A program made the position numbers and the translations under genes. DNA of 64,000 nucleotides from Eledone cirrhosa (lineage: Eukaryota): the NCBI GenBank assembly GCA_964016885.1, contig OZ024747.1, positions 88,970,001-89,034,000 of the forward strand. Reading direction: 5' to 3'. The notes under the pieces were generated by a model that worked only from the letters and a program-made list of their open reading frames with translations, did no database searches and was not told the DNA's origin. How positions within the stretch are numbered: the first letter of the stretch is position 1; the number at the start of each line of letters is the position of its first letter. This document shows positions 1 through 64,000 of this stretch, one piece after another.

Positions 1-76
1 AAAATTATAGGCAGTGTCTATCATTAGAAATACAGTAACGAAAGAGAAAGAAAAAAAATGAGAATAAAAAACTAAC

Positions 77-181
77 CTGCAATGCCCACACTCCTTCATT
101 ATGGACCCGGAATGTGGCCATACACACTTGTTGACCAATTGACCATAACCGAATGGTACCATCTGAGCTACCAGATAAGCA
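77..181 (-). CDS. WDR48: WDR48 coding exon (gene continues beyond window start)
   Basis: [35 protein letters not shown]. Boundaries ttttag| and |gttagt; 105 bp, phase 0/0. Confidence 0.95.
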
Positions 182-412
182 CTAAAATCAAACAGAATAC
201 AATACATATGATATAGTTTACTTTTAATAGAAAGTGTTTCTTTATATACATGTGTGCATTTAGTTATATACATCACTGTGAAGTCTATTAATCAGTTTAA
301 CGTTGAGCTATCACTTTCTAATGTTGAGCTACCATTTTCTAAATTTATTCCTCTTAATGTTTGAAAATAATGATAAAGGATTAAAATCTCAAATAAAAAA
401 ACATTAACAAAC

Positions 413-603
413 CTGAGTACCATCTCGGTTCAGTACAATAGCTTTGACATTGTCTCCATGACCTTTTAATTTCATCATCTTCTGACAGGTACGAGGATCC
501 CATACCCGTAAAATTTTCTCAGTAGACCCAGATACAATGACTGTACCAGGTGGATTCATTGCTAAACTATAAATTGAATCCTTGTTACCATTAAGGCTGG
601 AAG
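413..603 (-). CDS. WDR48: WDR48 coding exon
   Basis: (T)[63 protein letters not shown]. Boundaries ttttcag| and |gtttgt; 191 bp, phase 1/0. Confidence 0.96.
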
Positions 604-904
604 CTGAAAAAAAAAAGAGAAAAAAGGTTAGCAATACAACATATATTAACCTTTTTGATAACAACCTGCCCAAAACTGAGCTCATTTTAAAGGGTTCCTA
701 TTTAAATTAAAAACCTTCCAAAATAATTTTATATAAGAACTATTTAAGTCACATTTCAATAATGAAATAATAATTTTAGTAAATCCTTGCAAATTAATTA
801 ATTGAAAAAAAAACCAAAAAACAATGTATGTCAGCAGAAAAGAGAAACAGGTCAATTGATGGGGCTTCTATAATCTATCATTGCAGGGCAACTGTATTAC
901 TAAT

Positions 905-1126
905 AACAGTACATGGACGATGACCACTGAGTGAAGAAGTACCAAGTAATCCCAGTGGAAGGAAGACCACGAAAAACAGGAGCAGAGGTGGTGAGAGCTG
1001 ACCTCAGATCACTGAAGATCACAGAGGAGATGACGAAAGACTGACAAATGCAGAGATGCTGTGCTGAAAAGGACCTATCCCACCTTTGCAAGCATAGAAA
1101 AGTGGACATAAAATGATGATGATGAT
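905..1126 (+). mobile_element. RTE LINE 3' fragment with (ATG)n tail
   Basis: Similar to the 3' end of the LINE at 11862-14527; ends ...agtggacataaaatgatgatgatgatg. Confidence 0.75.
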
Positions 1127-2289
1127 GTTTGCTATTCCATCTACTCAAATTGACAGGGCTTCAACCATTTACCACTGCTGGGCAATTACACAAGATGTCT
1201 GCTATTCCATCTATTCAAATTGGATACTATAAACTGTTTCTGCTATCTTAACTATAACTAGTTAATTAAGCTGTGGAAATTCCACAACTTAATTAGAAAC
1301 AACCACAAAATATTAAAGATCAATATGACTTTTTAAGTGTTTTAGTTATTTTTCTAAGTAATCAACAAGATCCCAGACCTCATTCACTTACAAGTGGGGT
1401 AGTGCTCATCAAATTGGACCAAGGAAACAATTTTCCATTGGTCTTTCCATTGCTAATATCATCTACCTGTCGCAACTCCTGGCAGAAAGAGCAGCGTGAA
1501 ATAAAGTGTCTAGCCCAAGGACATAACGCATCACCCAGTCTGGGAATCAAACTCGCAACCTCACAATTACAAATCCAATTCACTAACCACTAAGTTATAA
1601 GCTATATATATATATGTTCGACTATATTGTATATATATAGCTAGGTTTCTATAGCTGGATGCCCTTCCTAACGCCAACCACATTTACAGTGTGTGCTGGG
1701 TGCTTTTTGTCGTGACTCCTACATGACCACTTTACAGTGTGGGTATCAGTTCTAGGAAAATCACCAACCTTTGTTGTTTTAATGTCTAAAATCATTTAAC
1801 ATAAAAATCTAAGCAATTACACCAGTCCTATATGTGTTGAGCTACTTAACACTGAATGTCCTGTATCACATCAAACCACATTAGCAAGGCATTCTAGAAA
1901 AGTACAAAACAGCTCTATGAATGTATCACATAAAAAATTTAAGTCTTTACTGGAGTTTAATGCTGTAAGTGATCTGACCAACAACAAAGGTACTATAAAC
2001 ATTTGAATTAACAAACCTGTTTTTAGATATTTTCTCCTAAATCATTACAAGATGTTAAAAGTTAATATATAAGTTCTGAATGGCTACAGTGCAATGCCTG
2101 AGACCAATAAAAGAAAAGAAAATATTTTCATTGATTATAAATTGATATATAAGAGCGGCCCACAAGTACAAGAACAGCAACACTAAAAGTAATCAAGGTT
2201 GAAGACTGGAGGCTACAATGTTAGTCAATGAAAAAGAGACAATATAGGGTCTGAGGGGAGTCTTCTGTCTGAATGAGCAGGTAAAAACA

Positions 2290-2610
2290 GTACAGGTGCC
2301 ACGATAAAACACACCCAGTCCACTCTGTAAAGGGATAGTGCTAGTGCCACGATAAAACACGCCCAGTTCACTCTGTAAAGTGATAGTGATGAGGCCATGA
2401 TAAAACACATCCAGCCCACTCTGTAAACTGATAGTGATGGGGCCATGATAAAACACACCCACTTCATTTTGTAAAGTGATAGTGCTGGTGCCATGATAAA
2501 ACAGACCCAGTCCACTCTGTAAAGTGATAGTGCTGGTGCCACGATAAAGCCCACTCAGTCCACCTTGTAAAGTGATAGTGCTGGTGCCACAATAAAACAC
2601 ACCCAGTTTA
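2290..2610. repeat. About 45-bp tandem repeat (about 7 units) amplified from an internal module of an RTE-tailed SINE
   Basis: Unit approximately gtgccacgataaaacacacccagtccactctgtaaagtgatagtgctg, followed by the SINE 3' part (ggttggcattaggaagagcatccagc...). Confidence 0.8.
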
Positions 2611-3281
2611 CCTAGTAAGATGACAGTGCTGATGCTATTAGGCAAAAGTGGTTGGCATTAGGAAGAGCATCCAGCCACAGAAATCATGTCCAATGTGGAA
2701 ATTAAGAGTAAGATAAGGTTGCTCCAATGCCTCAGACTAAGACAACATGTCCAACCCATGTCAGCAAGGAGAGCAGACATAATAATGTTGAAAATCATGA
2801 TGATGATACATTACTATACAATACTACATTAAACAGTTAAATGTTCTAGTTATATAACAGTTTTAACACTAGGCAACTTGTACCTATTAAGACAAGATAA
2901 ATACAATAAATAAAGACACTAACTTAATGTGAGATTTAATCAATATTTGTGTTCAATATGACATCTAAGAAGCATGCTTCATAACAAAGACTACAGAGAA
3001 ATAATTAGCACAACACAATGATATTATTATTAGACTATGCAATAAAATCTATCTGAAATCCCAACACCACTATGTTATAAGGACACAACTGTATGATTTT
3101 GTGTCAAAAAATATATAACAAGCAACAGACAATATACCAGCAGTGATAAAGAATTAATTTATTAACCCTTTTGATAACATTATCTGAAAACAGCCCTGGT
3201 TCTTAGATACAAAACTGTTTGTTTTAAGGTGTTTATATTCATCTAAAAACCTTTCATGATAATCTTATGTAAGAAGCTTTG

Positions 3282-3479
3282 TTAACCCTTTAGCATTTGC
3301 ATTACTCTATATTTACTACTGTATTTTCGCAATAAAGGCTTTATCTCACATAATATCAAATCTATGAGATTTTGATATTATTTATTTTGAGAACAATACC
3401 TAAACGACTGGCTGGTTTGAAGAGAGAGAGGTGAGAGAATTCTGATCAGATACAGCTGGTTTAAATGCTAAATGGTTAA
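3282..3479. mobile_element. piggyBac-type MITE family 1 (TTAA-CCCTTTAGCATTT...AAATGCTAAAGGG-TTAA), representative copy
   Basis: TTAA flanks and CCC/GGG-type TIRs. Further full or partial copies at 4613-4864, 6229-6438, 6772-6959, 18589-18794, 19115-19328, 24191-24862 (interrupted), 30345-30557, 34284-34511, ~34700-34820, 37867-38060, ~39105-39203, ~40668-40843, 41841-42055, 45979-46180, 48234-48418, 49449-49659 and 51141-51300. Confidence 0.85.
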
Positions 3480-5805
3480 GTTGTGTTCCAGACATCAGCT
3501 TAATAATGAGAAAATTAGTTATATTAATGAATCGCTCAAAATATTTGATTATTTTCACAATCATATGAAAACCATAAATCAATGTTTTTTTTCCATAGAA
3601 ATGTGATAATGAATGGGTTGAACAAGACAGCTGAAAGACTAATTACCAAACGACTATACATACATATTACTTAGTAACAGAAGTAGAGAAGACTTTACAG
3701 TTGTGTCAAGGACATGATGACCTCCCTAGTGCTGGTGCCATGATAAAATACACTGCACACTCTGTAGAGTGTGGGAATATAAGCAAGATGAGGTTTTGGC
3801 CTATCTGAGAGATCAGTAGTTCTGATTCAGTACTGGTTTGGTCTGTGACAACTTGTTCAACTCTTGTTAACAGAGAAAACAAACATTAAACGACAATGAT
3901 GTGAAGAAAAGTATTATTTATAATAGAGTCAAGTAGAGAAAGAGAAAAAGAGACAACAGTCAATAATACTGAACTATATTGTTGCAATAGTTGAGTAAAT
4001 AATTCATCACACTCTCAGCTTCTTCTAGCATATGACACTCTTAGTTGATGAATCACTGATTCTCTAAATAAACATTCTTTAATGTTTGCTCAACAATAAT
4101 TGAATGTGACAATAACTACTAAAGTCACTTTAACTTTCTAGTAATTTATAGTTAGGTAAGCATCTTTTAATTTTTTGATTGCATTGATGCCACATAATTC
4201 AAGGAATTTTAGCTGAACCAGGTTCAGGTAGTTCCCCGGAGAGATGGCGCTAGTTACTACAAGGTTAAGTATTATCTATATGGCAGTTTAACCATATAGC
4301 TACTTCTTCAGCATTATTGAGATTTAAGTATATATTAGACTCCATCTTACTGTTGTTAGCTGACAAGAGACACATTTTTGTTGCCAGCTATTGTGTTTAC
4401 AATAAGTCCACGACAGTAAGTAGCTACGTAAGAGACTTCAGACTGTTGTTATAACTGAATATCACAGTTCAGTGACATTACTGAAACGGTTCACCACAAA
4501 ACTATGTTGGACATTGAACTGGTAGCCACCATAACTCTTTCGTTAATCTATTTCTAAATACACTATATTTGAATTAATGAAAAAATTGGAAGGGTTTACT
4601 CAAATTATTTCTTTAATCCTTTAGCATTTAAACAGGCCGTATTTGGCCAGAGTTCTCTCACCTCTTTCTGTTCAAACCAGCTGTAAAATGGCTACTCATA
4701 CTGATGTTAAGGTATTGTTCTCAAAAGAAATAAGATCAAAATCTTATAGATTCAATATTATGTAAGATAATTTTGTGAGGTAAAGCCTTTACCACAAAAA
4801 TATAATAGTATATATATAGAGTAATGTGAATGCTAAAGGGTTAAGATGGTATTTATAACATAACTTAACAAAAGGTTCTTATACAAAATTGTTGGAAGAT
4901 TATAATTGAAATAGGAACTCTTTAAAAAGAGTGGTTTTGTTGAAGAGAACCAGTGTTGATTATAAATCAGGTAGATAGATATAGTGTGAAGATACATAGG
5001 GTTTCTCTCCTGCCATGATACCGTCCCCCATTACTCAACCAACAATTATCATTGTCTCCCTACCACATTTCCCTCTTCACATTTAACCTCATCACCACTG
5101 CAGCCTCTTCAAGTTAAACACTTGGACACTTCGTGTCCTGCAATGTAGAGGCAAGGCAACTTCTCTCGTGTTTGTGCCATAATAAAATAAACCCAGTACA
5201 CTCTGTAAAGTGGTTTGAAAATTGAACTGAGACACTTTAAGGTAGAAAGGACTTGTTACTCTTGTCAAGGACCTGACAGCCTCTCTAGTGCTGGTGCCCA
5301 AACAAAATGGACTCAATAGTTAGTGCTAAGAAAAGCATCAAACAGTAGACGCCCTGCTATAAATTGGATGTGGTCCCCTTAAATTAGGAGAGTAGTAACT
5401 TCAAATAAGAACCGATTTAGACCAGCATATAAAGCAGATGTTGGATGTAAAAAAAGAGGATGGCGACGATGAATCTATATTTAAATCTGAGCAACTTCTG
5501 TCTATCCGTCTGTCACACAATGTGTGTGTGTGGGCGTGTGTGTTTGTGTGAATGTATGTGTGTGTAAAAAGAAGGAAGAGGATGTTGAAAAAACTATAGC
5601 AAAAGAACAACTGGCATTCCATTTGCTATGCTGTGTGCGGGTGTATGTCTGTGAGTATGCATTTTGTAAGTGTGTCTATGTTTGTGTGTTTATATTTATA
5701 TACTCATACATATAAATGTATGCACATGCACATACACACATATACATATACACATACGCGACAGCGTGTTGAAATGATTTCTAGTACTATAAATATAAGA
5801 CTTAC

Positions 5806-5935
5806 TTGTGACAGTATTATTGGATGCAGTAAGAGCCGTTAATGTATTGACATCCCATAAGAAAATAGCCCGATCAAAGCCAGCAGATGCTACTTGTTCT
5901 CGATCTTTTGCATAAGCCAATGCCTTGACATAGTC
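5806..5935 (-). CDS. WDR48: WDR48 coding exon
   Basis: [43 protein letters not shown] plus 1 nt. Boundaries ctccag| and |gtaagt; 130 bp, phase 0/1. Confidence 0.96.
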
Positions 5936-6965
5936 CTGGAGCACAAAACCAAAAGTATATTAAATATAAATATAAAGGACAAAAATGTTGATGACAAAAA
6001 TTACTACATTAAGTTGATCTCATGAAATTCATACAATATTTCTAATGTCAGTATTGAAGAGTAAACAATAATTACAAATATTATTTCATATATATTACCC
6101 ACAAAATTCAAAGGATTTTAACCCTTTTGTTACCCTATTTCTAATGAAATACATTACCTATGATTTTCAAATAATTTTGAAAATAATCAAGAATTTGGAG
6201 GAATTTAGTAATCTAACAAACTTTCTCATTAACCCTTTAGCATTTGCATTAATATATTTTACTAATATATTTTCACAGTAAAGGCTTTACCTCACAATAT
6301 CAAATCTATGAAATTTTGATATCATTTATTTTGAGAATACCTTAACGTCAGTACCAGCGGCTGGTTATGGCCGGTTTGAACAGAAAGAGGTGAGAGAATT
6401 CTGGCCGGATATGGCCGGTTTAAATGCTAAAGGGTTAAACTGGTGTTAGAAGCATAGCTTAAAAGTTCTTACGTTGTAGTGCACCTGAGCACTGTAGACA
6501 ATAATTTCATTATTATTATTATTTCATAATTATGATGGAAGGTTTTTAAATAAATATACACACATTAAAACAAAAGTGTTGTATTGTAGAACTATGGGTG
6601 GTTTCTTATAACCTTGGCATTTTTACCAAACACACATTGTCGGGCTTCCAAATAACCAAACTTATTTCCTTGTCATATTTGTATCTCATAAACGCTTGAA
6701 TTAACGAACTCAGTGCGAGATATACATTATTTTCAGCATAAATGACTGTATAACAATAAATATAAACATTTTTAACCTGTTTGTATTTAAACCGGCCATA
6801 TCTGGTTAGAATTCTTTCACCTATTTCTGCTCAAACAGGCTGATGTTAAGGTATTGTTCTCAAAATAAATATTATCAAAATCCCAGATTCTATGTGAGAT
6901 AATTACCACAAAATTATCATATAATAGTATATATAGTAATGTAAATGGTAAAGGGTTAATGCTCA

Positions 6966-7136
<171 letters not shown>

Positions 7137-7729
7137 TCAAGAGGGCACAGGCTAAAGCTGAAGCGCATATATATATATATATACATATAGTATGCACCTC
7201 CTTCCCATACATCTCCCATGAAGACAGGCTGAAGCATACATCCACTGAAGCCTCCAGCCTACACTGTAAAGCGGTTGTGATGATGACATAACAAAAAGTA
7301 CCCAGTCCACACTGTAAAGTGGTTGTGTAGGTGTCATGACAAAAAGTATTACCCAAGATTCATGACCATAGATAATTGTCTCTACTTTTGGCACAAGGCC
7401 AGCAATTACCCAGTACATTACTAGTACTTTATTTTATCGACCCTGTAAGGATGAAAGGCAAAGTTAACCTTGGAGGGATTTGAACTCTATGCTAGAGGGC
7501 ATGGCGTCCAAGTCTCTACTGATACTGCCAATCCACTGCCCTAAGATAATGTCTACACAACAGTATTGTTGTAAATCTTCTCTTCAGTAGGTAATGGCTG
7601 ATTACAACAAATATGATAGAAGTGTATATGAAAGCATATACAATATATTTATTTATAATAAACATAATTTATAATAAACATAAATAAGTCTTGTTATGAG
7701 TGTAGTAAGCTGTGATTACGTCACAGCTA

Positions 7730-8120
7730 CCTGAATAGCCATGTGAGAATATCAGACAGTAGTGTTTCAGGCTTGGAAAGCATATAGGCATTACTGATGA
7801 GGTTCCAGTTCTGGTGGGCTGGACATTGTCTACATGACCGATGAGTGCCTCCCAAAGAGACTGTTCCATGGTCAGCTATTCACAGGAGGACCAGAAGAAG
7901 TGCTACTGAAAACCTCCCTCAAGTGCTGTGGTATTGACTCGTGTATATGACCCAAATACATGAGAAGTTCTGAAATACCAAGTCAATACTGAAGTGGGGC
8001 TGCTGACCTCACAGACAGGCTGGGGAATCTCACATTCTACCGAGTACACCAGTGCAAGAGAAGCTGTTATATTTTTGACACAACTGAAAGGTCCTCCCAA
8101 CCATTTGTTTGGCAAGCTTC
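7730..8120 (+). mobile_element. Decayed RTE (BovB-like) LINE 3' fragment
   Basis: Frameshifted WAGHC...DECLPKRLFHGQL...LKTSLKCCGID, typical of the RTE ORF C-terminus. Confidence 0.6.
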
Positions 8121-8393
8121 CTATGGTTGGATGCCTTTCAAATACACAAATAATATAATTGGCTGGGATTTAAAAAAAAACAAAATTTTGCATACACTTT
8201 CATTAGACTTATTAAAGCTCTCTCTCTCATTCACATACACTCTTATCATCCCCTTTCCATAAAGACTTATAACACTCTCTCCCTCTCTCACACACAGATA
8301 CACACACTTTTACCATCTCCTCCTTTTCAGCATGACAGACGTTTTACACAACACGTACAACAGCTTTAATATGATAGATGAATAGAAACTCAC

Positions 8394-8469
8394 AAGTTCT
8401 TCCATTACAGCAAAGAACGACATCATTTACCCAGTCTGTGTGATGTTCCATTGATTGGACATAGGGATC
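8394..8469 (-). CDS. WDR48: WDR48 coding exon
   Basis: [25 protein letters not shown] plus 1 nt. Boundaries cattag| and |gtgagt; 76 bp, phase 0/1. Confidence 0.95.
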
Positions 8470-8756
8470 CTAATGGGAAGATAAAATAGATATATTTTAT
8501 ATTAATATACATATTTATATGCAAATCATACCATCATCATCATCATCATCATCATCAAATAGAAATTTATTTGCATTTTCAGAAACAAATTAATTAAATT
8601 GATCCATTTTATGAAGTGATCAATAAATTAAAATTTAATGTTAGTAAAAACGATTTGCTAGTTTACATATATATCAAATTAGAAAATCATTTTTAATGTA
8701 GCAGATTTCTAAATATTGTGTGTGTGCGTGTGTATGCGTGTGTGTATCTGTGCATG

Positions 8757-9478
8757 TCATCATCATTTTACGTCCACTTTTCCCTGCTTGCAAGGGTGGG
8801 ATGGGTCCTATTCAGCACAACATCTCTCCACTTGTTACGGTTCTTCGTCATCTCCATCGTGAGCTTCAGCGATCTGAGGTCTGCTCTCACCACCTCCGCC
8901 CATGTTTTGGTCTACCTCTACTACGTCTTCCTTCAACTGGCATTTCTTGGCACTTCTTTACCCATCGGTCATCCTCCATGCACATTACATCCTCTTCCGC
9001 ACATAACAATCTATCCCTCTCAGACACAGTTTCTCTCTCAACACATCTATGCTTGGTTGTTCACGCACATTGACATTGCACATCCGACAGAGCATGTTTG
9101 CCTCATTTCTCTCCAGCCGTCGCATATCCTCTGCAGTTCCTGCCCATGTCTCACTACCATGCAGCATCGCGCTCCTCACACAGGCATCATATAACTGGCC
9201 TTTTGTACGCAGGGAGAAACCCTTCTTCGTCAGCAGAGGAAGCAGCTCCCTAAACTTCTTCCAACCCGTCCTTATTCTAGATACTATTGGCATCGGAACA
9301 TCCCCCTCCCATGCTAATCTGATCACCTAGGTACCGGAAGCTATCAACCACTTCTATAGCACCACCTGCATTTGAAAAATGTGTCTATCTACTGCATAGG
9401 TATTTCTCCCTACCTGTTAGTTTGCCTGCTATCCCACTATATTTCTTGTGTACCCAAGATCTGCATTGCGTACATTTT
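8757..9478 (-). mobile_element. RTE LINE 3' fragment (same family as 11862-14527)
   Basis: RIRTGWKKFRELLPLLTKKGFSLRTKGQLYDACVRSAMLHGSETW; shares the (ATG)n tail. Confidence 0.9.
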
Positions 9479-10006
9479 ATACGTATGTATATATCTAACC
9501 GTAACTCCTGGTGGAGTCGTAGGAACAGCACTGTGACATACAGCGTGTTTTGGGTATTTAAAAAAAAAACCTGGTGGAGCCCATTTCCTCTCCAGGTTTG
9601 AAGGATGAAAGGCAAAGTTGACCCTGGTAGAATTTGCATGCAGAGAGCTTGAACAAATACTGCAATGTAGTCTTCTCTCTTGCATACTACGTTTAGTTCC
9701 TCTAATACCCAGTTTCTCTCTCAGCTCATCCCTGATTTGCTGTTCAAGCACACACTACAACACAACCCAACCACAACATGTCGGTGCCATGAATATCAAG
9801 AACAAATTAGAAATACAAGCAGAATAGATATGCTGCTGATAAAACATTCAATAACCACAAGTATCAACAACAACAAAAACCATCCTCATACAGGTTCTAT
9901 TTTATCTTCTGGTGTCCTTTCTTTTCTCCTAACAAGTTCTTCAACCTTCTTGATACCAATCTGCCTGAAATCACCCTTGATTCTAATGATACAAAACTAT
10001 TTATCT

Positions 10007-10247
10007 TAACCCTTTAGTTACCAACCCGGCCATAACCAGCTCCAGTTCTATGAAATAAAACCACATATTTTAAAGGTTTCCAATTTGTATTAGAATCTTT
10101 CAACATAATTTTATATCAGAACCTTACATTAAGTTACTATCTTAATAATGAAATAATTAATAATTTTAGTAAATCCCTCAAAATTCTTCATTAATTAATT
10201 AAAATAGTGTATTTCATTCAAAATAAATACAGTCATGGAAGGGTTAA
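10007..10247. mobile_element. piggyBac-type MITE family 2 (TTAA-CCCTT...AAGGG-TTAA), representative copy
   Basis: TTAA flanks and short TIRs. Related copies at ~646-850, 3162-3622, ~4535-4965, 6118-6610, 19010-19472, 39325-39490, ~42740-42970, 46180-46405, 52703-52920, ~57505-57735 and ~60875-61010. Confidence 0.7.
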
Positions 10248-11861
10248 AGTAATTATTTATCTAAAACCTTTCCAACATAAGTTTAAGAAAGAACCAAACA
10301 ACAGCTTAATAATGAGAAAATTAATTATATTAATAAATCCCTCCAAATACTTCCTTATTTTCAAAATTATTTTGAAAAGCATAGGCAGTAAAAGAACTTT
10401 CTTGATACATCTGTTAATTCATTACTGTATATGAATGGGATATATTTGCTAGCTGTATGAATAGCCGTAGACTACAACAACAAGTAAGAGTGCATTGTTA
10501 AGCTGCCAGAAATGTCACTGAATTTCTTCTGTATGTATTAAAGTCAATATACCAACAAATTTATTCTCATCATCTTTCTTTTTTTTTTCAGCTAATAGCA
10601 AAAACGAAAAATAAAAGTGTTGTTCTTAAGCTCACTTTTTCATACCTAAAAGTTCTAGCATTGATTTTGTATAGCTAACCAAATTATCTATTTAAACAAG
10701 TTATCTGAGACTCTCTCTCTTTTGAATACAGTATCTTAAATTGCATGGTTAAAGCAAATATTTTACAGTTTGATGCCTCCATTCACTAAAACCATTTGAC
10801 TGTGTGACATGAGAGACAATGCCTAATGCAGCAAACATGAACTCAGCAGTTCTTATATTTTATTCATCATTACCTATAAAACCTCAACTGCTTACCAATG
10901 TAATCTAACAGATAATAGTCTGCCAATGTTAAAGCATATAAATTGTGCTAAACTAAGTTAACATCGTAACTGTATATTGAACTATCCTTCACTATTCATC
11001 ACAATATCTCTTGTGGCACATAATGTCACAGCTAAAGGTCAAGAATTTAATCAAATAAATGAAGTATAATACACCAAATTCAGTGAACTAGCTTATTCTA
11101 TTCATACTCTACACTGCATCTTTCAAGAGATACTCCAGTGATTGGCATTTAAGCAGTAATTTTCACACAAACACAGAATAATTCCTACTGCTGTAGTACC
11201 AAAATAACCAAAACTAACATGACCAGATCTGTCAAAATACAATGTGATTATTCGAGGTAGATTTCATAGCTAGATTTGGCTTGGCTTAAGCAACTGCATA
11301 CAATGTTATCTCATTGGTATATTTGTAGTTTATATACAAACTACACTTCAAGCCATTCTGGTGTCTGTTCCAGACTGACACAATCTAAAAAGATCTGCGT
11401 AATTGTTATTCATATATTATAATAGTGGTCATACTGGTGACATGACAAGAAGCGCCCAGTTCACTCTGTAAGGTGATTGGCATTAAGAAGAATATTCAGC
11501 CATCGAAAACCAAGCAAAAATCAGATTGCATGTGCTAGACATGGTTAACTGACCTGTCTAACCCATGCAAGCATGGAAAATAGATGTTAGATGATGATGA
11601 TGTGACATTTTGGTGAATCCTACTACCAGTCATTTCCCATAGTTTTAACTATAACTGTAATTTAACAGATAATAGTCTGCCAATGTTAAAGCATATAAAT
11701 TGTGATAAACTAAGTTAACATCGTAACTGTATATTGAACTATCCTTCACTATTCATCACAATATCTCTTGTGGCACATAATGTCACAGCTAAAGGTCAAG
11801 AATTTAATCAAATAAATGAAGTATTATACACCAAATTCATATATACATATATATATATATC

Positions 11862-14527
11862 ATCATCATCATCATTTTACGTCCGCTTTTCCCTGCTTGC
11901 AAGGGTGGGACGGGTCTTATTCAGCACAGCATCTCTCCACTCGTCACGGTCCCTCGTCATCTCCACCATGAGCTTCAATGATCTGAGGTCTGTTCTCACC
12001 ACTTTTCGTGGTCTACCTCTACCACGTCTTCCTTCAACTGGCATTTCCTGGCACTTCTTCAACCATCGGTCATCCTCCATGCGCATCACATGTCCATACC
12101 ACCTCAGTCTCCTCTTCCGTACACTACATTCTATCCCTCTCAACACATTTATGCTGGGTCGTTCACGCACATTTACACTGCACATCCAACGGAGCATGCT
12201 TGCCTCATTTCTCTCCAGCCGTCGCATATCCTCTGCAGTTGCTGCCCATGTCTCACTACCACGCAGCATCGCGCTCCTCACACAGGCATCATACAACCGG
12301 CCTTTCGTACGCAGGGAGAAACCCTTCTTCATCAACAGAGGAAGCAGCTCCCTAAACTTCTTCCAACCCGTCCTTATTCTAGATACTATGGCCTCGGAAC
12401 ACCCTCCTCCCATGCTAATCTGATCTAGGTACCGGAAGCTATCCACCACTTCTATAGCGCCCTCCTGCATCTGAAAAATGTGTCTATCAATGCAACTTCT
12501 ACTGTCTAATTTCCCTGTACATCTACTGCATACATATTTCTCCCTACCTGTTAGTTTGCCTGCTATCCCGCTACATCTCTTGTGTACCCAGGATCTGCAT
12601 TGTGTGCATTTTATAGAATTTATGCCAGTTCCTTTTCTGCATATCGAACATGGCCATTTCCCTGACGGAATCAGGGTTTTGTCCTCTTTTCTACTCATCA
12701 ACACTTTTGTCTTAGCTAGGTTCACTCTCAGTCCTCTTGCTTCCAACTGCTGTTTCCATAGCCAGAATTTATTCTCTAGCTCCTCTACTGATTCTGCTAT
12801 AAGAACCAGATCGTCAGCATAGAGAAGTTCCCATGGACAGCCAGTCTTAAACTCCTCTGTTATGGCTTGGAGGACTATAATGAACAAGAGCGGGCTGAGG
12901 ACCGAACCTTGATGTACTCCTACTTATATCTGGAATTCCTCACTAAACTCCATTCCTACCCTGACTTTACTGAGAGTACCTCTGTACAAAGTTTGCACTG
13001 TCCTCATAAGATATTCCACAACACCTAGCTTCCTTAGGGACCACCAGATGACAGATCGGGGTACCCTATCAAAGGCCTTCTCTAGGTCAACAAAGGCTAA
13101 GTATAGTGGCTTTATTTTTCTCTAAGAACCTCTCTTGCAATTGTCTCACCAAGAAGAGAGCATCTGTTGTACTCTTCCCAGGCACAAAATCAAACTGCAT
13201 CTCATCTAGTTTGACGCTTTCTCCAATTAGTTGTGCTAATATCCTTTCTGCCACTTTCATAACCTGATCCATCAGTTTTATACCCCTATAATTGCTCCTC
13301 TCCAGAGCATCCCCTTTACCTTTGTAGCAATTTATGAGAATACTGCTGCACCAGTCTTTGGGTATGACACCACCATATATAGCCTGATTGATGATGCGTG
13401 CAACCAGTTTAGTGCCTACGTCCCCTGATGCCTTCAGCATCTCAGCAACTATTCCCGATGGTCCAGCAGCCTTACCATTTTTCATTTCCCTAATCGCCTC
13501 TTGGACCCTATATTCGTTAATCTCAATAGCTGGTCCCTCTGTCGGATCTACTAAGGGTAATTTCTCTCTCTCCCATTCGTTCTCCACATTCATCAGTCTC
13601 TCATAATGACATTTCCAGGCCTCCTTTTTCTGATCATTCGTGACACTAAGTACAGCGGCATCATCCCGACACATTTATCTCCAACAACATCCTGATTTGC
13701 ATTGACACACTACCTTGCAATGTAGAACACCGCACCCCTCTGATCTTCTCCCCGTCGCAGAACATTGGCAAACCTCCTACTCTCCGCCTCCCTGCGTGCT
13801 AAGTACACCTGACGTCTAGCTTCTCTCTTAGTGGCTGTATATTCTTCCCTACTCCAACCTTTTTTCCAAGCCTTCCATGCTAGTCTTTTGTCTCTAATGG
13901 CCTTATCTACTGTGCTGTTCCACCACCAGGTCACTCTCTGTCTGGTTGGAGCTCTGCTCCAGCCACAAGTTTCATCAGTAGCCTGCAGCAAGTTGTCACG
14001 TTAGAAATTCCACTTATTATCTATGTCATGCGTCTCTAAATAGACTTCTTTTTCGTCATATACATCTTGAAGGGCTTTCCTAAATTTGTATTTTAATGAA
14101 AGGTCTTTTAGCTTCCAGACCTTTCTTCGCCACACCTTCCTGTATGTCTCATTCCATCTCTTGCTTGCTGAGATATCACTAACGACTAACCTATGCTGTG
14201 GGGTACATTCTTCCCCAGGGTATGCCTTGGTATTAGACACTATCTGCCTGTCCCGCTGCCTAACTAGTAAGAAGTCAATCAGGCTTATGTGCTCACCAGA
14301 TTTGTAGGTTATTAGGTGATTGGCAGGTTTCTGGAAGTTTGTGTTGCAAATAGTCAATGTACCTGCATCACAAAATTCAAGAAGTCTCACTCCTTCTTCA
14401 TTTCTTGAGCCGTAACCGTGCCCACCATGTACCCCAGTGTAACCATCCTGGAGCTGTCCAACATGACCATTGAAGTCTCCTGCTAGCATAACGATGTCTC
14501 CGTCCTCTGTCATTGCGGTTGTCACGT
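11862..14527 (-). mobile_element. RTE-clade non-LTR retrotransposon, 5'-truncated and disrupted
   Basis: APE endonuclease motifs (GDFNGHVG, IDFLLVR, QHRLVV), RT motifs (NYRGIKLM, YADD) and C-terminal LRWYGHVMRM. Several frameshifts and stops; (ATG)n tail running into (TA)n. Confidence 0.95.
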
Positions 14528-15115
14528 AAAAAATTCCAGTTATGTATATATATATGTGTGTATATATATATATATAAATATATATATCTTTTCAGGTTAC
14601 CTTGAAACCTGTGTAGAGCATCAACCCCTTTTTTCAGATGGGTGGGGGTGGGGGGTTATTTAATTGCTCATTTATTCAATCTATCAATTTATATGAAAAA
14701 AAAAAAAGTTACTTTTCAACACTGAAATATTTCCTGATTATGAAAAATTAACCGAATCTTTATAATGTTATAGTGTAAAAAAGAAGAGAAATACTGCTGA
14801 CAATATCACTGTTACCATCACCACCATTGGTTTTATGTCCCTTTTCCATACTAACATAAGTTGAACAAATCTGCAATACAACAACTAGTCAAATGTCTCC
14901 ATCCCTAATATAGATACTTACGAGGGTTAAGCTGAAAAGTTCAGGAGACTATGTTGAAAAATAAACCTCATTTGGTCACATTCCATGAGAGTATCTTGGT
15001 CAACATATAAACCTTCCAGCCAACCTTTGTATCATTCAAAGATATTTGCTCTTTGAGCTTCAGAATTCATTAAATGCGTCAACATTCTTTGATAAACCAT
15101 AATTTCCTCTTGTCT

Positions 15116-15447
15116 CATTTCATTTCATTTCATTTTACGTCCGCTTTTTCTCTGCTTGCAAGGGTGGGACGGGAACTGATTCTGGCTTGATTTCTACAGC
15201 TGGATGCCCTTCCTAACACCAACCTCATTTACAGTGAGTGCTGGGTGCTTTTTTGCCATGGCACCTCCACAACCACTTTGCAGTGGAATGATATGGACCC
15301 CAGTCCCAATCATCTCATTTCTACAGTTGAGTAAACTAGAGCAATGTAAAATAAAGTGTCTTGCTCAAGGAAACAACACATCACCTGGTCTGAGAATTGA
15401 ACTCACAACCTTTCGATTGCAAGGCCAATGCTCTAACCACTAAGCCA
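15116..15447 (-). mobile_element. tRNA-derived SINE family A with an RTE-derived 3' tail
   Basis: tRNA-like head with A/B boxes (tggcttagtggttagagc...gagttcaattc) and 3' end ccacccttgcaagcag..aaaagcggacgtaaaatg shared with the RTE LINE. Near-identical copies at 50555-50893 (-), 58311-58658 (+) and 61320-61713 (-). Confidence 0.85.
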
Positions 15448-15665
15448 TTATTTTATTTTCTATTTACTTATTGTTTTAGAAACATTTAATCTTCACACTG
15501 TCATAGGAGGCAACTAAATGGGTTGGCATCAGGAAGAGCACATGACTGTAAAACACTCTCAAAACATCCAATCTAACCCATGCCAGTAAGGCAAAGTGGA
15601 TGTAAAAACAAAGACAAAAACTATAGTATTATATTTGGATTCTTGTATGATAAGATTTATCTCAC

Positions 15666-15812
15666 CCTGTTTGAATTTGCTCTTGTGTTCCATATTCGGA
15701 TGATGGAATCACGTCCAGCTGAGTACAGTCGGTGGAGGACGGGATCATACTGCAAAGCATTAACACCAGAACGGTGATAACGTTCCACTTCATCTCTGAT
15801 TACAAAAGAAAC
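15666..15812 (-). CDS. WDR48: WD repeat-containing protein 48 (UAF1), coding exon (probable exon 2)
   Basis: Minus-strand translation [49 protein letters not shown] matches the WDR48 N-terminus. Boundaries ttctag| and |gtgag; 147 bp, phase 0/0. Confidence 0.95.
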
Positions 15813-16081
15813 CTAGAATAGAAGAAATAAAAACATCAAACAGAAATCAACAAGTAAATATCAGGTTTAACCCTCTTGATACCAAACTAGCCAAAACCAA
15901 CTCTGGTTCTATGATATAAAACCACTCATTTTAAAGGGTTCCTGTTTAAATTAAAAGCTTCCAACAATTTCATATAAGAATAATGTGATGTCAACATGAA
16001 TGGACCTGTTATTTTTATCTAAAGACATTTTTTCCAATTCCAACCCGAAAGTCCCTGCAATCTATCTTATTGCTCATTCTT

Positions 16082-16117
16082 TCTTCTGATGAAGGACTAG
16101 CATTCGAAACATCAAGA
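16082..16117 (+). ncRNA. Degenerate minimal type I hammerhead ribozyme motif (Penelope-like)
   Basis: tctt-CTGATGA-aggactagcattc-GAAAC-ATC-aaga. 4-bp stem I; stem III was probably ACGT decayed by CpG deamination. The surrounding segment runs into (TA)n at ~16205. Confidence 0.45.
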
Positions 16118-16201
16118 CCCTCTTCCTACTATTTCAAGTGTTAACGTAATATATTCCTTCCATATACTGTACCGATTGTGTTGTTATTTCAGTTTACCTT
16201 T

Positions 16202-16233
<32 letters not shown>

Positions 16234-16516
16234 CTGTCTCACACAGTTAAAGTGGTTGGTGTTAAGAAGGGCATCCAGCTGTAAAAAACCCGGCCAAATT
16301 TAGTCTCGTCAGAGCAAGGTATGGTATAGCCAATCCTGGCCAGACTTGTCTCTTGACACGGAAAATGAAAAAATGGACGTTAAACGGTGACACAATATGA
16401 CAAAAGACCAAGATTAACAACTTGCGTTCATTTTGAGCATAGTGCTTCCCTCACCTTACCAAAGATAATATCGAAGTACTCCACTATAATCATCTATATA
16501 ATGTGTGTGTGTGTTG

Positions 16517-17431
16517 TGTTGAACAATGAAAACAAAGACAAAGTTTAGAGCTTAATCAGGTCATTGTTTTACGAACATTTCAGAATGTTGATTGATCATG
16601 ATAAATTGATATAATGACTAATCAATAGTAGTTATGTAACTCCATATTATCAGTCACGATACTATAGATCTTGTAGTGACCTTCATTCCGCGGGCTCACA
16701 TACATTCTCTGTGCGTGATTTGGCTCAGTTCAGCCAATCAGCGCCAGTAGAAGAGGATGTATCCCTACGCACCCTGGGAAAGAAATTCCCCGCGAAGATT
16801 TGAAGAATCTCTCTCTTGTACCGGAAACTTCAAGCCAGCAACATGCATAATGTAACGGTGAGATATTGCACCCTAGCCTCGCCGGCTTAACGACGCAATG
16901 GCACATTCCCTTTTGTAACCTCTTCTTATCTGTAACTTCAACCATATAAGTTAACAAACATTGTTTGTACTACATCAAAAATAAACATACATTTCATCTC
17001 TAATTACTGCTGTTGAAATCATTATTATGTTACTCGTGTCTCAATAACATCTATAATCCATGCTGCTGGAATTGGCGACCTGTCGAAAGGAATATTGAAA
17101 ATAGATGGTAAATAGATCGAGGGACCTTCCCTCACGTCTATGTCAACAAGATAATCCAACGAGGATACTATCACTTACCACACTGGCAACTAACGACTTT
17201 CAATCATCTACCCTGTTAAAGTGGCGACCACTGATTCTACCACCCTGCTAAAATCTCACCATCTTCATCAGAAACAATCTTCTGAGGATGACGGTGAGAT
17301 GGATCTGGAGCATCGAGACTAATAATATGGGATTTAGTTATCATATTTAGTTAGAATATCGATTTATCATGATCGTAAAACAATGAACTGATTAAGCTAT
17401 AAACTTTGTCTTTTGTTTTCATTGTTCAACA
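16517..17431. mobile_element. Foldback element with imperfect terminal inverted repeats (TGTTGAACAATG...CATTGTTCAACA)
   Basis: About 58 bp of clear TIR that extends further with indels. CpG-rich interior; flanked by (TG)n and (GA)n; no TSD visible. Confidence 0.65.
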
Positions 17432-17945
17432 GAGAGAGAGGGAGGGACAGACAGACCCTGTAGCTCGTTTAGAGTGCACATGGAATCCAATATGATGAAA
17501 GCCTGTGGTGTGTATACTCTATTACATGTTCCAGTTGATTGGCTGAGGCTATGCTGAGGCACTGCAACATGTTACAGATTTAAATCCCAGGTTTGATTCC
17601 ACTGCATGTCATCTTGAGCAAGTGTCATTTAACATAACCTCAAGGAGAGCCATGCTTTGTCAGTGAAATTAGGTAAACTGAAACTGTTTGGAAGCCTGTC
17701 AGATGGACTATGCCTGTAATTCAAAGAGTTAGCCATGTCACACACTATGTCACACTGAATCTCCCTGAGAATTACGTCAAGGGTACTCATGTTGGCAGAA
17801 TGCTCAGCCACTTACACATTAATTTCATGAGCAAGCTGCCCCATTGATTGGACAACTGGAACTCATCATTGAAACTAACAAACGGCCATTTCATTCCAGA
17901 CATTTAATTTTTCATACAATGATGAGATGAGAGAGAAGAGGGGGC

Positions 17946-17947
<2 letters not shown>

Positions 17948-18018
<71 letters not shown>
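17948..18018. repeat. (GA)n microsatellite
   Basis: Direct reading. Confidence 0.95.
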
Positions 18019-18020
<2 letters not shown>

Positions 18021-18439
18021 AGCTTACAACTTATTTTTAATATCAATTATACAAAGCCACTATATGAGAGAACAATATAAACTGCATTTAAGTTATACCA
18101 TGCTATGCTTCTGCAACACAGATACTATCAACAAACTGAATTAATGTAATAAGAGTACAAATAAACAATTATAAAATATACAAGAATACATTATTTCTAA
18201 AAGTGTGAGAAGGAGGGTAATTCTCTTGCTATTGACTTACTCCTGATATGATTGTGACAACATCCTTCCCTCTACCCTATCCTAGCCTTCCTAGTTTTCT
18301 GAAGCAGCATCATATAAAACAGTCATATGCTTCCACACAAACAGCATTATTTCAACACAACAAATCAATATACAATAGTAGATCTGCAGCCAATACTTAA
18401 CTAATTTGAGATTCAGAAAATTAAGAGATGAATTGCCAT

Positions 18440-18576
18440 AAATTGGGTGGTGACTTAGGTTAATAGCTAAAATGCAGTAGCTATTATGTATCACCATGAA
18501 AACTAAATTGGGTGGGGACTTAGGTTAATAGTTAAAATGCAGTTGCTATTATGTATCACTATGAAAACTAAATTGG
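18440..18576. repeat. About 65-bp tandem duplication (2 units)
   Basis: aattgggtgg.gacttaggttaatag.taaaatgcagt.gctattatgtatcac.atgaaaact occurs twice. Confidence 0.85.
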
Positions 18577-20171
18577 CTAGTCCTTCATTTAACCCTTTAA
18601 TATTTAAACCAGCCATATCCGGCCAGAATTCTCTCACCTCTTTCTGTTCAAACTGGCAGCTCATACTTATATCAAGGTATTGTTCTCAGAATAAATAATA
18701 TCAAAATCTCATAGATTCGATATTATGTGAGATAAAGCCTTTACCATGAAAATACAATAGTAAATATAGAGTAATGTAAATGCTAAAGGGTTAATCATTT
18801 CCTTTCAAAACAACTATCCACTTTACAAATTATATTGTAGACAAAAGTGAATACGAAGAGCCAAAATGGGTGAATGGATTAAAAGGGCATTGAAATACCA
18901 ACACATATAAAACTGCATGCATTCAACAGTGGCTCTATGCAGCAAGACATTATTTTGAATGGTTCAGTTTATTTAACAGGTAAATTAACTGCAGCAAATC
19001 AACATCCTATTAATCCTTTCGTTACCATATTTCTATGTCTATGATTTTCAAATAATTTTGAAAATATTATCAAGAATTTGTAGGGATTTAGTAATATAAC
19101 TGACTTTCTCATTATTAACTCTTTAGCATTTAAACCGGCCATATCTGGCCAGAATTCTTTTACCTCTTTCTGTTCAAACCAGCTCCTCTTATGTGAAGGT
19201 AGTGTTAAAAAAAAAATAATATCAAAATCTCGTAGATTCAATATTATGTGAGATAATTATGTGAGGTAAAGCCTTTACCATGAGAATATAATAGTAAATA
19301 TAGAGTAATGTAAATGCTAAAGGGTTAAGTTGCTGTTTGGAACATAACTTAAAGGTTCTTTCATAAAATTATGATGGAAGGATTTTAGATATATATAAAC
19401 ACCTTAAAACAAACAGTTATTTATAAAAGAACCAGGGCAAGTTTCAGGTAGTTTGATATCAAAAGAGTTAATATAACTGAAATCAAAATAATTATGTGTC
19501 CAATAGAAGCATTATATTAATTTTTTTTTTTTTTTTGTGTTAATATATTAGTTCCCACATTCTTAAAATGTAATTATTTTTAGTGCACTGAACCAAAGAA
19601 AATATGAGAATAAGTTAATGATGTATTCCTGGAATGTAGATAATTGTAGTCAAGTATTTTGGTTAACCCTTTAGCATTCTCCAGTGAAACACCTTCTCTA
19701 TATTGTCCCCCAAGCAGCCAGCATGTGGTCCCCCATTTGCTCATAATAGTGATAGAAGGGGAGAGTAGGAGAGATGGAGGAAGTGATAGTGGGAGTTTAG
19801 TTCCATTGTGTTCGCACCTGGTGTATATGTATATATTTACCACACCACATTAATATATAACACTGAAAATAGAAGTTGCTATTTTATCACAGTAGCATGG
19901 ATGTCCTTGAATATTTAACTGTTGGAAACTATTATTCATGATATGAACTCAACTGTGATGTGGTAGTGGTGTCTGTACAGAATTGCTTTCTCCAAAGTCT
20001 CAATATGATGCCAGCAAGAAAGTTAACACTTTAACTTTGGTTGATTAGTTTCACATATTAAACTAGACAGTCGGTCACTCTAATTAATGATTTATTTGTT
20101 GTAAACCAGAAGGAAGTGTTCAGCTTATAAGTAACGGTTAATTACTTGTAGTCTTTCCTAGTTTTTTATAA

Positions 20172-20575
20172 AATATGTTGCGAATACAAGTGACCGAAAT
20201 GGGGTTCCTCCGAAAGGCCTTTGGAGTAATGTTACTCAATAGATTGTGTAGCTCGGAGATCAGAGAGTCACTCCAGGTAGAGCCACTACCTCTCTGAATT
20301 AAGAGATCACAGCTCCGATACTATGGACATGTGGTTAGAATGTCTCAGAAAAGAATCGCTTGACAGATATTACAGACAAACCCAACCGACAGGAGACCCA
20401 AGGGTAGACCCCCAAGCAAGATGGTTGGATAACATCCATGAGCTTGGCTGGTCTTGCTTGGGGATCCAGCCGGATCAGTTGGAGACGGTTGCTTCTGACA
20501 GGACCTACTGGAAGGAGTATTTGAGATCTCTTTCCCATGACCCTCTCAGGAATAAGTGAGCTAAGAAGAAGAATT
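20172..20575 (+). mobile_element. RTE-clade LINE 3' fragment (second family)
   Basis: EMGFLRK...RSQLRYYGHVVRMSQ...RWLDNIHEL with an (AAG)n-type tail; related copy at ~48955-49265. Confidence 0.75.
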
Positions 20576-20779
20576 ACTCATAGTCTTTCAGAGTTTTTAT
20601 ATCACGGTTGGTACTTTGTGAAAATGTCTTTTGAGAAGATTTCAGAAACTACATGTAAATATTCAAAACAGAATCTATGTCAGAACTGATATATCCTGTA
20701 ATATTGAGGTTGCTGTGAAGAAACAAGTGGTTATCTATGGTGGAGATCATCTGCAACACGTTATCAAACAAGAAATTCA

Positions 20780-20836
<57 letters not shown>

Positions 20837-21318
20837 TATATAGAGTTATAAACTCAAAATAGTCTTTTACAATTAGTCCCATAAAACCGGCTGCTATTTT
20901 TAGCGGCACGAGTATGGGACGAGCTTGGCGCTGTGACACATGTGCGTTCAACAACACATTTCTCTCAGTCTTCTTAAGAATTTTGAAGTGAAACTTACCA
21001 ATTTCTGGATACCCGCAGAAGAGCACAGGAATAGTAACTTTCACTTAATTGTTGCGAAACAAATTTAAAATTTGTCCGGGTATCACGGCTATTGCCAATA
21101 TAGGTTTGTTTTTATTGATTTATTATTTTAAATCGAGACAGGCAAACCATATTATTTTAATTAGTATTTTTCAATCTAGCTAACTTGATCATTTACAATG
21201 CGAACACATGTATACTTGTATCAGTGTTTATCCCTATCATATATTCATTTGTATATATATATATACATATATACACACACACACTTACACATACATATAC
21301 ATACATACATACACACAG

Positions 21319-21350
<32 letters not shown>

Positions 21351-22925
21351 TGCCCCCTCGTTATCGAGTATGGCCATTGCACGATATACCATTATTAATA
21401 ATTATTAATTAATTCTATGGTGCAATGCCTGTGCGTGAAGATATTTTTTTAAGTGAGGAAAGACTGTGCACTGAACCAATCCCACTCTCTGAGCGACAGT
21501 AGCTATAACCCAAAATAAAGAAAAGATCAACATCATCGGTAACTACTGAGCCGCAGGTTTTATATGGGAGTTATCCCAGTTTCCTGAGTTGCCTTCTCCT
21601 AGAAGAATGCCCTAGAAAGGCTAGGGGTCCTTCACTCCCAGTGGTTTAACTGCCCGATTGGGTGTCCAGCCCGACTACTTCTATGTCCCCGTGCATATAC
21701 ATACACATGCATCCATGTATATATACATATACATACATATTTACACACTTTTGGATGGCCGTTGACTCTTATGAGTTCTTCTGCCCTTTGTCAGGTTTTG
21801 TTTTTTGTCCTGTAGGGTGTCCAAAATCACCCTCCTCACCAAGTAAACTTGGTGGGGTTGCCGGTTTAGCCGCCAACGACCCGACCATGCGACAGGTTGT
21901 ACTGGGTTACATGTTACCAGTAGCACTCAAGAGTGACCCGACATATATACATACATATACATATATATACATATACATATATACATATAAATACATATAT
22001 ATATATATAAAACATTTAAATATAAATTAATATATATGATGAAACACAAATACCAACATATCTGCATTTATATTGCAAAAGAAATTTAGTTAGCCAGAAT
22101 GAAATATACTAATTATAATATTACAGCCTGCCTATATATTAATTTATATTTAAATGTTTTACACGGCTCAGAAATATTTCTTTCTTTGAGCTATTTTCAT
22201 TGTAAAAGAACTCATTACACTTAATATATATATATATATATATACATGCATATATACATATACACACATATAAACACGCACACACACAAACAGTACACTG
22301 ATCAAAACTAATTACAATGTGAGAATTATAGTGATGGGGGTTGGGAGTGTACTTCTTGGTATAATCTATAACAACAAGAGGTATAAAAGTAATCAACATA
22401 TAAATGATTTCTCTCGAATATAAAAAAAAAAAATAATAATACAAGTTACTTGTGGGATATTTTTACTGATAAGTAGCAGATAATATAAGACAAGTTAACA
22501 TAAGAGCACAAGAAATCATTACATCAAGTTTCTTGGGAATACTGTCTAATGTAGAACTCAGATCAAATTTACAATTGGAATAAGTCCATGAAGACTCACA
22601 CAAACATTAGAATGATAGATGAATATTTCAGAGCTATACAAGATACAAAGTTTGCAATGAATAAACCTAGAGTAGAGAAACAATGGATATATATTCTAGA
22701 TATTATCATCATTATCATCATCGTTGTTTTAACTGTTGGCTAACTGGTTCATCCTAATAATCTAAACAAAAGTATAGGTCACATAACTTGATTTGCCAAT
22801 GAAGTAGCTAAAATGTTCTTTTATAAACTCCTTACCAAATAGGAGCTATAAGTTTAAGTCTTACGTTTCTTGGGCGGCATAATTATATTGATATCACAGC
22901 GTTGACATCAATACCTTTTAGATAT

Positions 22926-23231
22926 ACTAGTTTTTTTCAACACACTGACTTGTATGTGTATATGTGTGAGCATGTGTATATATATACATTTATATGTATG
23001 AGTATATAAATATAAACGTGCAAAAAGAGACACACTTACAAAAATACGGACTCACAGACCACATTCACACGACCACATACATACACTCACACACAGCATA
23101 GCAAATGGAACGCCAGCCTTGCTTTGCTATAGTTTTTTCAACATCTCCCTTCCTTTTAGACACATACATTCACGCACGCACACACACACACATTGTGTGA
23201 AGGACGGAAGTCGCTCAAATTTATATATTAG
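22926..23231 (-). mobile_element. Possible non-autonomous Helitron-like element
   Basis: 5' end ctaatatataaatttgagcgacttccgtcc and a putative 3' CTAG. Homologous to 5474-5690 (+, starts TCTATATTTAAATCTGAGC) and to a short piece at ~24694-24727. Confidence 0.4.
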
Positions 23232-23289
23232 TTGAATGAGATCTAACAGTCAAGTCATTATTTAGATCTGGATGAAAGAGAAACACAGC

Positions 23290-23650
23290 TTGTGTGGGTG
23301 GCATAAATGACAGGATGCACCACTGTCATCTTGAAGAAGAGATATCATCTTGCCATCAATCATTGAACACTCTGTTTTACAAGTGACATTCACATTTATG
23401 TTATTCATTGACACATCAACCAAAACTTTCCCTGATAACATCCAAAGAAGGCTCAAGTTCTACAGAGAGCATAGACAACATACCTCGATCCTCTACAGCA
23501 TAAACCGACGAAACTAGACGAGCAAATGCAGTGTTGTTTAGAACAGGGTTTGGCCAAATGTTATTAGCAAGCCGTAATTCTAATGGGCAATAACTTGAGA
23601 ATATAAATAAAGTCTTTTTTGCTGGGTTCAGAGTGCCATAGAAAGACACT
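23290..23650 (-). pseudogene. Transib/RAG1-core-like DDE transposase fragment
   Basis: LFIFSSYCPLEL...IWPNPVLNNTAFARLVSSVYAVEDR, then after a frameshift TECSMIDGKMISLLQDDSGASCHLC. Resembles Transib IWQNPxPSSxxxCRP and TMIDGKxxxAxxxxxSxxxCxxC. Confidence 0.7.
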
Positions 23651-26600
23651 CCTTCTCTAAGTATGTTAAATTCATCCCTATGAAGTAATTGATAGAATTT
23701 ACAAATCTAATACATTTATTTTTCCACCAACCACAAATTGTGGCAATTAAATAATTTTTGCAGCAAATCCCAGAATAAAAATTGAATTATATCTTTAAAA
23801 TTAGATGCTTTCTTTGAATAGTTTTAATTCCATCAGTTGCAGCTTGACAAAATGCTTCCAAGAAGTTATAAATGAATTTTCTGTAGAGATATGAATTCAT
23901 TCACAAATTTGGTATTCTGGGTGCACACTGCCATGGTTAATAAAACTTGCCCAACATGCCATGCAGTGGTATTGAACAGGGAACCTAATGGTTGTAAAGT
24001 TAACTTCTTAATTATTCAGCTATCTGATTCATAATAAGTTGCATCAACACACACAAACACTCTCCATAGATAAGGAAGACATAGCTGCTAATTAATATCA
24101 AGGGCATTTTGAGAAAAAAAAAGATAAGAGTGGTGTATGTTGCAACTGCAATATAATAGAAACTGCAAACATAATATATAAAACTTTCCCTTAACTCTTT
24201 AGCATTTATATTACTCTATATTATATTTTCATGATAAAGGCTTTATCTCACATAATATCAAATCTATGAGATTCTGATATTTATTAGGGCAGTGAATTAG
24301 CAGTATCGGTAGAGTGTCAGACACTATGCTTTGCAGCATAGAGTTATTGCCTTTTATGTTCTGAGTTCAAATCCTGCTGAGGTTAGCTTTGCCTTTCATC
24401 TTTATGGGGTCAATAAAATAAAGCCACCCCACCTCAAGGAGTTCCTTCCTCAGATGGGCTGCTGATGCTCCAATTTTGCAGAGGAGCTTGGCAGTACAGG
24501 GTCCAAGGATGCCTGAGGTCTTGACGGTGACCGGTGCAAAGAGAAAACAAATGGACAAGCCCCGATATTTGTTTCTTTATGATTTATTTGACTGAAAACA
24601 TATATTTAAAACTCATATATCACACAAAAAATTTCTTCAAAAGCATATTAATTAATAAAAACTGATATTCAACCTGAGAAATGTAAATATTCTTCTATAT
24701 AAAAACTTGAGCGACTTCCGTCCATCCAATCTATGAGATTTTTATATTATCTATTTTGAGAACAATACCTTGACATAAGTATGAGCAGCTAGTTATAACT
24801 GGTTTGAATAGAAAGAGGTGAGATATGGCTGGATATGGCTGGTTTAAATGCTAAAGTGTTAACAATGAGAAAGTTAAATGTTTTTCTAAATCCCTTCAAA
24901 TTCATGATTATTTTCAAAATTATTAGAAAATCACTGGCAGGATTTTCCATTAGAAATCTGAAAACCTCCTCTGTTATGGCTTACAGGACAATGATAAATA
25001 GAACTGTGTTGGGGTGGGATGGTTATGGTGAGTATTTAGCACCGATTGACCCCTACCTACAAGCTAAATTCTGTTATGTGAATGGCAGTGCAGTAAGTAC
25101 GAAAGTGAGTGAGCAGCAAGGGAGAGGGTTGGATAAATACAATGCCAACCACAGTTATATATGTGCAGTGTGATACAGTGGATATGGGGAACAGTGAGAG
25201 AATGGGTGGGAAAGGAGTGGTGGAGAATTAAGAGGGAGATATTATAGCTCCCAGTCTACAATAGCATTGCCATTTTAATGTTTCTTTTTGCCATGTTTAT
25301 GTATGAAGGCAGGTCTTCTGAAGCACTAAATACAGTCAATCACACACACACACACTGTTAGTTATATCATAATTTAATCAACAAATTCAAGAAAGTTCTC
25401 CAGAAAGTTAACCAAGATTTTAAAAAAAACTTTCTACCGAAGTTAACAGAGGACTTATTAGATCTACATAGCAAAATTATAAAATTATTTGTAATAGAAT
25501 ACCAACGGCAAGTGAAGCCATTCTATAATATATACACACACACACGTGAGCCTCTGTGTGTGTGTGTGTGTGTATACTAGCAGAATACACAGGTTGAAAT
25601 CTCTTATGAGATGCAACCTTATAGGAAGCCAGGTAAAGCTACTTACGTGTGAGCTGTAACAACATTGTTGACCAGGTTACAAAGTAGTTATAGATATACC
25701 AGAATTGTTTTCAATCAAGGTATATTCAGTTATATAGAGCACTGGTGGATTTCTCTTGAAAGGTTAGTGTTCACGTGAAAAGATAATTTTTTTCCCCAAA
25801 AATGTTTATAGCACTCCAGTATCCAATGCATTATGCCAGTAAAAACTCAATCATTCTTATAGAGTAGCCAGGGGTAACCCACACATCCAAATACTAAACT
25901 AGCCAGTAGCAATACTTGAAACAAGAAATAAATGACATTAAGAATTGTGATGAATCCCGACTTTATGGCATTAGATGTCACGATTATAGCCTTAAGAATT
26001 CTGTATACCATCATCACAGCACCCCGGGATGCACAATGCTTCCAGTTTTACTAGTAGAATGAATAGATTGGGGAGTGGGCGAGGGAAAGGGGGCTTCCAA
26101 CTTTGAGCATCATACATAAAAATAGCCATAAGCAATGCAGGATTCCTGCTCAATTGTTTCTGCTGCCTTCAGAGTTCACTAGCAGAGAACGTTGTTAAGT
26201 GAAGGACATCGTTTCTATGATATTATTTATGAAAACATTATTAATTTTAAAGAAAAGCAACTTTAACTTACAGAGAAACTTGAGAAATGTCACTTTGAAA
26301 AGAAATGCAAAGGACATAAAAATAAGCATTGAAAGATTTGCAGATATGAGCATTGAATTCTGATTTGAGTTAGAGAAGATATCAATATATAAGCAAAGCA
26401 TACAGATAGACAATTAAGATTAACTAAAAAAAAATAGGAGATAGTGTAGGGAAGATAGAAAGAGTGTGAGAAAATAAAGACGAAGAATGAAAGAAGAAAA
26501 AACAGGGGAATGGAAGATGCTGTAATATTATGAGGCAGAGAGTGTCAGTGAGAGATGTTAAAATGACACTGTCATCGAGGTCAATAAAATAAAATAATTA

Positions 26601-27404
26601 CCAGTCAAGTACTGGTCAACAAACACAAAGTTAAAGAGAAACAATTAAAGAGATACTGAAAGATTAAGAGTTAGAGAGATAGGAATATAAACGGAAGTAA
26701 TGATGTGGTAATAATATGAGAGGGGGTGGGGGGTCAAGATAACGTAAAGAGGTAGAGCACATTGATTCAGCAATGTAGTGGTACATATAAAAGAACGGGA
26801 GTAATAGCTACATATGTTGTATTGTCTCATATGCATCTTTCCAGCAGCTTTTTCTAAGCCATCATGCAACCTGGGCTCAATATTAAGCAATAGCACCCCT
26901 ACGCACAAAATTGCATTGCAAACGGGGTGGCTGAAGAGGAAAAGTATGCTTTTGTTCATTCTTCTTACCTATTTCGTTTTTTTAATTTTATTTATGTGCA
27001 ACATTGCTATTTATACACACAAACACATAGAGGATAATGGAAGGAGATTGTTTTTGTATTAGAAACAATTCATTTTTGAAATCAGTATCAGTATTATGAG
27101 TTTTCTCTTTCTTATTAACTAACATGTGTAGGTTAAACAAGTTTTTGCGAACCTGTTTCAAAATAATTGTTCCAATGAAAACCCATCCCATCATGCAAAC
27201 ATGCAAAAATGGATGTGAAAGAGCAATCTGTAAATACACACACACACCCATATATTTATATATATATATAGAAGGACCGCGACAAGTGGAGAGATGCTGT
27301 GCTGAATAGGACCCATCCCACCCTTGCAAGCAGGGAAAAGCGGACGTAAAATGATGATGATAATGATATATATATATATTATACATATTTTTATATATAT
27401 ATAT

Positions 27405-27760
27405 ATATTAATTCAAAATATTAACAAAATAGATATTCTTGTGATCAATTATATTTTATTATACATATTTCAGAGGTACTGAGTTAAGTTCAACAGTACG
27501 TCCTCATCAGATAAAATAAAATGATACATGACATACCCTGACTTAGTAGATGGTTAAGATTCAGTCATGGTAGATCGTTAAGATTCAGTCACTACCATGA
27601 CTGAATCTTAACCATCTACTAAGTCAGGGTATGTCATGTATCATTTTATTTTATCTGATGAGGACGTACTGTTGAACTTAACTCAGTACCTCTGAAATAT
27701 GTATAATAAAATATAATTGATCACAAGAATATCTATTTTGTTAATATTTTGAATTAATAT
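27405..27760. repeat. Perfect inverted repeat, two 169-bp arms with an 18-nt spacer
   Basis: 27405-27573 is the reverse complement of 27592-27760; I found no mismatch by eye. Confidence 0.92.
27647..27713 (+). ncRNA. Type I hammerhead ribozyme, minimal stem III (mirror copy on minus strand at 27452-27518)
   Basis: TATTTTAT-CTGATGA-[ggacgtactg...cagtacctct]-GAAA-TATGTA-TA^ATAAAATA. 8-bp stem I, intact core, AUA triplet. Confidence 0.7.
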
Positions 27761-28009
27761 TAATAACTCTGGAAAACCTTTTCTGTTGAGTGCTTCCAAT
27801 CTATTGTAAAACTCATTCTTTGATGTATTCATTGAACCTTGTTTAACTCTTAAATATATATATATATAGGAACAAGTAAGACCCCGACGGCTGAGCTCAA
27901 GCCGTTTCGACGGCTAATTCTGTACTGTTCCTATTACCCACTCTACTACCCTAAGTATTGAGTACTTGGTGTGTTATGGTCCACCTGGTTCCTTACCACA
28001 TTTCCTTCG

Positions 28010-28053
<44 letters not shown>

Positions 28054-28147
28054 GTGTGTGTGTAGGAGGTGAATTTTATTGTAGAACAATAAAACTATGC
28101 ATATATAGGATAAGTAGCACTCAACAGTTTATTGAACTGGAGTATAT

Positions 28148-28742
28148 ATAAGAAGAAATCAAAAGATGGTTAAAAAAGTTCCACATATTTTATTATGCGC
28201 ATTTCAAAAACAAATATCATCCTGGGACGATAGTTGCGTTCTCATCAGATAAAATAAGGTAACATATGATGCCTAAAAAAAAACACTTGTTAACAAGAAA
28301 GTGTCCAGACAACATATGATAAAAAAATATAAAAGGAGAGAGATGATTGGAAAAAAGAAGGAAGAGGGAAAAGGAAAAAGAAGGAGAAGATAACGGAGGA
28401 AAAATTTAAGAAGGAAAGAGGAGAGAGCAAGAGAAAGGAGAGAGATAGAGATTTTTAAATGGAAACGCTGACAAAACTGAAAAACAGCTGTGAATAACGG
28501 CTAAAAAAATATATATACGGCTACGAAATAAATAATAAATTGATGAGTTTATGATTACAGATATAGAAACTAGGTATATTATTTATTTAGGGTTTATATA
28601 CTAAAAAAATTTATTAAGAGGTGTGAAAATGTATTATTAAAATAAAATAAAGTAAAATAACTATCGTCCCAGGATGATATTTGTTTTTGAAATGCGCATA
28701 ATAAAATATATGGAACTTTTTTAACCATCTTTTAATTTCTTC

Positions 28743-28746
<4 letters not shown>
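28148..28746. mobile_element. Penelope-like remnant with 88-bp inverted arms, embedded in (TA)n
   Basis: Arms differ at 2 of 88 positions by eye; contain the hammerhead; (TA)n on both sides. Confidence 0.6.
28186..28256 (-). ncRNA. Type I hammerhead ribozyme with palindromic stem III
   Basis: Minus strand reads TATTTTAT-CTGATGA-[stem II]-GAAA-TGCGCA-TA^ATAAAATA. Lies in the left arm of the inverted repeat 28148-28235 / 28659-28746. Confidence 0.72.
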
Positions 28747-28808
<62 letters not shown>

Positions 28809-29277
28809 GATCGAGTATCGAAAAATCGGCGCACGAGTTCACGATAAACGAAATTCGATATGAGCGGCAGAGGGCTCAATAATTCAGATGAATCAAACCT
28901 ACTCCAACCAGTAGGCATCTCTAACAAAATACACCCCGTCCCACCACCACCACCCCCACCCCATCCACACCACTCAGTTCTATGTAAAGTTATGTTGGTG
29001 CCGCGCCATAGGCCGAAACAAATGAGATCGTGTAGGTGTCACGACAAAAAAACACACAGTCCACGCTGTAATGTGGCCGTGTAGGCAACACGGTAAAAAC
29101 CTCCCAGACCCACACTGTAAATGTGGTTGGTGTTAGGAAGGGCATCCAACTGTAGAAAACCTGCCAGACAGTCCTATGCGAGCAAGACAATCACTCTTGC
29201 CTCAAGTGGGACTACCCCCGTCCAAACCCATGCAAGCGTGGAACACGGACGTTAAACGTTGATGATGATGATGATGA

Positions 29278-29321
<44 letters not shown>

Positions 29322-29448
29322 GCAAGTCTTATTGCTCTGGAGTTTCACCTGTTTATCACAGAGCCATCAAACTTCCATTTTCCACACACACATATATGTA
29401 TATATATATACATACACACAAATACATATGCACGTGTATGTATATATA

Positions 29449-29482
<34 letters not shown>

Positions 29483-29506
29483 CATACATACATACGTAGA
29501 TATTTT

Positions 29507-29612
29507 GATATTTATAGGCATTTTTATGGACCACATCCAATATTAGAGGTTTTTCACTCTTCACGGGTGCTCCAGGAATGTAACCCCATGAATACCGGGG
29601 GGACAACTGTAT
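29507..29612. mobile_element. End of a pogo/Tigger-like MITE (second copy at 31536-31643)
   Basis: Shared ~105-bp sequence ending ...ccgggggacaactg-TA, the reverse of a CAGTTGTCCCCCG-type TIR. Confidence 0.45.
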
Positions 29613-32600
29613 ATACTGATATATAAGATAAACTCCCTTTGTGTTGATAGTATTTTGACTTCAGCTTTTAACCCATAAGTCCCATGTTCCTTTCTGTAAA
29701 TACTGTTTCCAACTTCACTTGCAGTTGTGTTTAAATAAATTAATATATTTGGTTGAAATAATCAGTTCAACCGGTGTTTGTAATTCACCACTCCAAATTA
29801 ACTGACAATATATGCAGCATCTAATTGGCATTAGGATTACAGCCAGTCGATAGAGAACTGCATAAGGCTGCTATATATATATATATTCATGAGATTAGGT
29901 ATCATCTGAAGTGCATTTGTTTTGTAGCAGAATCAAATTCTGCTTAAGTAGTTGTTTTTGCTTTTGCCTGTGACATCATCAACAGATATATATATTTACA
30001 AATCTGATATTCACAAAAACTAGGTATTGATATGACCAAACAGCCATACTCAATCATTTGCTGCTGTGTATGTGTGTGGGCATGTTAGTACATGCTGTGA
30101 AATTCAAGCCTACAGCAAGGTTTGGTAGATAAATAGCATAGTTATCTTTTTGTTTTTTTTTTACAAAAAAAGCTATGACTTATCTATGAGTATACACAGT
30201 ATATAATTATTAATGCTCTAATGTCTATTTTTGAATGAACATGTCAGTTATATATCATCTTTTCTAAAAAATCCTTAGATCTGCTAAAATCTTGCCAGTT
30301 TTTTCTATTCTTCAAACTAACAGATGCACACTCAGATGATCTGTTTAACTCTTTAGCATTTAAACCAGCCGTATCTGACCAGAACTGTCTCAAATCTTTC
30401 TGTTCAAACCAGCTGTAACCAGCCACTCATACTGATGTTAAGGTATTGTTCTCAAAATAAATAATATCAAAATCTCATAGATTCGATATTTGAGATAAAG
30501 CCTTTACCACGAAAATACAACAGTATATATTGAGTAATGTAAATGATAAAGAGTTAATGCCCAGTCACTCTCATTGTTCACTTGTGTTTTGCCTCTCATG
30601 AAAATTAACATAATACCCCTATTAGGTCATGCTCCCATTTCTCTACAGCCCCTGTAGATCTCCCCCATTCAATACCTATGTCAGATTACCACATAGTTTT
30701 ACATATATGTACCTCAAAAACTCTGCCTTTCACTCAAAGAAAGAAAAACTTATTGCCTTCAGCAAAAAGCACCTCTCTGAACTTTTTCAAATCTTTTTCT
30801 ATTCTCTAGCATCTATAATCACCTTATAGTCTGCCTGTTTCCCAACAACTCTTATGTACCCAAATTTTGCATTATGTACATCATATAGAGTTTATGCCTA
30901 CTCCTTTTTTACATATCAAGCAAGGCCACTTCCTGATGAGATTGGTGCCCTAACTTCTTTCCCACTATCATCACAATATAGTATAAAGTAGATCACTTAG
31001 GTAAACAGAAGCTATCAACAAAGATAAGAGAGCTGTCTAAGCCATGTCATGGACTTCATTATATGCGTGCTTAACTACCCCAGTCTATCTACCACAGATA
31101 ACACTGCACATTTTGCTAGCACTGAACACACAATATTGAGTTCTTCATTCTGGAGGCCAGGCAGCACCCATAAACATTTCCAGGTTTTTGTAAACTAGCG
31201 GGAAGGAGAGGAGATGGTAGCCTCAAACTAGGATTGAGATGATTCTTCAGCTGTGTCAAGGGCACAACAACTGCTTAGTGGTTGGTGGCATAATAAAATA
31301 CACCAAGTACATTCTGTAAAATGTACGAACATATACAAGTGTCTTCCCCTGCCTCCAGTCCACAGTGAAGACAGTGTATCTGATTGAGTGCTGACTTGGT
31401 CTGTGATGACCTGTCTAACTTATTAAATGATGTTGAGGACAATGATATATACACTCAGTGTATTTTTTCACACTTGTTAATGCTAAATTATTAATAACAT
31501 TATACCATATTTGCCGGCCTATATTTTACGTTATGTTTTGACGTTTATAGGCATTTTTATGGACCACATCCAATATTCGCAGTATTTCACTCTTCACAGG
31601 TGCTCTGGGAACCTAACCCCCGCAAACACCGGGGGACAACTGTGTGTACACATACGCACATACACATACATTTCAGTTGCAAAGTTCATGGAGTAAGATT
31701 ATTTCTTTAAAGAACAACTCAATCTTATATTTCCTTCTGAGAGTGAACATATCTAACTTAGACAGGTTTGTTAAATTGTATCCTTGGACGTTTGCCATGT
31801 TTGGATGTTTCTTCAGTATTCTATTGTAGATTTTTAAAACAAATAAAAGGAAACAGAAATAACCAAACACTAGAAAATGTGTGTGTTTGTGAATATATAT
31901 ATACATATGTGTGTGTGTGTGTGTGTGCATGTCAGGTTGCCCTTCAGTGCTACTGGTAACATGTAACCCAGTACAACCTGTGAATGGTCGGGTCATCAAC
32001 GACTACAATGGCAATCCCACCAAGCTTGCTTGGTAAGGACAGTGATTTTGGACACTCACAGGATGAAAAAAAAATGTATACATATATATAATAATTATCA
32101 TCATCATTTTCGTTTAACGACAATTTTTCCACGCCGGGAGGCAAGTCTGGCCAGGGTTGGCCATGTGTCACACCTTACTCTGGCGAGGACTGTAAATTTG
32201 GCTGGGTATTTTACAGCTGGATGCCCTTCCTAACACCAACCACGTTCACAGTGTGGAACTGGATGGCTCCGTTATGAGGAGGGACAGGCCAGTTGGCTGC
32301 TCCAAACCTGTCTCACAACGGAATCATGTTTTCAGAGCCCAACCCATCACACAGTGAAACCATAGTTTGGGAGCCCGGTACTGGATGGCACCAATACGAG
32401 GAGCCTAAATCATCTCAGTGCAGCCACAATTTTGGGGCCCGGTACTGCGTGGCACTGCTATGAGTAGGGGTGGCCAGTCAGCCATGTGAAACCCATCAGA
32501 CGTTACCACAGTTTATATATATGCAGGCATGGCGAAGTGGTTATGGAATTCAGTTAGCAGCCACATGGTTTCAGGTTCAGTTCCAATGAGTGACTCCTTG

Positions 32601-33265
32601 GGCAAGTATCTTCTACTATAGCCTTGAGTTGACCAATGCTTTTTGAGCAATATTTACTACATGGCAATGAAACATGGGCCTTGACTGCAGAAGAACTGCA
32701 GAGGATACAAAAAAGTGAATTGAATATGCTCTGATGGATGTACAATGTTAGTGTGCATGAACAACATAGCATAAGTAAAGTGTTGGTATGGACATGTGAT
32801 GCATGTGGAAAATAGCAGCAGCATAAAAAAAAATGCAGCGAAACTCCTGTGGCTAGGACCCATGGGTGAGGCAGACCCAGGAAGACTTGGGACAAGGTTG
32901 TGAAGACTGATCTTAAAAAACTAAACCTAACAACAGAGAAGACAAAGAACCATGAGGACCTTTCAGTCTTTCTTGTACATTTGGATGAACATGAAGCCTT
33001 ATATAAGCGAGAAGCACCCCCAACACACACACCTTCGGCCTGTCTGTGAGATCAGTAGCCCTGCTTCAGTATTAACTTGGTCTATGTAGACCCATCCATC
33101 CCCTGCTAGCAGGGAAAGCAGATGTTACACGATGACAAGGATGATATATAGATAAGATGTTACTAATTAAGACAAGCATGACCATTATTCAACTTAATAT
33201 GCCATACTTAAGAAAAGTAGAGTGTAGATATGATAAAGTAGCTATGCCCTGTGGTCAAGCTTATG

Positions 33266-33316
<51 letters not shown>

Positions 33317-34140
33317 CTGTTTTAGAAAAGCCAATCATTTTAATGCAAGTTAAAAATAAAGGAGTGAAAACAAAAACCAAAAAACAGTTTACACTTTTAC
33401 ATTACATTTCAATGTTATGGGGTTAAAAATGGAGCATAATGGTGGCAAGTCTTATCTGTTTTGCACAGATATATGAGAAGTAGTAACATGTATAAACTGG
33501 TTTTATGCAGTTGCATCTATTATTAATGTAAAATGACGATAATGATATACACAGAATGTCTCATAAGCTGCACTTGATTTTAAACTTTGATGCAGTGTAT
33601 AAATAACAAAGCCAAAACTGTAAAACTTATATTTAACACAGAGAACAGGAATAGAATATTATATTTTAATCAAATAAGGTGTTGAGAATGTTCAGTCTTT
33701 TTTTTTTGTAACAACATGTATTAGATGAAGCATATATTTTCCACACCAGCAGTATTTCTATCAAGTGACAACTTTGAAATTTCATTTCAAATACTGCTTT
33801 CTTCATTTCTTCTAAAGTCATATTAGGCAAAAATGTTGATATGCTAGTTTTTGTTACTAAAATCACCGCTCCAGATAACCTTTAATATGATTCAAGATGG
33901 ATTGAAGTAGGGCACTTAACATAATCAGGCAGGTTCAAACTATTTTTTCAGTCTTTACAACTGCAACAATAGAATATTCTTGCAACAACTTGGCATGAAC
34001 ATTCTTCTTTGACAGCACTGTCAAAAGAATGTTCAGATCCGGTAAGTGCTGGATGTAAACAGCCATATAGTAATCATAGGAGAAATCATCATCATCATCA
34101 TTGTTTAACATCCATTTTTCATGCTAGCATGGGTAGGTCT

Positions 34141-34243
34141 AAAAATATGGAAAGCTTCGCAAATTTGCGTGTCATCCTTGCGCAGGGGCCATGCAAATCT
34201 TCTCTGTATCATTTCAATTTTAGAATAGAATATGTACTGCTGA
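34141..34243 (-). pseudogene. U6 snRNA retropseudogene
   Basis: Minus strand ...GATACAGAGAAGATTTGCATGGCCCCTGCGCAAGGATGACACGCAAATTTGCGAAGCTTTCCATATTTTT, including the ACAGAGA box. First ~9 nt missing, 5-nt insertion, several substitutions including the catalytic AGC changed to TGC. Confidence 0.93.
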
Positions 34244-36084
34244 GACTATCAATTTAGTATGTAGATTTTTTCAGCTTAAATTCTTAACCCTTTAGCATTC
34301 ACATTACTCTCTATATACTATTATATTTTCATGGTAAAGGCTTTACCTCACATAATTATCTCACATAATATCGAATCTATGAGATTTTGAAAGTATTTAT
34401 TTCGAGAACAATACCTTAACAACAGTTTGAGCGACCAGTTGCAGCCAGTTTGAACAGAAAGAGGTAAAGAATTCTGGCCGGTTTTGGCTGGTTTGAACAT
34501 TAAAGGGTTAAGTGATTTGTGTAAAATACTTCACTAAGATAACTTGTATTTATTTGTCCATTGGAAGGCTTCCATTTGATATTTCATTACCATATTTCGA
34601 ATATAAGACACTGTTTATAATTTTAAAATCATTATGAAAATACTCAAGTTATGGGGGATTTAGTAATATAACATACTTTCTCATTATTAAGCTCTTCCAT
34701 AAAATTATTTTGAGAACAATAACTTAACATCAGTATGAGTGGCTGGTTACAGCCGGTTAAAACAGAAAGAGGTGACAGAATTCAGGCTGGATAGGGTCGG
34801 TTTAAATGCTAAAGGGTTAAAAAGGCCAATTAACAACCATTACATCTAAATTCAACTTGTGACAAAAATTCAGATCATTGACAACTTAAAGAATAACAAG
34901 ACAAATAGCTAATTCAAATAGAAGTTGAGATGATTCTATTTGATAAGAATTCTAATTTTAGAATCTGTTGTCTGTATAACATTAATTACAGATGCCAAGG
35001 ATTGGGTGTATCATCCACATGTATCATTTTAAACTTCTTTGTCGGTCCTGTAATTATGTTTAAGTTAAAGAAATCTTTCATTATGTTCTCACTGCTCTTA
35101 ACTCTTAACATACTTTAATGATGGAGCAGAAAATATCTAAATACAGGTTTGTAAATTTAAATGTTTATAGTATATTTACTAGAGGTCAGATCATTGTGGA
35201 ACTTTTCAGAATTAGGGTAAAGGCTTTAATTTTTCATGCGAATCAGTCATAGCACTATTTTGAACTTTTTAAGAATGTCTTTCTACAGCAGTCTCATGTG
35301 GTAGAGGATGTTAAGAGTTAAACTTCTTGATTGCCAAGATAGCCAACTTGTTGCAGACACAGTAGAAGACAATGAATAAATATATATACTTTTAAAGAGG
35401 TTGTTGCCAAAAACTAATAAAGAAAACAAATTCAATAATTATCCCAAGCAAACAGAGAACACAGGAGATCTTACAGGAAAAAGACATCTGATAATATAAC
35501 TCTCCATATACAACATCAAAAATATAGTGCATATGACCTTCAAGTGTCATATTCTATCACTCAGACAACACATACTAAATAGTGAAGAGAGAAACATGTA
35601 GATCACATGTATAATCAACAGTGAAATGAAGAGCATCTTGAGCACAGAGGTACTCTGTGGCTACAACTGTTCCATATGATTGAAATGCAGCTGGACTATA
35701 CAAGCGGAAACTATCCTCTAGATCTCTGATACATCACATACCACCAAAAAAGATAGCATCATCATCATCTAACGTTTGTTTTCCCTGCTAGCGAAGATTG
35801 GGCTGGTCTTCATAGATTGAGTTAGCACTCATGTGGGGCTACTGACCCCTCAGATGGGCTGGGGACTTGCATATCACATACAGTCCCATGCTTTACTGAG
35901 TGCATTTTATCAAGGTACAAACACTAGGGAGATTGTTATGTCTGACACAGCTGAAGGGTCCTCTTTACCCTCTGTTTGGCAGAGGTTTTTTAATGGATGG
36001 CAGCCCTTCCTATCACCAACCCCTTTACAGAGTGTACTGGGTGCATTTATTGAGCAGATTGCCAACATTAAGAGGAGGAGGCTG

Positions 36085-36714
36085 CCTGATATGGCTTTGC
36101 TATTCAAGAATAAGAGATAACTACTAAATACCTGATCACTACATGAGATAAGGATGCCACCTATGTTGTGATAGGACATGTTGATTGTGCCACATTCACA
36201 ACATGAGCTGCCCAAAAAAGTCTGCAAAGTATTACTTTCCCATGAGACATAGTTATGAAAACTATTTACATCACTGTCTGCTGGTAGTATTGCTCTGATG
36301 GTCATTTTAAAGACATACCTAAAATAAGGAATACTTATGGAATATCCTAATAAAAACAGCAATTCAGTGCAAATATATAGTCCTATGGGAGAGGGAACAA
36401 AAGTCTTGCACTAGGGTAGAGCTCAGCTGCCCAATAGATGTGAATGTATCACTTAAGAGTGAGGACAATAATTCTATGGTCAATTAATACAGAATTTACA
36501 GTTCATGTATCCTGTCAATAGATTTGTGCTTGAACCTCTTATAATCTTAAGTGCACTGGGATATATAAGAACAGATTTGCATAAAAGCTTGGAAATGCTA
36601 GGATTTTCCAAGAATGGACAAAGCAAACTGATCCACATTCTCCAAATCCAATTGATTAATAGTACAGAGAAGATTTGCAAGACATTCCAAGGAATCCTCA
36701 TTTCAGTTTCTTGA
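36085..36714 (+). mobile_element. R4/Dong-type non-LTR retrotransposon 3' fragment (zinc knuckle plus restriction-like endonuclease), decayed
   Basis: YGFAIQE*EITTKY...C*LC...SCPKKSAKYYFPMRH...IVLWERE.KSCT.VELSCPID.N...YGQLIQNLQFMYP...PLIILSALGYI...LGFS...IQ...TEKICKTF. Confidence 0.75.
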
Positions 36715-39700
36715 AATTAATATAAGTAAACAACTAGTCAGACATATGGCACACACACACGCGGAGAGAGTAAACACACATACATACACACACACACATG
36801 TATAAATAACTCATAACATGAGTACTAATATATATACACCTACATATATGCATGCATTAACTTATATATTTTCAAATCCCTGGAACTGTTTTGACCTAAA
36901 CAAAAATGTCTTGTTGCTGGCTTCCATTCAGTAATGGATAGTTTAAATAAATCTTACAAAAAACATACATACATACATACTTACACAGACATACATACAT
37001 ATGCACATACATAACATATGCATACACAACACACATACATACATAACATATATACACACACATACATAACATGGATACTCACACATACATAACTCATACA
37101 TACACACACATACATAACACATATATGTAGGCATGCATGCTTAAATGCACATACACACAAAGAAAAACAAAGGCTCCCAAAAGGTATTTATAGCTAAGTT
37201 GCTCTATAGAAATCCAAGTCTACTTGTTTGAACAGTGTCCTAGATAATCAGAAATGTAAGTCAACTTATGGAGACAGTGTCTTCATTGCAGAGCTAATTT
37301 CTGTGAAGAAGCTAACAAAGAAAAATCGATAATCAAGTGGAATGACAGCCACTTAATATGGGTGCATTTGACAATCCCAACACCCATGCTCGGAGTAATT
37401 ATTGACAGCACAGACTAAATATAGAGAAAGTACGAAAAATTTTGATTAAACAATATTTCAAAATATTGCCTGTTGTTGGTTTTGCTGTAGTAGTATCGCA
37501 TCAATCAAATAAAATCTATAGCCACAAACTCATCCAGCTGAAATAATAAGAGCAAACACTAAAAATAAACAGTAAAAGAAAAAAAATCCAATGTTGATGC
37601 TTTTGTATGACTTCGAAAAAGATTACATTAAATTAGTTAATGCTTAATTGGAGTGTGGGTGGGCAATGTCTGGAAGATATTGTTTCAAAATATAATAATC
37701 ACAGGAGGAGAACAAAATTCTGTCAAGAGAGATTTTTGAGAAAACAAAATTTCTGAAACTCCCAACAATCTTGTATATTTGTTAATTGTGCAATAAGTAG
37801 GTGTGGTGTCAGGTGTAAGTAACCACAGCTTAAATAACATCAGGCAAGCATCATCATCATCATCATTTAACCCTTTAGAATTTAATCCGGCCATATCTGG
37901 CCAGAATTCTCTCACCTATTTCTGTACAAATCGGCCATAACCGGCTGCTCATACTAATGAATAATTTCAAAATCTCGTAGATTCGATATTATGTGAAATA
38001 AAGTGTTTACTGTGAAAATACAATAGTGTATATATAGAGTAATGAAAATGCTAAAGGGTTGTTTGCTTACCCTTCTGACAAGTTAGATGAGTTGGCATTA
38101 GACTGGTTAGAGACTCACTTGCTCATATGTTCCATATATTTTGGCATGGTTTCTAAGCTGGATGCCCTTTCTAATGCTAACTACTTTACAGGATGTACTG
38201 GGTGTTTTTTTTATTGTAGAAAACAACACTACTATTTTACAATGTGTACTGGATGCATTTTTTTCATGGCACCAGCATTACCTCTTTACATGTTATGTAC
38301 ATATGTATGTAAGTATGTATGTACATGTTATATATGTATTTGTGCACGTATGTTATAAATGTATTTCTGGTTTCTTTGAGATTTAAAAAGCACACACGGG
38401 AGAAGTCAAATGATACTTTAGCAAAGGAAAACAACAAGAGTTTTTAGGCCATTTTCTCTGAAAAAGAAGGGCTTGGGCTTAGCCTTGCAGGCCCCATATT
38501 AGGGTTGTTTTAGAGGTAATGTTTTACAGTTGGATGCCCATTCTGGTGCAACGTTGTTTGTGTCATCTTGTACAATACACAAGGACATGGTGAATCTATG
38601 TATCTATTTGAAACTATACACAAAGTCTGCTTCAGTAAAGGAAGCTTTCAAACAAACCTGGTTAATGTCTATAAAACAGGCAGAAATAGAAATAGAACTT
38701 GTGTGTAGGAAACAATTGAACAGTCATGAGAGACAACTAATTGCAAAAGATGATTTGAGATGTTTATCTAGGTAAAAGGCAATATGATAGAACAACATTA
38801 TACATTAATTATTAGGAGACAAAAGATAGAAAAAAAAAAAAAAAAAAACTTAGAAGCCAGACAAAAAAAAATCTTATCTGAAATGAGTTATCTCGAGACA
38901 ATTCCTGTTCTGGTTCTTGTTTAGCCCTAGGTTGATCATAGTGGAGCAGACCTATGCTAAAGGGTATTCCAACTGTGAACATGCCATATTTTACACTGGA
39001 CATTATAAAGTGTGACCTTTTCAGTCTTTTTATTCCAAACTGCCTGGAATCACTCCTGGTTCTATGATTCCTTTGAGCGATCGACAAGATCCCAGATCTC
39101 ATTCGCTTACCAAAATCTCATAGATTCAATATTATGTGAGATAAACTTTTTACCATGAAAACATAATAGTAAATCTAGAGTAATGTAAATGCTAAAGGAT
39201 TAAGTCAAACTGCCTGACTGAAATCTGAAATCTTGTTCAGAAACATTAAACAAATAAAAAGTGTTATTGGTTTTAACAATACAAGACATAGCACTTGCTT
39301 TCTCTCATTTATTTGTCTTCAATTTTAACCCTTTCCTTACATTATTTCTATGAAAAATGCTATCTATGATTTTGAAAATAATTAAGAATTTGAAGGGATT
39401 TAGTAATATAACAAATTTTCTCGTTATTAAGTAGGTATTTGGAACATAACTTATACAACTCAGGTGATTTGGTATTGAAAGGGTGAATAAACTTTAAATA
39501 TTAGCATGTTCATAATTTTTTTTTTTTTAAAGAAAAATGCTTATAAATTATTTTCTTATTCAGAAGAAACTCTAAATATCTTTGAAGACGTTTTGGCTTG
39601 GTACCAAGAAATGATTTAGGCACTGATACTGCTAAGAGATACAGCAAGAAATTTCATTTCTGCTGTATGAGTCACAGGAATTAACTACTAGACAACATAT

Positions 39701-42397
39701 AGAAGCATTGATTGATGACGGTCAGATGGAAATTTTGGACATTCATCCAACTGTATGCAAGTATATAGGAAATTTTCTTTTATATATATAACTTAAAATA
39801 AAGAAAAGAAAAGAAAATTGCTTTCTTTTTTTCTATTTTAGGAAAATTTATGTTAATATTTTCAGTTGCACATGACAGCAAGCTGGCAGAGTGATAGAGA
39901 ATCAGATTAAATGCTGATCTGATTTCAAATGTCACATAGGTCTACTGAGGTTTCCATTCCAATGACGACAGTAAAATAAGTATCAGCTATGGGTTGAATC
40001 TATTGGGCTATATTCCTTTCATTGCAAAAATTGACCTTTGACTGAATGAAAAGAAAAATCAATGAGCAGAATGAGTTCTATAATGGGTTCTGATTTAGGT
40101 ACAAGGTCAACAATTTGGGGAGAGGGGAAAGTTGATTAAATTGACCCCAGTGGATTACTGATACTTTATTTTATTGACTGCATGAAGGATGAAAGGCAAA
40201 GCTAACCTCGGCAGGACTTGAATTCAGATCGCAAACACAATGGCCGATACAGCTTGACACCAGTGACATCGCAACTCATTTCTACAGCTGAGTAAACTGG
40301 AGCAACGTGAAATAAAGTGTCTTGCTCAAGAACACAACACATCACCCGGCCCAAGAATCAAACTCAAAATCTCCCGATTGCTCTAACCACTAAGCAATAT
40401 ATATATGGCTTAGTCCTCCTCCTGTAGCAAGTAGGATGCAGTATATCACAACCTGCTAAGGCATATGGTGGTGTCCAATAAAAGAAAGGGTTAAGTCAAC
40501 CACTAATATGATAGACTTCTGCATAGTTTCTGTCTACAAGATTTCACTAACAATGCTTGAGTTGACCCAGAGCTATGTTAGAAGACACTTGCCAAAGATG
40601 CCATGCAGTGGGATCAAACCGAGAAACATTTGGGTTCAGCTATCAGTTTTTAAAAAAAAATAATATTTACCCTTTAGCATTTCTGTTCAAACCGGCCATA
40701 ATTGGCTGCTCATACTTATGTTAAGGTATTGTTCTCAAAATAAATAACATCAAAATCTCGTAGATTCAATATTATGTGAGATAAAGTGTTTACCATCAAA
40801 ATACAATAGTAAATATAGAGTAATGTAAATAGTAAAGGGGTAAAAATACCTTTTGAAACTAATTTAAAGAAAATAAAACACAGTAAGTTAAAAAAATACA
40901 TGATAGTTTCATTCTTCTGTATCTTGAAATTGAATACTGATAAAATTAGCTTAGTTTTATACCCGCCACCCTACTGGGACCAACTGACAAGCAACTGTTA
41001 TGTACTAGGGTTGGTTCTAATAACTGTATCCATTTACCCCACAAAATCATATCTTGCATCAATGTGAGGAGAAATCAATAACTGAAAAGATATAAAGTAG
41101 ATGAGAGCTAGCATTATCTCTCTATTAATGTTAACATTACTTGTTTAAAATAGCTCTATCAATAAATAAATACTTCTTATTTTTTACTGTTAATCAACTT
41201 TCAACTGTGCCATAGACATAACAACCTCCCTAGTGTTGGTCATCCACAAAAGTGAACCATTACCTAGTACACTCCTGTAAAGTGGTTGATGATAGGAAGG
41301 GCATCCAGCCTTAGAAAACCTGCCAAACAAAGGGTCAGGAAAACTCTTCAGCTATGCCAAGGAAATCACAACTTTCATAGTGTTGGTGTCACAATAAAAT
41401 GCAACTGAGTACTGGCCAGTCTGTGATGACATGACCAACCCATGCTAGCAGGGAAGATGGATGTTTGATGATAATGATGATGATGATTTGATTTCTGAAT
41501 ACAAAATTTATTAAACTATAATTACTGAAATCAGAAATATAATTTCTATGAGAGATTATCAACCATAACAATACGCCATGTGTGTTTGTATATTTATTTA
41601 TATAAATCACTTAAAAATTTACACACAAACAATGCATTTCATATATCAGTTATTTTGCTACAATAAGAAGTTCACTTTCCAATCACATTGTACTAGGTTC
41701 TAACCTTACATTTGTCACTGGAAATAGTTATTTTGTCAAAGTTACTCATATATTTGACTCTGTATGTCATTTGTACATATAAACTGAACATTTATGTAAT
41801 TTTATTCTAGAAATAAATGATTAAAATATCATTCTCATCTTTAACCCTTTAGCATTTGCATTACTCTATATTTACTATTGTATTTTCATGTTAAACACTT
41901 TATCTAACATAATATCGAATCTATGAGATTTTGATTTCATTTATTTTGACAACAGTGCCTTAACATAAGTGTGAGCAGCCAGTTATAGCTGGTTTGAACA
42001 GAGAGAGGTGAGAGAATTCTGGTGGATACAGCCGGTTTAAATACTAAAAAGTTAATCACTTCCTCGTGTCAGTAATCAACATAAACTATAGGGTTTCTCT
42101 TATGCAAACCATTATTCTATCAAAATGCAAATTTCTCAGTTTGTATGATTGGTCATATATCCAATAATCTTAGTATAAACATGGCACACTGGACCAATCC
42201 TGGACTCCAAAATTAAATATGTTCAATGCTATTGCCATCATTATTGACGGCATGGGTACACTAGTTAAAAATTACAATCATACTGAAGTGGAATTAAAAG
42301 AATTACATTGTGAAATAAAAGATTCATGCTGTTACTTGTTTGAAGTCAAAGATCCATTTAAACTGGAATTTCATAAAAGATTATACATCACATTAAC

Positions 42398-42516
42398 CTG
42401 ATGATGGTGGTGATGGTGATGGTGGTGGTGGTGGTGGTGGTGGTGATGATGATGGTGGTGGTGGTGGTGGTGGTGGTGGTGATGGTGGTGGTGGTGGTGG
42501 TGGTGATGATGGTGAT
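42398..42516. repeat. (TGG/TGA)n trinucleotide microsatellite
   Basis: Direct reading. Confidence 0.95.
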
Positions 42517-42778
42517 AAAAGTAATGATACAAAGAACAACGAAAAAGAAGAAAAAACTCCAAAATTGATAATCATCAACATGTTACATCAGCTTTACATG
42601 ATAGTGTAGCATGGATGAGTCTGCCTTTCATCAGATTATCTTTGCGGCCCAGCATCCTAAGATCTGACCTCATCAATTCTTCCAGTTACACTCCAAGAGT
42701 ACTGTTTCACCCAGCACTCACAGGCTGACGTTTCAATACCAACCTGTCCAAAACTGGCACTGGTTCTGTGTACCCCCC

Positions 42779-42809
<31 letters not shown>

Positions 42810-44229
42810 ACACTAAGGGTTCCTATTTAAATTAGAATTTTCTAACATCAATTTTTATAAGAACAATATGTTAAGTTACAATCTTACTAATAAAATAATT
42901 AATAATTTTAGTAAATCCTTCAAAATTCTTCATGAATTAATTGAAATATAGTGTATGTCATTAGAAATATTGGTTTCTGATTTAGGCACAAGGCCAACAA
43001 TTTTGGGAGAGGGGAAGTCGATGAAATCAACCCCAGTGCATTACTGATACTTTATTTTATTGACCCCGTAAGGATGAAAGGCAAAGCTAACCTCAGCAGG
43101 ATTTGAACACAGATCGTAAAGGGGTGTAACCCTATGCCATAAAACGTTGTTTCATACTCTACCGATACTGCCAATCCACCCGCCCTTATGTCATTAGAAA
43201 TATTGAAATAAAATAGCTAATGCTCAGCCACTCTCTCAGCTTGCTTGTATTCAACCAACATATCATGATAACCTTTAAAAACAAAATGACAGGCAATTGG
43301 AAATACTATTACAAAACTTTCTACAAAAGGAAATGAACAATCAGAGACAAGAAACAAAGCTTTCTCATGGGTATTACAAATATACAGTGAAATTAAATAA
43401 TTACGTAAAGGAGATAAGATCAGGTTGTGGAGTTTAGTAAAGCAACAAATTAAATTTTATTCTCTGTGAAAAGCAAACAGTGTGGTTACACCACAAGTTG
43501 TATTTCTCTATGGGTAGAAAAATGAAATTGATCTGACAAGTTTCTAGTTTTCTTAGACAAAAGAAAGAATACCCATCTTCTGTGCAGAGAGAGATTAGTG
43601 GCTTATAACTATTTGTAGCATACATAAAATGAGTAGAACTAGTCTAATATGCATACCAGTGTATACACTGACAATGTGGATTAACTGAATATTGTGTACT
43701 GCATGAAACACAATTAGTAAAACATTCTTGGAAAGTACAAAACAGCACCATGACTGCATCACATCAAAAACAAATGTCTTCACTGCAATAATGCATATTT
43801 TCAAAATGAAACAATGTTTCTACTAGTCTTGCACTGCTTAAACTATCTGCCACTTGCAACTCCTGGCACAAAAAGCAATATGAAATAAAGTATTTTGCTT
43901 AAGAACACAACATGCCACCCAGTTTAGGAATCAAACCCAAGACCTTATGAGCCTGAAACCAATGCACTAACTAGTAGGCCATGTGCTTTCAAGTACAGTT
44001 CATATTTTTCAAGCACAAATCAATATTTAAAAAAACACTAAGTCATACACCAAAACTAAGCTTTTCTCGACATTTTTCTGGTCAAAAACATGTGTGTTAT
44101 ACATGAATGATATATATATATATACACTGTAGAATGTATTAATAAATTAATTAAATAAAATTAATCATTACAAAGTATGAAAATAGCAGTTAATTTAAAC
44201 TTCTCATACTTCTATACTACAGAAGTTCT

Positions 44230-44650
44230 TAACTAAGAGCATTTGTCAACCTGGAGAAGGCCCTTGACAAGATAGCTTTTTAGAAAACTAAGTGTAAATG
44301 ATTGGCTTGTGTGAACTGTACCTGCAAAATTCAAGTTATAGAACTTAGCAAGGAATTTACAAAGTAGGTAGGTGTCTATCATGTCTCAACACTATCCTGT
44401 TTATTATTGTTCTCCAGGCCAAATCAGAGGAGTTTAAGACAAGTTGTCTATAATAACTTCTATGTGCTGATGACCTTGTTCTCATGGTTGAATCTGTTAC
44501 AAACGTAAAGAAGAAATTCTAATGGTAGAACCAAGGGGCCGCAATGTAAACCTAGCAAAGACAAAAGTTTTAGCAGGTAAGAAGACAGGACTCTCCTGAA
44601 TGCTGAGAATGTGAAAAGAATGGAAAGAAATGAGGCAGATATACTACTAA
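44230..44650 (+). mobile_element. Old, degraded RTE RT fragment
   Basis: AFVNLEKALD and LLCADDL-like segments, colinear with the RTE at 11862-14527. Confidence 0.55.
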
Positions 44651-47289
44651 TTCTTCTGTGAACATAGGAAGGGTATTTTTTTTCCTGATGAACATCTAAC
44701 AAGATTAGAAACATGTCAGGTTAGCCCTACTTTTTCTGCGAATGGAGAAACAGAACTTGTTGGGCAACCACTTTTACTTTCAGCAGTGAAGCTAAACTTA
44801 TATCTTTAATAAAAGAAGTATACCTTAATTTCAAATTATCAAAACACACTGTAGAATGTATTAATAAATTAATTAAATAAAATTAATCATTACAAAGTAT
44901 GAAAATAGCAGTTAATTTAAACTTCTCATACTTCTATACTCTTAATTCAGTTTGATTTTCATTCTTTCAGAGTTGGTAAAATAAATATTTTTTTACTATA
45001 TGGGGGTAGATGTAACTGGCTTGTACATACTCCCCTACAAACATCGGCCCATTGCCAACAGAAAACAGAAAAAAAGAAATCAATAATGTTTGATAGAATA
45101 GCAACACAAGAGAGGAGGGAAAATAGCAAATAGCTACAATTAAGATGAAACTAAAATCAAGAAAACTAGAGCCCATCAACTTACAATATAAAATAAACCA
45201 GTACATTGTTCTGTCCTGTTGATGTGTTCTAGTTAGCCTTTGTTTTAACTTAAACTAAATCAACAAACATTTGACCTATTAGAGTTTGTCGATCTGACCT
45301 CCACTGTAGTGAGGTAGGCACTCAGACAAGATAACCTTTTCTTCATGTTTGAAGGTGGTAAGTCACTAATCTGGAATGCTACATATTGTGATATGTTCCC
45401 CTGGTGCTAACCTCACCACTTCAGCTACAGGCCTGGACACCACTGTCCTTAACAAAGGAGCAAAAGATAACTAAATATCAGGAGGGCATCTCACCTGAGA
45501 AAGGAGCCCCATTAGGCAGAATGGCTGATGCAACAGATATCACTGACTGTTCTACGCAACAATATTTTCACCATCTTGGTCATGGGACACAGTTGTGATA
45601 TACAACCCAGCCAAAGGTATACCGTTTTTCCCTTCTCTTTCCTTTTTTTAAATTTATTTTTTCCTCGTCCTCTCCCTTTCTAAGTGGAAATTGAAACAGT
45701 CATAATGCCTGCCACATCTAAGCAAATATAGTAAACAAACAACCTTTATCTTGACAGTAATTTATCTAGCAGAGATTAACAGTAAAACATTCTAACACAA
45801 GATCAATCACACATAGTTACCAGATTTATCAGAAAAATTCTTTGTTCTCCACAATAAGGAAACTATTTCTTCATTTAAACTTTCCATTCTATGTATTTCA
45901 AATATTTTCTAGTTTGCATAGAAGACAATCTATTGTTTAGTTTAACCACACCACCTAGTACTGGGAAGATTTTAATCTTTAACCCTTTAGCATTTAAACC
46001 AGCTGTATCTGGCCAGAACTTTCTCACCGCTTTCTGTTCAAACTGGCCACTCATACTGATGTTAAGGTAGTGTTCTCAAAATGAATATTATCAAAATCCC
46101 ATAGATTCGATATTATGTGAGATAAAGCCATTATCACGAAAATATATTAAATATAGAGTAATGTAAATGCTAAATGGTTAGATTATCATATTTCTAATGA
46201 AAAACACTGCCTATGAATTTGAAAATAATCTCCAATCTGGAGAGATTTAGTAATATAACCAAACTAGATATTAAGCTGGTGTCTGGAACTAACGAAGGTT
46301 CTTAAATAAAATTATAACCAACAGTTTTTAGATAAATATAAATATTTTACAATAAACAGTTTTATATTGTTGAACCAGGGGGTGGTTCAAAATCAAAAGA
46401 GTTAAAGTAGTCCATTCCATTGGAATCATTCAAGCTAGGCCTCCAGTCTGAGGATAATTCCTACCCTTTTTCCAACTAGTCTTATAGGCCCTGGAAAGGG
46501 TAATCGACATTACTCTTATTCTACTGACTAAATGATAACAAAAAAACGGCTACTTTTCTTCATCGATAAAAGAAACTCAAATTTCCAGAAAACTGATCTC
46601 ATTCAATCTATATATATATACATATATCACAAAAGGACAATGAGTATATAAAAGGACAATATATAGAATTCATTTCCATATCCAGTTCATTACTGAATCA
46701 GAGTTACTCAGCTTTCCCTCATTAAAGAATGATCATGTATCAAACACATCATCAATAAAAATGTATGCACTGACCACAGCACAAATAGAAATATATTACA
46801 AAAAACATCCCTAGAATAAGCATTGGAGCACTTTTATTAGTAGCAATGCCATGGTGATGATATATTTATAGTTTGAAGCTACTGCTCTGTTAACTGATCA
46901 AAGAGTAATTCTTTTTTTTATTATTATTATCATCATGCCAGTTGACCAGTGTGTTAGTGAAGAGAAAGATTTTCAGTATATTTTTAAATAGAGAGTATTT
47001 ATTATTCAGAAACTGCATTTCAAGTGTATATTGATAACTGGTACCAGATAAATGTTGGAGTAATTTCTAGAAGACAACTGAAAGACTTTCTCAAACAATG
47101 AATAAAGATGTTTTTGAATGTTAGAATCAAGATTTAAAAATATGCTTTTCTTGTAAAGGAAAGTCAAAAATAAACTGACAAATATTGGAAGCTATGCATG
47201 AAATATTAGCTACAGCACAAGCTATATTTGGGTATTTTTCATAAGTTCTTAAGAATAATAATGAACTGCAAAAGCTAACTTTACAATTA

Positions 47290-47545
47290 GAGGTGTAAGG
47301 CTTAGTGGTAAGGGTGTTGAACTTACGATCATAATGTCATGGGTTTCATTCCTAGGCTGGGTTGTGTGTGGTGTACTTGAGCTAAACACTTCATTTCACA
47401 TTGCTCCAGTATACTCAGCTGAAAATGAGTACTAGCAATACCTGTGATGGACTGGCGTCCTGTCCAGGAGGAAATTGTGTACTCTCGAGTCACTTCACAC
47501 CATGAACCTGGGATAAGCACCGGCCTAACGAGCCTTCTGGCTCAA
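47290..47545 (+). mobile_element. tRNA-derived SINE family C
   Basis: tRNA-like head, central ttgagctaaacacttcatttcacattgctccag...cagctgaaaatgagtac, 3' gatggactggcgtcctgtccagg...gggataagcaccggcct. Second copy at 57232-57496 (-). Confidence 0.75.
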
Positions 47546-50500
47546 CCCTCTCGTTAAAGTAATCTCTTCTTAATACATAACATAGTATCAAGGAAAGCAA
47601 TTTATAAAAACATTCAGCCTCCAGAAGGTTAAGACAGACTTTAGACTTTAGACTTTACAATAAGAAACTTATAATAAGAAACTTATATAAAACTATAATC
47701 CTGAGTGTTAGATGTTGTGTTTTTCTTACATTACTAAGGACAACTTATGAATGATTAACTGAATGGTATATCACTAAAAGGTTTTGACATCACATAATAT
47801 ACTATTGTTATAGAAAAGGTGTCAATTATTATATATACTTTCAATATTAAAATTATGTTCCAGAGGGAGAAGCTATTTAGATATTGTGGCATTTAGTTTG
47901 TGAAAAAAAAGGATAATCTATATAGTTCTATATAATTTATTTTAGTAGACTGGCAATATAATAAACTTGGAGTACATTATACTATAGCACTAATTGTTTC
48001 TACTTTAGGCACAAGGCCAGCAATTTGAAGGGCAAAGTCGATGAAATCAACCCCAGTGCATTACTGGTGCTTTAATTTATCAACACCATAAGGATGAAAA
48101 GCGAAGCTAACCTCAGTGGGATTTGAACTCAGAACATTAAGGGCCATAACTCTGTCCTGCAAAGTATAGTGTCCAACACTCTACCAATACTGCCAATCCG
48201 CTTCCCCTAACATTATAATGCTGACAAATTCCTTTAACACTTTAGCATTTACATTACTCTGTATTTACTATTGTATTTTCATGGTAAAGGCTTCATCTCA
48301 CATAATATCGAAACTGAGATTTTGATATTATTTATTTTGAGAACAATACCTCAACATTGGTATGAGTGGCAAGTTACAGCCGGTTTGAACAGAATTCTGG
48401 CTGGATATGGCCAGTTAAGAAAATGTAAAAATAAGTCATTTTTAGATCTACAGCTAATACAAAATGTCTTGAAATTATATCCCAAGGAAAACATTTACTT
48501 TTGGGTATTAACAGAAATACAAACAATCCCCTGTTCAGACATGAAGTTGCCCTTCAACAAGCATGCAATCATTAAACAATGTTAGCTACAAACATTGGAC
48601 ATATGTCAGTCCAAACAACAATTACTACACAAAGCAATTAATCTCAGTTTTCAGGTGGTTTCATTATGATTGAAACTATCCTCATCATCATTCACTACTT
48701 AGCATCGATTTTTTTTTCACCCTGAATTGATTCAATAGGTTTGCTTAATGGCCTTTATCCAGCTATTCTCATGAACTTGATCACTTCATCTATTAACCCT
48801 ACTACCCTATATCAATATTAATAAGCACTTCAGATCTTCTTGACCAACCACTCTTCTGGACATTGTATATGTATTGACAATAAATCTAGAGCACCACTGA
48901 ATATGTTAATGTGTTTCAATATTACATACCTTGTTAATGGTTATGAGTGTTCAGCTCACTGTGATAAGGTCAGGAGTTCAATACTCCGAATTAAGAGAAC
49001 ACAGCTCCGATATTACGGACAGGTGGTTAGAATGTCTCAGGAAAGAATTGATAGACAGATTTTACAGGCAAAGCCAACCCGTAGGAGACCCAGGGATAGA
49101 CTCCAAGCAAGATGGTTCAATAATATCTATGAGTTCAGCTGGTCTTGCTTGGAGATCAGCTGGATTAGTTGGAGACAGTTGCTTCTAACCGGACTCTTTG
49201 GGAGGAGTACTTAAGGACTCCAACCTCATGACCCTTCCAGTAATAAGTGGGCAAAGAAGAAGCTAAGTACCATTGACAGTCTACCCTACTCAGTGAGAAT
49301 AAAACCAAAATATGTCTGCTAATTACATAATGAGCACAATCTAAGAAAAACAAAACACACTACTAAAAGGAAAAAAAAAAAAAGGAAAAGGAAAAAAACA
49401 ATCAAGCAATGAAAGAAAAAGAGAGAGGGAGGGACAGTCATAAACAGCTTAACTCTTTAGCATTTACATTACTATTGCATTTTTGCAATAAAGGCTTTAT
49501 CTTACATAATATCGAATCTACAAGATTTTCCTGATGAAGTTATTTATTTTGAGAACAATGCCTTAATGTTGGTATAAGTGGCTGATTATGGCCGGTTTGA
49601 TTAGAAAGAAGTGAGAGAATTTTGGCTGAATACAGCTGGTTTAAATGCTAAAGGGTTAATCTGTTGTGAACACAACCAAACTCATCTGGTTTCAGCCCTT
49701 ACATAAATGAGTGGAAATTTTTTGTTTATCCTAAATTAAACACTATCAATGAAATATCACTTTTAACTGTGCATTTCCATTTTTAGAACAGAATTTCAGA
49801 GTATTGTTAGAGAAGCAAATATTTCCCTCTCGGTTTATTATCATAGCTAGAAATAATATAGAAAGTTGTTAGATATGTGGAAGCAAAAATTATATATGCT
49901 AATATGCACCTGACTTTTACCTGACTCCCTTCCCCAACCTTAGTCATCCAATCCACGCCAGAATGGAAAGCTGGATACACCCCCACAGTATACTACCAGA
50001 CATCACTCACTCCTTATTCTTCAAAGCCACCTCCAAGACCTGACACTTTAGCAGGCAACTTGACCTACCAGACTCATCTCACTCCCATCACTCCCTTCCC
50101 AGTTAGCAACCTAGTGTTGTAATGGAGTAGTGCTTTTGTCATGATAAAATACTCCCAACCTACCCTGAAAAGTGGTAGTGTTGTGTCACAATAAAAACCT
50201 CCCAGATCACAATGTAAGTTGGTAAGTACAGGTGCCACTATAAAATTCTCCCAGTACACTGTAAAGTGGTTAGCATTAGGCCATCTCTATGTCTTTCTCT
50301 AAATTTCAAATATGGCATCCCTTCTCTAGCAGCAGACATGAGGAGAAATTGTTCATTAGAAATTGGCCAGATTCAATGATTTAACAATCATTGAATGCAG
50401 AAAACACCATATTCCCCCTCCATACACACACATGATGTATCTGTGTGTATATCATGACTTTACATTGTTCACTTTCCAGACATTTGTACATTATTCTGTG

Positions 50501-51461
50501 TACTATACAAGCACCTTTGAGAAGTTGTAGCGCGCCTGAGCCGAGCACTGTACACATCATCATCATCATCATTTTACGTCCGCTTTTCCCTGCTTGCAAG
50601 GGTGGGACGGGAACTGATTCTGGCTTGATTTCTACAGCTGGATGCCCTTCCTAACACCAACCTCATTTACAGTGAGTGCTGGGTGCTTTTTTGCCGTGGA
50701 ACCTCCACGACCACTTTGCAGTGGAATGATACGGACCCCAGTCCCTATCATCTCATTTCTACAGCTGAGTAAACTGGAGCAATGTGAAATAAAGTGTCTT
50801 GCTCAAGGAAACAACACATCACCCGGTCTGAGAATTGAACTCACAACCTTTCGATTGCAAGGCCAATGCTCTAACCACTAACCATGTGCCTCCATCAAAA
50901 AAAGTTCATTATTGAAATTATTAGTATTATTATATATTAACAACAGCAAGCAAATCATAGACATCTGATTGAGAGAAAGGATGAATGAATGAGAAATAAA
51001 GATACAAACTTGTTGAAAATAGTAGAGTTGGAACTCAAGATTAACACTTTCATTTCTATATTTCTAATGAAATACAGTGTATTTGAATTACTTAATAAAA
51101 AAAATTAAGGGATTTATAAAAATTATTTATTACTTCATTATTAACCCTTTAGAATTTACATTATTCTATATATACTATTATATTTTCACGGCAAAGGCTT
51201 TACCTTACATAATTATCTCACATAATATCGAATCTGAGATTTTGATATTACTTATTTTGAGAACAATACCTTAACATCAGTATGAGTAGCCGGTTACAGC
51301 CTATCACTAACCACCTTAGAACATGTACTGGGAGAATTTTTTGTTGCACTAGCATTAGAGAGGTTGTTGTGTTGTGACAAAGCCATTTTTGGTGTAGGAG
51401 GAGGCCAGCATATGCGTGAGCTGTCAATTTTATTTCAGTTTTATTTTTCACACACACACAT

Positions 51462-51492
<31 letters not shown>

Positions 51493-52406
51493 GGGTAAAG
51501 AAGTGCCAAGAAATCCCAGTAGAAGGAAGACGCAGTCAAAGAAGATCACAAAAAACATGGACAGAGATGGTGAGACCCGTCCCACCTTTGCAAGCAGGGA
51601 AAAGCAGACGTTAAATGATGATGATGATACATCATACACGTACACAAATCTTTTGATAAAACTGAAACCAAGATGGCTAAGAGAGCCAGGAGAATGACAT
51701 CTCTATAGTGGATTATTTCATCTAGCTAGTTCACTTTTTCTATATTCAGAGTTCAAATTCCACTGAAGTTACATTTGACTTTCATCCATTCAAGATCAAT
51801 AAAATACCAATAATGTCGAAGGGTTAATTCAATTGATTATATCTTAACCCTTATAAAACCAATGTTTCATAGAGGCTAGAGTCTAATCAATTCAATTAAC
51901 CTTTGTGCCTTGTAAAAAAAAAATAAAAGTAAAATCAATATTTCATTTTGCTATAGCTCTTCATAAGAGTGTTTACAACAGCCATCAGACTGTCTAATGA
52001 ATATATGATGTAAGCGTTCTTTATATAGCATCCAAAAGCTCAAACTAAATAATCCAATAATCCATACAGTAATTAATCAATCTCCTAAACTGGATTTAAA
52101 TTCAATAATTCATACAGAATTTAATTCTTTGCATCCTGTACCACACGAAACTGCATTAGTAAGACATTCTTGAAAATTACAAAACAGCATTATAACTGCA
52201 CCACATAAAAAGATTGAAGTCGTTACTTTAATATACAGCAAATTTTCAAAGATTTCTACTAGTAGAGATACTATAAACATTTTAATTAACAAATCCATTT
52301 TTAAAGATTTTCTAACAAATCATTACAGGCTGTTAAGAGCTAATTAATCTACTAATTAATAAAAACAAAACTGACTGTCAAAACATCACAAATTAGTTAA
52401 AATTTA

Positions 52407-52593
52407 CCATATATACTCAAATATAAGCTGAGGAATATGTGACCCAAAAAAGTCAATGGTAAAATGGGAGGTTGGCTTATATACACATTCTAAACATTGT
52501 GTTCGTTAGTTGCCTTGATTTATAAACAGGGTTAGGATTTTCGCCTATTTCTCAGACACAAAATAGGCGCCACATACATTCGAGTATATATGG
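52407..52593. mobile_element. Tc1/mariner-superfamily MITE
   Basis: Imperfect TIRs ccatatatactc.aat.ta / tacattcgagtatatatgg with TA-type flanks. Confidence 0.5.
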
Positions 52594-54133
52594 TTATTCA
52601 TATAGGCTCCTCCACTCATTTCAATAACACTTCATACCTATGGAAGAAAACAGTCATTTACTTCAATATATCCATACTTCGTTTTAGATATAATAGCAGA
52701 CTTAACCCTTCTAATATCAAGCCCTGGTCCTGAAACAAAACTACTTTGTTTTAAAATGTTTATATTTATGTAAAATCCTTCCACCAAACTTTCATGTTAA
52801 AGCCATAGTTAAGCTTTAATTCAATTACCAACAATCCCTCCAAATTCTTCATTATTTTCAAAATTATTTTAAATATATAGACAGTATATTTCATTAAAAA
52901 TATGGTAACAAAAGGGTTAATCCACCATTGGTCTTAGGTTTCTTTAGCAGAGTTCACTCTGTAGCAAGCATTTGAACTAAGGATAACCAATGTATTAGAG
53001 TATCTTTCTCTGTTTCCCCTACCAATCTTGGAGGCCCTGTAGAAACTCTGATTGAACCATTAAGAATCTCTTATGTAAACAATATACCAATCTCTTCATT
53101 TCAACACAGCTATATAATTCAGAGAATAGAATAGATCTGCGTCTCTATGTGTCATAAGAGGTGACTAAAAGGGCTAAACCAAAGAAAGGCATCTGGATAT
53201 AGAACATTGCCTCAAAAAGGACCTCATATGGACAGAGTACAGCCTGAAGTACTTAGTGAGAGTGGGACACCCACATCCCCCTCATCAAAACTCAAGGTGG
53301 GAAACCTGGTCACAACAAACGATGAGTTCAGTTCATTTATGATAAGATGGAGGAGGAAATGAAAGTCAGGGGTTTGGTAAGGGGCAGGGATACAGATGAT
53401 AGGATAAAATGGAGCAGCTTGTGATGGGGCCCACAAGGTAAACCTCTACTTTGGCAGGGGAAATGGTTTTAAAACGTTTATTGTTGTATATAATTCATTG
53501 TAATTAGAAAGCTTTCAGTCTTTTCTTAAAAAACCAGCACCTGAAACTATCAATCATCATCATCATTTTACATAGACTTTCCACATTGGCATGAGTTGGG
53601 TGGGTTGACACAGTCTGAGACTAGACAGGTCAGAGTGACCTCCTCTTGCTCATTCTTTCCATATTTAGCATTGTTTCTATGGCTGAATGCCCTTCCTAAT
53701 ACCAACCAACACTACCACTGTACAGAGTGTACTGGATGCATTTTTTCGTGGCACCAGCACTACCATTTCACAGAGTGCCCTGGGTATGTATAATCGGAGC
53801 ACCAACACTAATACTTTACAGGGTGTACTGGGAGCATTTTATTGTTAACACCAACACTAGACAGGTTGTCACATACTGAATCTCTACATAACCTGCTTAA
53901 AGTAACAGCCAAACCTCCCTTATACTGGATCGTAATCTTTTAAAAAATTTAAGAACAGACTCATTGTATTATGTAATCATAACTATTTTGTTACAACCTT
54001 CTATGTTCTGGTTCCAAATACACTTTTCATCATGCCGTGGGTCAATAAAATAAAGTATAAGTAAAGTGATGGGGTTGATAATTGTATTCAACGCCACAAA
54101 ATAAAAAACAAATGGTTGACCTTGTGCTTAAAG

Positions 54134-56752
54134 TAGAAACCATTATGTAGACCTAAATATATTATACTTGAAATCATTATGTAGACCTAGATATATTATA
54201 CTTGAAATCATTATGTAGACCTAGATATATTATACTTGAAACCATTATGTAGACCTAGATATATTATACTTGAAATCATTATGTAGACCTAGATATATTA
54301 TACTAGAAACCATTATGTAGACCTAGATATATTATACTTGAAACCATTATGTAGACCTAGATATATTATACTAGAAACCATTATGTAGACCTAAATATAT
54401 TATACTTGAAATCATTATGTAGACCTAGATATATTATACTTGAAACCATTATGTAGACCTAGATATATTATACTTGAAATCATTATGTAGACCTAGATAT
54501 ATTATACTAGAAACCATTATGTAGACCTAGATATATTATACTAGAAACCATTATGTAGACCTAAATATATTATACTTGAAATCATTATGTAGACCTAGAT
54601 ATATTATACTTGAAATCATTATGTAGACCTAGATATATTATACTTGAAACCATTATGTAGACCTAGATATATTATACTTGAAATCATTATGTAGACCTAG
54701 ATATATTATACTAGAAACCATTATGTAGACCTAGATATATTATACTAGAAACCATTATGTAGACCTAGATATATTATACTAGAAACCATTATGTAGACCT
54801 AGATATATTATACTAGAAACCATTATGTAGACCTAGATATATTATACTTGAAACCATTATGTAGACCTAGATATATTATACTAGAAACCATTATGTAGAC
54901 CTAGATATATTATACTTGAAACCATTCTGTAGACCTAGATATATTATACTAGAAACTATTATGTAGACCTAGATATATTATACTAGAAACCATTATGTAG
55001 ACCTAGATATATTATACTTGAAATCATTATGTAGACCTAGATATATTATACTTGAAATCATTATGTAGACCTAGATATATTATACTTGAAATCATTATGT
55101 AGACCTAGATATATTATACTAGAAACCATTATGTAGACCTAGATATATTATACTTGAAACCATTATGTAGACCTAGATATATTATACTTGAAATCATTAT
55201 GTAGACCTAGATATATTATACTTGAAATCATTATGTAGACCTAGATATATTATACTTGAAATCATTATGTAGACCTAGATATATTATACTTGAAACCATT
55301 ATGTAGACCTAGATATATTATACTTGAAACCATTATGTAGACCTAGATATATTATACTAGAAATCATTATGTAGACCTAGATATATTATACTAGAAATTA
55401 TTATGTAGACCTAGATATATTATACTTGAAATCATTATGTAGACCTAGATATATTATACTAGAAACCATTATGTAGACCTAGATATATTATACTAGAAAT
55501 CATTATGTAAACCTAGATAGATTATACTTGAAATCATTATGTAGACCTAGATATATTATACTTGAAATCATTATGTAGACCTAGATATATTATACTAGAA
55601 ATCATTATGTAGACCTAGATATATTATACTTGAAATCATTATGTAGACCTAGATATATTATACTAGAAATCATTATGTAGACCTAGATATATTATACTTG
55701 AAATCATTATGTAGACGTAGATAGATTATACTTGAAACCATTATGTAGACCTAGATAGATTATACTTGAAACCATTATGTAGACCTAGATATATTATACT
55801 AGAAACCATTATGTAGACCTAGATATATTATACTAGAAACCATTATGTAGACCTAGATATATTATACTTGAAACCATTATGTAGACGTAGATATATTATA
55901 CTTGAAATCATTATGTAGACCTAGATATATTATACTAGAAACCATTATGTAGACCTAGATATATTATACTAGAAACCATTATGTAGAACTAGATATATTA
56001 TACTAGAAACTATTATGTAGACCTAGATATATTATACTAGAAACCATTATGTAGACCTAGATATATTATACTAGAAATCATTATGTAGACCTAGATATAT
56101 TATACTAGAAATCATTATGTAGACCTAGATATATTATACTAGAAACCATTATGTAGACCTAGATATATTATACTAGAAATCATTATGTAGACCTAGATAT
56201 ATTATACTAGAAATCATTATGTAGACCTAGATATATTATACTAGAAATCATTATGTAGACCTAAATATATTATACTAGAAATCATTATGTAGACCTAGAT
56301 ATATTATACTAGAAATCATTATGTAGACCTAGATATATTATACTAGAAACCATTATGTAGACCTAGATATATTATACTAGAAATCATTATGTAGACCTAG
56401 ATATACTAGAAATCATTATGTAGACCTAGATATATTATACTAGAAATCATTATGTAGACCTAGATATATTATACTAGAAATCATTATGTAGACCTAGATA
56501 TATTATACTAGAAACCATTATGTAGACCTAGATATATTATACTTGAAACCATTATGTAAACCTAGATATATTATACTTGAAACCATTATGTAGACCTAGA
56601 TATATTATACTTGAAACCATTATGTAGACCTAGATATATTATACTTGAAACCATTATGTAGACCTAGATATATTATACTAGAAACCATTATGTAGACCTA
56701 GATATATTATACTAGAAACCATTATGTAGACCTAGATATATTATACTTGAAA
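54134..56752. repeat. 34-bp minisatellite, about 77 copies
   Basis: Unit t(a/t)gaaa(c/t)cattatgtagacctagatatattatac; period 34 (for example 54181 to 54215). Confidence 0.97.
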
Positions 56753-58212
56753 AAATGAAAGAATAACAACCATTCATAAGTAGCCAGATGTTTAATATAA
56801 TTGGTTGTATCACATAAAAAATTAAAGTTTTCACTCTAATACGACACATTTTTATAAAGATCTGTCCACAAATAAAGATACTATAAACAAAAATTAAGGT
56901 TTCACTCTAATACTACACATTTTTATACAAATCTGTCCACAAAGATGCTACAAACATTGGAGTGAACAAATATCTTAATTTGATTTTATCCCACTTAAAT
57001 AATTAGGAACCCTCACTACCTTATCAAAAGTAATTCCATATATCAATTTATTTTAATTAAGCACAAAATAAATTATAATGTAGATAGATATAATCAATTC
57101 CATTATATTACTGGTACTTATCAGTCTTAAAAAGATGAAAGCCAAATTATTTGTATTTAGAATTTAAGACATTTACGCTGGTGCTTCACAGTTCTAGCCA
57201 CCCCACCACTACTCTAAGCCTAAAGTCTGTCTTAAGCCAGAAGGCTTGTTAGGCCGGTGCTTATCTTGGTTTCATGGCGTGAAGCGACTGACAGTACAAG
57301 ACTCCCTCCTGGATAGGACACTAGTTCATCGCAGGGTTAAACCTCCAGCTGGTACTCATTTCCAGCTGAGTATACTAGAGCAGCGTGAAATGAAGTGTTT
57401 TGCTCAAGAACAGAACACGCAACCCAGCCCCGGAATCGAACCCACAGTATTATGATCGTAAGTCCAACACCCTTACCATTAGGCCACGTGCCTCTACACC
57501 ACTACTCTAATAAAGACACTGCCTATGATTTTAAAATCATTTTGAAAACAATCAAGAACTTGGATTGATTTAGTAATATTACTAAATTTCTCAATGTTAA
57601 GCTGGTGTTTGGAGCATAACTTAATGCAAGTTCTTACATAAAATTATGATGAAAGCATTTCGGATAGTTATAAACATTGAAAAATAAACAGCTTTGTATC
57701 ATAGAAAGTAGCAGTTCCATGTGGTTAGGTATTAACAATTTTAAAGAAAGAGTTTATATAAACAAACTCCAAACACCCCAGGGAGTGAAAAATATAATAT
57801 TCAACAAGAAATTAGAGCATTGGTGCCAGATACATTATAAGCTGAGATGCAACACTGCCTAGAAAGAGTTTGACTCTGTGGAGTTAAAAATGGGAAGCAT
57901 TTTCAGGATGTTATATTACACAACTAGTTCAAAGTAGTTTCCAAAGTTCAATATATATATATATCATCATCATCATATATTTTATAGAATTTATATATAT
58001 ATATATATATCATCATCATTTAACATCCATTTTCCACACTAGCATGGGTTAGACAAGTTGTCCTGTTGCGAGACAAGCTAGGTCGGATGACCCTGCTTTG
58101 CTCACACAGCTGATTTTGGCTTGGTTTCTACAGCTGGATGCCCTTCTTACAACCAACCGCATTTACAGTGTGTACTGAGCGCTTTTTGTAATGACACCTA
58201 CATGACTGCTTT

Positions 58213-58313
<101 letters not shown>

Positions 58314-59443
58314 GTACCTGGCTTAGTGGTTAGAGCATTGGCCTTGCAATCGAAGAGTTGTGAGTTCAATTCTCAGACCGGGTGATGTGTTGTTTCCTTG
58401 AGCAAGACACTTGATTTCACATTGCTCCAGTTTACTCAGCTGTAGAAATGAGATGATAGGACTGGGGTCCATATCATTCCACTACAAAGTGGTCGTGCAG
58501 GTGCCACGGCAAAAAAGCACCCAGCACTCACTGTAAATGAGGTTGGTGTTAGAAGGGCATCCAGCTGTAGAAATCAAGCCAGAATCAGTTCCCGTCCCAC
58601 CCTTGCAAGCAGGGAAAAGCGGACGTAAAATGATGATGATGATGATGATGATGATGATATATATATGTAAAGGGAACATTTATTTACCTTTTTATTTTAA
58701 AAAGTTAAGTTTCAAATGGAAAGTGACTTTTACATTTGTATAACACACACACACACCTATGCAGAAGTGTAGATAGGTATATATACAGCTACAGGTGCAC
58801 ATCCAAATGCATATAAGCCATTGTACATACATATGCATACACAAACTGAAATCAACAATGGCAAACAAAATCATGTGTGTCAGTATAGATAACAAGGTGT
58901 CGCAACCATATATCTGTTTACTACACATGCAGGATCATGCACACAATTGTATTTAACGTACACACTGGTATAGAAATGTAAACCCCACTCATATAATTAA
59001 GGGGATACACATATTAACAGATAAATGTATAGCCACACATTATATATGTATATAATTAGCGTGGAAAATGGACGTTAAATGAAGATGATGATGATGATGA
59101 TGATGTGTGTGTGTCTATACATATGACTATATATACATAGTTCACTAGATACGCAGACGCATGAATATATATTATGCATATACACATATACAGCTTTACA
59201 TAAATTGGTACACTTTCCAAAAGGCATGAGCAGTAGTATGCACAAACACTATAAACATACACAAATACACACACATATTAAACTGAATATATGCATACAT
59301 GTACATGTATATAAACATACACACACACACCCACATACAAATAACCAAATCTATCTGGATACAGTGATATAATCAGACATATAGGAATTATATATATATA
59401 TAAAAGAGTCAAAGTCAGTGTTGCAGCATATGTACAAACATTA

Positions 59444-59649
59444 TTTGCATATTACAATTGTTCTGATATTGATCAGCTCATAGTACAATCAAGATGACAG
59501 AGTCCGACTTTTTTTCGACATCTCGTCAGATATGTGAGCTTATATGTGCAAAAATACATCTATACTTGCACAAGATGTCAAAGAGTCAAGTCCAATCACC
59601 TTGATTGTACTCTGAGCTGATTGATATCGGAACAATTGTAATATGCAAA
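59444..59649. mobile_element. Foldback remnant with ~80-bp inverted arms and a degenerate hammerhead on the minus strand
   Basis: Arms 59444-59523 and 59573-59649. Minus strand CATAT-CTGACGA-gatgtc...aatatc-aGAACAATTGTA^ATATG. Confidence 0.55.
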
Positions 59650-59741
59650 AACACTGGAATACCACCCAAACGAAATGGACCTTGTAACAGCATTGAATGC
59701 TTTGAATGGCACTGCATTCTGGTAACTATTGTTAAGCACCA

Positions 59742-59790
<49 letters not shown>

Positions 59791-61713
59791 CTGTAAATGT
59801 GCTTGATGTTAGGAAGGGCATCCAGCTGTAAAATACCCGGCCAAATTTACAGTCCTCGCCAAAGCAAGGCATGGCATGGCCAACTCTGACCTGGCTTGTC
59901 TCCCATCGTGATGGACACTAAACGATGATGATAATAGAAGAAAACAAAGGCTCAATGAGATAACCAGCAATGCAAGAGTGTAGACACGTGCAACTATGGC
60001 TGTACGTTGATACATGTAAATACTGTTGTACATAAATACATGCGTGTAAACCAGTATCAACGGTAGCATCTAATATATATATGTGTATAATATATATCTG
60101 AGCATTCACACATTTGTATGTACAGTATACAGGTGCAGGGGCAACTGAACATGGAAAAGAATATACACTCCTGCACAATACATATAAAAAAAAATATAGG
60201 TATGCAAATATATGGGCATCACATCATCGTTATCATTATGTAGGTGTCATGACAAAAAGCACTGTAAATGAGGTTGGCATTAATAAGGGCATCCAGCTGT
60301 AGAAATGAAGCCAAAATCAGTCCTGATGAACAAGACATGGTCACCTAACCTGGCATTGCCCACGGCAGGACAACTCGTCCTGAAATAGATACATGTGCAT
60401 ACAGATAGGAAATACAACTAAATATATGTGACACTGTACCAATAGATTAACATAGATATATACAAACATACAAACATATTGAAAATACGACAGTTGATTG
60501 TAAACTGTTACAATGTAGGTTTGATTGTTAAATAATCAAGCAAATTGTGCATATAACTCCTAATGATGGAGAAAAGAGGATAGAATCGCCTGAGAGAATT
60601 TAACTCATATCATAACAATCCAGTGTACATCAAATGTGAGCTTGATTCCCAGAGATTTATATACTCAACAAATTTAACTAATTTATAATCAACTCTGCAT
60701 TCTAGTAGCTTACAATAAGCTAACATACTTTTGAAATTCAAATTCGTTCCATGCAACATAAAATAATAGTTTATCTGTAAACATATAATTGTATATATAT
60801 GTATGTGTGTGTGTGTGTGTGTATGCATATATGTGTGTGTGTGTGTGTGTGTATGTGTGTGTATATATATATATCCCTTTAGTTACCAACCTGGCCAATA
60901 TAATTTTATATAAGAACTTTACATTGAGTTACAATCTTAGTAATGAAATAATTCTATACTTTTAGTAAATCCCTCAAAATTCTTCATTAATTAATTAATT
61001 AGAAATGCAGTCATTAATGGGATATATATATGATCATGAAGTACAAGTCAACAGGTTATAAACTGTACTTCGTAGAGTGCTCTACCATGCATGCAAAAGT
61101 GTCGGTGATTAACTATCACATACTTTAACATATATATATCATCATTATATACCTAACAGTTTGTCTTGCTTACTCTATTTTCGATTTTTTTTTCTTTACT
61201 TGAACTCCTTTATTTCTCTAGCTCCTTTGTGATCCTGTCTCTATTTTTGTACCCCTGAAGAAGGGCTAAAGTCTGACACGTCAAACTTTCTTTCACCTTT
61301 TCCATATAATATATAATATATCATCATCATCATCATTTTACGTCAGCTTTTCCTTGCTTGCAAGGGTGGGACGGGAACTGATTCTGACTTGATTTCTACA
61401 GCTGGATGCCCTTTCCTAACACCAACCTCATTTACAGTGAGTGCTGGGTGCTTTTTTTCCGAGGTGCCTACACGTCCACTTTACAGTGTGGGCTGGGTGC
61501 TTTTTTGCCGTGGCACCTCTACGACCACTTTGCAGTGGAATGATATGGACCCCAGTCCCTATCATCTCATTTCTACAGCTGAGTAAACTGGAGCAATGTG
61601 AAATAAAGTGTCTTGCTCAAGGTAACAACATATCACCCGGTCTGAGAATTGAACTCACAACCTTTCGATTGCAAGGCCAATGCTCTACTCTAACCACTAA
61701 GCTATGAACCTCC

Positions 61714-61760
<47 letters not shown>

Positions 61761-62094
61761 TACAAACATATGCACATGTACAGGTAGATCCACACAACCA
61801 CAACTACATATATAAGTACAGAACAGAGTATAACTATGCATATACAAAAGTTGACAAATAAATAAATACAAACACATGGAATAGAAGGAAGTGGAACCTG
61901 TCTTGATTTCAATAATGAATGTTCTAGTTGTTTAATCAATGGAACAGCTGGCTTGTGAAATTAACACAAATATATGGCAGAGTATTTCACAGGAATGTGT
62001 ACTTTTAACATCATTTTCAAGGAAATTCAGCATGACATGTGTGACAGAAGTAGAAACAATTATTATTATTAGTAGTAGTAGTATTATTAACATA

Positions 62095-62697
62095 AGGTCG
62101 GTGGATTGGCAGTATCGGTAGAGCGTCGGACACCCTGGTTCGTGGCATACAGTTAATGTCCTTTACTTTCTGAGTTCAAATCCTGCAGGGGTTAGCTTTG
62201 CCTTTCATCCTTACGGGCCGATAAAATAAAGTATCAGTAACACACTGAGGTCGATTTAATCAACATCCCTTCCCCCAAAATTGTAAACCTTGTGCCTAAA
62301 TCAGAAACAATTATTATTTTTGGATTGGCAGTATCTGTAGAGCATCAGACACCATGCTTTGCAGCACAGAGTTATGGCCCTTTGCGTTCGTTTTGAGTTA
62401 AAATCCCGCCAAGGTTAACTTTGCCTTTCATCCTTACAGGGTCGATAAAGTAAAGTACCAGTAATGCACTGGGGTAATTGCTGGCCTTGTACCAAAAGTA
62501 GAAATAATTATTATTATTAGGCAGTATCGGTAGAGGGTCGGACGCCATGCTTTCCAGCATAGTTACGTCCCTTTACGGTCTGAGTTCAAATCCTGTCAAT
62601 GTTAACTTTGCCTTTCATCCTTGCGGGGTCAATAAAGTACCAGTAATGTACTGAGTAATTGCTGGCCTTGTGCCAAAAGTAGAAACAATTATTATCA
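62095..62697 (+). mobile_element. Three head-to-tail copies of tRNA-derived SINE family B
   Basis: Each copy reads ggcagtatcggtagag...gagttcaaatcc...ctttgcctttcatcctt.cggggtcgataaa...ccttgtgcc.aaa..agaaacaattatt. Dispersed copies at 7373-7542, 24286-24425, 40087-40232, 42973-43186, 47993-48209 and ~54026-54146. Confidence 0.85.
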
Positions 62698-63577
62698 ATT
62701 TCTTGTTCCCGAAAACTTACATTCCTAGTCATTACATCATTTACTTTATTCTCAGCCTTCCTCTTGTTTAACTCTTTTTCTGATCACTTCTAAGTTACTG
62801 TTAGGCTGCATAAAATAATAGGATAAAACAAAATAAAACCAGTAATTACTGTTTGGGAGAAGTGTACAAATCTCAACCAACTGGCAAAATGCTTATTTAC
62901 TATAATTATCACAGTTATTATCAAAATAATAAAATAAACCAAATGAAAGCAGAGCTTAAGATTGCTTGTACATTTTTTCTAAATCAATATGCAACAAGTG
63001 AAACTTGAAATATTAACGACATTCCAGATGTGTCAAAACTGTTATTTTACAAGCTTGTCATTAATTAAGAAGCTATGTTCTGAAAGGCATCATCCTTGAT
63101 CTGGGACAGTAACAGGTGGTGTTTGCATATGCAGATATCACCATCATCATCATGACCACGTCACAAGTTCACATGTCAAACAGAATGAATATGAAATGGT
63201 GACAGGAGCAGTGATTAACCCCCAAAAAAACTGATAAGCTTACAATTCAATATGTAGCTGGTAAACCAGGTCCATGTTAACTGGTACTACAGACTGAACG
63301 TTCAGTTATGTTACTTAGGAGTCTATCATCATTTTATATTTGTTGATGCTTACATGGGTTGGATAGGTCTTCTGCAGCACAGCATCTCACTACATGTTAT
63401 AGCCCCCCCCCCCCTCCTATCAGCAGGTCAGCTTTCAACATTTCTTCTTCTCCCATTCATCCCTCTTTATTTATCATCCTCCATACACATTAGATGTCCA
63501 GACCACTTCACTCTTCTATCATACACACTATATCTCATTCCTCTTATACCCAATTTTTCTCTCAACTCACTTGTTCA

Positions 63578-64000
63578 GTCATTCATCATCATCATCTTTT
63601 TTACGTCCGTTTTTCCACACTTGCATGGGTTGGACGGGTCCCTTTCAGCACAATATCTCTCCATATGTCGCAACCCTTTGTCATCATCACTGTGAATTTC
63701 AGTGATTTGAGATCTGCTGTAACCACCACCCAGGTCTTCCTCTACTGCGGCTTCCTTCCACTGGAATTTCTTGGCACTTCTTCACCAAGTGATCACAATC
63801 CATGCACATCACATGTTCATACCAATACAGTCTTCTCTCTTCATTCATGCATACTAACATTAAACATGCAGTAGAACATACTTGGTCCATTTCTTTCCAG
63901 CTTCAACATATCTTCTGCTTCCAGTACAAAAGTTTCACTACCATACAACATAGCACTTCATACATTCATACACAAGCATCATATAATCAGCTTTTCACTT
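63578..64000 (-). mobile_element. RTE LINE 3' fragment
   Basis: RRLYWYEHVMCMD...KKCQEIPVEGSRSRGRP with an (ATG)n tail. Confidence 0.8.

What the first reader, a model, noticed from the sequence alone, without database searches (positions are those of the whole stretch)
27405..27760. Perfect 169-bp palindrome in which each strand encodes a hammerhead ribozyme preceded by its own antisense
Seen: arms 27405-27573 and 27592-27760 are reverse complements. The 18-nt spacer is a partial repeat of 27550-27567, a template-switch-like scar. The right arm carries a complete type I hammerhead (8-bp stem I, CUGAUGA, stem II, GAAA, minimal stem III, AUA cleavage after 27705). Known: minimal hammerheads with palindromic stem III that act as dimers are characteristic of Penelope-like elements, whose pseudo-LTRs are often inverted. 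Inference: whichever strand is transcribed, the antisense arm is made first and the ribozyme second, so the ribozyme would be locked in a 169-bp duplex. This could be a self-silencing design and is a strong ADAR/Dicer substrate.
Basis: partly seen in the sequence, partly recalled or inferred. Interest (0 to 1): 0.75.

Follow-up and report, generated by a model that had tools for sequence, protein, structure and literature searches.

The report
Penelope (Hydra-clade) twin-primed pLTR palindrome
This perfect DNA palindrome is two head-to-head copies of the hammerhead-bearing front end of a common Penelope-like jumping gene, one of over a hundred such in this genome, and it is likely a by-product of insertion (both cut DNA strands copying the same RNA from two fixed points) rather than a built-in self-silencing device.

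Summary
Each arm is the pseudo-LTR (pLTR) of a Penelope-like element with thousands of copies. In 9 sampled copies this pLTR runs straight into an RT–endonuclease ORF with Hydra-clade motifs.

At least 110 other tight head-to-head palindromes exist. In 50 examined, 42 pair an arm ending at position ~169 with one ending ~100 nt later ('tail'); none pair like with like; 8 are interrupted. The window obeys this rule, which argues against a fold-back artefact.

The arms usually share a haplotype. Either arm can reach further 5′, some pairs do not overlap, and joins pile up at a TATA/Inr start. Best reading: twin target-primed reverse transcription from two internal AU-rich sites, run-off at the RNA 5′ end, then end-joining.

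A read-through hairpin would abolish the ribozyme fold, but nothing indicates design. Inverted pLTRs with a hammerhead on each strand are published. The twin-priming reading was not found in print, but this scan has reached it repeatedly on other DNA.

The parts
27392..27404 (.). (TA)n target, left side
   Evidence: sequence; most family ends abut (TA)n: 135 of 164 short or tail ends, ORF run-ons included
27405..27573 (-). short ('S') arm: pLTR positions 1-169, ending at the family's fixed site 169
   Evidence: ends at 169-171 in 43 of 100 arms
27452..27518 (-). type I hammerhead, mirror copy, predicted cut after 27460
27574..27591 (.). 18-nt templated junction insert (copy of pLTR 7-24, one mismatch, GTAG/CTAC microhomology)
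   Evidence: similar inserts in L139, L179, L180, L200, L203
27589..27593 (+). Inr-like TCACT; likely transcription start at the A (27591). The upstream TATA box (-31 in longer copies) is absent here
   Evidence: 5' ends pile up here; same TATA+TCACT reported in PMC3846280; start site itself inferred
27592..27760 (+). long ('T') arm, pLTR positions 1-169
   Evidence: 96-97% identical to the pLTR directly upstream of the ORF in L117 and L103
27629..27634 (+). possible splice donor GTATGT, about 38 nt after the likely start (untested)
   Evidence: sequence only; analogy to the 5' intron of D. virilis Penelope (PMC2377424)
27647..27713 (+). type I hammerhead of the Hydra-clade pattern, predicted AUA cut after 27705, palindromic stem III
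   Evidence: pattern matches the Hydra rows of File S2 of PMC8557442
27761..27862 (+). one-sided tail, pLTR positions 170-271, ending in the AU run that in full copies leads into the ORF leader
27858..27868 (.). (TA)n target, right side (overlaps the tail's AU run)

Best explanation
The palindrome is two head-to-head copies of the hammerhead-bearing pLTR of a high-copy Penelope-like retroelement with Hydra-clade motifs, likely made during one insertion event by twin priming rather than selected as a silencing device. Shown: identity with the pLTR, thousands of copies, at least 110 sister palindromes, the one-short-plus-one-tailed end rule, and (TA)n targets. Inferred: the element's protein cuts both strands of a (TA)n tract. 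Each 3' end pairs with one of two internal AU-rich sites of the same uncleaved RNA (positions ~169 and ~271) and primes reverse transcription. Both cDNAs run off the RNA's 5' end at the Inr. Their 3' ends are then joined with microhomology and an 18-nt templated insert. The copy has no ORF or TATA box. Only read-through transcription from a flank would make the 169-bp hairpin.
For: In 9 of 99 tail-class copies the pLTR runs on into the ORF leader. Whole pLTR-ORF-spacer-pLTR units lie in L127, L129 and L130. ORF motifs RWR, DKT, YRDD, CxCX5C, YIG, CxxC..E..N..CxH appear and fit the Hydra definition. Exact 16-mer: 2061 copies, control 12; 22-mer: 3938 copies; tight palindromes: 110, control 0. 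In the first 50 of the 110 listed: 42 S+T, 0 S+S, 0 T+T, 8 interrupted, p=2e-13. The S arm reaches further 5' in 17, the T arm in 18, tied in 7; fold-back of one cDNA predicts T always. In 24 of 48 S+T joins of the mixed set neither arm is a subset of the other, and L014, L160/L161 and L172 have non-overlapping arms (also L211). Arms share haplotype: 3.4% discordant at 5 sites (41 pairs) against 34% for 4140 random pairs. 17 of 46 5' ends in the tail-selected set fall at -6..+8, and 10 of 30 in a genome-order set at -5..+5. In vitro, a Poseidon protein cuts and extends both strands, starts at two internal sites that bound the tail, and uses uncleaved RNA (PMC11167929).
Against: Some pairs differ at linked family alleles: L003 5 of 5 differences, L004 7 of 9, L013 9 of 12; 8 of 41 pairs differ at 2 or more major sites in the mixed, selected set. 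These need two templates or later conversion. L173 is a true tail+tail pair. The window's own T arm reaches as far 5' as its S arm, so this single locus is also compatible with fold-back. The start site is inferred from motifs and end pile-up, not mapped. The tight-palindrome pattern selects joins near the start. Pfam and PDB did not recognise the ORF. The clade call rests on motifs read by eye, with no tree.
Confidence: 0.78

Rival explanations
1. Fold-back (self-priming): one cDNA, or an antisense template, snaps back at its 3' end and copies itself until it anneals to the second target end (proposed in PMC3846280).
For: Arms usually identical in haplotype, with 10 of 42 having no difference over 100-140 nt. 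The window's spacer begins with TGA, which could hairpin on TCA.
Against: It cannot give non-overlapping arms (L014, L160/161, L172, L211). It cannot give an S arm that reaches further 5' than the T arm (17 of 42). It cannot give long copies ending at 169 with a tail on the short inverted arm (L129, L130).
Confidence: 0.12
2. Selected self-silencing or dsRNA-producing design: the antisense arm locks the ribozyme and feeds ADAR or Dicer.
For: The hairpin abolishes stem I in silico. 36 of 50 palindromes keep the core intact on both arms.
Against: Join position is variable and many partner arms lack the ribozyme. Arms drift apart by 0-11%. Active elements have direct pLTRs around the ORF. The monomer is predicted to be mostly misfolded even without the antisense arm.
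Confidence: 0.04
3. Assembly or read fold-back artefact at this locus.
For: The arms are 100% identical.
Against: The left arm stops at the family's fixed site 169 and meets a unique flank, while the right arm carries the tail, exactly as in 42 of 50 sister loci. A read fold-back would mirror the tail and the flank too. The spacer carries a mismatch, and sister palindromes have diverged arms.
Confidence: 0.03
4. A self-contained palindromic mini-element (retrozyme- or MITE-like) copied as a unit.
For: A few junctions recur (e.g. TCATGA in 4 of 50).
Against: Junctions are mostly locus-specific, and the recurring ones sit at CATG/TCA microhomologies. Haplotypes differ between loci but match within a locus. 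The units are not tandem.
Confidence: 0.03

Closest known systems
Hydra clade of C-terminal EN+ Penelope-like elements (Craig et al. 2021, PMC8557442; passages, section 11 and supplement parts read), e.g. Penelope-13_HM, Hydra-1_Obim
   Same: RWK/RWR, DKT, CxCX5C, CxxC/CxH motifs; no CxxC between the two GIY-YIG strands; (TA)n targets; hammerhead of form CUGAUGAN...YGAA. Penelope-13_HM is listed with a 5'-truncated inverted copy and a hammerhead on both strands.
   Different: A different family from Hydra-1_Obim (different hammerhead and N-terminus, by eye). The unit is 4.0-4.4 kb against generally under 3 kb, because of an AT-rich 3' spacer of up to about 2 kb. The tail is about 100 nt against the 30-40 nt given for PLEs.
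EN+ Penelope insertions with inverted pLTR, junction palindrome and one-sided tail (Adineta Pen2a, PMC3846280, passages read; PMC8557442 Fig. 2 legend)
   Same: Head-to-head inverted pLTR, tail at one end, TATA plus TCACT Inr in the pLTR.
   Different: Those authors favour self-priming on an antisense template; the end statistics here favour two independently primed cDNAs.
Anolis Poseidon (PAc) in vitro mechanism (Frangieh et al. 2024, PMC11167929; main text parts 1-2 read)
   Same: Two internal RT start sites bounding the tail; both strands cut and extended; uncleaved RNA used as template.
   Different: There the start site is not homologous to the target; here both sites are AU runs able to pair with (TA)n. 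The paper does not link the two sites to the inverted arms (term search).
L1 twin priming (recalled, not from a call)
   Same: A second nick primes internally and gives a 5' inversion.
   Different: L1 arms are non-overlapping parts of the RNA from variable sites; here both sites are fixed and the arms overlap, giving a palindrome.
PLE minimal type I hammerheads (Cervera and de la Pena 2014, PMC4209133; parts 1-2 read)
   Same: Palindromic helix III, dimer-type design; pairs 100-700 bp apart on opposite strands already noted.
   Different: 8-bp helix I; position 10.1-11.1 reads G.U, or G-C with unpaired flanks.

Membership tests
EN+ Penelope-like element | single ORF with RT and C-terminal GIY-YIG-type endonuclease | tested here: met
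   In family copies, not in the window: ORFs in L100 and L103 with YRDD and YIG motifs; 71 homologues. Pfam gave no RT or EN hit.
EN+ Penelope-like element | pLTRs flanking the ORF, direct and inverted | tested here: met
   L127, L129, L130, L062
EN+ Penelope-like element | [quoted passage not shown] | tested here: met
   42 of 50 S+T; the tail is about 100 nt
EN+ Penelope-like element | type I hammerhead in the pLTR | tested here: met
   (motif and fold only)
EN+ Penelope-like element | target-site duplication | tested here: inconclusive
   both ends lie in (TA)n
EN+ Penelope-like element | retained 5' intron | not testable with these tools
   donor-like GTATGT only; no RNA run
Hydra clade | RWK motif and DKG modified to DKT | tested here: met
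   RVRWRAF and SDKTNN in L103; definition
Hydra clade | CxCX5C linker; CxxC and CxH around E and N; CCHH absent | tested here: met
   CNCRNKPDC, CNLC, CLH; a single Cys between VY and YIG
Hydra clade | (TA)n insertion preference | tested here: met
Hydra clade | RT phylogeny within Hydra | not tested
   reference proteins were seen only as paper text; no tree built
Neptune clade | CX2-5CxxC linker plus CCHH endonuclease | tested here: not met
   linker is CxCX5C and there is no CxxC inside GIY-YIG; my working label until
Non-LTR retrozyme | head-to-tail tandem units each with a hammerhead | tested here: not met
   head-to-head pair; definition in 10.64898/2026.07.22.740005 (part 1 read)
Active hammerhead ribozyme | self-cleavage after NUH | not testable with these tools
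   no pile-up of 5' ends at the cut site: 0 of 30, 1 of 12

The most novel reading that the evidence does not exclude
Penelope-like elements integrate by obligatory twin priming. One dimeric RT-endonuclease primes both cut strands of a (TA)n tract at two different fixed AU-rich sites of one RNA, so every insertion has one short and one tailed end, and the inverted pLTR is simply the second cDNA. The 42:0 end rule in this Hydra-clade family is its genomic fingerprint and makes the open PLE integration mechanism directly testable.
Probability: 0.65. Interest if true: 0.55.

Novelty: new member of a known kind. Interest (0 to 1): 0.3.

Why it matters
The locus itself is ordinary, one of more than a hundred. 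The set of copies bears on how Penelope-like elements, the retroelements closest to telomerase, make their inverted ends and tails; PMC8557442 lists this as unresolved. The strict short-plus-tail rule, the non-nested arms and the run-off at the Inr give sharp predictions for the existing in vitro system. These insertions also scatter near-perfect hairpins through the genome, which would be dsRNA substrates wherever host transcription reads through them (untested).

Tried and rejected
Rfam found no hammerhead family. The Pfam and PDB sequence searches did not recognise the ORF. The 'longer' homologue search found nothing, and the Atlas was unavailable.

Reads: no RNA holder was listed. In contigs of X1-X4 the locus-specific junction 27576-27587 had no cover at 100% identity, and no piece spanned the stretch. 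This says nothing either way, since the runs may be of another individual and records are filtered.

One search used mis-oriented coordinates and hit the 3' spacer; loci L067-L096 were left out of all counts. Duplicate loci of the same place were dropped before the counts; L160 and L161 may be one duplicated locus. One search crashed and was redone. The stem I indices and the stem II indices were off by one and are not used.

Rejected labels and ideas:
- Neptune was dropped after motif comparison.
- A family-wide antisense RT piece in the 3' spacer proved specific to L066.
- The lead that copies stop at the ribozyme cut was not seen: 0 of 30 and 1 of 12. The 9% fall from 3938 to 3581 matches over five more bases is near what mutation and ordinary truncation would give.

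Literature searches for a printed twin-priming account of PLEs listed none. Arkhipova 2006 was not held, subscription papers are not searchable, and I did not read the supplements of PMC11167929 (Figs S1-S2), which may bear on this. No host exon was evident among ORFs of 100 aa or more near the locus (by eye), so read-through transcription is unknown.

Full report
Observation. The arms 27405-27573 and 27592-27760 are exact reverse complements for 169 nt, and the 18-nt spacer repeats 27550-27567 with one change. Each arm holds a type I hammerhead: 8-bp stem I (27647-27654 with 27706-27713), CUGAUGA, a stem II closed by G.U, GAAA, a self-complementary AUAUGUAU stem III and an AUA cut after 27705. 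The descriptor finds 3 hits in the window against 0.05 expected. Rfam has no matching family.

What it is. The arm is a repeat of a 3.0-Gb genome. An exact 16-mer occurs 2061 times (control 12) and an exact 22-mer 3938 times. The right arm continues about 100 nt beyond the palindrome before (TA)n. Walking upstream from long copies led through an AT-rich spacer to an RT-endonuclease ORF. In L117, L103, L105 and L115 the pLTR plus tail, 91-97% identical to the window's, is followed directly by that ORF. L127, L129 and L130 hold whole pLTR-ORF-spacer-pLTR units, 4.0-4.4 kb between pLTR starts in L127 and L129. The window has no ORF of this family near the locus.

Clade. The ORF shows RWR, DKT, YRDD, CxCX5C, YIG, CxxC and CxH, and no CxxC inside the GIY-YIG region. 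These are the stated marks of the Hydra clade (PMC8557442 section 11). The hammerhead fits the Hydra rows of that paper's File S2, where Penelope-13_HM is listed with an inverted 5' copy and a hammerhead on each strand. The assignment is by motif; I built no tree.

How common. A pattern for tight head-to-head joins finds 110 loci (control 0). The window's own join has a 36-nt gap and lies outside that pattern, so 110 is a lower bound. I examined the first 50 listed. In 42, one arm ends at about 169 and the other at about 250-271; none has two short or two tailed arms; 8 have an interrupted arm (p=2e-13). Ten of 42 pairs show no difference over 100-140 nt, and the rest differ by up to 11%. A perfect palindrome is therefore expected of a young copy. 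The window follows the same rule, which a read fold-back would not.

Mechanism (inferred). Four results bear on it.
(1) Both ends behave as priming sites. Long copies end at either site, with the other on the short inverted arm (L062 and L127 against L129 and L130). Both sites are AU runs that abut (TA)n.
(2) The arms are not copies of each other. The short arm reaches further 5' in 17 pairs, the tailed arm in 18, and 7 are tied. In a mixed set of 62 joins, 48 were short+tail, 4 tail+tail (3 run on into the ORF; L173 is a true exception) and 10 interrupted. In 24 of the 48, neither arm contains the other, and L014, L160/161 and L172 do not overlap at all.
(3) The arms mostly come from one template: 3.4% discordance at five polymorphic sites against 34% for random pairs. 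L003, L004 and L013 carry different haplotypes on their two arms, so two templates or later conversion also occur.
(4) 5' ends pile up at an Inr-like TCACT lying 31 nt after TATAAA in longer copies: 17 of 46 and 10 of 30 in two sets not selected on that end.

Together these fit twin target-primed reverse transcription from two fixed sites on uncleaved RNA, run-off at the 5' end and microhomology joining. The window's spacer is then a templated insert like those in L139, L179, L180, L200 and L203. This agrees with the in vitro behaviour of Anolis Poseidon (both strands cut and extended, two internal starts bounding the tail, ribozyme cleavage not needed; PMC11167929). It argues against the self-priming proposed in PMC3846280 as the general route, although this one locus alone cannot separate the two.

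The silencing idea. In a read-through RNA the hairpin (-276 kcal/mol) removes stem I entirely. In the sense arm alone the active register is already only 0.03-0.11 probable, and a single minimal hammerhead from a Schistosoma element did not cleave detectably in vitro (PMC4209133). Variable joins, partner arms without the ribozyme and drifting arms point to a by-product. A transcript starting at the centre would hold only one arm. Copies do not pile up at the predicted cut site, so there is no genomic record of cleavage in this family. Expression, editing and small RNAs could not be examined.

Novelty. Inverted pLTRs, junction palindromes, one-sided tails and opposite-strand hammerheads are in print. 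Four searches listed no paper giving a twin-priming account for these elements, but the library lacks most subscription papers. I had stated the twin-priming reading before looking. The scan's notes then showed 23 findings with these words in at least 11 genomes, one in this genome; they are unreviewed and are not independent support. Verdict: a real feature, a new family of a known clade, with a useful but repeatedly seen mechanistic signal. Interest 0.3.

Noticed in passing
window 27866-27926 (-) and 27927-28012 (+): A second repeat family inserted in the same (TA)n, as a short inverted arm plus a tail arm that overlap by only about 9 nt; the contiguous form is in L029. It carries GAAAC..GUC without a CUGANGA found by my scan, and may be the rearranged hammerhead that other notes of this scan describe (untested).
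   Followed up: partly
window about 28100-28260 (-) and 28659-28751 (+): A third family with a type I hammerhead (same stem I, perfectly palindromic AUGCGCAU stem III), again one tailed and one short arm. Three such insertions lie within 1.4 kb.
   Followed up: partly
window about 54100-56700: Tandem array of a 34-bp unit, about 95% identical copies.
   Followed up: no
G000:C1:157160544-157161358: The pLTR 5' 16-mer recurs every 92 nt at least 9 times after an inverted copy: a tandem array born at a junction.
   Followed up: no
L066 about 4640-5030: Locus-specific inverted piece of the RT region inside the 3' spacer, a further template-switch product.
   Followed up: partly
window 27597-27611: A four-codon upstream ORF (MTES*) in good start context just after the likely transcription start, followed by a donor-like GTATGT; the main ATG lies about 320 nt downstream in full copies.
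   Followed up: no
window 11880-14591 (-) and 8988-9754 (-): Fragments that read like a LINE-type RT and AP endonuclease (label from recall).
   Followed up: no
L129 5822-6212: Two copies of the family meet tail-to-tail across a short gap, both ending at position 169.
   Followed up: no
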